NCBI GenBank assembly: GCA_000146045.2
Contig: BK006944.2
Span: 160,001-224,000, forward strand
From: TPA_inf: Saccharomyces
Lineage: Eukaryota
Direction of reading: 5' to 3'
DNA length: 64,000 nucleotides
This document shows, piece after piece, positions 1 through 64,000 of this stretch (position 1 is its first letter; the number at the start of each line of letters is the position of its first letter). The position numbers were made by a program, and so were the translations under genes. The notes under the pieces were generated by a model, which was given only the letters and a program-made list of their open reading frames with translations, was not told the DNA's origin and searched no databases.

Positions 1-1342
1 TTTCATAGTCACGACCATTTCTTCTTCCCGTTCCTTTTAGCCTCGACGCATTTCCTTGAGAACCATCCCATGAAGTAGCGAGAAGTTTACCCTTCTTTAA
101 CTCTATACTGAATTTGGGACGCTTGATGCTTTTTTGAAAATTGCAGAACTTTAAGTCTTTACCCTCTTTATGAGTATAAAAGTTAGGATTTCCAACCTGT
201 AAGGGACATTTCCTTTGATGTGGACAAGGTGCAATCACCTTCAGAAAATAATTACTGGAAATGTTTCCTAATTCAGCATCTTTTTTGCCTCTGACTGTTA
301 CTCCCCTAGACCAAGGTCTTGGTATTTTTCCGAATTCATCTGGAAAGTTTTCAGGTCTAAGCGTAATTTGCCTTGCCCTGGCTATAATCTCGAATCCCAT
401 TGGGTTGCCTCGTTCAATAATAACAATGTGGCCTCCAGGCGCTAGAATATTTAAGTAGTGCTCAATATTTTCATCCACCTGAATTGGAAATTGATTCCCG
501 TCATGAAGAAGTTGATGCGTTAATATTATGAGGTCATATTCCTTAGATGCGGGAATAGAAGACCGCAAGTTAGTCATAATGTTTATCTTTTTTGTCATCA
601 CTTCTCCAATATGTTCATCCTCTTGAAAGTTTTTGTTCCGTCTATCTGTTTCCTGCTCTTTCTCTGTAGACACATTTTCTTCTACAGTATCGACCACCTC
701 GTTAAGTTGTCTGCTCAAAATGATTTTGGCTCTTTCTTGCATCTCCGCATTCCCTAAAATAACGGCATCTTTTAGATCAGGTCTATAATTTGGGCCTAAA
801 ATATCATTCAAGGCAACTATACCAGTCGCTGGGCCATATCCAACATCAAGGATTCTTTGAGGTTTAAAATTATCAGGACCTACCCTTTTTTGTAATTCTT
901 TCAGACTTTGGAAAATAGAACCATAATTTTGTAAAAAAATGGACGCTATATGTGCATCCACTTCCATTTTGGTTCTACAGGGACGATGTAATGAATTTGG
1001 TTCCTGAATCTCTTTGTAATAATTTGTAGCAACCCTTCTAAGATTATTGGGAATATGTACAGCCATAATATTATTGTTGATTGCTTTGCTTACATCAGGA
1101 TTCAACTCTAATTGGTCCCGGTACGACTGGCCCTGAAGTGTTTTGGAAAGTAATCTGAGCTCTTTAGAATTAGTTGCTTGAGTGGTGCTAGCGGTTTCAT
1201 CTCTGTACGACGGAAGAACATTGATTCCTCTTTTATTTGAGTCTATAAAATCCGCCAAATCTAACTTTGGTAAGTTTAAACTTGTGAACTTTGAGCTGAA
1301 CCGGACATTTTGTGGTAGGATACTGAAGCATCTTTTCATCAT
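1..1342 (-). CDS. RSM22: Mitochondrial small-subunit ribosomal protein / methyltransferase-like (N-terminal ~447 codons; gene continues past window start)
   Basis: Minus-strand frame, open from the window edge to ATG ATG at 1337-1342. Translation MMKRCFSILPQNVRFSSKFTSLNLPKLDLADFIDSNKRG...ILDVGYGPATG (SAM-methyltransferase-like GxGxG). Recognised as yeast Rsm22 (YKL155C). The ORF track omits it because the stop lies outside the window. Confidence 0.85.
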   Translation of the reverse strand, partial: MMKRCFSILPQNVRFSSKFTSLNLPKLDLADFIDSNKRGINVLPSYRDETASTTQATNSKELRLLSKTLQGQSYRDQLELNPDVSKAINNNIMAVHIPNNLRRVATNYYKEIQEPNSLHRPCRTKMEVDAHIASIFLQNYGSIFQSLKELQKRVGPDNFKPQRILDVGYGPATGIVALNDILGPNYRPDLKDAVILGNAEMQERAKIILSRQLNEVVDTVEENVSTEKEQETDRRNKNFQEDEHIGEVMTKKINIMTNLRSSIPASKEYDLIILTHQLLHDGNQFPIQVDENIEHYLNILAPGGHIVIIERGNPMGFEIIARARQITLRPENFPDEFGKIPRPWSRGVTVRGKKDAELGNISSNYFLKVIAPCPHQRKCPLQVGNPNFYTHKEGKDLKFCNFQKSIKRPKFSIELKKGKLLATSWDGSQGNASRLKGTGRRNGRDYE

Positions 1343-1600
1343 TTTACCTAAACTAGACGGGCCACCTTATGTCCTAAAGTGTCAGAGGTTTTGCTGCAAT
1401 ACTGTTCTTAATTTTTCACCATTCACTTTTTTCATCTAGTGGCGGAAAAAAATAAGAGATATGGAAAACAAATATGAACCATCATTAAACTTGAAAAAGA
1501 TGAGAAGAAAAGAAATAGTTAGGCTTTAAGTGTCTGTATTGATCAATTAATTATTACTTTACCACTGCTGTTTATTAGCATAATAGCACACGGGATCAGA

Positions 1601-2335
1601 ATGCTTAGTAATACACTTATTATTGCCTGTTTATTGGTGATAGGGACAACCATAGCGCTAATAGCAGTGCAAAAGGCATCCTCCAAGACAGGGATCAAGC
1701 AAAAAAGTTATCAACCATCTATTATCATTGCAGGTCCTCAAAATTCTGGAAAAACGAGCTTGCTTACGCTGCTAACCACAGATTCAGTAAGACCAACTGT
1801 TGTTTCTCAAGAACCGTTATCAGCAGCGGATTACGATGGTTCCGGCGTCACGTTAGTGGACTTCCCAGGCCATGTCAAGTTGCGTTATAAACTCTCAGAT
1901 TATTTGAAAACAAGAGCCAAATTTGTTAAAGGGTTGATATTTATGGTAGACTCAACAGTTGATCCTAAGAAATTAACAACAACAGCTGAGTTCTTGGTAG
2001 ACATATTATCAATTACTGAATCTAGTTGCGAAAATGGTATTGATATCTTAATTGCATGCAATAAAAGCGAATTGTTCACTGCAAGACCACCATCAAAGAT
2101 CAAGGATGCTTTAGAAAGCGAAATTCAAAAGGTTATTGAAAGAAGGAAAAAATCGTTGAACGAGGTTGAAAGAAAAATTAACGAAGAAGATTATGCAGAG
2201 AATACACTAGACGTTTTACAGTCTACCGACGGGTTCAAATTTGCAAATTTGGAAGCATCTGTAGTTGCTTTTGAGGGCAGTATTAATAAAAGAAAAATTT
2301 CCCAATGGCGCGAATGGATAGATGAAAAACTGTAA
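1601..2335 (+). CDS. SRP102: Signal recognition particle receptor beta subunit (Arf-like GTPase)
   Basis: ATG at 1601. 244 aa with an N-terminal TM segment and the GTPase P-loop AGPQNSGKTSLL. Matches yeast Srp102 (YKL154W) in length and sequence. Confidence 0.95.
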   Translation: MLSNTLIIACLLVIGTTIALIAVQKASSKTGIKQKSYQPSIIIAGPQNSGKTSLLTLLTTDSVRPTVVSQEPLSAADYDGSGVTLVDFPGHVKLRYKLSDYLKTRAKFVKGLIFMVDSTVDPKKLTTTAEFLVDILSITESSCENGIDILIACNKSELFTARPPSKIKDALESEIQKVIERRKKSLNEVERKINEEDYAENTLDVLQSTDGFKFANLEASVVAFEGSINKRKISQWREWIDEKL

Positions 2336-2486
2336 TATAATTATAATTTATAACTAGATGAACGATAGATAGTTTAAAAACAAGCATTTAACATAGCTCT
2401 AGATTCCGTACGCAGAGAAAGACATAGTTGCATCATCGACACATGCAATATCAAAAGTAACTCTTTTTGACTGCTGGTGTAAAAAA

Positions 2487-2558
2487 CACTCACGATGGGG
2501 GTCGAACCCATAATCTTCTGATTAGAAGTCAGACGCGTTGCCATTACGCCACGCGAGC
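2487..2558 (-). tRNA. tR(UCU)K: tRNA-Arg (anticodon UCU)
   Basis: The reverse complement GCTCGCGTGGCGTAATGGCAACGCGTCTGACTTCTAATCAGAAGATTATGGGTTCGACCCCCATCGTGAGTG folds as a cloverleaf. Acceptor stem, D arm GGCGTAATGGCAACGC, anticodon loop cT-TCT-Aa, T arm ATGGGTTCGACCCCCAT. No intron. Confidence 0.9.
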
Positions 2559-2830
2559 TAATATTTGTTTGATGTTCCAGCAGTTATATGATCTAATTAT
2601 GCGGGAAAATAATTGAAGATAAGTAGTTTGATGTATTTTTATTATAGTATTATATTTTCTGATTTGGTTATAGCAAGCAGCGTTTTTTTTCTTCTTTACC
2701 ATAATCATTGTACCAGGAAATTTTGTTCATAATTATTGTGTTGATTGTCAATGGTCAAAGGTACAACTAATGAAGATTAAATATGGTGAATAGGAGGCCT
2801 GCTAGCCACCGTACATTTAATATGTCCGCG

Positions 2831-3169
2831 TGTTGGAATAAAAATCAACTATCGTCATCAACTAGTGGTTATACTACCAGTATATTATCTTATATGGTGT
2901 CAAATGTGGACATGATGACATAAGGTATGAGAAACTGTCATCGAAGTTAGAGAAAGCTGAAATACAAGGATCAATAATGTAATAGGATAATGAAACATAT
3001 GAAATGGAATGAGGAACAATCGTGATATTATTATGTAGAAATATCGATTCCTTTTTGGGGATGCCTATATCCTCGAGGAGACACTTCCAGTATATTCTGT
3101 ATACATAATATAACAGCCTTTATCAACATTGGAATCCCAACAATTATCTCAAAATTCACCAACCTCTCA
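2831..3169 (+). mobile_element. Solo delta LTR (Ty1/Ty2 family), ~340 bp, ~270 bp upstream (5' side) of tRNA-Arg
   Basis: Begins TGTTGGAATAAAAATCAACTATCG and ends ...TCTCA, the TG...CA termini. Contains the delta hallmarks ...GGATTCC/ATATCCTCGAGGAGA... and ...AATGGAATCCCAACAATTATCTCAAAATTCACC.... No internal Ty coding sequence. The flanking 5-mers are not identical (CCGCG vs TGGCG), so this is an old insertion. Confidence 0.8.
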
Positions 3170-3599
3170 TGGCGCATATTCATCATGCATGTAACTACCA
3201 CATCAATGTTCAATCATGGACTTTTAACTAATCTTAAGTACTATTCGAACTGCCCATTCAGCTTTTCCCTTTGCAATTGGTGCACTCCTACTTGAACGAA
3301 TTCGCGGGGTGTACATTAAACTACGATGTAAACATCAAGGTTATTGCTATAACATGTCATGTCACCATTAATTACCACTCATTCCAACATACTGTCCCTG
3401 ACGAAAACTGTTTATGCGAGCGCAAAATGAACCTATTCAATTAATAATACTCCTCAAATTGCTACCACGACAGGCTGAAAAAAGATGTCGACGAATAATG
3501 TAATCGTGTCAAACAAACGTTATCTTGACTATATATAGCTACTTAATTTGAAATAATAAACTATACAAGTCTATATCATTGATATATTCAGTAAGAAAA

Positions 3600-4109
3600 A
3601 TGGAGGGAAAAAGAAATCATCAAATCATTCATTCTTCAGACTTATTTCTTACCTTGGTTGGCAACAGCAGCGGCACCAGCAGCGGCAGCTTCTGGGTCCA
3701 AGTAGTAAGATGGCTTAGATGGCTTCAAGTTTTCGTCCAATTCGAAGACCAATGGAATACCAGTTGGGATGTTCAACTTAGCAATGTCAGCATCAGAGAT
3801 ACCTTCCAAGTGCTTAACCAAACCTCTCAAGGAGTTACCGTGAGCGGCGATCATGACGGTCTTACCACTCAACAAGTCCTTGGCAATGACATCTTGCCAG
3901 TATGGCAACAATCTGTCAATGACCAAAGCCAAAGATTCAGTTTCTGGCAAGACATTTGGGTCAACGTACTTGTATCTTTCATCACCCTTTTGAGAGAATG
4001 GAGAAGAAGCGTCGATTGGGGGAGGTGGAACATCGAAGGATCTTCTGTAGGTGTTGAATTTTTCTTCACCGAACTTCTTCAAAGTTTCAGCCTTGTCCTT
4101 ACCTTGTAA
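3600..4109 (+). other. Dubious ORF antisense to GPM1 (YKL153W-like); unlikely to encode protein
   Basis: 169-codon ATG ORF lying entirely inside, and opposite to, the highly conserved GPM1 CDS. Low-complexity W/Q/V-rich translation. Confidence 0.12.
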
Positions 4110-4385
4110 GTCACCGTAATGTCTTTCGTTCAATCTCCAGGATCTGTTGACTGGAATCCATAATCTGTCAGCCTTTTCCAAAGCAATGTTAGCAGTTTGG
4201 ATAGCTCTGGACAACTTGGAAGTGTACAAGACGTCTGGGTAGACCTTCTTTTCCTTCAACAATTCACCGGCTCTAGCGGCTTCTTGTTGACCCTTGGCAG
4301 ACAATTTAACATCAACCCAACCGGTGAATAAGTTCTTTTCGTTCCATTCGGATTGACCGTGTCTAACTAAAACTAACTTTGGCAT
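3642..4385 (-). CDS. GPM1: Phosphoglycerate mutase (glycolysis)
   Basis: 247 aa: [26 protein letters not shown]... with the catalytic RHG motif. Ends ...[15 protein letters not shown]. Exact match to yeast Gpm1 (YKL152C). Confidence 0.97.
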
Positions 4386-4729
4386 TATTGTAATATGTGT
4401 GTTTGTTTGGATTATTAAGAAGAATAATTACAAAAAAAATTACAAAGGAAGGTAATTACAACAGAATTAAGAAAGGACAAGAAGGAGGAAGAGAATCAGT
4501 TCATTATTTCTTCTTTGTTATATAACAAACCCAAGTAGCGATTTGGCCATACATTAAAAGTTGAGAACCACCCTCCCTGGCAACAGCCACAACTCGTTAC
4601 CATTGTTCATCACGATCATGAAACTCGCTGTCAGCTGAAATTTCACCTCAGTGGATCTCTCTTTTTATTCTTCATCGTTCCACTAACCTTTTTCCATCAG
4701 CTGGCAGGGAACGGAAAGTGGAATCCCAT

Positions 4730-4790
4730 TTAGCGAGCTTCCTCTTTTCTTCAAGAAAAGACGAAGCTTGTGTGTGGGTGCGCGCGCTAG
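4730..4790 (-). promoter_or_regulatory. GPM1 upstream activating region: RAP1 site (TGTGTGGGTG, 4771-4780) with a GCR1 CTTCC box (4738-4742)
   Basis: A TG1-3-type RAP1 consensus plus a CTTCC pentamer about 350-400 bp upstream of the GPM1 ATG. This RAP1+GCR1 arrangement is the established UAS architecture of yeast glycolytic genes, GPM1 included. Confidence 0.45.
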
Positions 4791-4843
4791 TATCTTTCCA
4801 CATTAAGAAATATACCATAAAGGTTACTTAGACATCACTATGG

Positions 4844-4844
<1 letters not shown>

Positions 4845-4879
<35 letters not shown>
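4845..4879. repeat. (TA)17 dinucleotide microsatellite
   Basis: Uninterrupted TATATA... run in the GPM1 / YKL151C intergenic region. Confidence 0.95.
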
Positions 4880-4882
<3 letters not shown>

Positions 4883-4916
4883 ACTTAGCACCATCGCGCG
4901 TGCATCACTGCATGTG

Positions 4917-5930
4917 TTAACCGAAAAGTTTGGCGAACACTTCACCGACACGGTCATTTAGATCTGTCGTCTGCATTGCACGTCCCTTAGCCTTAAATCC
5001 TAGGCGGGAGCATTCTCGTGTAATTGTGCAGCCTGCGTAGCAACTCAACATAGCGTAGTCTACCCAGTTTTTCAAGGGTTTATCGTTAGAAGATTCTCCC
5101 TTTTCTTCCTGCTCACAAATCTTAAAGTCATACATTGCACGACTAAATGCAAGCATGCATGATATAGCTCCTGTCAAAGTATCACCTTGGCCTCCTACCC
5201 TCTTGTTGCTGCCCTCTTCGCTGTTCGTCAACATGTCTTTTTCACTATCGGGTGAGAATATCTTATCTGACTGACCTTTCTCCACCACAATACAATTCAA
5301 TTCCTGGGCGATCAAGCTGCCCATCTCGGAGTGAGAGTCTCCCTTCTTGCCTATGGCATCACATAGTCTTTTGAATTCTACCACATTGGGCGTCAAGATC
5401 ACTCTACCTTTGGGGTAGCTTTTCAGCATTTCTTTGACTTCGCTATCTTGAGTTACTAAGAACAGTCCATCAGCATCAATTACTAACGGGATCTTGCCCT
5501 CATGTTTTTCAAGTATATATCTTATGATATCCTTAATGGATTTTAACATTAGGGGGTCCCTACCCAAGCCGGGTCCAATTACCACAACGTGGATTCTATC
5601 CAATAAGGAATTGATTTTCTTCCTTTGTTCGTCCATATCAACGTCTAATTTGGTGTTACTCATACGAAGGTATGGATGAACCATTAGGTTTGGGGTGTAC
5701 GATTTAATGACCGTACCAGCGTTGTATTCGCAGATGACATGTGTCAAATCACAGCCCATCAAGGCTGTAGCATTGGCGCTGAAATACGGTGCCCCTGTAT
5801 AATCTTCGCATCCTCCAATAATGCAAACTCTCCCACCAGACTGTCCCTTATGAAACTTTGGCAATAAAGGTGGTATACATCTTTTCTGCGCCAACTTTAT
5901 CAATTCTCTATGAGACAATTCTGCTAACAT
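4917..5930 (-). CDS. NNR2: ATP-dependent NAD(P)HX dehydratase (YjeF C-terminal / carbohydrate-kinase-like domain)
   Basis: 337 aa: MLAELSHRELIKLAQKRCIPPLLPKFHKGQSGGRVCIIGGCEDYTGAPYFSANATALMGCDLTHVICE... Matches YKL151C in length and sequence. Confidence 0.9.
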   Translation of the reverse strand: MLAELSHRELIKLAQKRCIPPLLPKFHKGQSGGRVCIIGGCEDYTGAPYFSANATALMGCDLTHVICEYNAGTVIKSYTPNLMVHPYLRMSNTKLDVDMDEQRKKINSLLDRIHVVVIGPGLGRDPLMLKSIKDIIRYILEKHEGKIPLVIDADGLFLVTQDSEVKEMLKSYPKGRVILTPNVVEFKRLCDAIGKKGDSHSEMGSLIAQELNCIVVEKGQSDKIFSPDSEKDMLTNSEEGSNKRVGGQGDTLTGAISCMLAFSRAMYDFKICEQEEKGESSNDKPLKNWVDYAMLSCYAGCTITRECSRLGFKAKGRAMQTTDLNDRVGEVFAKLFG

Positions 5931-6104
5931 TTCCAGTGATACGGTAGTGATCGTATTGAACTGGTGTTGCTAATAAAATTTCACCGACGCCTATATACCT
6001 ATTTACACCTTTACATATATATCTACTAGATCACGTTGCAAGACCCATCACATCGCATCACATCACATCACTCCCTATTCTGCCCTTTACAGCGCAAAGG
6101 AGTC

Positions 6105-6119
6105 GTGTGTGGGTGTGTG
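6105..6119. promoter_or_regulatory. Telomere-like TG1-3 tract GTGTGTGGGTGTGTG (perfect RAP1 consensus) in the divergent YKL151C / MCR1 intergenic region
   Basis: 15-bp tract matching the RAP1 / C1-3A consensus. Immediately preceded (6044-6073) by degenerate CATCACAT(CG) tandem repeats. Confidence 0.35.
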
Positions 6120-6376
6120 CTCCTTTTGACGATCATAAGAGTCCATTTCTAGTATGCAAGCTGGTAACAATAGGTGAATGAATTAGGTTCATTTGCGATG
6201 ACCTTCAGTATCCCTCCACGCAATGCTAAACTATCCCCCTCATTATGACGCCTATATCGTATAAGGAACTTGTTACCCCTGACAATTCAAACTTCAAAGG
6301 TCTAAGACCAAACAAGCGTAGGAACTATCGCTCGGAGTGTTTCTCCGTTTGAAAAAAGAAGAGAAATAAGGGCCCT

Positions 6377-6384
6377 TGATTGGT
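6377..6384 (+). promoter_or_regulatory. HAP2/3/4/5 CCAAT-box (TGATTGGT) ~165 bp upstream of MCR1
   Basis: Exact match to the TNATTGGT consensus. MCR1 is a respiratory / mitochondrial gene. Confidence 0.4.
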
Positions 6385-6543
6385 GTCTTGTCGAGAGAGG
6401 TACGTATATAAGAATGCAGTTTGCTCGCAATGCCCGCTTGTGTTAAGTACTCTTACCTTTTCCCTCAATACTAACGTTTTGAAGCAGCCAAACTAACAAT
6501 AGTATAACGTATATAGGTTAAAATAATATTCCAAGTCAAAAAC

Positions 6544-7452
6544 ATGTTTTCCAGATTATCCAGATCTCACTCAAAAGCATTACCGATTGCTCTAGGTACA
6601 GTTGCTATAGCAGCTGCTACCGCATTCTATTTTGCAAACCGTAACCAACATTCCTTTGTCTTCAATGAATCTAATAAAGTGTTCAAAGGTGATGACAAAT
6701 GGATCGACTTGCCAATATCTAAAATAGAGGAGGAATCCCACGACACCAGAAGGTTTACTTTTAAGCTGCCTACCGAAGACTCAGAAATGGGGTTGGTCCT
6801 AGCATCTGCTCTGTTTGCTAAATTTGTCACACCAAAGGGATCCAATGTGGTGAGACCATACACTCCTGTGAGTGATCTTTCCCAGAAGGGTCACTTCCAG
6901 CTGGTCGTCAAGCATTATGAAGGTGGTAAAATGACCTCACATTTATTTGGTCTTAAACCAAATGACACCGTTTCTTTCAAGGGTCCTATTATGAAATGGA
7001 AGTGGCAACCTAATCAGTTCAAGTCAATCACCTTGTTAGGTGCCGGTACCGGTATCAACCCTCTGTACCAATTAGCTCATCATATAGTTGAAAACCCAAA
7101 CGACAAGACCAAAGTTAACTTGCTATATGGGAACAAGACTCCTCAGGACATTTTACTAAGGAAGGAACTGGATGCGTTGAAGGAAAAGTATCCTGACAAG
7201 TTCAATGTTACTTACTTTGTTGACGACAAGCAAGATGACCAAGACTTTGATGGTGAAATTAGTTTCATCTCCAAAGATTTTATTCAGGAGCATGTTCCAG
7301 GTCCAAAGGAAAGCACACATTTGTTTGTCTGCGGTCCCCCACCATTTATGAACGCTTACTCAGGTGAGAAGAAGTCACCTAAGGACCAAGGTGAATTGAT
7401 CGGTATCTTGAACAATTTGGGCTACTCCAAGGACCAAGTTTTCAAATTTTAA
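6544..7452 (+). CDS. MCR1: Mitochondrial NADH-cytochrome b5 reductase
   Basis: 302 aa with an N-terminal targeting/anchor segment and the FAD/NAD-binding motifs RPYTPVS and GAGTGINP. Matches yeast Mcr1 (YKL150W). Confidence 0.95.
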
Positions 7453-7611
7453 GCATGGAGGAAAGTAATTGATATTTTTTTTAATTTCGGATCGTTCAAA
7501 TTAGTAAATATATAAAAAATATATATATATTCATGTGTATGACTAAAAATTCTCTCAAGAAGGCTTGGCTTTAAGCTCTAATTCCGTCTGCATTCGTAAT
7601 AGAAATATCTC

Positions 7612-8829
7612 TCAAGTCATGAATTTAGAGATAAATGCTTTAGTTTGTCGTACTTCATCTTTCTGAATATCTAAGGTGTATGCAGGAATGGCATAATTTT
7701 CCCAATCAATATCCCTTCCTTCCTCTCTATTAGATTGAGACAGTTCTATCCAATTGACGCTATTAAACGGTTTATTGCTTAGGAGATTCTTATTTTTTTG
7801 ACAAATTACCAAATTATTGATAAATTCAGGATCCCAGAACATACGGTGATTCTCGTCCTTCCACGAAGCATGCGATGTATCCGGTTCTATTTCCAGAATT
7901 TCTAACCAACGTCTTCTTGGCAGGCACTTGTCCAACGCCAAGAACCGTGTCTCGCCGTATTTGGAATCATACTCATTCTCTTCTTGGCAATTCATAATAC
8001 CAGACCTTTCGTCCTCGTCACTGGATAAATCCAAATCTATTTCATTATTGTTTTTTTTTGTCTTTGAAGTTGACTTATTAGGCGGTTCGTGGCTTCTTTT
8101 ATTATGCTTAATGGAGGCCATGAACCTGACATGCAAATGGGCGCTCAACCACCATTGAGGCCGCAAATCTCTTAGTAGTTGCCAGGTCACTGGGCTGCCT
8201 AGTTTTCCCTCTTTAATATCTTGCTCAAAAAAAGGCTTAAGCTTCAACAAGTGCTTAGTATCGCCATGATAAACGACTCCATTGGGCCAATCGTGGCTCA
8301 GCATAATATCAATACGATGCTTGATCATAAAAAGAGGAGCAATATCAGAAATTCTTACATGATACAGATTTCTTATGTTAGCTTTCCAATTGTTATTTTC
8401 TAGGTCATTCCAATCTGGTCGTTGCTTATTGAAATCCCACTCTTTCCATATCCCGCTCAATGAACCTATCCTTATGCCTTTAAACCATATAACGTTAGAG
8501 TATCCCATATAAAAAATGTTCTTTGCTACATAACCACCATGTGGCAGAAGCATTAAATGTCTCATCGATTCATGATTACCGCCAATAAAAATAGTAGGGA
8601 CTGGGGCTTCAATCTCATTATTGTAGTATGATATGAAATCACCGAGTCTTTGATATTTTGGTGGTATGGCTATTGACTTAAAATCCTGACCATCACGAAT
8701 ACTTTGAAAATCTCCAAGAATAATTAATAGATCGATGGGAGTCTTCGCATGGATTCGTGACACTTCTTTATAAATTTGGTTTAGCTGACCATGACAGCAC
8801 CCTTGTACAGCAATTCGCAATTTAGTCAT
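7612..8829 (-). CDS. DBR1: RNA lariat debranching enzyme (metallophosphoesterase)
   Basis: 405 aa starting at the ATG at 8827-8829. MTKLRIAVQGCCHGQLNQIY...GDFQS...GGNHES metallophosphatase motifs. The listed ORF start at 8835 is a TTG two codons upstream. Confidence 0.95.
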   Translation of the reverse strand: MTKLRIAVQGCCHGQLNQIYKEVSRIHAKTPIDLLIILGDFQSIRDGQDFKSIAIPPKYQRLGDFISYYNNEIEAPVPTIFIGGNHESMRHLMLLPHGGYVAKNIFYMGYSNVIWFKGIRIGSLSGIWKEWDFNKQRPDWNDLENNNWKANIRNLYHVRISDIAPLFMIKHRIDIMLSHDWPNGVVYHGDTKHLLKLKPFFEQDIKEGKLGSPVTWQLLRDLRPQWWLSAHLHVRFMASIKHNKRSHEPPNKSTSKTKKNNNEIDLDLSSDEDERSGIMNCQEENEYDSKYGETRFLALDKCLPRRRWLEILEIEPDTSHASWKDENHRMFWDPEFINNLVICQKNKNLLSNKPFNSVNWIELSQSNREEGRDIDWENYAIPAYTLDIQKDEVRQTKAFISKFMT

Positions 8830-8995
8830 AAGCAAAATGATAAATGTCTGCCCATCTTAATTTTTAGTTACATATTTACGTTCGCCATATGACTTTCTCC
8901 TGCTCATTTTTTGTGAGGGCCAGAAAAACACACATCTGGCTAATGAGAAAAAAAATTGGAGAACTAAGGAAATGCCTCGATAAAAAATTGAAAGT

Positions 8996-9027
8996 AATAA
9001 ATAAATAAATAAATAAATAAATAAATA
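8996..9027. repeat. (AAAT)n tetranucleotide repeat (~8 units)
   Basis: ataaataaataaataaataaataaat in the DBR1 / SDH1 intergenic region. Confidence 0.9.
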
Positions 9028-9206
9028 GTAAGTTAATAAATAACTAAATAAATAGAGTATGTATAAGAAGAAACTTTATGTAAATGTATATTAATAGGTA
9101 TATATACAAATTAGTGAGTCAGTGGTAAAAAAGTGCAAACGCACAAAAAAAGTGCAATTAAAGAAGAGTATGATATTCTTTTCCGTAAAATACAATGAGG
9201 TTCAAA

Positions 9207-11192
<1,986 letters not shown>

Positions 11193-11439
11193 TTATCTTC
11201 AATAAGGGGTTGGGGAGGAGATTAGTGAAAAGAATATCGAAAGTGCAAAGTATACTACTGGTTAGTTATAATGTGTCTACTAGTTTATTAGTGCTATTTA
11301 AGCTTCAAGCCGCCTCGACGTGGCAAAAGGTTAGAGTCGAGGATGCCTGAATATATAACGGGTTTGAGCAAACAAACAACCAATAGAAGAGGCCCGGATC
11401 CCTTGGTCCAGCGCTTGCTCGGCGCCGCGTTCTGCGCTG

Positions 11440-11447
11440 TGATTGGT
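11440..11447 (+). promoter_or_regulatory. HAP2/3/4/5 CCAAT-box (TGATTGGT) ~310 bp upstream of SDH1, embedded in a GC-rich block
   Basis: Exact TNATTGGT consensus. SDH1 is a classic HAP-regulated respiratory gene. Confidence 0.45.
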
Positions 11448-11550
11448 CCACCCCCGCCCTCAAAGCCGTGACTCCATAACGACTTTCCAGCGAGCTTGGT
11501 ACCTGGCAATAGAGGATGATCCTCACCTCCGCTACTTTTGGGAGCTACTT

Positions 11551-12168
11551 TTAGCACGGAAAGGTATATTTTGGACTACTGTATGAGTAAATCCTTATAT
11601 AGACGACATTATTACTAAAGGTAGAGCGAGAGATAGTAAAAGGGTTGGTTACCCGGTCGGGCCTTTTTCTCGTATTATCATTTGTGCTCGTGAGGCTATG
11701 AAATAAGAAGGATCGATGGTCAGTAGTGAAAGAGTGGGAAGCAAAGTTTATTAAGAAGCGTATAAGGGATTGCATCGCGGATATGAATGGAAAAGAGGTT
11801 TCAAGTGGCTCTGGAAGAACGCAGAGCAACAACAACAAAAAAAATAACAACGGAGGCAGTACAGGAATCTCGCATGCGTCTGGCTCACCTTTAACGGACG
11901 GCAACGGTGGCAATAGCAACGGTAATAGTAGAAGTAGAAGCAGAAGTAGAAAATCTAGTGGAACTACAGGTGGTTTGCTAAAAAAGCCGCCGCTGCTTGT
12001 GAACAATGAAGCGGTGCATGCTAGCGTACCCGACGCGTCGCACACTTCCTGTAACAATGGCACGCTTGAAGTGAGCATAAATAACCCTGAGCCACATGTG
12101 GTAGATGCCGTGGCACGCCACTTGATAAGAAACCCGAGTAACAGCCTACAATTGCAAGGCGGAGACAT
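11551..12168 (-). other. Dubious ORF overlapping the AVT3 5' region (YKL147C-like)
   Basis: Low-complexity L/P-rich translation antisense to AVT3. No recognisable domain. Confidence 0.1.
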
Positions 12169-13861
12169 TACAAGAGATCTGTATAAGTGGACAAACGACC
12201 ATCCTTCATCACCATCGCAGTATCAGTACCCAAGTCAACCTGCACTTTCCACCTCAATACCTTCACAAGCGCCCTCATTCTCGAATCGTAAAAGGTCTAT
12301 GAGCTTTTCTGCCGCTTCTATAGCATCTTCCTCTCACCTTAACAACAACTCGGAGGCGAATGGGAATCCTCTAGCGGCAATAGGCCTGGCGCCCGCACCG
12401 ATGACGCACGAAGAAATCAGGGCTCCTGGTGGATTCAGAAGATCTTTTATAATACAGAAGCGCAGGAAACATAACGTTGATGCGCCCATACCGAATTTTT
12501 TCACCAGGAACTTTATTGAATTTTTGACCTTGTATGGCCACTTCGCTGGTGAAGATTTATCGGAAGAAGAGGAGGAGGAGGAAGAAACTGAAGAGGAGCC
12601 AGAGGAGGAAGCTTTGGAAACGGAAAGCACCCAGCTAGTTTCTCGTGAACACGGGCGCCATCCTCACAAATCATCTACGGTAAAGGCGGTGCTGCTCTTG
12701 TTAAAGTCATTTGTTGGGACAGGTGTGCTTTTCCTACCAAAGGCTTTCCATAACGGTGGTTGGGGATTTAGCGCCCTTTGTCTACTCTCGTGTGCCCTCA
12801 TTTCTTATGGATGTTTCGTATCATTGATTACCACCAAGGACAAAGTAGGCGTAGATGGGTACGGTGACATGGGTCGTATACTATATGGGCCCAAAATGAA
12901 ATTTGCCATTCTTTCGTCTATCGCCTTGTCACAAATCGGGTTTTCTGCTGCATACACTGTTTTCACTGCAACTAATTTGCAGGTCTTTTCTGAAAATTTC
13001 TTCCATTTGAAACCGGGCAGCATCAGTCTAGCCACCTATATCTTTGCACAAGTACTCATCTTTGTCCCACTATCTTTGACAAGAAACATAGCCAAGTTAA
13101 GTGGGACCGCGTTAATAGCAGATCTATTTATTCTACTGGGATTGGTTTATGTTTACGTTTACTCCATTTATTATATTGCTGTTAATGGTGTCGCATCCGA
13201 TACAATGCTTATGTTCAATAAAGCGGACTGGTCGTTGTTCATCGGTACCGCCATATTCACCTTTGAAGGTATAGGCCTACTTATCCCCATTCAGGAGTCA
13301 ATGAAACACCCGAAGCATTTCCGGCCATCGTTGTCCGCGGTGATGTGTATCGTGGCAGTGATTTTCATATCATGTGGTCTCTTATGCTATGCCGCTTTTG
13401 GATCTGACGTGAAAACTGTTGTTTTATTGAATTTTCCGCAGGACACTTCCTATACTCTCACTGTTCAATTACTGTATGCATTAGCCATTTTGTTATCCAC
13501 GCCGTTGCAGCTATTTCCCGCGATACGTATTTTGGAAAACTGGACTTTTCCCTCAAATGCATCTGGTAAATACAACCCGAAAGTCAAATGGTTGAAAAAC
13601 TATTTCCGTTGCGCTATTGTCGTCCTGACATCTATCCTCGCTTGGGTAGGCGCCAACGATTTGGACAAATTTGTATCACTGGTAGGCTCCTTCGCGTGTA
13701 TCCCATTGATCTACATATACCCGCCATTGTTGCACTATAAGGCGTCCATCTTATCTGGAACCTCGAGAGCCAGGCTTCTTTTAGATTTAATCGTCATAGT
13801 ATTTGGAGTTGCTGTCATGGCCTACACGTCATGGCAGACGATTAAAATGTGGAGCCAGTAA
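11783..13861 (+). CDS. AVT3: Vacuolar amino-acid transporter (AAAP family, ~11 TM)
   Basis: 692 aa from the ATG at 11783 (MNGKEVSSG...). Long hydrophilic N-terminus with S/N-rich and poly-Glu tracts, then a multi-TM amino-acid-transporter domain. The listed ORF start at 11726 is a GTG. Confidence 0.9.
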   Translation: MNGKEVSSGSGRTQSNNNKKNNNGGSTGISHASGSPLTDGNGGNSNGNSRSRSRSRKSSGTTGGLLKKPPLLVNNEAVHASVPDASHTSCNNGTLEVSINNPEPHVVDAVARHLIRNPSNSLQLQGGDITRDLYKWTNDHPSSPSQYQYPSQPALSTSIPSQAPSFSNRKRSMSFSAASIASSSHLNNNSEANGNPLAAIGLAPAPMTHEEIRAPGGFRRSFIIQKRRKHNVDAPIPNFFTRNFIEFLTLYGHFAGEDLSEEEEEEEETEEEPEEEALETESTQLVSREHGRHPHKSSTVKAVLLLLKSFVGTGVLFLPKAFHNGGWGFSALCLLSCALISYGCFVSLITTKDKVGVDGYGDMGRILYGPKMKFAILSSIALSQIGFSAAYTVFTATNLQVFSENFFHLKPGSISLATYIFAQVLIFVPLSLTRNIAKLSGTALIADLFILLGLVYVYVYSIYYIAVNGVASDTMLMFNKADWSLFIGTAIFTFEGIGLLIPIQESMKHPKHFRPSLSAVMCIVAVIFISCGLLCYAAFGSDVKTVVLLNFPQDTSYTLTVQLLYALAILLSTPLQLFPAIRILENWTFPSNASGKYNPKVKWLKNYFRCAIVVLTSILAWVGANDLDKFVSLVGSFACIPLIYIYPPLLHYKASILSGTSRARLLLDLIVIVFGVAVMAYTSWQTIKMWSQ

Positions 13862-14057
13862 TCCGCCATTTTTGACCGAGTACATCATGTACAGACACAT
13901 ATATATATATTTATATATGACTCGTTATCTATATGCATCTGGAACACACATACCTTGTTTTAATTATGATTAGCATAAATGTACTATCCTTGTCAATTTG
14001 GTATGGCTGAGTTTACCCGGACGAGAGGAAAAGGTATAGTGAATAGGATTACCGAAT

Positions 14058-14066
14058 TTTGCCACC
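14058..14066 (-). promoter_or_regulatory. PACE (Rpn4-binding proteasome-associated control element, GGTGGCAAA on minus strand) ~150 bp upstream of RPT1
   Basis: The + strand reads TTTGCCACC, the reverse complement of GGTGGCAAA, an exact PACE consensus upstream of a proteasome ATPase gene. Confidence 0.5.
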
Positions 14067-14212
14067 CGAAAACTAAACTAGCATGCAGCTTACTATACAA
14101 AGAACTGGGTATATACAGTATTTTCCAAGGAGATGAGAATTCAAAGCAATATTCAATTGAGATATTTTTTTGAACCATCGTAATAAATCAAGGAAGTTAG
14201 GAACTATACGGA

Positions 14213-15616
14213 ATGCCACCAAAAGAAGACTGGGAAAAATACAAGGCACCTTTGGAAGACGATGATAAAAAACCTGATGATGACAAGATCGTACCCTTAA
14301 CAGAAGGTGACATTCAAGTCTTAAAATCATACGGTGCAGCTCCATACGCAGCCAAATTAAAGCAAACTGAGAATGACTTAAAAGACATTGAAGCGAGAAT
14401 CAAAGAAAAGGCCGGTGTGAAAGAAAGCGATACAGGGTTAGCACCCTCCCATCTATGGGATATTATGGGTGATAGGCAGAGACTGGGCGAAGAACATCCC
14501 TTACAAGTCGCTCGTTGCACGAAGATCATTAAGGGGAATGGTGAAAGTGACGAAACTACGACAGATAATAATAACAGCGGCAATAGCAATAGTAATAGCA
14601 ATCAACAGTCTACTGATGCAGACGAAGACGATGAAGATGCCAAGTACGTGATAAATCTTAAGCAAATTGCCAAATTTGTCGTCGGATTAGGTGAACGTGT
14701 TTCTCCAACAGATATAGAAGAAGGTATGCGTGTAGGTGTCGATAGGTCGAAATATAATATTGAACTTCCATTGCCTCCAAGGATTGACCCATCAGTTACT
14801 ATGATGACCGTTGAAGAAAAGCCTGACGTTACTTATAGCGATGTCGGTGGCTGTAAAGACCAAATTGAAAAGCTGAGAGAAGTTGTCGAGCTGCCCTTAT
14901 TATCTCCAGAAAGATTTGCTACTCTTGGTATTGATCCACCAAAGGGTATCTTATTATATGGGCCACCTGGTACTGGTAAGACATTATGTGCTCGTGCTGT
15001 TGCTAATAGAACTGATGCAACTTTTATTAGGGTCATTGGGTCTGAGCTAGTGCAAAAATATGTCGGTGAAGGTGCTCGTATGGTTAGAGAATTATTTGAA
15101 ATGGCTCGTACCAAAAAGGCTTGCATTATATTCTTCGATGAAATCGACGCTGTTGGTGGTGCTCGTTTTGATGATGGTGCTGGTGGTGATAATGAAGTTC
15201 AAAGAACTATGTTAGAACTGATTACACAGTTAGACGGGTTTGACCCTCGTGGTAACATTAAAGTGATGTTTGCCACCAATAGGCCCAACACTTTAGATCC
15301 AGCTTTATTGAGACCCGGTAGAATTGATCGTAAGGTAGAGTTTTCATTACCTGACTTGGAAGGTCGTGCAAATATCTTCCGTATTCACTCTAAATCAATG
15401 AGTGTGGAACGTGGCATCAGATGGGAACTTATCTCCAGACTGTGTCCAAACTCTACCGGTGCAGAATTAAGATCTGTTTGCACAGAAGCCGGTATGTTTG
15501 CCATTAGAGCAAGAAGAAAGGTGGCTACTGAAAAGGATTTCCTGAAGGCTGTTGATAAAGTTATTAGCGGATACAAGAAGTTTAGTTCCACATCGCGTTA
15601 TATGCAATATAATTGA
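14213..15616 (+). CDS. RPT1: 26S proteasome regulatory particle AAA-ATPase
   Basis: 467 aa with Walker A GPPGTGKT, Walker B IIFFDEID, and AAA second region of homology. Matches yeast Rpt1 (YKL145W). Confidence 0.97.
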
Positions 15617-15842
15617 CGTCAATGTACTTTTTTATTATATATTATGAGAAGGGTTAATAAAAACAACAAGTACAACTACAACTATCGAGATAAAAAGGAT
15701 ACGAGAGTATCCCCTCAAATAGAGAAAGAATTAGCGTATATAATGCTAAAGAAAATTCACGTTTATTATATATTATTATCCTCATTATTACTGTTACTAT
15801 TATTATTAAATGTTTTATTGAAGTCAGTGGCGTCCTTATCTA

Positions 15843-16481
15843 TCATTCCCACCAACTAACGAGTCCCATGCCATCAGTTTGACAACTACCTAATAGGGCA
15901 TATGCTGGAGGTTTTTCGTTTTGAGGAGTTTCTTCATTCTTACCCTCAATCTCATTCTCTAATTGAGCTCTTTCCTCCAATTCTCGTTCTTTGGGTGATT
16001 TTGGCTTCACATCAACAAAAACTTCTCTTTCGATTCTGAATCTAATTTTTTCATTTACATCGAAATATAGTTTCGTCTCTTCATCCATGGGCCAAATCCA
16101 TGCACTTTCTTCAGGGGTATAATAGCACCCTTCGAATAACATATTTTGTGGGATAAAAATGTCATCAAATATACCTAACAGTGAAACTTTTATGCCTTCT
16201 GCTGTACATTTAGAAATCCATCCAGTTACTATCTCACCTAGAAACGGTTTGAAAACAACGGCTCGAAATGTAACGTTAATATAGGATGATCCATCGCCTG
16301 GCTTCAATTGGCCTTCCTCGACGGTTAATAAGTCGTAAATCGTAATACATAGACCGACATTGGGAATAATCTTGTTGGCGAACTTATTATTTAACTGATG
16401 TGTGATTGCCGATATTGTATCGCGATGGAATTGATCGGGCGGGATTCGTACCAAGTCAGCGATTTTTGAAAGGATAAACAT
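15843..16481 (-). CDS. RPC25: RNA polymerase III subunit C25 (Rpb7-like)
   Basis: 212 aa: MFILSKIADLVRIPPDQFHRDT... Matches yeast Rpc25 (YKL144C). Confidence 0.95.
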   Translation of the reverse strand: MFILSKIADLVRIPPDQFHRDTISAITHQLNNKFANKIIPNVGLCITIYDLLTVEEGQLKPGDGSSYINVTFRAVVFKPFLGEIVTGWISKCTAEGIKVSLLGIFDDIFIPQNMLFEGCYYTPEESAWIWPMDEETKLYFDVNEKIRFRIEREVFVDVKPKSPKERELEERAQLENEIEGKNEETPQNEKPPAYALLGSCQTDGMGLVSWWE

Positions 16482-16656
16482 ATTACCTTGTTCAATGAAT
16501 TTTCTAATTTAAATAGTACTACAGAATGTCTTTATACTACCCGATAGTTTCTTCCGAATAACGCTTCTTGCGTCTATTTCTGCACATGGCTTGAATATTC
16601 GTTATTATGATACGAAATTAACTAATCCGTATAACGCGACTGAAAATTTGTCAAAT

Positions 16657-16675
16657 AAAAATTTTAAGCGATGAG
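16657..16675 (+). promoter_or_regulatory. RRPE (AAAAATTTT, 16657-16665) immediately followed by PAC (GCGATGAG, 16668-16675) in the bidirectional RPC25 / LTV1 promoter
   Basis: Exact consensus of both ribosome-biogenesis regulon motifs with the typical tight spacing, ~110 bp upstream of LTV1. A second RRPE-like TGAAAATTTG lies at 16641-16650. Confidence 0.55.
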
Positions 16676-16780
16676 CATCGCCTGAATATTATGAGCATCT
16701 AAATCAGGGTTCTTACCGAATCCTACGAGCAACCAGTATAGTATTTCAAAGACTTTAAGGGGAATATAAAAAGCACGAAG

Positions 16781-18172
16781 ATGTCGAAGAAATTTAGCTC
16801 TAAAAACTCCCAAAGGTACGTGGTGGTACACAGACCCCATGATGATCCTTCATTTTATGATACAGATGCCTCTGCGCACGTTTTGGTTCCTGTCTCCAAT
16901 CCAAATAAAACTTCTCCAGAAGCAGATCTTCGAAAAAAAGACGTGAGTTCAACAAAACCAAAGGGTAGGAGGGCTCATGTGGGAGAAGCAGCTTTATATG
17001 GTATTAATTTTGATGATTCTGAATACGATTATACTCAACATTTGAAGCCAATAGGTCTCGACCCTGAAAACTCCATCTTTATAGCATCCAAAGGCAATGA
17101 ACAGAAGGTCGAAAAAAAAAACATTGAAGATTTATTCATCGAACCTAAGTATAGACGTGATGAAATTGAGAAGGATGACGCGCTACCTGTGTTTCAAAGA
17201 GGGATGGCAAAGCCAGAATATTTACTACACCAACAAGATACCACCGATGAAATTAGAGGTTTCAAACCTGATATGAATCCTGCATTAAGAGAGGTGCTTG
17301 AAGCTTTAGAAGATGAAGCATATGTTGTTAATGATGATGTTGTGGTTGAAGACATCAGCAAAAAGACACAACTTCAAGGCGATAACTATGGAGAAGAAGA
17401 AAAGGAAGATGACATTTTCGCACAATTACTAGGGAGCGGTGAAGCAAAAGATGAAGACGAATTCGAGGATGAGTTTGATGAGTGGGATATTGATAATGTA
17501 GAAAATTTTGAAGATGAAAACTACGTTAAGGAAATGGCGCAATTTGATAACATCGAAAACCTGGAGGACTTGGAAAATATCGATTATCAAGCTGATGTTC
17601 GAAGATTTCAAAAAGATAACTCTATACTAGAAAAGCATAACTCGGATGATGAATTTTCTAATGCAGGTTTAGACAGTGTAAATCCCTCTGAAGAGGAAGA
17701 TGTGCTGGGCGAATTGCCCTCTATCCAAGACAAAAGCAAGACGGGGAAGAAGAAAAGAAAGAGCCGTCAAAAAAAGGGTGCCATGTCAGATGTATCTGGA
17801 TTTTCCATGAGTTCAAGTGCCATTGCGCGTACAGAGACGATGACAGTACTGGATGATCAGTACGATCAAATCATCAATGGTTACGAAAATTATGAGGAAG
17901 AACTAGAAGAGGACGAAGAACAAAATTACCAACCATTTGACATGTCAGCAGAAAGATCTGATTTTGAGTCAATGCTTGATGACTTTTTGGACAATTACGA
18001 ACTGGAGAGTGGTGGCCGTAAACTGGCTAAGAAAGATAAAGAAATTGAAAGGCTGAAGGAAGCTGCTGATGAAGTAAGCAAAGGTAAACTGTCTCAGAGA
18101 AGAAATCGTGAAAGGCAAGAGAAAAAGAAACTTGAGAAGGTCACCAATACACTAAGCAGCTTAAAATTTTAG
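16781..18172 (+). CDS. LTV1: Pre-40S ribosome export/assembly factor
   Basis: 463 aa, highly acidic and low-complexity. MSKKFSSKNSQRYVVVHRPHDDPSFYD... Matches yeast Ltv1 (YKL143W). Confidence 0.95.
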   Translation: MSKKFSSKNSQRYVVVHRPHDDPSFYDTDASAHVLVPVSNPNKTSPEADLRKKDVSSTKPKGRRAHVGEAALYGINFDDSEYDYTQHLKPIGLDPENSIFIASKGNEQKVEKKNIEDLFIEPKYRRDEIEKDDALPVFQRGMAKPEYLLHQQDTTDEIRGFKPDMNPALREVLEALEDEAYVVNDDVVVEDISKKTQLQGDNYGEEEKEDDIFAQLLGSGEAKDEDEFEDEFDEWDIDNVENFEDENYVKEMAQFDNIENLEDLENIDYQADVRRFQKDNSILEKHNSDDEFSNAGLDSVNPSEEEDVLGELPSIQDKSKTGKKKRKSRQKKGAMSDVSGFSMSSSAIARTETMTVLDDQYDQIINGYENYEEELEEDEEQNYQPFDMSAERSDFESMLDDFLDNYELESGGRKLAKKDKEIERLKEAADEVSKGKLSQRRNRERQEKKKLEKVTNTLSSLKF

Positions 18173-18514
18173 AGGAGTAGAATGAGATGAGAAAGCACCT
18201 ACATTACAAGTACTGTGTAGACATGTATACTTAGCCTAGAATGCATTGATGCTAAAATACATCCTGCCCACCGGGTAATAATTATGAAACGCGGCGGTGC
18301 TCTTTGTGGATTTCGGAGAAAGGGGGTGGAGGAAGGAGGTCGATTTTCATTATTCAAATATTGTTTTAGTATAAAGAAAACCGGCGTGCATTGCTTCAAA
18401 GAGCCGTTCAAATTAGTAACCGTTTGAGATATCTTGTCTTACTACTCGTATTCCGCAGATAAAGTACATTTTAAGAAAGGAAGTAAATACACATAAATAA
18501 ATAGCAGGAAGAAA

Positions 18515-19174
18515 ATGTCTAACGAAATTGAATTACTGCAGAAGCAAGTCTCTGAATTACAAGACTTAGTGAAGAAGCAAAGTCTGATTATCTCTAAGAC
18601 AGGAGAGCGTGTGCTGGAATTGCAGTTAGATAAACAAAAGCACGACGTAACTGATTTTGATTCGAAATTCTCTAAATCTATCTCGAAGAAATCAGGATCC
18701 GCTACTCAATTCGATGCCACTGATTTTGCCACAAATGAAGATCTAGTGGAATTAGTCAAAGAACTACAGGGTGAGCTAAATTTCATCGAGGAAAGGTCTA
18801 TCAGAAGACTTGTTAACTCTTTGAAAAAAGATGATGATGACGTTATAGCGCCACTGCCTAATGCAGATGGTGATATTCCTGCTATTTCAGACGGAGTGTT
18901 CCCTAAGTCGTTGAAAGAATTTAAAGACATCCCAGACTTAAAACTGGTAAGACTTGCTAAATTCTACGAAAGATTGCCACCAACTCTAAAGGAACAAGAA
19001 GATTTTGAAAACTTCCTGGAAGGTAAGGTGGAAGCCTTTCACATTAATGAGACCACTGATGAAGAGATTTCTAAGGAGTTGGAAAAGTTCTCCAAAGATG
19101 AGCTAGATGATGCATTTAATGATGTTGCCCGCTATCTAGGTCTCTCCCTTAGAAGAGGAACCGAAATATGGTAA
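18515..19174 (+). CDS. MRP8: Small coiled-coil protein historically annotated as mitochondrial ribosomal protein Mrp8
   Basis: 219 aa: MSNEIELLQKQVSELQDLVKKQ... Matches YKL142W. Confidence 0.9.
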   Translation: MSNEIELLQKQVSELQDLVKKQSLIISKTGERVLELQLDKQKHDVTDFDSKFSKSISKKSGSATQFDATDFATNEDLVELVKELQGELNFIEERSIRRLVNSLKKDDDDVIAPLPNADGDIPAISDGVFPKSLKEFKDIPDLKLVRLAKFYERLPPTLKEQEDFENFLEGKVEAFHINETTDEEISKELEKFSKDELDDAFNDVARYLGLSLRRGTEIW

Positions 19175-19516
19175 ACAGAAAATGAAAAAAAATGAAAAAT
19201 CAATGAATAAGAGGGCTTGAGTTCCAGGTTCTAGAAATTTCCCTCACTTATATATATATATATATCTATATACATATAGTTTTGAGTATATCATAACAGG
19301 ATTCTCTTTCAATGAAACCTATGTTTTCCGCGGCATTGCAGTTAAAGGATGTTCTAGTGGTGAAAAAGAGAAGAAAAGAATTCAAAGTTTTCCTCCCATA
19401 AGTATACCTATACTTTTTATCTGTGATTGAAAGCTGTATACCAACAGCCTTCTATATATTACCTTGTATACCATTCAGTAGTCTTAAGCATCATCTAACT
19501 TTTGACCAGGTCCATT

Positions 19517-19526
19517 CTGATTGGCT
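19517..19526 (+). promoter_or_regulatory. CCAAT-box (CTGATTGGCT) ~145 bp upstream of SDH3
   Basis: 7 of 8 match to the HAP consensus TNATTGGT. A second box, GCCAATCA, lies at 19637-19644 very close to the ATG. Confidence 0.4.
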
Positions 19527-19663
19527 GCGGTAGCCCGCTCCGTTTTCCGCTCTAAGCGTTTGGTACTTGTATAAATGTGCACTGGCATTATGATATCGAG
19601 ATCCCCGCATAGAAATCTCAGGACCAACCAAAAATTGCCAATCACAAGCTCTAAGAATAATAA

Positions 19664-20263
<600 letters not shown>

Positions 20264-20778
20264 TTCTTTAAGGCGACGCACCTGTTTCTACACACAAATA
20301 TATATATAGCCAATTTTATATATACGTTCCTATATATGACCCAATACCGCACTTATTTATTCTTTAAGATCTTTATAACCCAAAATGCCGATTAACACAA
20401 ACCTATATTTACTAGGGGCACATTTTTTATTTTTTTGCCTTTCTGTAAAATACAATAGAGAAAATAAAGGAACAAACAAGAGGAAAAACAGGAAAAGATA
20501 GCGCAAGAGTAATCATATTCAACAAAATATCAGTGATTTTTTACAGATATCAAGATAATTTCTTTCCGGATACTTATTGAAGCTATTATTTGTTACTGGC
20601 AAGAAAAAGCAAACATAGGCGGTCATTTTTCTTTTGTATAAAGTAAATACAAGAAGAATTATTTTCGAGGAATAACTAGGTGTGCAGAGATATTAAGGAA
20701 CAAGGAAAGAAGAAAGAAAACAATTCGAACAAAACTTTATTATTCTAGCACTATTTTAAAAAACTGTCTTTTGGCAAA

Positions 20779-22425
20779 ATGTACTTCCCCTTTTTAGGCA
20801 GATTATCGATAACAGATTACATTATAGTCGTCTTGGTATACATAGAAAGCATTATTTCATCAGTCCTTAAACTTATACCACAACCAATGATTAACCTTTT
20901 CGAATGGCTAATAAATTTCTCAACGTCCTCCGATGACAATACCATCGAAGAAAAGTTAAGGTCAGCTCCAACTATCCATGAAATGTGTGCAATTTTTGAT
21001 ATATCTGTCGAGGATCATTTGGTAAGAACTGAAGACAATTATATCTTGACACTGCATAGAATCCCACCGATTTCTAAAAACAGATTTAACAATAAAGTGG
21101 TATACTTACATCACGGTCTTTTGATGTGTTCTGATGTTTGGTGTTGCAATATTGAAAGACATAAAAACTTACCGTTTGTATTGCATGATTTAGGTTACGA
21201 CGTCTGGATGGGAAATAATAGAGGTAATAAATATTCAACTGCCCACTTGAACAAACCACCAAAATCGAACAAGTTTTGGGATTTTTCTATCGACGAATTT
21301 GCGTTCTTTGACATTCCAAACTCAATTGAATTCATCTTAGATATAACAAAAGTGGACAAGGTCATCTGCATCGGATTCTCTCAAGGCTCTGCTCAAATGT
21401 TTGCTGCATTTTCGTTGAGTGAAAAATTGAATCGAAAAGTCTCCCATTTTATAGCCATAGCACCCGCTATGACTCCAAAGGGGTTGCACAACAGAATTGT
21501 CGATACCTTGGCCAAATCATCGCCCGGCTTTATGTATCTTTTCTTTGGTAGGAAAATTGTGTTACCTTCAGCTGTCATTTGGCAAAGAACTTTACATCCA
21601 ACACTTTTCAATTTGTGTATCGATATCGCAAACAAGATACTGTTCAATTGGAAGTCGTTTAACATTCTACCGAGACAAAAGATTGCTTCTTACGCAAAAC
21701 TTTATTCAACGACCAGTGTAAAATCCATTGTTCACTGGTTCCAAATATTAAGATCTCAGAAATTTCAAATGTTTGAAGAGTCTGATAACATGCTAAATTC
21801 CTTAACTAGGCCTTACCAAATTGCTAATTTTCCTACTAGAACAAATATCAAGATTCCCATTCTTTTAATTTATGGTGGCATAGATTCTTTAGTTGATATT
21901 GATGTGATGAAAAAAAATCTACCCTTCAACTCCGTCTTTGATGTTAAAGTTGACAATTATGAACACCTGGATTTGATTTGGGGCAAAGATGCCGATACCT
22001 TGGTCATTGCTAAAGTCTTGAGGTTTATTGAATTTTTTAACCCTGGTAATGTTTCAGTGAAGACTAACCAGTTACTACCATCAGCAAGTCTGGTTGAGGA
22101 ATTACCAAGCACGACATGGAAGACAACTCATCCAACGCATGGTCTCAGTTATAGAACTCACTCGGCAGACCGTTCTCCGTTGTCTGTACAAGCTGATGAA
22201 GCGGATGAGGTCCACAATGCTGACAATTCAAGGTTCTTAAGACGAGTGTTTTCTACTAGTGCCATAGACGAGGACAACGAAAATGAGCACCAGGATGATA
22301 CAGAAGATCAAATCCATAAGGAGCAGCAAAGACGGTTAAGTGCCTATCTGGAATCATCCAAAGATTTACGACAACTAGATGCCAACTCTTCGACAACTGC
22401 GCTGGATGCTCTAAATAAAGAATGA
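20779..22425 (+). CDS. TGL1: Steryl ester hydrolase (alpha/beta-hydrolase lipase)
   Basis: 548 aa with the lipase nucleophile elbow GFSQGS. Matches yeast Tgl1 (YKL140W). Confidence 0.95.
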   Translation: MYFPFLGRLSITDYIIVVLVYIESIISSVLKLIPQPMINLFEWLINFSTSSDDNTIEEKLRSAPTIHEMCAIFDISVEDHLVRTEDNYILTLHRIPPISKNRFNNKVVYLHHGLLMCSDVWCCNIERHKNLPFVLHDLGYDVWMGNNRGNKYSTAHLNKPPKSNKFWDFSIDEFAFFDIPNSIEFILDITKVDKVICIGFSQGSAQMFAAFSLSEKLNRKVSHFIAIAPAMTPKGLHNRIVDTLAKSSPGFMYLFFGRKIVLPSAVIWQRTLHPTLFNLCIDIANKILFNWKSFNILPRQKIASYAKLYSTTSVKSIVHWFQILRSQKFQMFEESDNMLNSLTRPYQIANFPTRTNIKIPILLIYGGIDSLVDIDVMKKNLPFNSVFDVKVDNYEHLDLIWGKDADTLVIAKVLRFIEFFNPGNVSVKTNQLLPSASLVEELPSTTWKTTHPTHGLSYRTHSADRSPLSVQADEADEVHNADNSRFLRRVFSTSAIDEDNENEHQDDTEDQIHKEQQRRLSAYLESSKDLRQLDANSSTTALDALNKE

Positions 22426-22957
22426 AAAGAATGCGAGAGAAACCCTATTAAACTATTTTTTGTCTAGGATAATAATATTAGCGCTAATCTAAAAATCGAT
22501 GAACTAAAGAAAGAATATACGTACGTTTTATACACAATAAATGGATTTCATAAGAAGTCCTTAATATCCTCATGCTTGTGGATACTGGAAATTAGTAAAG
22601 TAATTAACTTCCTTTTAGCATTATTCTTATTTGGCTTAAAAAGGTCACGTGAAGCTCTATTTTTTTCGTTTTTTTTTTTCACTGATGGAAGAGAAAAACC
22701 TCTACATAATAAGGTAACTTTACATATTGATTGCCAATGAGATGTTAAAAAATGGACGGTTCAGACAGTAAAATACATTTAGAAAAAAAGAGAAGGTCTT
22801 ATCAGTGTATTTATTCACTGTGCATATTAGCTTTTTTTGGACTTTTTTTGTTCCATTAGTACTTTTAAAAAACCTATTTGTAAATAAAACTAATTCTAGC
22901 ACTATTCTTTGCACTAGAATAACACAGGGACCATACAGCATAAATTATTTGGTAACA

Positions 22958-24544
22958 ATGTCCTACAATAATGGCAATACTTATTCAAAGAGTTATAGCA
23001 GAAATAATAAGAGACCCTTGTTCGGAAAGAGGTCGCCAAATCCTCAGTCCCTAGCGAGACCACCGCCACCAAAGAGAATACGGACTGATAGTGGTTACCA
23101 GTCGAATATGGACAATATATCTTCTCATAGGGTAAATTCAAATGACCAACCAGGCCACACGAAAAGTCGTGGTAACAATAATTTATCTCGCTATAACGAT
23201 ACATCCTTTCAAACAAGTTCCAGATATCAAGGTTCAAGATACAACAATAATAATACGTCGTATGAAAATAGGCCTAAAAGCATAAAAAGGGATGAAACAA
23301 AGGCTGAATTCCTGTCTCATTTGCCAAAGGGGCCCAAATCTGTTGAGAAATCAAGATATAATAATTCATCCAATACTAGTAATGATATAAAAAATGGCTA
23401 TCATGCTTCAAAATACTATAACCACAAAGGCCAGGAAGGGCGGTCTGTCATAGCTAAGAAAGTTCCAGTTTCGGTTCTAACGCAGCAAAGGAGCACGTCA
23501 GTTTACCTAAGGATAATGCAAGTCGGAGAAGGAACATATGGTAAAGTTTACAAGGCAAAAAACACGAATACAGAGAAGTTAGTAGCGCTGAAAAAATTGA
23601 GATTACAAGGAGAGAGGGAAGGCTTTCCCATAACCTCTATACGAGAGATTAAACTACTACAAAGTTTTGATCATCCAAATGTCTCTACTATAAAAGAAAT
23701 AATGGTCGAATCTCAAAAAACTGTATATATGATATTTGAATATGCTGACAACGACTTAAGTGGATTACTATTAAATAAGGAAGTCCAAATTTCTCACTCA
23801 CAATGCAAACATCTCTTCAAACAATTGCTATTAGGAATGGAATATTTACATGATAATAAGATTTTACACCGTGATGTTAAAGGCTCAAACATCTTAATCG
23901 ATAACCAGGGGAATCTAAAAATAACAGATTTTGGACTAGCGAGGAAAATGAATTCGCGAGCTGATTACACTAACCGTGTCATTACGTTGTGGTACAGACC
24001 ACCAGAACTATTGTTGGGAACTACAAATTATGGAACAGAAGTTGACATGTGGGGTTGTGGCTGCCTCCTGGTGGAATTATTCAATAAAACTGCAATTTTC
24101 CAGGGCTCTAATGAATTAGAGCAAATAGAATCAATTTTCAAGATTATGGGAACTCCTACAATAAATAGCTGGCCAACGCTTTACGATATGCCGTGGTTTT
24201 TTATGATTATGCCACAGCAAACTACCAAGTATGTCAACAATTTTTCTGAGAAATTTAAAAGCGTTTTACCATCTTCAAAATGTCTGCAATTGGCGATTAA
24301 TTTGTTATGTTATGATCAGACGAAAAGGTTTAGTGCAACCGAAGCTTTACAAAGCGACTATTTCAAGGAAGAACCAAAGCCTGAACCTTTAGTTCTTGAT
24401 GGATTGGTAAGTTGCCACGAATATGAAGTCAAATTGGCAAGAAAACAAAAGCGTCCTAACATACTATCCACCAACACAAACAATAAGGGTAATGGTAATA
24501 GTAATAATAATAATAATAATAATAATGACGATGATGATAAATAA
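22958..24544 (+). CDS. CTK1: CTDK-I catalytic subunit (cyclin-dependent-like Ser/Thr kinase)
   Basis: 528 aa from the ATG at 22958 (MSYNNGNTYSK...). Kinase motifs GEGTYGKVYKA, HRDVKGSN, DFGLAR. C-terminal poly-Asn / poly-Asp tail. The listed ORF start at 22805 is a GTG. Confidence 0.93.
   Translation: MSYNNGNTYSKSYSRNNKRPLFGKRSPNPQSLARPPPPKRIRTDSGYQSNMDNISSHRVNSNDQPGHTKSRGNNNLSRYNDTSFQTSSRYQGSRYNNNNTSYENRPKSIKRDETKAEFLSHLPKGPKSVEKSRYNNSSNTSNDIKNGYHASKYYNHKGQEGRSVIAKKVPVSVLTQQRSTSVYLRIMQVGEGTYGKVYKAKNTNTEKLVALKKLRLQGEREGFPITSIREIKLLQSFDHPNVSTIKEIMVESQKTVYMIFEYADNDLSGLLLNKEVQISHSQCKHLFKQLLLGMEYLHDNKILHRDVKGSNILIDNQGNLKITDFGLARKMNSRADYTNRVITLWYRPPELLLGTTNYGTEVDMWGCGCLLVELFNKTAIFQGSNELEQIESIFKIMGTPTINSWPTLYDMPWFFMIMPQQTTKYVNNFSEKFKSVLPSSKCLQLAINLLCYDQTKRFSATEALQSDYFKEEPKPEPLVLDGLVSCHEYEVKLARKQKRPNILSTNTNNKGNGNSNNNNNNNNDDDDK
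24502..24526. repeat. (AAT)8 trinucleotide repeat encoding poly-Asn at the CTK1 C-terminus, followed by (GAT/GAC)4
   Basis: taataataataataataataataat followed by gacgatgatgat. Confidence 0.9.
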
Positions 24545-24802
24545 GGATATATAGCCAATTGAAATAAGTAGACACAAAAAATAGATTAATAACTTATTTA
24601 TTACGCGATACCCGTAAATATGATACGAACATCTAATTTCATGTGAAGCGGCCTAGTGAATAGAAGGTTTGCCTATTTTCACTCGTTCACTATACGTAAC
24701 TTGGTTGTCTTTTTATGCAAGCTGTTTGTCCATCGTACCAACACCATCTCATTTCACATCTTATAAATTAGCCTGGCCACTAACTGTCTTACCTCTTATG
24801 CC

Positions 24803-25012
24803 TTATTGCGTTTTTCCAAGCATCTGCTCCATATAATAAATGTAACTACCTATCAACCAACTTCCATGTACCTTACCCAATTGGCCTACCAAGTTTTCGT
24901 TACATTGTTTCGACATGATATCTAGTTGTTTTGTCGTTTCCTGTAAATTCGTTTGAAGCTCTCTAAGTTCGTGTGCAAGCTGATTATACTGCCTTTGTTT
25001 GTTAGCGTTCAT
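24803..25012 (-). CDS. HSK3: DASH/Dam1 kinetochore complex subunit (69 aa)
   Basis: ATG at 25010-25012 gives MNANKQRQYNQLAHELRELQTNLQETTKQLDIMSKQCNENLVGQLGKVHGSWLIGSYIYYMEQMLGKTQ. Matches Hsk3 (YKL138C-A). The listed ORF start at 25057 is a TTG. Confidence 0.85.
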   Translation of the reverse strand: MNANKQRQYNQLAHELRELQTNLQETTKQLDIMSKQCNENLVGQLGKVHGSWLIGSYIYYMEQMLGKTQ

Positions 25013-25285
25013 TCTCTTGCCTGAAATTCTTTGTGTCCTCTTCGTTTTGAAGTTCAAATGTTCTGATATGTTCTATTTCGCCATTTATCTTGTTGATCTT
25101 TCTTCCCACCTTTACAAAAAAATAACGTTGATTTCAATGGGCATGATATAATATGAGCAATACAAAACATCAAAGCCTTCTTAGGAGTGTTACTTTCAAA
25201 CATGGATCTATAAACAAGTTATTCAATGATTAAACTATATACAGATGAAATTTTTATATCAATAAAACGATCTTTTACGTATCAT

Positions 25286-25822
<537 letters not shown>

Positions 25823-25956
25823 TTATAAAGTTGAAAACGGAGTGCCCTGTATTTATACCTATGATAGTTTAGGAAGATTTAACCATAATTAAAGCCAGAG
25901 ATACAAAAGTCGAATATCTTCAAGTTATCTGGAACAACTTTCATATATTTGATAAG

Positions 25957-26292
25957 ATGGAGCAAAACAAAGATCCGCAGATGATCTCGAAACATAGTTC
26001 TAGGCTACCTATATGGGTGCTAAGTCCTCGCGAAGAACAACAGGCTCGCAAGAACTTGAAGACGGAAACATACAAAAAATGTGCAAATTTTGTTCAAGCA
26101 ATGGCAGATTGTGCTAAGGCAAATGGAATGAAAGTTTTTCCCACTTGTGATAAGCAACGAGATGAAATGAAATCGTGCCTCCTGTTTTATCAAACAGATG
26201 AGAAATATTTAGATGGTGAAAGGGATAAAATTGTTTTAGAAAAAATCAACAAGCTTGAAAAGTTATGTCAAAAACAAAGCTCTACAAAATAA
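25957..26292 (+). CDS. CMC1: Mitochondrial IMS twin-Cx9C copper-binding COX assembly protein
   Basis: 111 aa with twin CX9C motifs (CANFVQAMADC ... CDKQRDEMKSC). Matches YKL137W. Confidence 0.9.
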   Translation: MEQNKDPQMISKHSSRLPIWVLSPREEQQARKNLKTETYKKCANFVQAMADCAKANGMKVFPTCDKQRDEMKSCLLFYQTDEKYLDGERDKIVLEKINKLEKLCQKQSSTK

Positions 26293-26415
26293 GCTGTGTT
26301 GATTGATGTTTTTGATTTACATCTTTTAAGGATTTTTTGATATATCCATTCTTGTACATAAATTATATACACACAGCCCAACAATAAAAAGGAAAAATTA
26401 ATACGAAGGGTATAT

Positions 26416-26814
26416 ATGTATGGTATAATACTTAAGTTCACTACAACGGACGTTTATAGTCAGAATAAATCGAGGAGATCCTGTGACACTATATTGCCGC
26501 CCGAAACATCGGGATTGTTTTTACCACCAGAAGATATACCGTTTGAGTCGCCACCTAGTTTCAGCTCCTTCAACCCTTGTACAGCCTTGGTATCATTTGT
26601 ATTTATTTGTGTGGCATCCTCAGATGGTCCGAAATCAAATAAATCATCCAAATCGCCTAAAGTTGTTAAAGTATTCAGCATTCCTGCATTTGTATTTGTT
26701 ACATCATCTCTTTCATCAAAATCCAATAGCACATCATCGTTAGCCTTGCTAGAAATTTCATTTTTTGCCATGCTTTCTAATTCCTCTATATGTTTTCCTT
26801 TAACTATATTTTGA
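26416..26814 (+). other. Dubious ORF antisense to the APL2 3' end (YKL136W-like)
   Basis: Lies completely inside the APL2 CDS on the opposite strand. S-rich, low-complexity translation. Confidence 0.1.
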
Positions 26815-28640
26815 ACATACTTTTTGCCTTTTCTCCTATTTGAGTCGGGCTTGAAATAAATGGAACTTATAGTACCCAATTCCATTAATAGTTTCTCTAG
26901 CACTTCTGGTGAAAACTTCTCCAGTGTATTGGAGATCATTGGAAGTTTATTTTGACATAGATCATTAACCAAACTTTCATTATTTGGCATCGAAAGGCAT
27001 CTCCAATACATCATAGCCATATCTCGCACATCTAATTCATGTGTCTGTTGTGTGGCCAATTCTAGGACGCTTTGTAGCATACTACCCGTTAAAGTAGCAT
27101 GTAGTCTGACTATTGTCATTAGTAAAGACATCTGTGTTAAAGCTTCCTCTTGAACAAAGTTCTCTATAAAAATATTGATTTTTGACTCCAAATCTGAGAA
27201 ATTGTTGGGATGCTGTCCTAGCAACCAGACATAGTTGCACTTCGCAATATCTGATTGTAATAACACCTCTGGATTTGACCAAGTATTAAATACTGCACAA
27301 ACTTGTTTGGCCATCTTATCGTTTCCGGGGCAATGTCTTAATAAATCACATAATGATATACAGCAGTCGTCTTTTATTGTGTCTTGTCTTTCTAACAATT
27401 CTAGGAGAATATCCAAGACTTTACTGACGAATGATTCTTGTGCATATTTAATACCCAACTGGGACAAAGCTTGAATAGCTCTTGAAACAAACTCAGGTTC
27501 ATATTCCATTGCGTATTCCTTTAATTCTGTCAACAACAAAGTACATTGTTTCAAGTTGGAAGGATCGACTAGTCTTACAAGGATATCGATCTTCTCTAAC
27601 TTGACGTAAAGAGGATCGTTGAACTTGACATAAAATATTCTCAATTCTTTGGTTAACAGCTCTGGATATTTCTCCAATATGATCCTAATATTTTTCAAAG
27701 CAACATATTGCATTTCAGGCGGCGTAGACATCAGTGATACAAAAGCAGATGATAATCTTTTCATTATCAGACTGTTCGAGGAATATTCAATTTGAGGCAA
27801 GTTCCTTACGATTACCTTTATTGTAGCTAAAACAACGGCTGGATTAACGTGTTGTAAATGCGCAGTTACTCGATCAATGATATCTTGTGCCTCTAAAGAA
27901 TCTTTTGCCGAATATTCCGAAAGAGTTCCTAGTATGATAATTCTAGCCCATTCCGTACATTCGTTCAAAGCTAATAAGAATTGTGAAACGTGGGACTGGA
28001 TCAAACTTGAAAGATCAACGGCATCCATATCCATATTGTGAATTTCAATTAATGCTGCTGTTGCGTTTGCAATGACTAAAGGATTTGAGTCATCTAGGGC
28101 ATTGACCAAATCTTCGACGACACCCAACTCAACGCATAAATCCTTGTTTAATTGGAAAAGTTTTGCGACACATATCACTGCGGTTTTTCTAACATATGCA
28201 TTATCATCATGCAAGGTACGGCGGAGTGGTGTTTCAATGTATTCCAGGATTTTGTCAACTCTTATCATTGACATCGTTCTGATTGCCATGCAGCGAATTA
28301 AGGGATTTGGATCTTGTGCATCAGTAATGAATGTGTTAACGGCAAGAATACATAATTCGGGATGCGTCTCAGCATAATTCATCACATAAAGATAAACCAG
28401 TTTTTTTTGTTCAACGTCAATTGTGGCAATGTTTTTCAAGACGTCTGGGAACAGCGAAGAGACATCTTTTCCCAACGTCATTTGCTGGATCGTTTTCTTT
28501 ATTGCATCTTTCCGAGTCTGTGGGTATTGAGATACTAATCCAGTTCTTAATTCACTTAGTTCACCCTTACCGGATATTTTTGGCGCAATTCTAATGGAGT
28601 CTTTTAGAAACTTCTTGATTCTTTTATCCAATGGTGGCAT
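26460..28640 (-). CDS. APL2: AP-1 clathrin adaptor complex beta-adaptin large subunit
   Basis: 726 aa with an adaptin N-terminal HEAT/ARM region. MPPLDKRIKKFLKDSIRIAPKISGKGELSELRTGL... Matches YKL135C. Confidence 0.95.
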   Translation of the reverse strand: MPPLDKRIKKFLKDSIRIAPKISGKGELSELRTGLVSQYPQTRKDAIKKTIQQMTLGKDVSSLFPDVLKNIATIDVEQKKLVYLYVMNYAETHPELCILAVNTFITDAQDPNPLIRCMAIRTMSMIRVDKILEYIETPLRRTLHDDNAYVRKTAVICVAKLFQLNKDLCVELGVVEDLVNALDDSNPLVIANATAALIEIHNMDMDAVDLSSLIQSHVSQFLLALNECTEWARIIILGTLSEYSAKDSLEAQDIIDRVTAHLQHVNPAVVLATIKVIVRNLPQIEYSSNSLIMKRLSSAFVSLMSTPPEMQYVALKNIRIILEKYPELLTKELRIFYVKFNDPLYVKLEKIDILVRLVDPSNLKQCTLLLTELKEYAMEYEPEFVSRAIQALSQLGIKYAQESFVSKVLDILLELLERQDTIKDDCCISLCDLLRHCPGNDKMAKQVCAVFNTWSNPEVLLQSDIAKCNYVWLLGQHPNNFSDLESKINIFIENFVQEEALTQMSLLMTIVRLHATLTGSMLQSVLELATQQTHELDVRDMAMMYWRCLSMPNNESLVNDLCQNKLPMISNTLEKFSPEVLEKLLMELGTISSIYFKPDSNRRKGKKYVQNIVKGKHIEELESMAKNEISSKANDDVLLDFDERDDVTNTNAGMLNTLTTLGDLDDLFDFGPSEDATQINTNDTKAVQGLKELKLGGDSNGISSGGKNNPDVSGGNIVSQDLLDLF

Positions 28641-29123
28641 AGTTGAAACTGTTTTTTAAGTGCAGTGGGAAGCTGAGCAAAAAAAAAAACTAAGCTGCAG
28701 GAAGTGAGTTCGTACCCAGATAATTGGTGTATTATGACAATAAAGCTACAACAGATAACGCTTAGTCATTGGGAAAGTGTTCTTTATATCGTAGGCTTTC
28801 TTCACTGAAAAGAGCTCTTTCTGATATTACTACAAGATTTGAAACTCATAATATCATTCTGTACGCGAAAACAGTAGATGTGACAATAAGACATGAAGTA
28901 TATAAAAGAATAACAATAATTATGCTCTGTTTGTAAAGCGTTAATTAACATATGCATGTTCGTTTTTCAGGCAATATGATCGATGGTTTTCAGACCCTTT
29001 TAAATAATGGGTCTTAGTATTTATAAGATTATGCAATTTTTTTTTCTTGGTGAAAAGAATTCTTCAGCTATGAATAAACGTCGTTGGCAAATAATGGCCT
29101 CGATTAAGCACCTACTCTGTTCT

Positions 29124-31442
29124 CTAAGACTTGTGAGACTGTGCTATAAATTCCATCGCATCGCTACCGCCTTTCTCTAGCATGGGGCATTCTAAAACAT
29201 CAGCGATACATTTCCAAGGGTCTTTTAGCCCTCCCCATTTTAGTAAATGCTTTTTAAATTTATCACCATTTTTTCGACTGTACGGATCATCCTCGAAAAG
29301 GGCGTACCAGATTTTAGAAGCTATCGTCCTATCAAATAAGTAGCTGTAATAAGTTGCCCCGTATCCAAATAAATGGCCGAATCTTCCACACCAATTACTC
29401 TGATCGTCCACTAGGACCTTTAAACGTCGTTCTAGTGCTTGATAGTTTTCCACAACGTCAAAGTTATCAATATCAGAAATGATTTTTTCATCATGAAATG
29501 ATTGATCCAGCATAGCCATCTTTGCTTGAGAGTATGTTTCACAATTTTGAAGGAAGTTAGTGCTTTTCATGAAGCGCTGTAACATATCAGCCTGAATTGT
29601 TTCTCCAGTCCCGTAATGTTTGCCAATCTTTGTCAGAATTCGTATATCCTTAGCGAAGTGCTCCATCAGGATACTTGGTAACTCTACAAAATCAGTAGCA
29701 CATCTTGTACCACTTATGTTTTGCATATGAGTTCTCCCTAACATTGAGTGCATTGCATGTCCCATTTCATGGAAGAGCGTTTCAACTTCACTAAGCTGCA
29801 AAAAACAAAGACTTTTTTTAGAAGCGATTAGTATTGGAGAAAAATTACACACCAAAGAAATAACAGGTAATTGAAAGTAGGTACCGTCTGGATTCTCACC
29901 GACTTGGATGGTTGAGAAATCAGTTTCACTGGGATATATTTGCCTAGAGCAACAAACTGTGAAATGAGCCGGATTTGAAGTCTTGCCATTTCGTTCGAAT
30001 AAATCACAATAAATTATGCCGATGATTCCTTCCTCTTCAGATATCACATTCAATCTTCTCACGTCTGGGGACCATGTTTCTCCCTCATCAGTAATTGCTG
30101 GCTCTAATCTAATACCATATATTTGCTGAAACAAATCTGACAAGCCCTGAATGACATTTCCTAATGTAAAATAATAGCTTATTTCTTTGGCATTGGGAGA
30201 GTTTGACGGGTTGAGCTGGAAATATTTGCCAGTATAGTAATCCCTATCCCATGGTCTCACGAGCTTCAATATTTCGTCCGTGTTTGTAGTCAACGGCTTC
30301 TTAAGATCTTTGGCCTTGAGTTCAGCTATAAATTTCAATTCATTTGCTGTCTTCTCTATAGTATTGTTCATTAACGTCAAAATAAAATCTTGAACATCTT
30401 TCGGATTCTTTGCCATTTTACCTTCCAATTGATACTCTGCGTAACTTGTTTTGTGCATTAAATTAGCCAAGATTGCCCTTAGTTTGATTAAGTGACTCAA
30501 TCTTTTAACCTGTTTGTCAGAACAACTGTGAAGAGCGGTCCACAACTTTTTTCTTACCATCTCATTTTCACAACTTTTTAATAATGCATAAGCTGCATAC
30601 CCAAATGTAGGTACTTTATAATTTTGCCCTTTTACATCTTTATTTAATTGCTTCAATAGAAATGTACTCACTTTACTATTATCCAGATCTTTACATGGTA
30701 TCTTCACAGAATTTGAACCAGGATAGTCTGTATGGTTGATGAATTCTTGACCTACTAAACTGATTTCCTGAGATAACTGGATAAACTTTTCTCTAACATC
30801 TGGATTCATATAGATTCCTGACTTTTCAAAATCATCCAATAATATTTTACCAACTTTAAGTTCTTCTGCGCTTAACTTCGAAGACACTTCTGGATTGTTT
30901 AAAACCGACTTTAGTATGTTACATAAGGAAACATCAGTGTTCAAGACATTCATGAATTCAAACATTTGTTCATGGCAATCTTGTGCTGCCCTAACAAATG
31001 CATCATCTGGATGTGTTGACCTAATAAACTCGCACAAATCAATAACTCGACATAGCGTATCGCTTAATCTGTCCAGGTTCATAATATAGGTTAATTTACC
31101 ACTCTCGCTAAAATCATTCCTCATTTTGTCGAGAAGTTCTTGTGCTTGCTGCAAAGAAACCTGGCTAAACTTACGCAAACCATCTGGAGAAGTCAAATAA
31201 GGGTTCTTGAAAAGTCCGGTTTTATTTTTTTTAAAAAGATATTGTGAGATCTTGCTATTATTAGCATCCTGACCATTAATATTTCTCCAATATGAATTGT
31301 CGTCGAAAATCTTCTTAATGCTTCCTGGACTGGTCCTAGAGACTGCGCCGGCTGTGGCGAAGAACCTGAGTAACTTATTTTGGCGGGAAGGTGACGGTAT
31401 GGAGGCATTGGACCCGGCTTTCAATATTATCGTGCGAAGCAT
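29124..31442 (-). CDS. OCT1: Mitochondrial intermediate peptidase (M3 thimet-type zinc metalloprotease)
   Basis: 772 aa from the ATG at 31440-31442 (MLRTIILKAG...). Zinc-binding motif FHEMGHAMHS. Matches YKL134C. The listed ORF start at 31469 is a GTG. Confidence 0.93.
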   Translation of the reverse strand: MLRTIILKAGSNASIPSPSRQNKLLRFFATAGAVSRTSPGSIKKIFDDNSYWRNINGQDANNSKISQYLFKKNKTGLFKNPYLTSPDGLRKFSQVSLQQAQELLDKMRNDFSESGKLTYIMNLDRLSDTLCRVIDLCEFIRSTHPDDAFVRAAQDCHEQMFEFMNVLNTDVSLCNILKSVLNNPEVSSKLSAEELKVGKILLDDFEKSGIYMNPDVREKFIQLSQEISLVGQEFINHTDYPGSNSVKIPCKDLDNSKVSTFLLKQLNKDVKGQNYKVPTFGYAAYALLKSCENEMVRKKLWTALHSCSDKQVKRLSHLIKLRAILANLMHKTSYAEYQLEGKMAKNPKDVQDFILTLMNNTIEKTANELKFIAELKAKDLKKPLTTNTDEILKLVRPWDRDYYTGKYFQLNPSNSPNAKEISYYFTLGNVIQGLSDLFQQIYGIRLEPAITDEGETWSPDVRRLNVISEEEGIIGIIYCDLFERNGKTSNPAHFTVCCSRQIYPSETDFSTIQVGENPDGTYFQLPVISLVCNFSPILIASKKSLCFLQLSEVETLFHEMGHAMHSMLGRTHMQNISGTRCATDFVELPSILMEHFAKDIRILTKIGKHYGTGETIQADMLQRFMKSTNFLQNCETYSQAKMAMLDQSFHDEKIISDIDNFDVVENYQALERRLKVLVDDQSNWCGRFGHLFGYGATYYSYLFDRTIASKIWYALFEDDPYSRKNGDKFKKHLLKWGGLKDPWKCIADVLECPMLEKGGSDAMEFIAQSHKS

Positions 31443-31678
31443 TACTGATATTACTTTCGGCGCCTTCACTTAATGTTCTGATACCTATTCCCTTACACAT
31501 TTAGTCTTTGCAAGTAAATTCATCATTTGTTTTGATTTTGACGCTATATATGTATTTTTCTCACTTTTGTTCATGAGGCGGTGACGTAAAATTCGCCATA
31601 TCCAATGAGGAATCGACATCTTTCGGCATTTCAACATATTGATGAAAATTTAGAAGAATATATATACAAATGTAAGAT

Positions 31679-33070
31679 TTATATAGGCGTACCATCAACC
31701 TTTTTAAGTTCACGTTGAGCTTCCTCAATGAGTTCATTAAATCTAATCATCTCTGAAATACGAATAGCCTTTTTAAGTTCCTTCTTAGATGCCCTCAAGC
31801 GTCCCTTATGCAAATTTATCACACCAATACCGTAGTGAGCAAGGGATAATGCCTTAAGTATTCTCTGATCCATTTCGCTTTCCATTGCAACTTTTGGATA
31901 TTGATTTTCATTGGCAAAGCTGATAATACTTTTATAGCAGTCAGCCGAGTACTGTAAGCAGGAATTCTGGTTTTCTTGTAACCTGGACCGAATAAGTTCT
32001 AAAGGTTCTGATTTTTTGTACGGTTCATTATCAATAGCGTATAGACTTCCTTCGAACTTCTCTGAATTTAGATAAAAAATCGACCCGAGCTCTGCCTGGG
32101 CAAGCAAGATGTCGTCCAGAGGACTATCCGCTAGTAACATCCATTCTAGTGTTGTTATTTTGCTATTCAAGGCCCCAGAAAGATTACTCCGATTGAGACA
32201 GTAACGAGTATATAAATCTCTTGCAGTCAGAAGTTCTTTCATGAAAACGCATTGTTCGCTTTCAGGTTCCTTTATCTTCAACTCCTGTTTTCTTTTAGAG
32301 TTTAAATGCATTTGGTAGTCAGGTTTGGATTTACCAATAAATGGTAGACCCTTGAAATTCTTCCAGTCAAGCTGTTGGTTGTTTAAAAGTTCTGATTTGG
32401 AAAGAACATTTTTGAACTCCGGTGAGTTCTCCAAAAATTCTCGTTGAGCTAATAAAAGGTGCATTATCAATAACGTTGCATTAGTTTCAGAGTCTTTATT
32501 TATTTCATTGAACCTTACCAAAATTTGAAGGTCTCTTTTCAACAAAAAGAATTTTCTCTTCGTTGACTTATCAGTAGTTTTGCTTAGTTCATTATAGAAC
32601 TTTTTCAGCATGTCTCCATATAAAGCTGTAGCATCATTATACATATGTAATTTCTCATACATTTCTCCGATTTTGATTTCAATACCGGTATATTCATCCG
32701 AAAGTAGATCCACGTTTTCGGCTTTACATTCTTCTAAAGCTTCGAGGTAGTACTCAAGGCTTTTTTGGTAGTTCGCACCTTCTTTCTTAATTTCTGAATG
32801 TAACCCCTTCCTTAATATTTTAGCAACGGGTTTGGGAAAAGTATGATGTGGCCAATAAACCCACCATATGTTAAAAGCGATGAAACTTACGATGCCTGTC
32901 GATAACACCCATTTCTGTAATTTGCTCCTTCTTTTGAATGGTATTCTCCAAAAACTTTGTTCCTTTAATGTAGAATAAAACTTGAAACGGTGATTGGTAA
33001 ATAAGTTGAGGTTAGTGAGCCGTTCTACGGTCCCTTCATTTTTGACTGATCTATGAAGGTATTTCCACAT
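31679..33070 (-). CDS. Uncharacterised protein, paralog of mitochondrial i-AAA adaptor Mgr3 (TPR-like)
   Basis: 463 aa with one N-terminal TM segment (VLSTGIVSFIAFNIWWVYW). Matches YKL133C. Confidence 0.85.
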   Translation of the reverse strand: MWKYLHRSVKNEGTVERLTNLNLFTNHRFKFYSTLKEQSFWRIPFKRRSKLQKWVLSTGIVSFIAFNIWWVYWPHHTFPKPVAKILRKGLHSEIKKEGANYQKSLEYYLEALEECKAENVDLLSDEYTGIEIKIGEMYEKLHMYNDATALYGDMLKKFYNELSKTTDKSTKRKFFLLKRDLQILVRFNEINKDSETNATLLIMHLLLAQREFLENSPEFKNVLSKSELLNNQQLDWKNFKGLPFIGKSKPDYQMHLNSKRKQELKIKEPESEQCVFMKELLTARDLYTRYCLNRSNLSGALNSKITTLEWMLLADSPLDDILLAQAELGSIFYLNSEKFEGSLYAIDNEPYKKSEPLELIRSRLQENQNSCLQYSADCYKSIISFANENQYPKVAMESEMDQRILKALSLAHYGIGVINLHKGRLRASKKELKKAIRISEMIRFNELIEEAQRELKKVDGTPI

Positions 33071-33573
33071 ACTAAATGAGCATAAATTTCTTCATTACAA
33101 TATCTTTATAATGCTGTTTTTACGTTCTCACTTTGTGCCCTTTTATATATCCTAAAGGATTTAGTTCAATTTTAGAAATTTTCGTGCGGCTGAGTATCCG
33201 CAAATCGTTCTTTGTTTGGTATGTATTACTAGTCAAGGATTATTTAATGGTATTTGTTACGAGAACCAAATTACACACAAATCTCCTCAATCGTTTTCTC
33301 ATCAAGATAAATATGAGAGAATCAATTTATAAGGTAATTGTTTTATCTATATCAGGTACAAAGTATCAAAATGTGGTCGGAAAAACTTTATAAGTAATGA
33401 ATCACTAATAACTCTTGAAAAGCTGGAATGTAATGCCATAGTTTAAAGTAAAAGTAAAGTTACATGCCGTTATAAAAGAAGGAAAATATGATATATCCCC
33501 GGATGCCCTTGGCAGACTGGTCCTCTATCAATATCGGTAATTGCATTGTAGGATATGATCATATATCTAAAAA

Positions 33574-34866
33574 CTATACTGGCAAGTGACAGTTGTGTAA
33601 GCGCAATAGCTCTTTGCAGATATACAGTGATCCACATACGATAACAGGAACAATCGTCTTTAACCCACTTGTTTCAAGGAAGGTCCAGACACTTTGAAGA
33701 TCCGGCTGCATGTTAACATTTCTCGTATACCGGTTTTTGATAAATGCGAGAAGATTCACCGGTTCTAGGGATTGGATCCACGGCATTCCAACCACTGACC
33801 CAAATCTAGTCACAATAACATAATCTTGTGGACGTATTAGCGGATCAAGTAAGGGAGACACCTTTTTCCCAGTTGTTATAGCAATGACAAATGTTAATGG
33901 CGTATCACCGTACGTGGTCCTTAAATGGCAGGCTAAATTTCGAGCTGCCTTCGCATTATTTGCGTTGTCTAATAGTAATGCGATTTTCTTTCCACTAGTA
34001 GATTCATAACAGTAATCCAAGCGATGTAAACTTCTTGGCCAATCCACAGATATTAAACCTTGGGATAGTTGATCCTTTGAAATACAAACCTTTTTTTCCT
34101 TGCTCAAAAAGTCTAAAACCGCTATCGCAACTCTCAAATTAAATATTTGATATTCTTCTTCACTGTATGGCAGGCGAACTTCAAGAGTGCCCCATGTGTC
34201 TGTGTGTACATTGTAATCCCTAAGAGAAGGGTCGGTGATTTCTAATGGACATCCAACATCATGGCACCGTTTCGTTATCGTATTTCGTACAAATTCGTCA
34301 TTAGAACCGTCTAATAGAAAAATTGCTTTATTTGTGGAACTTTCAGTAATTTGAGACAAAAACTTGCATAAAAAAGCTTCATCGCTAATGCCCACGTTAG
34401 TAATGGCGCAACAGACTCTACTTTGACCAGCAATTATACTTCCAGGGTCCTGTTTTCCAGCTAAACCAGTTTCTATTATGCACCATTGGCAATTTTTCTT
34501 AGCGAAGTATACGAGAGCTACGCTTGTTAGCAGTTCGAGGTTGTTGCACTGTAATTTCAAAGAACTATCTGCTTCTATAAGTTCCTTCTCGATCCTAGAA
34601 TACTCTATCAAGGAAATGGCTTCATTATTAATGCTAATATCCTCTTCTTTGGCGTTTAGCAAGGAAGATGTAGTATACCTACCAATCAAGACCCTTTGCC
34701 GCTGTTGCCCCGGATGCTGCAATATGGATGTCAAAAATTTAGATACTGTCTCCTTACCATTTGTTCCCGCTATATGTAGGATTGACAAACTATCTTGGGG
34801 ATTTCCCACGTGCTCCAACAAACGGTTTATTCGAGGTAAAGTTTGCCTTCCGCTTATATCATCCAT
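33574..34866 (-). CDS. RMA1: Putative dihydrofolate synthetase / folylpolyglutamate synthase-like (Mur ligase family)
   Basis: 430 aa from the ATG at 34864-34866 (MDDISGRQTLPRINRLLEHVGNPQDSLSILHIAGTNGKETVSKF...). A degenerate Mur-ligase P-loop is recognisable. Matches YKL132C. An in-frame TTG lies 10 codons upstream at 34896. Confidence 0.8.
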   Translation of the reverse strand: MDDISGRQTLPRINRLLEHVGNPQDSLSILHIAGTNGKETVSKFLTSILQHPGQQRQRVLIGRYTTSSLLNAKEEDISINNEAISLIEYSRIEKELIEADSSLKLQCNNLELLTSVALVYFAKKNCQWCIIETGLAGKQDPGSIIAGQSRVCCAITNVGISDEAFLCKFLSQITESSTNKAIFLLDGSNDEFVRNTITKRCHDVGCPLEITDPSLRDYNVHTDTWGTLEVRLPYSEEEYQIFNLRVAIAVLDFLSKEKKVCISKDQLSQGLISVDWPRSLHRLDYCYESTSGKKIALLLDNANNAKAARNLACHLRTTYGDTPLTFVIAITTGKKVSPLLDPLIRPQDYVIVTRFGSVVGMPWIQSLEPVNLLAFIKNRYTRNVNMQPDLQSVWTFLETSGLKTIVPVIVCGSLYICKELLRLHNCHLPV

Positions 34867-34999
34867 CTGCTTCTTATGTAATCTGTTGCCGGCCAAACGA
34901 GCAATATTATTCTATATCAAAATCGTCAGGAAACTGGTCGACTTGACTCAAGTTTCATTAAGACAAGAATATAAATTTAAAAAATCATTATTGACCTAA
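34478..34999 (+). other. Dubious ORF overlapping the RMA1 5' end on the opposite strand (YKL131W-like)
   Basis: No recognisable domain. Antisense to a conserved gene. Confidence 0.1.
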
Positions 35000-35287
35000 A
35001 TTGGGGTCCCTCCCACATCAGAGGAGGCTTCATTTTAGGCTATAGTTCCTCATATTTTTTTTCCTTGGCACACCTGCCATTCTCCTTTGCATACCTATTG
35101 TATCAAAAAGTGAGAAAAAAACAGCGCGGTTTGAGATGCTGAAAATGAGTACGCCAGAATAAGAGCCGATCATCAGTGTTTTGAAAGCTTACTTTCTGTG
35201 CTATGTGATGAGGCTATTCATGTATATATATATGTTCTATTAACTAGTGGTACTTATTTGCTCTTTTTGAGCTAAAAACTGAAGGCC

Positions 35288-36028
35288 TCAGTTTTTCAAT
35301 TTACCAAATTTGTCATGCCATTTAGTAGCGACAACATCAAATTCTTCGTCCAAGGCGCTCAGCTTACCATCTAAAATGGAGTGCCACGCAGCTGACAAGG
35401 TCTGAAATTCTTCTTCGGAGTTGACAGGAAGAATCTCCTGCAAGAAGATATTATCAGTTTCTCCGATATTCGTTCCGTCCTCATCTGCGCATTTAATGGC
35501 AAATTGAACAACTTCTAAATCTAGCAGGTTGCTGCCTATACGCAAAGACTCAATCATCCATTGAGAAAATTTCACGAAATGATTGTAGGTATCGTCAATG
35601 GCTAATATGGACTCTGCTGTTAGCGTTAGGTCCTCGTTCAAAGTTTTAGATAAAATTTCCTTTTGTAATGACTGCGTTAGATAATAGTTCAGTAAGTCAA
35701 ACGTTTCAACACATTTAACAAACATTGAAGCTATTGGTAAAATTACCTTGTCAAACGAATCCGCCTCTGGGTCTAATTCGTTTTTACCTTCATTGATAAA
35801 CTCTGATGCATTATAGCTTAACACACAATCGTTGTAAAATCTCAATTTCTTAACAAATTTAATCAAAGTAGTTCTCTCGAATCGTAGCGTAGCTACCCTT
35901 CGCAAATGACTGATGAACTTGTTCAGCACGTGAATATAAGATGAGAGATACCGGGAGAGTAAGGCGAGTATTTGTTCAACTAATTCACAAGTTCCAGGAG
36001 TGACTTTGATATCTTTGTCTTTGCTCAT
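35288..36028 (-). CDS. SHE2: RNA-binding protein for ASH1 mRNA localisation
   Basis: 246 aa from the ATG at 36026-36028 (MSKDKDIKVTPGTCELVEQILALLSRY...). Matches YKL130C. The listed ORF start at 36133 is a TTG. Confidence 0.93.
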   Translation of the reverse strand: MSKDKDIKVTPGTCELVEQILALLSRYLSSYIHVLNKFISHLRRVATLRFERTTLIKFVKKLRFYNDCVLSYNASEFINEGKNELDPEADSFDKVILPIASMFVKCVETFDLLNYYLTQSLQKEILSKTLNEDLTLTAESILAIDDTYNHFVKFSQWMIESLRIGSNLLDLEVVQFAIKCADEDGTNIGETDNIFLQEILPVNSEEEFQTLSAAWHSILDGKLSALDEEFDVVATKWHDKFGKLKN

Positions 36029-36348
36029 TTTTAAGTGTCTGGTATTATGCAAAAGGAAAATTAAGGAGGGTTTACTGTGCTTTCTCTTTTTTTGAGAAAA
36101 ATGTCTTGAGTAAAGTGAGGATTTTACTGTCAAATCTTTAAAGCTTGTTTTGAACGATGTCCTGCATTAAAGTGGGAGTTTTTCAAAACGGGAAAATACA
36201 AACAAAAAATGAAAAAAAAAAAAAAAAAGGGACTTTAACTTTCTGCGAGAGTATGTTTAAAAGTATATGTAATGCACTTTTGGTATGTTAAGAGGCATGC
36301 ACGAAGAACCATTCTATAAGAGACTAAACATCTATATATTCATGTTAA

Positions 36349-40173
<3,825 letters not shown>

Positions 40174-40883
40174 TTATAAGTATTTCTCTTTACTTTTTTT
40201 GATTCAAATGTGATCAGCAAATTAATGTTTTATAACTGGATTGTTGTTAATTTGCTCGCGGTCAATTGAATCGAGATTGCTTTAACCCTTTATAATAGAT
40301 TACTCTATATTTACTTGTCACAGCAAACGGTTTCCTTTTTCGGTAAAGCTCTTCCCGAGGTTTATTATATAAATGCAAATCGATCAGTTTACCTTTAGTT
40401 AGAAAAGCGATGGAGCTAGCATCTTGCTACTATATAATAGTTGTTCAAGATCGTAGGTCTGCCTGCCGAGTGATTAGGGGAGGCTACTGAAGTTTGTTTT
40501 AATGTACCGGTTACATTTTCTTGTACGAAAGTATATGAAGGGGGCTTATTACTTCCAAGCCTATATTTTCTGTGGCATCGATTAGTATAGTATAAAAGAG
40601 GGAGTGGACATAGCGGTGAAAACTATACAAGAATAAAAAAGGAACTAAGAACCCTTTGCATTCATATAATTTCACATATGCATTTTTTATTTTATACTCA
40701 AATGTATGTTCTCACCTAGCTTGAGAAAGCGATGATCAAAGTGAAAGGTTCAACCATTTCTCAAAGTGCTTAACACATTATTTGAAAAGAAAGGGTTTTA
40801 TTCCATCCACTCTATTATATCTATAAAAAATTATTTAAATTACCCACATATTTGAAAGTCCCGAATGGGCGCTGTGGGAAAAT

Positions 40884-41771
40884 TCAGAGCCTGCCGCGAT
40901 CGGCCGTGTTGACTGGTACTTCCACGACGACAGCGACGACTTTACCTGTGTCCAGGTTATAAATTGGAGGATGCTGTAAGTTTCTCAAGACACTTTGAAT
41001 GACACCTGAGTGACAAGTAAGCGAGATGAATTTTTCTTCGCTTGACAATTGATTAAATAGTTCAAATAATCCATTCAGTGTACGTTTGTCCATTTCAGCA
41101 CACGTTTCTCTATGATCAGGAAGCCACAATTCATCATCTTCTGGGTAATCTGGTACATATTGCCAATGTACAGTGTGGCCCGATTCCGTGCTGAAATCCT
41201 GGTATTCGTCAACTGCCATTGAGTGAGCCACTCTTTTGTCACAAGTGTGAGAGCCCAACGTCTCCCTTAGACCTTCTATAATGCGTGTAGAAATTTTAGT
41301 TCCGGCCGGTAATTCTTGCGTCTCCGCTAACACTGGTGTCCACGACTCAATGAATGTTTCGAGACATCTTCTCATTGGAGAACTGAAAAACACATGAGGT
41401 AGCATACCTAATTGCTTTGCCATTGGTAGCAAGACATTCGATCCTGTTCTTCTAACTTGATCTTTACCCAGAGGTGTCAGTTTAGAGTCAAGCCACTCTC
41501 CATGTTCATCGCCCGAAAGCAACGACCAATAGGCGTCCCATTTCTCCATACCGTACCTCAGTATGGCAGCATTGTGGTAACCTTGACCATGCCTAGCTAA
41601 AATCAACAGCTTATAGTGGCGATTTTTGGTATTTCTAGGGATAGCATGATACAGTTCCTTCCAATTCTTATGGTTAATCAATTCTAAGTGATCATATTTC
41701 GTGGAGTCTAATCCTTGAAAACCCTCACTTGGATATGCAGCAAAATATCCTGGGACTGCTCTGAGTGACAT
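40884..41771 (-). CDS. PMU1: Phosphoglycerate-mutase-family phosphatase-like protein
   Basis: 295 aa with a histidine-phosphatase RHGQG motif (LILARHGQGYHN). Matches YKL128C. Confidence 0.9.
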   Translation of the reverse strand: MSLRAVPGYFAAYPSEGFQGLDSTKYDHLELINHKNWKELYHAIPRNTKNRHYKLLILARHGQGYHNAAILRYGMEKWDAYWSLLSGDEHGEWLDSKLTPLGKDQVRRTGSNVLLPMAKQLGMLPHVFFSSPMRRCLETFIESWTPVLAETQELPAGTKISTRIIEGLRETLGSHTCDKRVAHSMAVDEYQDFSTESGHTVHWQYVPDYPEDDELWLPDHRETCAEMDKRTLNGLFELFNQLSSEEKFISLTCHSGVIQSVLRNLQHPPIYNLDTGKVVAVVVEVPVNTADRGRL

Positions 41772-42643
41772 TGTTGAATAACTGTTGGTGATTTCACGCA
41801 GCAGAGTCTTGGAAAGAAATCGTTAAATAACATACAAATCTCTCGAGGGTTTTTTTTTGCAAATGACACTTTTTACTTTTTCCAGTACTAGCTAGCACCC
41901 GAAAAATTAACTTGACTCGCACATGCCTGCTGGGTCATATCCGAATCTGCAAGAAATTAGGATTACAAATATTTATTCAAACGTTGCACAACCACGCAAT
42001 AGAAGATAATATCTGTAAATTTTAATCGCTTTCATCTGAAAACACTGAGCCTCTTCTTAATTTTCACGGACTTTTTCGCAGCCCAGGTTTGACCGGCTAA
42101 GTACGAACCTCTTTTGTTTGGAATAAGAGTTTGGTATTAATCAATTGTTGGTACAAAAGATTAATAGTATTACTTGTGTTTTCAGAATATAATTGTCCGT
42201 GAGCGTCCTAACTGTCATCGAGTTTATAGGAAGCTAATTAGTAAGGACTGACCATGCAAACCCAGCAATGAATGAAAGGATATAAACGAGGGAAGAAATG
42301 GTAGCAGTATTAAGTAAAATTGTCCATTTCCCCTCGTGAAATTATCCAAAACGCGGCAGAAGAACTTTTAAGTTATCTACTGTACATAGTGTTATTGTCC
42401 TCACGTGAATTGAATTGAAACTTTTTCAGAACATTATCGCTGAACTATAAATGAAATTTTGTAATGATTGTTCTGATCCCATCTTACTAAAAGCATTATT
42501 GTGAAGTATAAAATACAATAAATTTCTTCTCAAAAAAACTTGCCGTACATGATATGGAGAAATAGGTGAATTTAGGGATAGTAGTTATTATAATGAGCCT
42601 ATTATAGAGAATCTATTATCGATTTCTAACGGTCGTATCAATC

Positions 42644-42983
42644 TGTTGTATTACGGGCTCGAGTAATACCGGAGTGTCTTGACAATCCTAATATAAACAG
42701 TCTTAGGGAAGTAACCAGTTGTCAAAACAGTTTATCAGATTAATTCACGGAATGTTACTTATCTTATATATTATATAAAATATGAATCATACTAAGTGGT
42801 GGAAGCGCGGAATCTCGGATCTAAACTAATTGTTCAGGCATTTATACTTTGGGTAGTTCAGCTAGGGAAGGTCGGGTTTTGTCTCATGTTGTTCGTTTTG
42901 TTATAAGGTTGTTTCATATGTGTTTTATGAACGTTCAGGGTGACGTATTGTCATACTGACATATCTCATTTTGAGATACAACA
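42644..42983 (-). mobile_element. Solo sigma LTR (Ty3), 340 bp, flanked by a perfect 5-bp target-site duplication CAATC (42639-42643 and 42984-42988)
   Basis: The minus strand reads TGTTGTATCTCAAAATGAGATATGTCAGTATGACAATACGTCACCCTGAACGTTCATAAAACAC...ACTCGAGCCCGTAATACAACA, the canonical sigma sequence with TGTTGTA...TACAACA inverted termini. It ends 15 bp from the mature 5' end of tRNA-Lys. Confidence 0.9.
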
Positions 42984-42998
42984 CAATCACGTTTAAAA

Positions 42999-43071
42999 GC
43001 CTTGTTGGCGCAATCGGTAGCGCGTATGACTCTTAATCATAAGGTTAGGGGTTCGAGCCCCCTACAGGGCT
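42999..43071 (+). tRNA. tK(CUU)K: tRNA-Lys (anticodon CUU)
   Basis: GCCTTGTTGGCGCAATCGGTAGCGCGTATGACTCTTAATCATAAGGTTAGGGGTTCGAGCCCCCTACAGGGCT. Cloverleaf with anticodon loop cT-CTT-Aa. A-box TGGCGCAATCGG and B-box GGTTCGAGCCC Pol III promoters. No intron. Confidence 0.92.
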
Positions 43072-43540
43072 TTCTTTTTAAAACAGGATGCTAAAGCCGA
43101 CACCGTTCAAACACAAGTGGCAGCTTTTCTCGAGAACAGCAATGCCCACAGTTTTATTTACAATTTTACACTATTGACGTGGAGATTTTTTTATCCCGCA
43201 TATGACCTAGTAGAGGATCTCTGTCTTCCCCTGATAAATGTCAAATGTATGACGTTACCACAATTGTATCACGGTGGTTTCAGTCTGTCATGAGGAATAA
43301 GGGCATTCAGTACCGACAATGCTATACTTGTAAATAGAAAAATGATGTTCTAAAATCGGCATTCTCGCTATTTGAGATTTTGTCTTTTTTTACCTGGTAT
43401 TTCGCGTTTATATTACGGATGCAAGAAAAGGAGAAGGGCGCATCACATCGATTTTGGTCTACCTATAAACATTCTCTCTCTCATCCACTTTCGGTTCAAT
43501 AGTGCAAAAATAGGTAACTAACAACTCAATTGAATAGTAA

Positions 43541-45253
43541 ATGTCACTTCTAATAGATTCTGTACCAACAGTTGCTTATAAGGACCAAAAACCGGGTACT
43601 TCAGGTTTACGTAAGAAGACCAAGGTTTTCATGGATGAGCCTCATTATACTGAGAACTTCATTCAAGCAACAATGCAATCTATCCCTAATGGCTCAGAGG
43701 GAACCACTTTAGTTGTTGGAGGAGATGGTCGTTTCTACAACGATGTTATCATGAACAAGATTGCCGCAGTAGGTGCTGCAAACGGTGTCAGAAAGTTAGT
43801 CATTGGTCAAGGCGGTTTACTTTCAACACCAGCTGCTTCTCATATAATTAGAACATACGAGGAAAAGTGTACCGGTGGTGGTATCATATTAACTGCCTCA
43901 CACAACCCAGGCGGTCCAGAGAATGATTTAGGTATCAAGTATAATTTACCTAATGGTGGGCCAGCTCCAGAGAGTGTCACTAACGCTATCTGGGAAGCGT
44001 CTAAAAAATTAACTCACTATAAAATTATAAAGAACTTCCCCAAGTTGAATTTGAACAAGCTTGGTAAAAACCAAAAATATGGCCCATTGTTAGTGGACAT
44101 AATTGATCCTGCCAAAGCATACGTTCAATTTCTGAAGGAAATTTTTGATTTTGACTTAATTAAAAGCTTCTTAGCGAAACAGCGCAAAGACAAAGGGTGG
44201 AAGTTGTTGTTTGACTCCTTAAATGGTATTACAGGACCATATGGTAAGGCTATATTTGTTGATGAATTTGGTTTACCGGCAGAGGAAGTTCTTCAAAATT
44301 GGCACCCTTTACCTGATTTCGGCGGTTTACATCCCGATCCGAATCTAACCTATGCACGAACTCTTGTTGACAGGGTTGACCGCGAAAAAATTGCCTTTGG
44401 AGCAGCCTCCGATGGTGATGGTGATAGGAATATGATTTACGGTTATGGCCCTGCTTTCGTTTCGCCAGGTGATTCTGTTGCCATTATTGCCGAATATGCA
44501 CCCGAAATTCCATACTTCGCCAAACAAGGTATTTATGGCTTGGCACGTTCATTTCCTACATCCTCAGCCATTGATCGTGTTGCAGCAAAAAAGGGATTAA
44601 GATGTTACGAAGTTCCAACCGGCTGGAAATTCTTCTGTGCCTTATTTGATGCTAAAAAGCTATCAATCTGTGGTGAAGAATCCTTCGGTACAGGTTCCAA
44701 TCATATCAGAGAAAAGGACGGTCTATGGGCCATTATTGCTTGGTTAAATATCTTGGCTATCTACCATAGGCGTAACCCTGAAAAGGAAGCTTCGATCAAA
44801 ACTATTCAGGACGAATTTTGGAACGAGTATGGCCGTACTTTCTTCACAAGATACGATTACGAACATATCGAATGCGAGCAGGCCGAAAAAGTTGTAGCTC
44901 TTTTGAGTGAATTTGTATCAAGGCCAAACGTTTGTGGCTCCCACTTCCCAGCTGATGAGTCTTTAACCGTTATCGATTGTGGTGATTTTTCGTATAGAGA
45001 TCTAGATGGCTCCATCTCTGAAAATCAAGGCCTTTTCGTAAAGTTTTCGAATGGGACTAAATTTGTTTTGAGGTTATCCGGCACAGGCAGTTCTGGTGCA
45101 ACAATAAGATTATACGTAGAAAAGTATACTGATAAAAAGGAGAACTATGGCCAAACAGCTGACGTCTTCTTGAAACCCGTCATCAACTCCATTGTAAAAT
45201 TCTTAAGATTTAAAGAAATTTTAGGAACAGACGAACCAACAGTCCGCACATAG
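43541..45253 (+). CDS. PGM1: Phosphoglucomutase (minor isoform)
   Basis: 570 aa with the active-site phosphoserine loop TASHNPGG and metal-binding DGDGDR. Matches YKL127W. Confidence 0.97.
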   Translation: MSLLIDSVPTVAYKDQKPGTSGLRKKTKVFMDEPHYTENFIQATMQSIPNGSEGTTLVVGGDGRFYNDVIMNKIAAVGAANGVRKLVIGQGGLLSTPAASHIIRTYEEKCTGGGIILTASHNPGGPENDLGIKYNLPNGGPAPESVTNAIWEASKKLTHYKIIKNFPKLNLNKLGKNQKYGPLLVDIIDPAKAYVQFLKEIFDFDLIKSFLAKQRKDKGWKLLFDSLNGITGPYGKAIFVDEFGLPAEEVLQNWHPLPDFGGLHPDPNLTYARTLVDRVDREKIAFGAASDGDGDRNMIYGYGPAFVSPGDSVAIIAEYAPEIPYFAKQGIYGLARSFPTSSAIDRVAAKKGLRCYEVPTGWKFFCALFDAKKLSICGEESFGTGSNHIREKDGLWAIIAWLNILAIYHRRNPEKEASIKTIQDEFWNEYGRTFFTRYDYEHIECEQAEKVVALLSEFVSRPNVCGSHFPADESLTVIDCGDFSYRDLDGSISENQGLFVKFSNGTKFVLRLSGTGSSGATIRLYVEKYTDKKENYGQTADVFLKPVINSIVKFLRFKEILGTDEPTVRT

Positions 45254-45706
45254 AATTATTGGTCTTGAACAAGCACTAATTTTCCAAAGATGTTTTAACT
45301 GATCTTAATTTATATGTAGAGGATATATGTAGTATATCTATTTTTTGCTGATTGACTTATCAATTAGCTTCATAATACAACATTGTTTTTGTTTTTCGTT
45401 ACTCGCGACTTTCTTCGCGGCAGAGCCGCGCTACAGGAAAACAAGATCAAAACATGCCCCTATTGGAAGGCTTAAAAAATGCTTATCCCGAACGAGCCAA
45501 CGGTAATCAACACTATCGTCATACCAACAACAGTTGAGTTATTTTTCGCTCCCATACTTTTTAGAATTGGTTTGTTTGTGTTTGGTTAAATTTCAAAGCC
45601 TTTATATTCTTTGATATAGATTACTCTACAATTTCTTTGTATACAGCGGGAAATTGACACTTCAAAGTTCCTCTCATATCAACAAACATTAATACAGTTC
45701 CTGAAA

Positions 45707-47749
45707 ATGTATTCTTGGAAGTCAAAGTTTAAGTTTGGAAAATCTAAAGAAGAAAAAGAAGCCAAACATAGTGGGTTTTTTCACTCCTCTAAAAAGGAAG
45801 AACAGCAGAATAATCAAGCAACTGCGGGGGAACATGATGCTTCAATTACTCGTTCATCTTTAGACAGGAAGGGCACGATAAATCCATCAAATTCATCAGT
45901 GGTCCCGGTTCGTGTTTCATACGATGCATCCTCATCGACCTCTACTGTACGAGATTCAAATGGTGGTAATTCAGAAAACACGAACTCATCTCAAAATTTA
46001 GATGAAACAGCAAATATTGGTTCTACAGGGACACCCAATGATGCCACCTCAAGTTCAGGAATGATGACTATCAAAGTATATAATGGTGATGACTTTATTT
46101 TACCTTTTCCGATTACCTCAAGCGAGCAAATATTGAATAAACTATTGGCCTCGGGTGTTCCACCGCCACATAAGGAGATTAGTAAAGAAGTAGATGCTTT
46201 AATTGCACAACTGTCCCGTGTTCAAATAAAGAACCAAGGTCCAGCTGATGAAGATTTGATCTCTAGCGAGTCAGCAGCAAAGTTCATCCCATCTACTATC
46301 ATGTTACCAGGGTCTTCGACCTTAAATCCCTTACTATATTTCACCATTGAATTTGATAATACAGTTGCAACTATTGAAGCAGAGTATGGTACGATCGCTA
46401 AACCTGGTTTCAATAAGATATCTACCTTTGATGTGACAAGGAAATTACCTTATTTAAAGATTGATGTATTTGCAAGAATTCCGTCCATTCTTTTGCCCTC
46501 GAAGACATGGCAACAGGAGATGGGTTTGCAAGACGAGAAGCTACAGACCATTTTTGATAAAATAAATTCCAATCAAGATATACATTTAGATTCTTTCCAT
46601 TTGCCCATCAACTTAAGTTTTGACTCTGCAGCTAGTATTAGACTATATAATCACCACTGGATCACATTGGATAATGGCTTGGGTAAGATCAATATTAGTA
46701 TTGATTATAAACCTTCCAGAAATAAACCTTTGTCCATCGATGATTTCGATCTTTTGAAAGTTATCGGTAAGGGTTCGTTTGGTAAAGTGATGCAAGTCAG
46801 AAAGAAAGATACACAAAAAGTATACGCTTTGAAGGCAATCAGAAAATCATACATTGTCTCTAAATCCGAAGTCACGCATACTTTGGCAGAAAGAACCGTT
46901 CTAGCACGTGTTGATTGTCCATTTATTGTACCTTTGAAGTTTTCTTTCCAATCACCGGAAAAATTATACTTTGTTTTAGCGTTTATCAATGGTGGTGAGT
47001 TGTTTTATCATCTACAAAAGGAAGGAAGGTTTGATTTATCACGTGCCAGATTTTATACCGCAGAATTGTTATGTGCGCTAGACAACTTGCATAAACTAGA
47101 TGTTGTCTATCGTGATTTGAAACCAGAGAATATTTTATTGGATTATCAAGGCCACATTGCCCTTTGTGATTTCGGGCTATGCAAATTGAATATGAAGGAT
47201 GATGATAAGACAGATACTTTTTGTGGGACCCCAGAATACTTGGCACCAGAACTATTGCTAGGTTTAGGCTATACAAAGGCAGTAGATTGGTGGACATTGG
47301 GAGTCTTGTTATACGAGATGCTCACAGGTCTTCCTCCTTATTATGATGAAGATGTTCCAAAAATGTATAAGAAGATTCTACAGGAGCCACTAGTTTTCCC
47401 AGATGGATTTGATAGAGATGCAAAGGATCTATTGATTGGATTATTGAGCCGTGATCCGACAAGAAGATTGGGCTACAATGGTGCCGACGAAATTCGGAAC
47501 CATCCTTTTTTCAGCCAATTATCATGGAAGCGCCTGTTGATGAAGGGTTATATTCCACCATATAAACCAGCTGTTAGTAATTCCATGGATACTAGTAATT
47601 TCGATGAGGAATTCACTAGGGAGAAGCCAATTGATAGTGTGGTAGATGAATACTTGAGTGAAAGTGTTCAAAAGCAATTTGGTGGCTGGACATACGTTGG
47701 AAATGAACAGCTAGGTAGCTCAATGGTGCAAGGTAGAAGCATTAGATAG
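45707..47749 (+). CDS. YPK1: AGC-family Ser/Thr kinase (SGK homolog, TORC2/Pkh target)
   Basis: 680 aa with a kinase domain (GKGSFGKVMQV, YRDLKPEN, DFGLCK) and AGC C-terminal turn and hydrophobic motifs. Matches YKL126W. Confidence 0.97.
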   Translation: MYSWKSKFKFGKSKEEKEAKHSGFFHSSKKEEQQNNQATAGEHDASITRSSLDRKGTINPSNSSVVPVRVSYDASSSTSTVRDSNGGNSENTNSSQNLDETANIGSTGTPNDATSSSGMMTIKVYNGDDFILPFPITSSEQILNKLLASGVPPPHKEISKEVDALIAQLSRVQIKNQGPADEDLISSESAAKFIPSTIMLPGSSTLNPLLYFTIEFDNTVATIEAEYGTIAKPGFNKISTFDVTRKLPYLKIDVFARIPSILLPSKTWQQEMGLQDEKLQTIFDKINSNQDIHLDSFHLPINLSFDSAASIRLYNHHWITLDNGLGKINISIDYKPSRNKPLSIDDFDLLKVIGKGSFGKVMQVRKKDTQKVYALKAIRKSYIVSKSEVTHTLAERTVLARVDCPFIVPLKFSFQSPEKLYFVLAFINGGELFYHLQKEGRFDLSRARFYTAELLCALDNLHKLDVVYRDLKPENILLDYQGHIALCDFGLCKLNMKDDDKTDTFCGTPEYLAPELLLGLGYTKAVDWWTLGVLLYEMLTGLPPYYDEDVPKMYKKILQEPLVFPDGFDRDAKDLLIGLLSRDPTRRLGYNGADEIRNHPFFSQLSWKRLLMKGYIPPYKPAVSNSMDTSNFDEEFTREKPIDSVVDEYLSESVQKQFGGWTYVGNEQLGSSMVQGRSIR

Positions 47750-48040
47750 ACTTAGTGAATACATTATCAACTAGTTTACTCATGACATACTTTATATAAA
47801 AAGAAAGGTTTTCTTTTCCGTTACTTACTGTGTTCAAGATGAAGCAACTGTACCAATGGCGCAATTTAAGTTCTAGGATTTATATTTCGAACGTGGGCAA
47901 TACTTCACACATGTGTGGCTTGTGTCTCATGGTCATAGCGTATTGCCTCAGCTTATTCTGATTAGATAAAGGATTTCCTCTCTTACCCTTCCGAGATCCG
48001 TGTCGATGGGGCGGCAGAAAATAAAAAAAAAAAAAGGTGT

Positions 48041-48079
48041 TGAAAATTTTCTCCTTGTATAAAAGATATTTTGATGAGC
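48041..48079 (+). promoter_or_regulatory. RRPE-like (TGAAAATTTTC, 48041-48051) and PAC-like (TGATGAGC, 48072-48079) motifs ~170-200 bp upstream of RRN3, beside an A13 tract
   Basis: Partial matches to the Ribi regulon motifs. The PAC lacks the 5' GC of GCGATGAG. RRN3 is a Pol I initiation factor. Confidence 0.3.
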
Positions 48080-48246
48080 ATCTCTCGTTTGCAGTAGCTT
48101 CTCCTTTTAAAAATATAAAGGTTGTTTTAATCAGCGTTCGACTTTAAATTAACCCAAGACCCCATTGTTAAAATTCTTACCTTAACCACGAACGGATACA
48201 TTGTCTGGTAAAGAAATAACTTTTGTGCAAGACAACAGCTGACAAG

Positions 48247-50130
48247 ATGATGGCTTTTGAGAATACAAGTAAACGACCACCCCAGGACTTTGTAGCTCCT
48301 ATAGATCAAAAAAAAAGGAAGGTCCAGTTTTCCGATAGTACTGGCCTGGTAACCCTTCAACCAGAGGAGATAAAAGATGAAGTGTTTTCAGCGGCCATGT
48401 ATAGCAGGTTCGTGAAATCTGCCCTAGATGATCTGGATAAGAATGATTCAACCCAGATCGGCATAATTGCCAATCAAGTAGCGCTTCCGAGCAAGAATCC
48501 TGAAAGAATTAATGATAAGAATCTCAATATTCTTTTGGATATCTTATCTAGTAATATCAACAGGATAGAATCCTCCAGGGGAACTTTCCTCATACAATCT
48601 ATCATAAACTTTGAGAAGTGGTGGGAATTGCCTCCACACACTCTAAGTAAATATATATATTTCATCAAAATCCTTTGCTCGAGTATACCCAAATGGTGGC
48701 AAGACGTTTCGATGATACTGGTATCTTGTTTTATTTTACCAATCAAACAGACAGTGTGTCATCATGATATGCTTAAATATTTCTTAAGGATGATTCCCTC
48801 CTCGATGGGATTCATAGATACATATTTGGCCAAATTTTTCCCAAATAAAAATGATACTCGGAGAAAGTTGGTTAATTACACTTCAAATTTGCTGAAATTG
48901 AGAGGCTACTGCTCTGAGCTAGGATTCCAAATTTGGTCCTTACTGATAGAAAAGATTATTTCGATTGATGTCGAGTTACAAAATGAATTAGATGAATTAG
49001 ATGATGATGTAGATGACGATGATCTAGAGGAAGTTGATCTAGAGGATGACGACGATTTAGATGATGATTCAGGAGACGATGATGATGAAAATTGTGGGAA
49101 CAGTAATGAAGAGTTAAGGTCTGGAGCAGCCGACGGTAGTCAAAGTGATAGTGAAGATATGGACATCATTGAAGGTATGGACGGTACTGAAGAATATAAT
49201 GTGGAGTTGACGCAGGGAATCAAAGAACTTTCCACCAAATTGGACTCTATCTTAACTTTGGTAAGCACGCATGTGGAAGAGCAAGTGACGCCGGAGAGTT
49301 TAGAAAGCGGTGAAGGCGTAGGAGTCTTCAACACTCTAACAACATTATTTAAAACGCATGTTCTACCCACGTACTATACCAGGTCGATTCAATATATCAT
49401 GTTCCATGTTTCACAACAACAATTAGAACTAATGGATTCATTTTTAGTGACACTGATAGATATTTCGTTTGCCGTCAACGAAGCAGCAGAGAAGAAAATT
49501 AAGTCATTACAATATTTGGGGTCGTACATTGCGAGGGCCAAGAAACTATCCAGAACTCAAATTATTTTCGTTGCAAGCTATTTAACGTCCTGGTTGAATA
49601 GATACGTTATCGAAAGAGAAGAAGAAGTTGATCAACGTGGAGGTATGGAAAGGTTTAAACATTTCTATGCAGCATTTCAAGCACTTTGTTACATTTTCTG
49701 TTTCAGACATAACATCTTCAGAGATACAGATGGTAACTGGGAGTGTGAACTGGACAAATTCTTTCAAAGAATGGTCATTTCAAAATTTAACCCATTAAAG
49801 TTTTGTAATGAAAATGTCATGTTGATGTTTGCTCGTATTGCCCAACAAGAAAGCGTCGCGTACTGTTTCAGCATAATTGAAAATAACAACAATGAAAGAT
49901 TGAGGGGAATCATCGGCAAAGCTGATAGCGACAAGAAGGAAAATTCCGCACAAGCAAATACCACATCGTCTTCTTGGTCTTTAGCCACTCGACAACAATT
50001 TATTGACTTACAGAGTTACTTCCCATATGATCCTTTGTTTCTGAAAAACTATAAAATTTTAATGAAGGAATACTACATAGAGTGGAGTGAAGCAAGCGGG
50101 GAATATGAAAGTGATGGGTCGGATGACTAA
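48247..50130 (+). CDS. RRN3: RNA polymerase I transcription initiation factor
   Basis: 627 aa from the ATG at 48247 (MMAFENTSKRPPQDFVAPIDQKK...). Internal acidic D/E block. Matches YKL125W. The listed ORF start at 48223 is a TTG. Confidence 0.93.
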   Translation: MMAFENTSKRPPQDFVAPIDQKKRKVQFSDSTGLVTLQPEEIKDEVFSAAMYSRFVKSALDDLDKNDSTQIGIIANQVALPSKNPERINDKNLNILLDILSSNINRIESSRGTFLIQSIINFEKWWELPPHTLSKYIYFIKILCSSIPKWWQDVSMILVSCFILPIKQTVCHHDMLKYFLRMIPSSMGFIDTYLAKFFPNKNDTRRKLVNYTSNLLKLRGYCSELGFQIWSLLIEKIISIDVELQNELDELDDDVDDDDLEEVDLEDDDDLDDDSGDDDDENCGNSNEELRSGAADGSQSDSEDMDIIEGMDGTEEYNVELTQGIKELSTKLDSILTLVSTHVEEQVTPESLESGEGVGVFNTLTTLFKTHVLPTYYTRSIQYIMFHVSQQQLELMDSFLVTLIDISFAVNEAAEKKIKSLQYLGSYIARAKKLSRTQIIFVASYLTSWLNRYVIEREEEVDQRGGMERFKHFYAAFQALCYIFCFRHNIFRDTDGNWECELDKFFQRMVISKFNPLKFCNENVMLMFARIAQQESVAYCFSIIENNNNERLRGIIGKADSDKKENSAQANTTSSSWSLATRQQFIDLQSYFPYDPLFLKNYKILMKEYYIEWSEASGEYESDGSDD

Positions 50131-50592
50131 GGTCTTTTTTCATAGGTATCTTCGAGACATGCCCGTCACAAACTAATGATACACTGTAGTCACCCCATTA
50201 ATAGTTGAAATGAGGATATATAGCATAAATGCATTTAACACATTTTTTAGATTTCTAGATACTATAGAAACTTAGTATTTTTATTTTCCACAGTGTACTC
50301 TTCACGATATTTTGCATTTTAGAACGCTTGTTTGTTCTCGTCACTTACTACGTGCGCGCTTTACATTCGCAGGTCTACTTATTAAAGAGTTTCTGTGGGG
50401 AGGGGTTCCTGAGTCAAAATCTCAGCTATCCGAACAGCTTGTACTTAGATTACTTGGCACATATTTATATTCAGTAAAGTCAATAGTGGGTATTATTAAT
50501 CGAAATAAACAGAACAAGCAGTAATAGCTCTTTTTTCATCTATTTTATTTGTAACTAGGAAGAAGAAAAAAACTTGAAGGTATACAAGAGCA

Positions 50593-52332
50593 ATGTATGT
50601 CACTTTTAATGAGGCTTTGGATAGTTCTTTTGGTAATCTAGAGAGTCCGAATCATGACTTCAAAGTAGGTGACCCTAACATGGTACCAACTCCCCCTATG
50701 GATTCAGATTCTGCAGCAATTAGTTTGGCTTTCTTAATAAGTCTTTCTATTACGTTTGCAATATTAATGCTCATCTTGGTAGTAATAGCGGCATATGTCA
50801 CCTTTTGTGGTGATGATGAATCAGAATACGACGAAGAGAACGCCTTAGGTACACGAACTTCAGGAACTCTGCACTCTTTGTTTGGTAAAAAACATAGTGG
50901 CATCTTGTTGGATTCGAGTTTTGCATCCCCTGGCGGGTTTGATGATGAGATCGTTCTTCAGGAAAGAGAACTTGAAGAATTACCAAAGATGTCAGCGTAC
51001 GAGGTTGAGTTGTATATAAGAGCGAAAGAGTTTCAAATGATGAGCCCGCCAATGGTGAAGGACTTTGGCACGTATTTGGACAGTGACGACCAGCAGTTTA
51101 TTAAGGATCGTGGCATTCAAAGCTATTTTTTGCTACCAAGCATTAATGATAATATAGACGAATATGGAAACTTTCTACCCAGTTTTATTGTCCAGGATAA
51201 ACTAGATATTCAATTTTCAAAGTTCAATAAGAGCTCATCCACTGTAATGAACTATCCCCTACCTCACAATAGGAAGGACGCAGTGTATTTCGAAGTTAAA
51301 ATTTTCAGACATATTCAAAAGTCCAATAGTATATTCAGTATAGGTTTGACTACTGTACCATATCCTTATTTCAGGGTACCGGGCATGGCCAAATACTCCA
51401 TTGCATACGAATCCACAGGTAAACTGAGGATAAATAACCCCTTCACTGCCAGCACATTATTACCAAAATTGGAAGAAGGTGACACGGTAGGATTCGGTTA
51501 CAGATATAAAACAGGTACAATCTTCATTACACATAATGGGAAAAAATTAATGGATGTAACACAAAATATTGGCATTGATCTTTTCATTGGAATTGGCGCG
51601 TTTAATGCCGCATATACAAGAACATATACGAGGGATGGTCTATTGGAAGACCCGGATAATGTTAGCTTCCGTGAAGCTCTCTCTGAAGGCAAAGATATTG
51701 AAGTCGCCAAAGATCTTCAAAGAGTTCACGATCCACATGATGAAAGTGATGAAATGACGTCAGATGAGGTTGAATTACATGTTAATTTGGGCCAAGTTGG
51801 GTTCGTCTTTATAGAAGCCAATGTGAAAAAATATGCGTTTGGGAGTGTTTATGGCCAAATTGGAATTCCTCCTGCGTATAATGGAACCGAGATCAAGAAG
51901 GATACTATTTTACAGAAAGGAGAAGAATTGCCACCAAGATATGCTGACACTGATAATTTCTTTGGTAGTATGAAGGTAAAAGAAGGGTCATCCTCTAGGA
52001 TAACGGCGCAAACTAGTAAGCCCCTGTGGTCTGTTGGGACGTATGAAAGAATCTCTTCTAACTTTGACAGAGAAAATAATGTTTACCACGACAGTCTTGA
52101 AACCGACGATAACAACACCGATAACAATGTTAATAACAACGATGAGAACGCTGGTTGCAATGAAAATTCGCCATTATTGGAAGATGATGGCAATAAAAGA
52201 CCGGAAAATTCAAATACCCCCCGTGAAGTATCAGATGGAGCTATCAATAAGAACCCTAGAAATAAATCTACTAAAAAACGTCAAAGAAACAGAGGCAAAT
52301 CTTCTAAAAAGAAGAACAGATCGAGAAAATAA
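50593..52332 (+). CDS. SSH4: SPRY-domain type II membrane protein (endosomal sorting / Rsp5 adaptor-like)
   Basis: 579 aa with an N-terminal TM (ISLAFLISLSITFAILMLILVVIAAYV), a SPRY domain and an N-rich, basic C-terminal tail. Matches YKL124W. Confidence 0.93.
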   Translation: MYVTFNEALDSSFGNLESPNHDFKVGDPNMVPTPPMDSDSAAISLAFLISLSITFAILMLILVVIAAYVTFCGDDESEYDEENALGTRTSGTLHSLFGKKHSGILLDSSFASPGGFDDEIVLQERELEELPKMSAYEVELYIRAKEFQMMSPPMVKDFGTYLDSDDQQFIKDRGIQSYFLLPSINDNIDEYGNFLPSFIVQDKLDIQFSKFNKSSSTVMNYPLPHNRKDAVYFEVKIFRHIQKSNSIFSIGLTTVPYPYFRVPGMAKYSIAYESTGKLRINNPFTASTLLPKLEEGDTVGFGYRYKTGTIFITHNGKKLMDVTQNIGIDLFIGIGAFNAAYTRTYTRDGLLEDPDNVSFREALSEGKDIEVAKDLQRVHDPHDESDEMTSDEVELHVNLGQVGFVFIEANVKKYAFGSVYGQIGIPPAYNGTEIKKDTILQKGEELPPRYADTDNFFGSMKVKEGSSSRITAQTSKPLWSVGTYERISSNFDRENNVYHDSLETDDNNTDNNVNNNDENAGCNENSPLLEDDGNKRPENSNTPREVSDGAINKNPRNKSTKKRQRNRGKSSKKKNRSRK

Positions 52333-52494
52333 GAGACATTATGAATTTGGTTTTTTTTACAATTTACGCATACACAATATATACATTCCTACTAGCTTTT
52401 TTTTCTTCAATTCGATAGTTTAGATGGGTTTATATCTAAATATATATATATAGTATTTTATTTCATATTCAATCTCCTAGTATACATGAAATAT

Positions 52495-52998
52495 TTAACG
52501 CTTTTTTTTGCCCTTGTTTTTATTTTTTTTCTTTTTTGAAGCTGCAGAGTTACCATTGTTATTTTGCACAGCATTAGCTTTTTGCTTCGGTTCTGTAGCA
52601 GTTTTCTTAGCCGCAGGATCGCTCTTTTCGACATCTGTGTTGACAATTAAGGTGGCTAAACCAACAATGTCTTGGATGCTCTTACCTTTTATTTTTTTAC
52701 TCGATTCTTTTATTTTGTTATTTTTCTTCTTCGACTGTGCTATTTTTTCAATTTTACCTGGAGTTATAGATACGCCTCGTGGGCCTAATGCACTAAGTAA
52801 TCTTGAAACATCTTTACTCTTATTAGTAGTAAATTTATAGTTCAAGGATAAATGCGAGTTATGAGTTCTAAAGGACACTTTGGTGTCTGTCTTCTGTGTT
52901 GGTGGTTTATACGATATGGAGAAGAGCGTTTGAGATGGATTCACCTCAAAAAGGCGAACACTGTTCGTGATGTAGTTGTCAATGGGTTTCACAGACAT
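52495..52998 (-). CDS. SRP21: Signal recognition particle subunit (SRP21)
   Basis: 167 aa from the ATG at 52996-52998 (MSVKPIDNYITNSVRLFEVNPSQ...), with a very lysine-rich C-terminus. Matches YKL122C. The listed ORF start at 53076 is not an ATG. Confidence 0.88.
   Translation of the reverse strand: MSVKPIDNYITNSVRLFEVNPSQTLFSISYKPPTQKTDTKVSFRTHNSHLSLNYKFTTNKSKDVSRLLSALGPRGVSITPGKIEKIAQSKKKNNKIKESSKKIKGKSIQDIVGLATLIVNTDVEKSDPAAKKTATEPKQKANAVQNNNGNSAASKKKKNKNKGKKKR
52508..52840 (+). other. Dubious ORF antisense to SRP21 (YKL123W-like)
   Basis: F/L-rich translation opposite a conserved gene. Confidence 0.1.
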
Positions 52999-54141
52999 GT
53001 TTTCCAGTTCAATTAGGTCTGTTAATTTGCTCGCGGAGGGAAGCTCTTTTATTTGGGTCAATCGAAGACAGCACAATTGAAACTTTTAGCATTGTTCTCG
53101 CGAAAATAGTCAGTTCTTAACTTTTCAAGAGTGGTGCGGCTTACCCTGCCTTCTGCCATAAGTAAAAAGTGACGCAAATAGCGGAACTATTGTCATTGTT
53201 ATTGACATTAATAATCTGTATTTGTGCTCATCCGGTTCCATTTACTAGTATGCAGACGTATCTTTTTCAGCTGGACGAATTGAGGCTTTCATTAGCTAGT
53301 GTGGTAATGACAAACTCTTTGCACTGAGAAAATACTGGGGTGAGGAAACTTTTCTACCGAATTGCTTCCACATCTATCAAAGCATGATTATCAAGTATTC
53401 AAAGATCAAAGCATGATGTTTGCAAATAATAAATGTTCAGGCGTCATTTAATGTTGATAATGGTGTACGGGAAGTGACTTGTAAAAGGTAGGGGAAACCG
53501 TCAGTCTATCACTAGTGGTGTATCTGATGGAAGTGCCCTTTTATATTTTTTGCCGTACACAGGTAAAGAAATGAAAGTACTAATTATCCCCCATACTCTT
53601 TGTTTCTCTTGTGTTGTTTATGATCAATCCTTCTAATTTAATCATTCAATAACTAAATATTTAAAAAGATGTAATTGCCGCAAAAAAAACTCTCAATTAT
53701 TTACTATTTTGAAACAGTCTCTCAGATAGTATGCGCCATATTGGTGTGATGATTCCTGTGAAAGCATTTTTGGGTTTGTTTAGGTGCCTTCTTTTCTTTA
53801 TTTAGCATAACCGCCAATACGGAATGAAAAGTCCGTTTTAATGTACCGCTAATAATTCAAAATGCGTAAAAGAGTTTTCATAAAAAGGGTATTTGCGTCA
53901 AGCAGGAAGAAATTTTGAAAACAACTAACAGGCAACTTACAGGCATATACTGACTTTAGTAAACGTCTTCCGCTATTCTAAGAAGGAGCTGACTTGAACA
54001 AGATCTTTATTTTAACGGTGCGACAAAAACAAGGAAAGTTTACAAGCGCTAGCCGTCGAAGACGTCAATTGCACTATTACTCAGTACCGTTTTAATCCTT
54101 ACCAACGTAGAATTACTATTTGTGCAGTAGGAGCCTGTGAA

Positions 54142-56700
54142 ATGTTCAAGTCGAAAACAAGCACTTTAAGCTATGATGAAACCCCGAACTCCAACGAGGG
54201 TGATCGCAATGCAACCCCTGTAAATCCCAAAGAAAAGAGCCAAACGAAACATTTGAACATACCAGGCGACAGGAGCCGACATTCCTCTATTGCAGATTCA
54301 AAAAGAAGCTCTTCTAGATATGATGGAGGCTACTCTGCCGATATAATTCCTGCTCAATTAAGGTTCATTGATAATATAGACTACGGCACGAGGCTGAGAA
54401 AAACACTTCACAGAAACTCAGTGGTTTCAAATGGGTACAATAAACTCAGTGAGAATGACCGATGGTATTTCGACCTATTCGATAGGAAATATTTCGAAAA
54501 CTATCTCGAAGAACCCACATATATTAAAATATTTAAAAAAAAGGAAGGATTAGAACAGTTTGATAGAATGTTCTTAGCTCAAGAGTTGAAAATTCCCGAC
54601 GTTTACAAATCTACAACCTACCAGGGAGAACCTGCAGTTGCTAATTCAGAGCTATTCAAGAATTCAATATGCTGCTGTACGTTCAGTCATGATGGTAAGT
54701 ATATGGTTATTGGTTGTAAAGATGGCTCTTTGCATCTTTGGAAAGTCATAAACTCACCAGTTAAGAGATCCGAAATGGGACGCTCAGAAAAGTCAGTCAG
54801 TGCCTCTAGAGCAAACTCACTAAAGATTCAAAGACATTTGGCGAGCATTAGTTCTCATAACGGCTCCATATCAAGTAATGATTTGAAGCCGAGCGACCAG
54901 TTTGAAGGACCTTCCAAACAATTACATTTATACGCACCGGTTTTCTATTCTGATGTGTTTAGGGTTTTTATGGAGCACGCTTTAGATATTTTGGATGCAA
55001 ACTGGTCCAAAAATGGATTTCTAATAACAGCATCAATGGACAAAACTGCAAAACTATGGCACCCTGAGAGGAAATACTCATTGAAAACTTTTGTTCACCC
55101 AGATTTTGTTACATCCGCAATATTTTTTCCCAATGATGATCGTTTCATAATTACCGGATGCTTAGATCACAGGTGTAGACTGTGGTCTATACTGGACAAT
55201 GAGGTTTCTTATGCCTTTGATTGCAAAGATTTGATAACATCCCTAACATTATCTCCTCCTGGTGGGGAATATACAATTATCGGTACATTCAATGGATACA
55301 TTTATGTTTTACTGACACATGGATTAAAATTTGTATCTTCATTCCATGTATCTGATAAAAGCACTCAAGGAACCACTAAGAATAGCTTTCATCCATCTTC
55401 CGAATATGGAAAGGTCCAACACGGCCCTCGAATCACGGGTTTACAATGCTTCTTTTCTAAGGTGGACAAAAATTTAAGATTGATAGTTACGACAAATGAT
55501 TCAAAAATTCAAATCTTTGATTTAAATGAAAAAAAACCTTTAGAGCTTTTTAAAGGATTCCAAAGTGGTTCCTCACGTCATAGAGGCCAATTCCTAATGA
55601 TGAAAAATGAACCTGTAGTTTTCACGGGAAGTGATGATCATTGGTTTTATACCTGGAAAATGCAGTCCTTTAATCTTTCAGCAGAAATGAATTGCACTGC
55701 TCCGCATAGAAAGAAACGGCTGAGCGGCAGTATGAGTTTAAAAGGGCTGTTGAGAATTGTATCTAATAAGAGTACGAATGATGAATGTTTGACAGAAACG
55801 TCAAACCAAAGCAGCTCACACACATTTACCAACTCATCAAAAAATGTTCTTCAAACTCAAACTGTTGGTTCTCAAGCTATCAAAAACAATCATTATATAT
55901 CATTTCATGCCCATAACTCCCCTGTCACATGTGCTTCCATTGCTCCCGACGTTGCAATTAAAAATTTGTCCTTGTCAAACGATTTGATTTTCGAACTGAC
56001 TTCACAGTACTTCAAAGAAATGGGCCAAAATTATTCAGAATCTAAGGAAACATGTGATAACAAACCTAATCACCCAGTTACAGAAACAGGAGGATTCAGC
56101 TCAAACCTATCGAACGTTGTGAATAATGTTGGAACCATTCTAATAACAACAGACAGTCAAGGTCTAATCCGTGTTTTCAGAACTGATATCTTACCGGAAA
56201 TACGAAAAAAAATAATAGAAAAGTTCCATGAATACAATTTATTCCACCTCGAAGCTGCTGGTAAAATCAACAACCACAACAATGACAGCATATTGGAAAA
56301 TAGAATGGATGAAAGAAGTTCCACAGAGGATAATGAGTTTAGCACAACCCCACCATCTAACACGCACAATAGTAGGCCAAGCCACGATTTTTGTGAGCTG
56401 CATCCTAATAATAGCCCGGTGATTTCCGGCATGCCATCAAGAGCTAGTGCTATTTTCAAGAATTCGATCTTTAATAAATCCAATGGAAGTTTTATATCCC
56501 TAAAGTCAAGAAGTGAAAGTACGAGCTCCACGGTGTTTGGACCGCATGATATTCCGAGAGTTTCTACCACTTATCCGAAGTTGAAATGTGACGTCTGCAA
56601 TGGATCTAATTTTGAATGTGCTTCCAAAAACCCCATTGCTGGCGGTGATAGCGGTTTCACGTGTGCTGATTGTGGTACAATCCTCAATAATTTCAGATAG
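54142..56700 (+). CDS. DGR2: WD40-repeat protein (2-deoxyglucose resistance family)
   Basis: 852 aa with WD repeats (LHLWKV, AKLWHP, CRLWSI). Matches YKL121W. Confidence 0.9.
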   Translation: MFKSKTSTLSYDETPNSNEGDRNATPVNPKEKSQTKHLNIPGDRSRHSSIADSKRSSSRYDGGYSADIIPAQLRFIDNIDYGTRLRKTLHRNSVVSNGYNKLSENDRWYFDLFDRKYFENYLEEPTYIKIFKKKEGLEQFDRMFLAQELKIPDVYKSTTYQGEPAVANSELFKNSICCCTFSHDGKYMVIGCKDGSLHLWKVINSPVKRSEMGRSEKSVSASRANSLKIQRHLASISSHNGSISSNDLKPSDQFEGPSKQLHLYAPVFYSDVFRVFMEHALDILDANWSKNGFLITASMDKTAKLWHPERKYSLKTFVHPDFVTSAIFFPNDDRFIITGCLDHRCRLWSILDNEVSYAFDCKDLITSLTLSPPGGEYTIIGTFNGYIYVLLTHGLKFVSSFHVSDKSTQGTTKNSFHPSSEYGKVQHGPRITGLQCFFSKVDKNLRLIVTTNDSKIQIFDLNEKKPLELFKGFQSGSSRHRGQFLMMKNEPVVFTGSDDHWFYTWKMQSFNLSAEMNCTAPHRKKRLSGSMSLKGLLRIVSNKSTNDECLTETSNQSSSHTFTNSSKNVLQTQTVGSQAIKNNHYISFHAHNSPVTCASIAPDVAIKNLSLSNDLIFELTSQYFKEMGQNYSESKETCDNKPNHPVTETGGFSSNLSNVVNNVGTILITTDSQGLIRVFRTDILPEIRKKIIEKFHEYNLFHLEAAGKINNHNNDSILENRMDERSSTEDNEFSTTPPSNTHNSRPSHDFCELHPNNSPVISGMPSRASAIFKNSIFNKSNGSFISLKSRSESTSSTVFGPHDIPRVSTTYPKLKCDVCNGSNFECASKNPIAGGDSGFTCADCGTILNNFR

Positions 56701-57343
56701 AGAATCAGAAAGTAAGAGGAAAAACTATCTGTTCCACCGTCTTTAGATCATAAGCATGTCTGCAAATAACATAGTATTATTATTTATATCTGTAGCGATC
56801 TTTATTATTTTTCATTACTGACACATTTTCTCACAGAACCATCTACAACCCGAAAGATGCCGGAAACGGTCTTAGGCCGATGGGGTCTATTAGGGCCTAC
56901 AGAGACGTCAATTGGGCTATAAGAAAAATGAAATCGAGGAAAGATTTTCCACTCTCAAATTAAGTAGGGCAAAAATATGCTTTTGTTCGCATGTGGTGTT
57001 ATTCCAGTTGCGAGTCAGGGTCTGCCGATATGCTAAAGGAGGTCACGAAAACGAATCTGGCATTTAATACCTCATTAAGTTACAGCGGAATCGGCCTTCT
57101 GTTGCGGAAAAAAAAAAAAAAAAGAAAACGAACATTAAGCACCGCTGAAATTTCAAGCTGTGACTAAGTCGTCAAATGATAAATACTGCATATATATAAA
57201 CTATGTGATTATATGCAACATTAAGATATACTTTCTTCTTCCATAATGCCCCCACTCCAGAACTCCATCCGAAATAGTTTTCCTTAGATTGCTATAGCAA
57301 GTCAGACACAAGCACATCTCATCGAATTATATCGTAAGCAAAT

Positions 57344-58318
57344 ATGTCATCTGACAACTCTAAACAAGATAAACAAATTGAAAAAACAGCCGCCCAGAAG
57401 ATATCGAAGTTTGGTTCGTTTGTGGCTGGTGGGCTAGCAGCATGTATAGCTGTTACAGTTACTAATCCGATCGAATTGATTAAAATCAGAATGCAGCTTC
57501 AAGGTGAAATGTCAGCATCAGCTGCAAAAGTTTATAAAAATCCAATCCAAGGTATGGCGGTAATTTTCAAAAACGAAGGTATAAAAGGTCTGCAAAAAGG
57601 GTTAAATGCTGCTTATATCTATCAAATTGGGCTAAATGGTTCCAGATTAGGGTTTTATGAGCCAATCAGATCATCATTAAATCAGCTTTTCTTCCCAGAT
57701 CAAGAGCCACATAAGGTACAGAGCGTCGGAGTTAACGTCTTTTCTGGTGCCGCATCTGGTATAATTGGTGCAGTCATTGGCTCTCCATTATTCTTGGTGA
57801 AAACAAGACTTCAATCATATTCCGAGTTTATAAAAATTGGTGAACAAACGCACTACACCGGTGTTTGGAACGGGTTAGTAACCATTTTTAAAACCGAAGG
57901 TGTTAAGGGTCTATTCAGAGGTATTGATGCGGCAATTTTAAGGACAGGTGCTGGTTCCTCTGTTCAACTACCTATCTACAACACAGCAAAGAACATTTTG
58001 GTCAAAAATGATCTGATGAAAGATGGCCCAGCATTACATTTAACTGCTAGTACTATCTCTGGGTTAGGTGTTGCCGTCGTTATGAACCCATGGGATGTCA
58101 TTTTGACAAGAATCTATAATCAAAAAGGTGACTTGTACAAGGGACCTATAGATTGTTTGGTCAAAACTGTTAGAATCGAAGGTGTAACCGCTTTGTATAA
58201 GGGTTTTGCAGCTCAAGTGTTCAGAATCGCACCTCATACAATCATGTGTTTGACCTTCATGGAACAGACAATGAAACTAGTTTATTCGATAGAGTCGAGA
58301 GTTTTAGGCCATAATTAA
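57344..58318 (+). CDS. OAC1: Mitochondrial inner-membrane oxaloacetate/sulfate carrier (SLC25 family)
   Basis: 324 aa with the three-fold mitochondrial-carrier repeat structure. Matches YKL120W. Confidence 0.95.
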   Translation: MSSDNSKQDKQIEKTAAQKISKFGSFVAGGLAACIAVTVTNPIELIKIRMQLQGEMSASAAKVYKNPIQGMAVIFKNEGIKGLQKGLNAAYIYQIGLNGSRLGFYEPIRSSLNQLFFPDQEPHKVQSVGVNVFSGAASGIIGAVIGSPLFLVKTRLQSYSEFIKIGEQTHYTGVWNGLVTIFKTEGVKGLFRGIDAAILRTGAGSSVQLPIYNTAKNILVKNDLMKDGPALHLTASTISGLGVAVVMNPWDVILTRIYNQKGDLYKGPIDCLVKTVRIEGVTALYKGFAAQVFRIAPHTIMCLTFMEQTMKLVYSIESRVLGHN

Positions 58319-58569
58319 TTCCCATAACAAACTCCGAGGTTTGAAGTTTCATTCATTGGCCAGGACAGTTCTACTTTACTAATGGTTTCATTACAACCTT
58401 TTTCTTCATATTATGTAGCATTAAGGATAATAGAGCATTTTTTATTTCACATTCATACACGATAGTTTTATAAACGTAATTATAAACATACAGAACATTA
58501 TTCACAATTGTCCAGTTCCAAGAATTATATGCTCTCGGATCTCGGAGTTCTTATTTATAAAATGATCAG

Positions 58570-59217
58570 TTACAGTGTAATCTTGCTTAGAACTTTCTTT
58601 TTCTCAACCTTTGTTTTTTCTTTTACTTTTGCTTCTTCGAGTTTTTTCAGATAGCTGTTATACACAACCACATCTGCTACTAAGACCAATATTCCAAAGA
58701 ACAAGCACAACAAAAGACGAACATGGACCGGAAAGTTTGTTGAAGATCCGGTCCAGTACCAAATGGCCACAACAACCGATATGACACTTACAAGAACGTT
58801 GAAAACAGTGGTAACTTGTTCCTTAATCTGTTTATTAATTTGTGAAGGCGTGAGTTCATCGTCTTCTTGAAGTGAAAAGACAGACTTGCTTCTCTTGACC
58901 ATACTTTGATATTCAAGTTCTTGTTCCTGATATTTCAAAAACTCTAATTTTTTCTTGAAATCCTCTGAATAGTGTAAACCTCTGACGGCCTTGGGCTTGA
59001 ATTCGAACTCCAAAGGTTTCAAAAGTTCTTTGATAGAGCATTGGAGATCACTGTCTTTTCTATACTCTTTCACATAAAAAAGAAGTGACTGCATAGGTAT
59101 TGCGTGTCGCTTCAGGAACAAATCAATGTCCTCATCAATTCCTTCGTTTGATTTCGCGCTATTCTTGAACTTTCGCAGAAATTCAGTTATTCTATCATTC
59201 AGTTTAATTTCGAACAT
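58570..59217 (-). CDS. VPH2: ER membrane V-ATPase assembly factor (Vma12)
   Basis: 215 aa from the ATG at 59215-59217 (MFEIKLNDRITEFLRKF...), with two C-terminal TM segments. Matches YKL119C. The listed ORF start at 59241 is a TTG. Confidence 0.9.
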   Translation of the reverse strand: MFEIKLNDRITEFLRKFKNSAKSNEGIDEDIDLFLKRHAIPMQSLLFYVKEYRKDSDLQCSIKELLKPLEFEFKPKAVRGLHYSEDFKKKLEFLKYQEQELEYQSMVKRSKSVFSLQEDDELTPSQINKQIKEQVTTVFNVLVSVISVVVAIWYWTGSSTNFPVHVRLLLCLFFGILVLVADVVVYNSYLKKLEEAKVKEKTKVEKKKVLSKITL

Positions 59218-59437
59218 TAGAGTTCTTTTATGTGATGCCAATCGTCAATTATCCTATCTTACCTTTTCTTCATTTCTTTCAGCGTTTTCATGTGAGATTT
59301 GCTTTATTTTCGCTTCCTCGTTTCTCATTTTAAATATTCACACGTCCGTCATGTCTACTTTGAGTCAGTTAAATACACAAGATTTTTGTAAAACTGAGTA
59401 TTTCGTGAACAATATAATTGTTCGGATTCAATCATAG
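59126..59437 (+). other. Dubious ORF overlapping the VPH2 5' end (YKL118W-like)
   Basis: No recognisable domain. Antisense overlap. Confidence 0.1.
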
Positions 59438-59894
59438 TTAAAGACTATAGTATGAGATACACAGAATATCCTAAAAGTTCCCCTCGAGGGTATAGGAAAC
59501 CTCAAAATGGAATCGGTCTTTCTACATGATAATATTACTCTAACTTCTTTTCTTCTATACTTTGCCATTCATTACCCTATCACGTTATCAATCCTTGCAT
59601 TTCAGCTTCCATTAAGACCGATAACTGTTTCCCAATCTCTATGTCATCATCTTACACCGCTGTGATAATATTCTAGGAAGACGAATACTAGCCAATAGAT
59701 GATACAAGGATTTCATTTCGACAGAAACAAAAAAAGCATGGAAAAACGAATGGAGACAAAGAGGAAGTTAAAGAAAGTTCATTTGTGACCTCATTTACTC
59801 AGAAGAATTTCGTAAATCGGTTGTTATAGAACTGTTTTATTGTTTAAAAGAGCTTGTTATAGTAATCTAAGTGGAAATACACTAACAGTAAATA

Positions 59895-59967
59895 GGGCGT
59901 GTGGCGTAGTCGGTAGCGCGCTCCCTTAGCATGGGAGAGGTCTCCGGTTCGATTCCGGACTCGTCCA
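59895..59967 (+). tRNA. tA(AGC)K: tRNA-Ala (anticodon AGC)
   Basis: GGGCGTGTGGCGTAGTCGGTAGCGCGCTCCCTTAGCATGGGAGAGGTCTCCGGTTCGATTCCGGACTCGTCCA. Identical to the classic yeast tRNA-Ala, with the G3:U70 identity pair, A-box TGGCGTAGTCGG and B-box GGTTCGATTCC. No intron. Confidence 0.93.
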
Positions 59968-60323
59968 ATCTTTTTATACTTATTAATAATTTTTTTCCTG
60001 CCGTTACTTGCTTTTAAAATAACTGCCTTTTATGAATACAGAGTATAATTTTTGATATACAAAGAGGTTGACTGTGATAATCAATACTTAATTTGTGGTT
60101 ATTGGTACACATATACCTACAAAAGTTACCAACAAACTGTTCGACTTTTAATGCTACCCGCCTTCCGAGTGTTTTTGAAGGGGCGGAGAGGAGCGGCAAG
60201 AATTAGCATGGAAAAAAGCATAAAAAGACGAAATGGGTGGCAATGTATTAACTTGTTCGAGAAACCTAGTGGACTCAATTCATTACAACAACAAGTTCCC
60301 AAGATCATCGATTCATAATAGTC

Positions 60324-60974
60324 ATGTCCGATAAAGTTATTAACCCTCAAGTTGCATGGGCTCAAAGGTCTAGTACTACTGATCCAGAAAGAAATTATGT
60401 CTTAATAACTGTGTCAATTGCAGACTGTGATGCCCCTGAGTTAACCATTAAGCCATCATACATCGAATTAAAGGCTCAATCAAAGCCTCATGTTGGCGAT
60501 GAAAATGTCCATCATTATCAATTACACATTGATCTATACAAGGAAATTATACCTGAAAAAACAATGCATAAGGTTGCTAATGGCCAGCACTACTTTTTGA
60601 AATTGTATAAAAAGGATTTAGAATCTGAATACTGGCCACGTTTGACAAAGGAAAAGGTGAAGTACCCTTACATCAAAACTGATTTCGATAAATGGGTTGA
60701 TGAAGATGAACAAGACGAAGTTGAAGCTGAAGGTAATGATGCCGCTCAAGGAATGGATTTCAGCCAAATGATGGGAGGTGCTGGAGGTGCTGGAGGTGCT
60801 GGAGGCATGGACTTCAGCCAAATGATGGGAGGTGCTGGTGGCGCTGGTTCTCCAGATATGGCTCAATTGCAGCAATTATTGGCTCAAAGCGGTGGTAATT
60901 TGGACATGGGAGATTTCAAAGAAAACGATGAAGAAGATGAAGAAGAGGAAATAGAGCCGGAAGTGAAAGCTTAA
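60324..60974 (+). CDS. SBA1: Hsp90 co-chaperone p23 homolog
   Basis: 216 aa with an N-terminal CS/p23 domain and a C-terminal tail carrying a tandemly duplicated MDFSQMMGGAGGAGG motif and an acidic end. Matches YKL117W. Confidence 0.95.
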   Translation: MSDKVINPQVAWAQRSSTTDPERNYVLITVSIADCDAPELTIKPSYIELKAQSKPHVGDENVHHYQLHIDLYKEIIPEKTMHKVANGQHYFLKLYKKDLESEYWPRLTKEKVKYPYIKTDFDKWVDEDEQDEVEAEGNDAAQGMDFSQMMGGAGGAGGAGGMDFSQMMGGAGGAGSPDMAQLQQLLAQSGGNLDMGDFKENDEEDEEEEIEPEVKA

Positions 60975-61343
60975 AAGGAGGAGCAAATCAACCTGGAGTG
61001 CTAGAATGAGTAACTTAGAATAAAAGACGAATATATGCACTTTACACAACTCTTTACCTGTTTGTTATTGGCTGCCTCTATGTAATTAAATATTATGGAA
61101 TTAATAAAAATATTTTTATTCGTAACTATCTTAGATATATATTGTACATTGTCAAAAAGACAGTAGTAAGCAGATAGAAGCTATATTGGATGCAAAATAG
61201 AGAAAAAAGCAGAAATATTATGTTGCAAATGTCAAGTAATGGAACTGTATGTGATATTTAAAGAACAATTTCTATATGCTGGATGATTATCAGGTGTAAG
61301 CAATAAGAAAGAAAACGAAAGTAACTCCCATCCGTGGGAAATT

Positions 61344-62900
61344 TCAAGAAAAACTTAGAGTATCAGCGATCGTTTTAACGAAGGGGGATTCGTAAATTTC
61401 ATTAATCGACCAACGTTGGTTCTTCCTCGTTAGCGTATTTTCCACAATCTGTTTTCCCACATTAGTTTTATAATCGCTTAACCGGTACCATCTCCAATCA
61501 AACCTGGCAATACGATGTGACGTAGCTCTGCTACGCTGTCTTGCTGAAGCGTTTGGAGGAGGGTCAAATGGTAATCTGTCCTCAAACAAGCTGTATAGTA
61601 TGACACCTAAGGCCCACGTGTCGCTTAAATGGCCATCGTAGGGAACTCCCATCAGGATTTCTGGTGAGACATAATCCTCTGATCCACATCTTGCTGTACA
61701 CATCTCATTGTTCTCAATTTTTTTGCAGAGACCAAAATCTGCTAGCTCAATGAAATTTTGCTTGCAGTAAATGGGTGAGTCCCTAAAACTGTTGATATCA
61801 TCAAAACTATATTTCAGTAGTATATTCTCTAATTTTAGGTCCCGATGAATAATACTGTTTTCGTGCAAATATTTTACTGCCAGTACTACTTCCGTAAAAA
61901 TCCTTTGAATCAGCCACGCTTCTAGTCTTCCGTTACGGGCCATGACGGCAGCTAATAAGTCTCCTGCAGGACAATAAGACATAATCATATCACAAGGCGG
62001 CAGAGCTCTTGGAGTTTTTATAATCAAATCGCATAAAGGTTTTTTGCTAGTAACAAAAATTGGATTGTTTATCCCAAGTAGTTTAACTATACATGGGTGA
62101 TTTAGTGATTTTAGCACCTGCAATTCCCTAGTCAGAGAATTTTCCAAACGGGATAAAGTTTCCTTATATCGTAACGATGTATTGATTTGTTCAACATTTG
62201 ATAATTCCTCGGGATATTTGAGTCGTTTAACGGCCACTTGTTTCAGTTTAGGATTGCTTTGGTCCATGAGTTCATATAAAAGTACGGTACTAAAATTTCC
62301 TGAACCAATGGGCCTGACCTTTTTCCATAATAACGGGCGATCCCAGTGATCTAAAAGAAATCCCTGAAATATATCATCGTCACACTTTTCGGTAGAACTA
62401 CTACTTTCGGGAAAATAAGGTTCTTTCGTGTAGTTATCACTATCAACAGAATCATTTACTAAAGCCTCTTCAGTCACTGTTGGTAAGGAAACAACCCTTT
62501 GGGGGGATAAATTAGCTGGTGCAATAAGTTCAGAAACAACTCTTTGGTTTGGTTGTGTAACAGAAAGCATATCATCCAGTAATCGTGCATGACTTCGTCT
62601 TTTGGGTATATTCAACGAGGATTGATCTATAGGTGACATTGACAGATTGCCTGGGGATAACGGAGTGTAGGTCATCGGTGTAGGTAATGCTTGGACATTT
62701 TCAAACGTCGGAATAGATACAGTCAAAGGTGTACTGCGAGAATCACCAGTGGTCCCTTCAGTGGATGCCATTTTTTTATCTTCCTCACCATTTTCATCAA
62801 TCAATGCCTTTTCGTGTTGATCGCCAATGGAGTCGGGAAATCCTTCTTGTTTCAACCGAGGAGTCTTTGGTTGTGAATATATACTACTATATTCATCCAT
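61344..62900 (-). CDS. PRR1: Ser/Thr protein kinase (pheromone-response regulator)
   Basis: 518 aa with a C-terminal kinase domain ([20 protein letters not shown]). Matches YKL116C. Confidence 0.93.
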
Positions 62901-63285
62901 TGTCGGTATAACCTAACAGCTGCTGTGGGTATGGATGAATTCGAAGCGTAGATGTGATTACTATCTCAAAATATACTTGTCTAATTGTGTAAAAAAGAAA
63001 AAAAAGATAAAGAACACACCCCGCGTTGAAGATTACAAGTAAAAAACTTTCTATGCTTAGGAATAACGTTCCATAAGAGGATGGTGTGCTCAGCCTTCTT
63101 AGTTCATTTACTGGAATGTATTTAACTTTACCCTTTTCGTCTGCTAATCCATCAGTATGTGAAAAATGAAAATCTAAAAAAAAAAAAGGCTGCCTTATTC
63201 TGTAACGCAACGCGAAACATCTATAAACCAAGTAAGTAGTTTCTATGAAATGGGCAACAGCATCTTGGATGACGAAGGGTAGCAT
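62893..63285 (-). other. Dubious ORF in the PRR1 upstream region (YKL115C-like)
   Basis: Hydrophobic, low-complexity translation. No domain. Confidence 0.1.
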
Positions 63286-63351
63286 TTAGTTACGTACGTT
63301 GAGATAATCTACAAAAATTGATTACGTATTTAAAATTCTTCTCGCTTCTCA

Positions 63352-64000
63352 TTATTCTTTCTTAGTCTTCCTCTTCTTTGTCATTTGTGACAAGATATCA
63401 TTATCGCTTGGCTCTGCAGTGGCTTTCTTCCTCTTGGTGCCCCCAGCTCGCTTCTTTTGTTTAACCTCAAACTTGTCTAACTGTTCCTTACGCGATTTAG
63501 CACCTAATTTCTGCAGCGTATCATTTTTTTCTTTATACTCCTTGTCTTCTAACAATTCGCTCTCACTCTTTGATTCCAACCACTCCATAAGTTTGATTTC
63601 ATTACCATAGCCTTCATCATTTTCGTATGGAGTTTCCAAGACAATAGGGATACCCTGCAGGTATTCAGAGTGCGCGATCATTCTAAACACATCTATACCC
63701 AAATAACCTTGACCCAAGCGTTCATGCAAATCTCTATTTGCTCCTAAAGGAGCCTTGGAATCATTTAAGTGAACAGCACTTAGATATTTGAACCCTATTA
63801 CATCATTGAACTCTTTCCAAAAATTGTTAAACGTTTCAGTGGTGCTGATATCGTAGCCTGCTGCAAATGTATGGCATGTATCTATGCAAACGCCGATTCT
63901 TGATTTATCTTCAATCATTCCAATAACCTCCTTCAAATCTACCAGAGAACTTCCTACTAAATTTCCAGTACCAGCCATATTTTCTAATACAATTTTAACA
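63352..64000 (-). CDS. APN1: AP endonuclease (endonuclease IV family), C-terminal ~215 codons; gene continues past window end
   Basis: Translation ...MAGTGNLVGSSLVDLKEVIGMIEDKSRIGVCIDTCHTFAAGYDI...HLNDSK... with Endo IV metal-binding His/Asp motifs and a K-rich NLS tail. The frame stays open to the window edge. Matches YKL114C. Confidence 0.9.
   Translation of the reverse strand, partial: VKIVLENMAGTGNLVGSSLVDLKEVIGMIEDKSRIGVCIDTCHTFAAGYDISTTETFNNFWKEFNDVIGFKYLSAVHLNDSKAPLGANRDLHERLGQGYLGIDVFRMIAHSEYLQGIPIVLETPYENDEGYGNEIKLMEWLESKSESELLEDKEYKEKNDTLQKLGAKSRKEQLDKFEVKQKKRAGGTKRKKATAEPSDNDILSQMTKKRKTKKE

Follow-up and report, generated by a model that had tools for sequence, protein, structure and literature searches.

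A solo Ty3 sigma element beside a tRNA-Lys(CUU) gene between PMU1 and PGM1 on Saccharomyces cerevisiae chromosome XI

In the Ty3 literature, the canonical length of sigma, the long terminal repeat (LTR) of Ty3, is 340 bp. A distance of 16-17 nt separates Ty3 insertions from the 5' end of tRNA genes (PMC5555480). The Ty3 integrase reaches its target through TFIIIB (Brf1/TBP) bound at the tRNA promoter, and TFIIIC (Tfc1) influences the orientation of the insertion (PMC5911963). In the cryo-EM structure of the strand-transfer complex, the joins are made at -6 and -2 from the Pol III start, which gives a 5-bp duplication (PMC8632968), and the dominant strand-transfer site genome-wide is an A/T-rich run followed by C, beside the start-site A (PMC6673722). 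The accepted origin of solo LTRs is LTR-LTR recombination (PMC7175516). In addition, the sigma promoter is described as hormone-inducible in work referenced by PMC2140177 and PMC7175516, and neighbours of sigma elements have been recovered as pheromone-induced gene fusions (PMC2140177).

Like sigma, the delta elements of Ty1/Ty2 (Pseudoviridae) occur upstream of tRNA genes as solo LTRs bordered by 5-bp duplications. They differ from sigma in sequence and in their termini (TGTTGGAAT...), and they lie not at the start site but about 90-800 bp upstream, over a region patterned by nucleosomes. Targeting of Ty1/Ty2 takes place via Pol III subunits rather than TFIIIB (PMC5911963).

[quoted passage not shown] The locus is an ordinary, textbook and already annotated feature, and there is nothing new in it as such.

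Anatomy of the element and its tRNA gene

The window (the whole 64-kb stretch of DNA that was analysed) is from S. cerevisiae chromosome XI of the S288C type, since the PGM1 and PMU1 proteins encoded on it match exactly, and the sigma element is located in the PMU1-PGM1 intergenic region. Farther out, ORFs with a domain search gave a myosin-I gene to the left and an AGC kinase gene to the right. The features of the locus are as follows.

40884..41771, minus strand: PMU1, 295 aa, histidine-phosphatase family (Pfam His_Phos_1), exact match to PMU1_YEAST
42639..42643, unstranded: left TSD copy, CAATC, from direct reading and script; a single pentamer in empty alleles
42644..42983, minus strand (sense): sigma, Ty3 solo LTR of 340 bp, recognised by inverted termini, copies elsewhere and homology to a Ty3-like LTR
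42644..42660, minus strand: U5 terminus, sense GAGCCCGTAATACAACA, the integrase-reactive end; 17/17 match to Ty3 LTR-terminus oligonucleotides
42841..42846, minus strand: TATAAA, putative TATA box of the sigma Pol II promoter, from a motif scan (sense positions 138-143)
42910..42916, minus strand: TGAAACA, pheromone response element consensus, from a motif scan (sense positions 68-74); kept in all aligned copies
42984..42988, unstranded: right TSD copy, CAATC, from direct reading and script; -15 to -11 from the mature tRNA 5' end
42989..42998, plus strand: tRNA 5' leader, 10 bp, with the predicted Pol III start at 42989-42990 (A/C after the final C of the TSD)
42999..43071, plus strand: tRNA-Lys(CUU), 73 nt, no intron (Rfam RF00005, 67.8 bits, model positions 1-71 of 71; ARAGORN)
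43072..43079, plus strand: T-run, TTCTTTTT, predicted Pol III terminator, from direct reading
43541..45253, plus strand: PGM1, 570 aa, four Pfam PGM domains, residue-for-residue identical to NP_012795.1 (S. cerevisiae S288C)

The ends of the element form a perfect 8-bp terminal inverted repeat, TGTTGTAT...ATACAACA, of the TG...CA type, as determined by direct reading and by script, and TGTTGTAT occurs a single time in the whole 64 kb. The CAATC direct repeat around the element has zero bases of extension on either side; at the same offset of 345, 5-mer repeats were observed at 0.18% of window positions versus 0.13% expected from base composition. A gap of 15 bp (CAATCACGTTTAAAA, 42984-42998) separates sigma from the tRNA, and the last LTR base is therefore at -16 from the mature tRNA 5' end. 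No second sigma copy was found by sequence search in the 64-kb window, and the flanks are collinear with those of empty alleles, indicating that the element is a solo LTR. The first-pass annotation of this DNA, which had reported a 340-bp element with CAATC on both sides and 15 bp to the tRNA, was correct to the base, and the position at -16 is also consistent with its description of a Ty3-type site, the published distance being 16-17 nt.

The tRNA-Lys(CUU) gene is predicted to be a functional nuclear tRNA gene, with a cloverleaf, a CTT anticodon, internal A and B boxes and a T-run downstream. Such T-runs function as Pol III terminators. The span given by ARAGORN for this tRNA-Lys (42998-43072) is one base wider on each side than that of Rfam. 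An identical 73-nt tRNA is present at the syntenic site upstream of PGM1 in both S. paradoxus and S. eubayanus. The C at the end of CAATC and the A next to it at 42989 fit the published strand-transfer sites, from which we infer that Pol III starts at 42989-42990 and that the leader measures 9-10 nt.

Filled, empty and engineered alleles

For the allele comparison, contigs encoding the exact PGM1, PMU1 and YPK1-like kinase proteins of the window were used, which gave 17 natural assemblies or samples and one engineered assembly. Logan short-read contigs, which break inside the tRNA or the sigma repeat, were uninformative about the site. The element was present in three of the 17 and absent in 14, a ratio (3:14) that is anchored on S288C protein alleles and is not a population frequency. 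The filled alleles are those of GCA_947370305.1 and GCA_000977385.2, in which sigma is identical, and GCA_030035895.1, in which sigma is interrupted. Each empty allele carries a single pentamer, CAATC in 13 and CATTC in one, and the 13 read ...GTCGTAT-CAATC-ACGTTTAAAA-tRNA; two CAATC copies were found in none of the empty alleles (0/14). PMU1 and PGM1 are 1770 bp apart in the filled alleles and 1425 bp apart in the cleanest of the empty ones, so that the two states differ by 340 + 5 bp. Polymorphism among strains had been anticipated by the first-pass annotation, together with a check on whether strains lacking sigma carry the duplication collapsed to one copy; the former is confirmed by the three filled and 14 empty alleles among other assemblies and samples, and the collapsed state was observed in 14/14.

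In the filled alleles, the flanks are 100% identical over 872 + 557 bp, whereas every empty allele is 0.2-2% different, and the empty alleles span several distinct flank haplotypes. Private substitutions of the filled haplotype are located in window 42560-42640 (ATAATGAGCC vs ATAGAGAGCC and CTAACGGTCG vs CTAACCGTCG in the empty alleles). Because the filled alleles share identical flanks and an identical sigma while the empty alleles differ, the data point to a single insertion on one haplotype. In one empty allele (GCA_000975675.2, L004:~2395-2435), a 19-bp tandem duplication, CGATCTCTAACCGTCTTAT / CGATCTCTAACCGTCGTAT, was observed directly to the left of the single CAATC.

The sigma of GCA_030035895.1 is interrupted by a Ty1/copia-type element of ~5.9 kb (L041:3472-9370), which is nested after the position equivalent to window 42911, 73 bp from the tRNA-proximal end of sigma and 88 bp upstream of the tRNA. 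Pfam TYA and RVT_2 domains were found in this element, its LTRs are only 90% alike, its ORFs are fragmented, and its left junction is masked by N.

In the engineered assembly, CP135974.1 (GCA_032463425.1; L001, L032 and L040; 659,500 bp), a 34-bp loxPsym site, ATAACTTCGTATAATGTACATTATACGAAGTTAT, replaces exactly window 42644-43071. The 428 bp that are lost comprise sigma, the right-hand CAATC, the tRNA leader and the tRNA itself, and the spacing is 394 bp shorter (428 - 34). This assembly is the Sc2.0 synthetic chromosome XI (synXI), in the design of which tRNA genes and LTRs were deleted and the spot was marked with loxPsym (PMC10667340). Since the boundaries of the synXI deletion equal those of the element, sigma had already been annotated with the same boundaries. 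A literature search with YKLCsigma1 and YKLWsigma1, names that SGD might plausibly use for the window sigma, gave no match.

The reading that best accounts for these results is a single Ty3 integration at the Pol III initiation site of tRNA-Lys(CUU) on an S288C-type haplotype, with later reduction to a solo sigma, to which we assign a probability of about 0.96. According to this reading, Ty3 would have inserted between PMU1 and PGM1 a single time, on one haplotype of S. cerevisiae chromosome XI, with its integrase tethered upstream of the tRNA gene by TFIIIB (Brf1/TBP) and the orientation affected by TFIIIC. The integrase would have cut the two strands 5 bp from each other, immediately upstream of the start site, and repair of this stagger gave the duplicated CAATC. 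The internal 4.7 kb and one LTR would later have been lost by recombination between the LTRs, leaving a solo sigma with matching duplications. The tRNA gene retains its own internal promoter, 10-bp leader and terminator.

Origin and family of the element

LTR sequences were also found at tRNA-Lys(CUU) in the sister species. In S. paradoxus CP020252.1 (L043:1451-1657, minus strand), a Ty3p-like LTR is 79.7% identical to sigma nt 134-338. It is located at the orthologous tRNA-Lys(CUU) in the same orientation as the window sigma, its left boundary falls at the equivalent flank (..TCGTATATC|TATTGTATTACG), and it differs in being broken by later LTR insertions, being split by a delta-like LTR. On the same contig (L043:2162-2428), an LTR-like element of 267 bp with TGTCACG...CATGACA ends, bordered by a direct repeat of CATAT, lies 16 bp from tRNA-Lys(CUU); it has no similarity to sigma, and 44 nt of it match at 86% near the VIN7 Ty3-like element (L021, about 5802-5845). 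In S. eubayanus (L044:2087-2226, plus strand), a degenerate sigma-like remnant with 70% identity was observed just upstream of tRNA-Lys(CUU). The gene appears to have been hit repeatedly by LTR insertions across species.

The shared orientation and left end of the S. paradoxus LTR would also fit an ancient insertion, in which this LTR and the window sigma are orthologous and the empty alleles arose by precise deletion between the CAATC copies. The LTR identity of 79.7% is no lower than that of the flanking intergenic sequence, and because the flanks are themselves only 72-76% identical, divergence alone is weak evidence against a shared ancient insertion. However, the window copy shares 98-99% identity with the other sigmas of S. 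cerevisiae, unlike a pre-speciation relic, the empty alleles are clean in 14/14 cases, lie on several distinct flank haplotypes and form the majority of the sample, and all filled alleles are on one identical haplotype. On these grounds, it is far more likely that the two species acquired their insertions independently, at a target that is specified with precision, and an ancient shared insertion is very improbable. This is also consistent with Ty3 targeting that is precise to the base, so that independent insertions at the same position are expected (PMC5911963, PMC8632968).

For the conversion of this single insertion to a solo LTR, we infer LTR-LTR recombination of a full-length Ty3, which is the standard conclusion from a matched TSD and collinear flanks. 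A full-length Ty3 at this site was not found in any of the assemblies examined, which would also suit ectopic recombination, gene conversion with another sigma, or aberrant LTR-only integration of cDNA. Ectopic exchange joins unrelated flanks, whereas here the 5-bp duplications match and the flanks are collinear, and recombination within one element is the accepted general route (PMC7175516); an origin of the solo LTR by any of these other routes is about as improbable as an ancient insertion.

To place the element in a family, metagenome contigs were scanned with the first 28 nt of its minus strand, which gave 12 yeast loci. Six of these, from independent yeast contigs, hold full-length sigma copies that are 97.9-99.1% identical to the window copy over the full length. 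Each of the six is next to a different tRNA gene (Ala-AGC, Gln-UUG, His-GUG and one intron-containing tRNA), at 15-16 bp from its mature 5' end, and a truncated copy is located 15 bp from tRNA Ile-AAU. The full copies are found in both orientations, with perfect 5-bp flanking repeats in five of the six. The other retrieved copies are 341 bp long with the same ends; compared with them, the window sigma has an A-run that is 1 bp shorter and 2-3 private substitutions, and otherwise differs in nothing of substance. The contig with a sigma-bearing tRNA-Ala(AGC) (L009) was considered as the tRNA-Ala locus of the window and was rejected, being a different locus. In contig OBMA010001055.1 (L010 / L019), at ~2865, sigma nt 1-78 run straight into sigma nt 95-1 in reverse complement; this palindromic junction appears to be an artefact of assembly at a repeat.

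The closest element bearing gag/pol is a Ty3-like locus of the hybrid VIN7 (L021), the 5' LTR of which is 73-76% identical to the window sigma. The LTR family is tied to Ty3/gypsy because the genes immediately downstream of this homologous LTR, on its own strand, encode Ty3_capsid, Peptidase_A2B and RVT_1 domains. Two contigs of about 5.4-5.6 kb (L013 and L020) were considered as collapsed Ty3 copies and were rejected, since no more than 55 bp of sigma are present in them, beside ordinary genes. A scan of the viral contig collection with the 5' end of sigma gave no match. A large protein database was also searched with a Ty3 RT query, which is ~99% identical to PDB 4OL8/7Q5B; the best match was a "YGR109W-B-like" protein of VIN7 (83%), and canonical Ty3 Gag-Pol was not among the results returned.

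The Ty3 intasome was assembled with the LTR-terminus oligonucleotides GAGCCCGTAATACAACA and GGTGTTGTATTACGGGCTC (PMC8632968). Against these published oligonucleotides, the comparison of the window sigma with Ty3 proper spans the terminal 17 nt only, and all are identical. Degenerate solo LTRs of Ty3p have been reported in S. cerevisiae (PMC5911963, PMC7175516), and with canonical Ty3 compared over this 17-nt end, an assignment to the inactive Ty3p (Ty3_1p) subfamily was considered. The LTRs of Ty3p / Ty3_1p are homologous to the window sigma and share its -16 tRNA targeting, but the two Ty3p-like LTRs compared are only 73-80% identical to it (79.7% for S. paradoxus and 73-76% for VIN7) versus 98-99% for the sigmas; because of this low identity, the element is placed in Ty3 proper. 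In addition, its terminus matches the Ty3 oligonucleotides exactly, its 340-bp structure is intact and not degenerate, and many near-identical copies of it exist, which makes membership in the Ty3p subfamily even less probable than an ancient insertion. The designation as a Ty3 sigma in the first-pass annotation is upheld by the match of the 17-nt terminus and the identity to the six copies. Finally, a chance resemblance of inverted termini and flanking repeat without any mobile element has only the background of roughly 0.1-0.2% of 5-mer matches in its favour and can be dismissed, because alleles that lack the element occur and are shorter by exactly 345 bp (340 + 5), and near-identical copies are present at other tRNA genes.

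Orientation, promoter motifs and neighbouring genes

Sigma has its U3 end (42983) on the tRNA side and its U5 end (42644) on the PMU1 side. Since the VIN7 LTR lies on the same strand as its Ty3 genes, the sense strand of sigma is the minus strand of the window, and the positions of TATAAA and TGAAACA agree with this assignment. Because U3 adjoins the tRNA, sigma and the tRNA are divergent, as had been proposed from the first reading of the sequence and is supported by the strand of the VIN7 LTR, the strand of the motifs and the match of the U5 oligonucleotide. TATAAA is kept in all seven aligned sigma copies. The TGAAACA motif, judged from the pheromone response element consensus, is presumably a Ste12 site.

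The PMU1 ATG is 872 bp from the U5 end of sigma, and the PGM1 ATG is 469 bp downstream of tRNA-Lys(CUU). The TATA box and the pheromone-response motif would drive Pol II transcription leftwards, away from the tRNA, to PMU1. Judged from this arrangement, PMU1, the next gene on the same strand in the direction of the sigma promoter, is more likely than PGM1 to be the Pol II neighbour affected, since that promoter faces away from both the tRNA and PGM1. This corrects the first-pass annotation, which had named PGM1 as the neighbour of interest; PGM1 lies beyond the tRNA gene.

A further proposal, which we regard as speculative and rather unlikely, is that the presence or absence of sigma is a natural cis-regulatory variant, with PMU1 or an upstream ncRNA under pheromone control and the output of tRNA-Lys(CUU) altered by U3, at a tRNA gene that is recurrently targeted. 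If it were true, the sigma of S288C-type strains would place PMU1 or an upstream non-coding transcript under the control of mating pheromone, and the U3 of sigma, in place of everything beyond -16, could change the output of tRNA-Lys(CUU). As a presence/absence marker the site is clean, its empty state having been verified, and it may allow the influence of a solo sigma on the expression of PMU1 and the tRNA to be studied in a natural setting.

Delta-like solo LTRs were also observed at the other tRNA genes of the window.

2831-3160: delta-like solo LTR, about 270 bp upstream of tRNA-Arg(UCU) (2487-2558, minus strand), 81% identical to the delta of contig L041
59414-59704: delta-like solo LTR, about 190 bp upstream of tRNA-Ala(AGC) (59895-59967, plus strand), 75% identical to the delta of contig L041

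An LTR is present upstream of all tRNA genes in the window (3/3).
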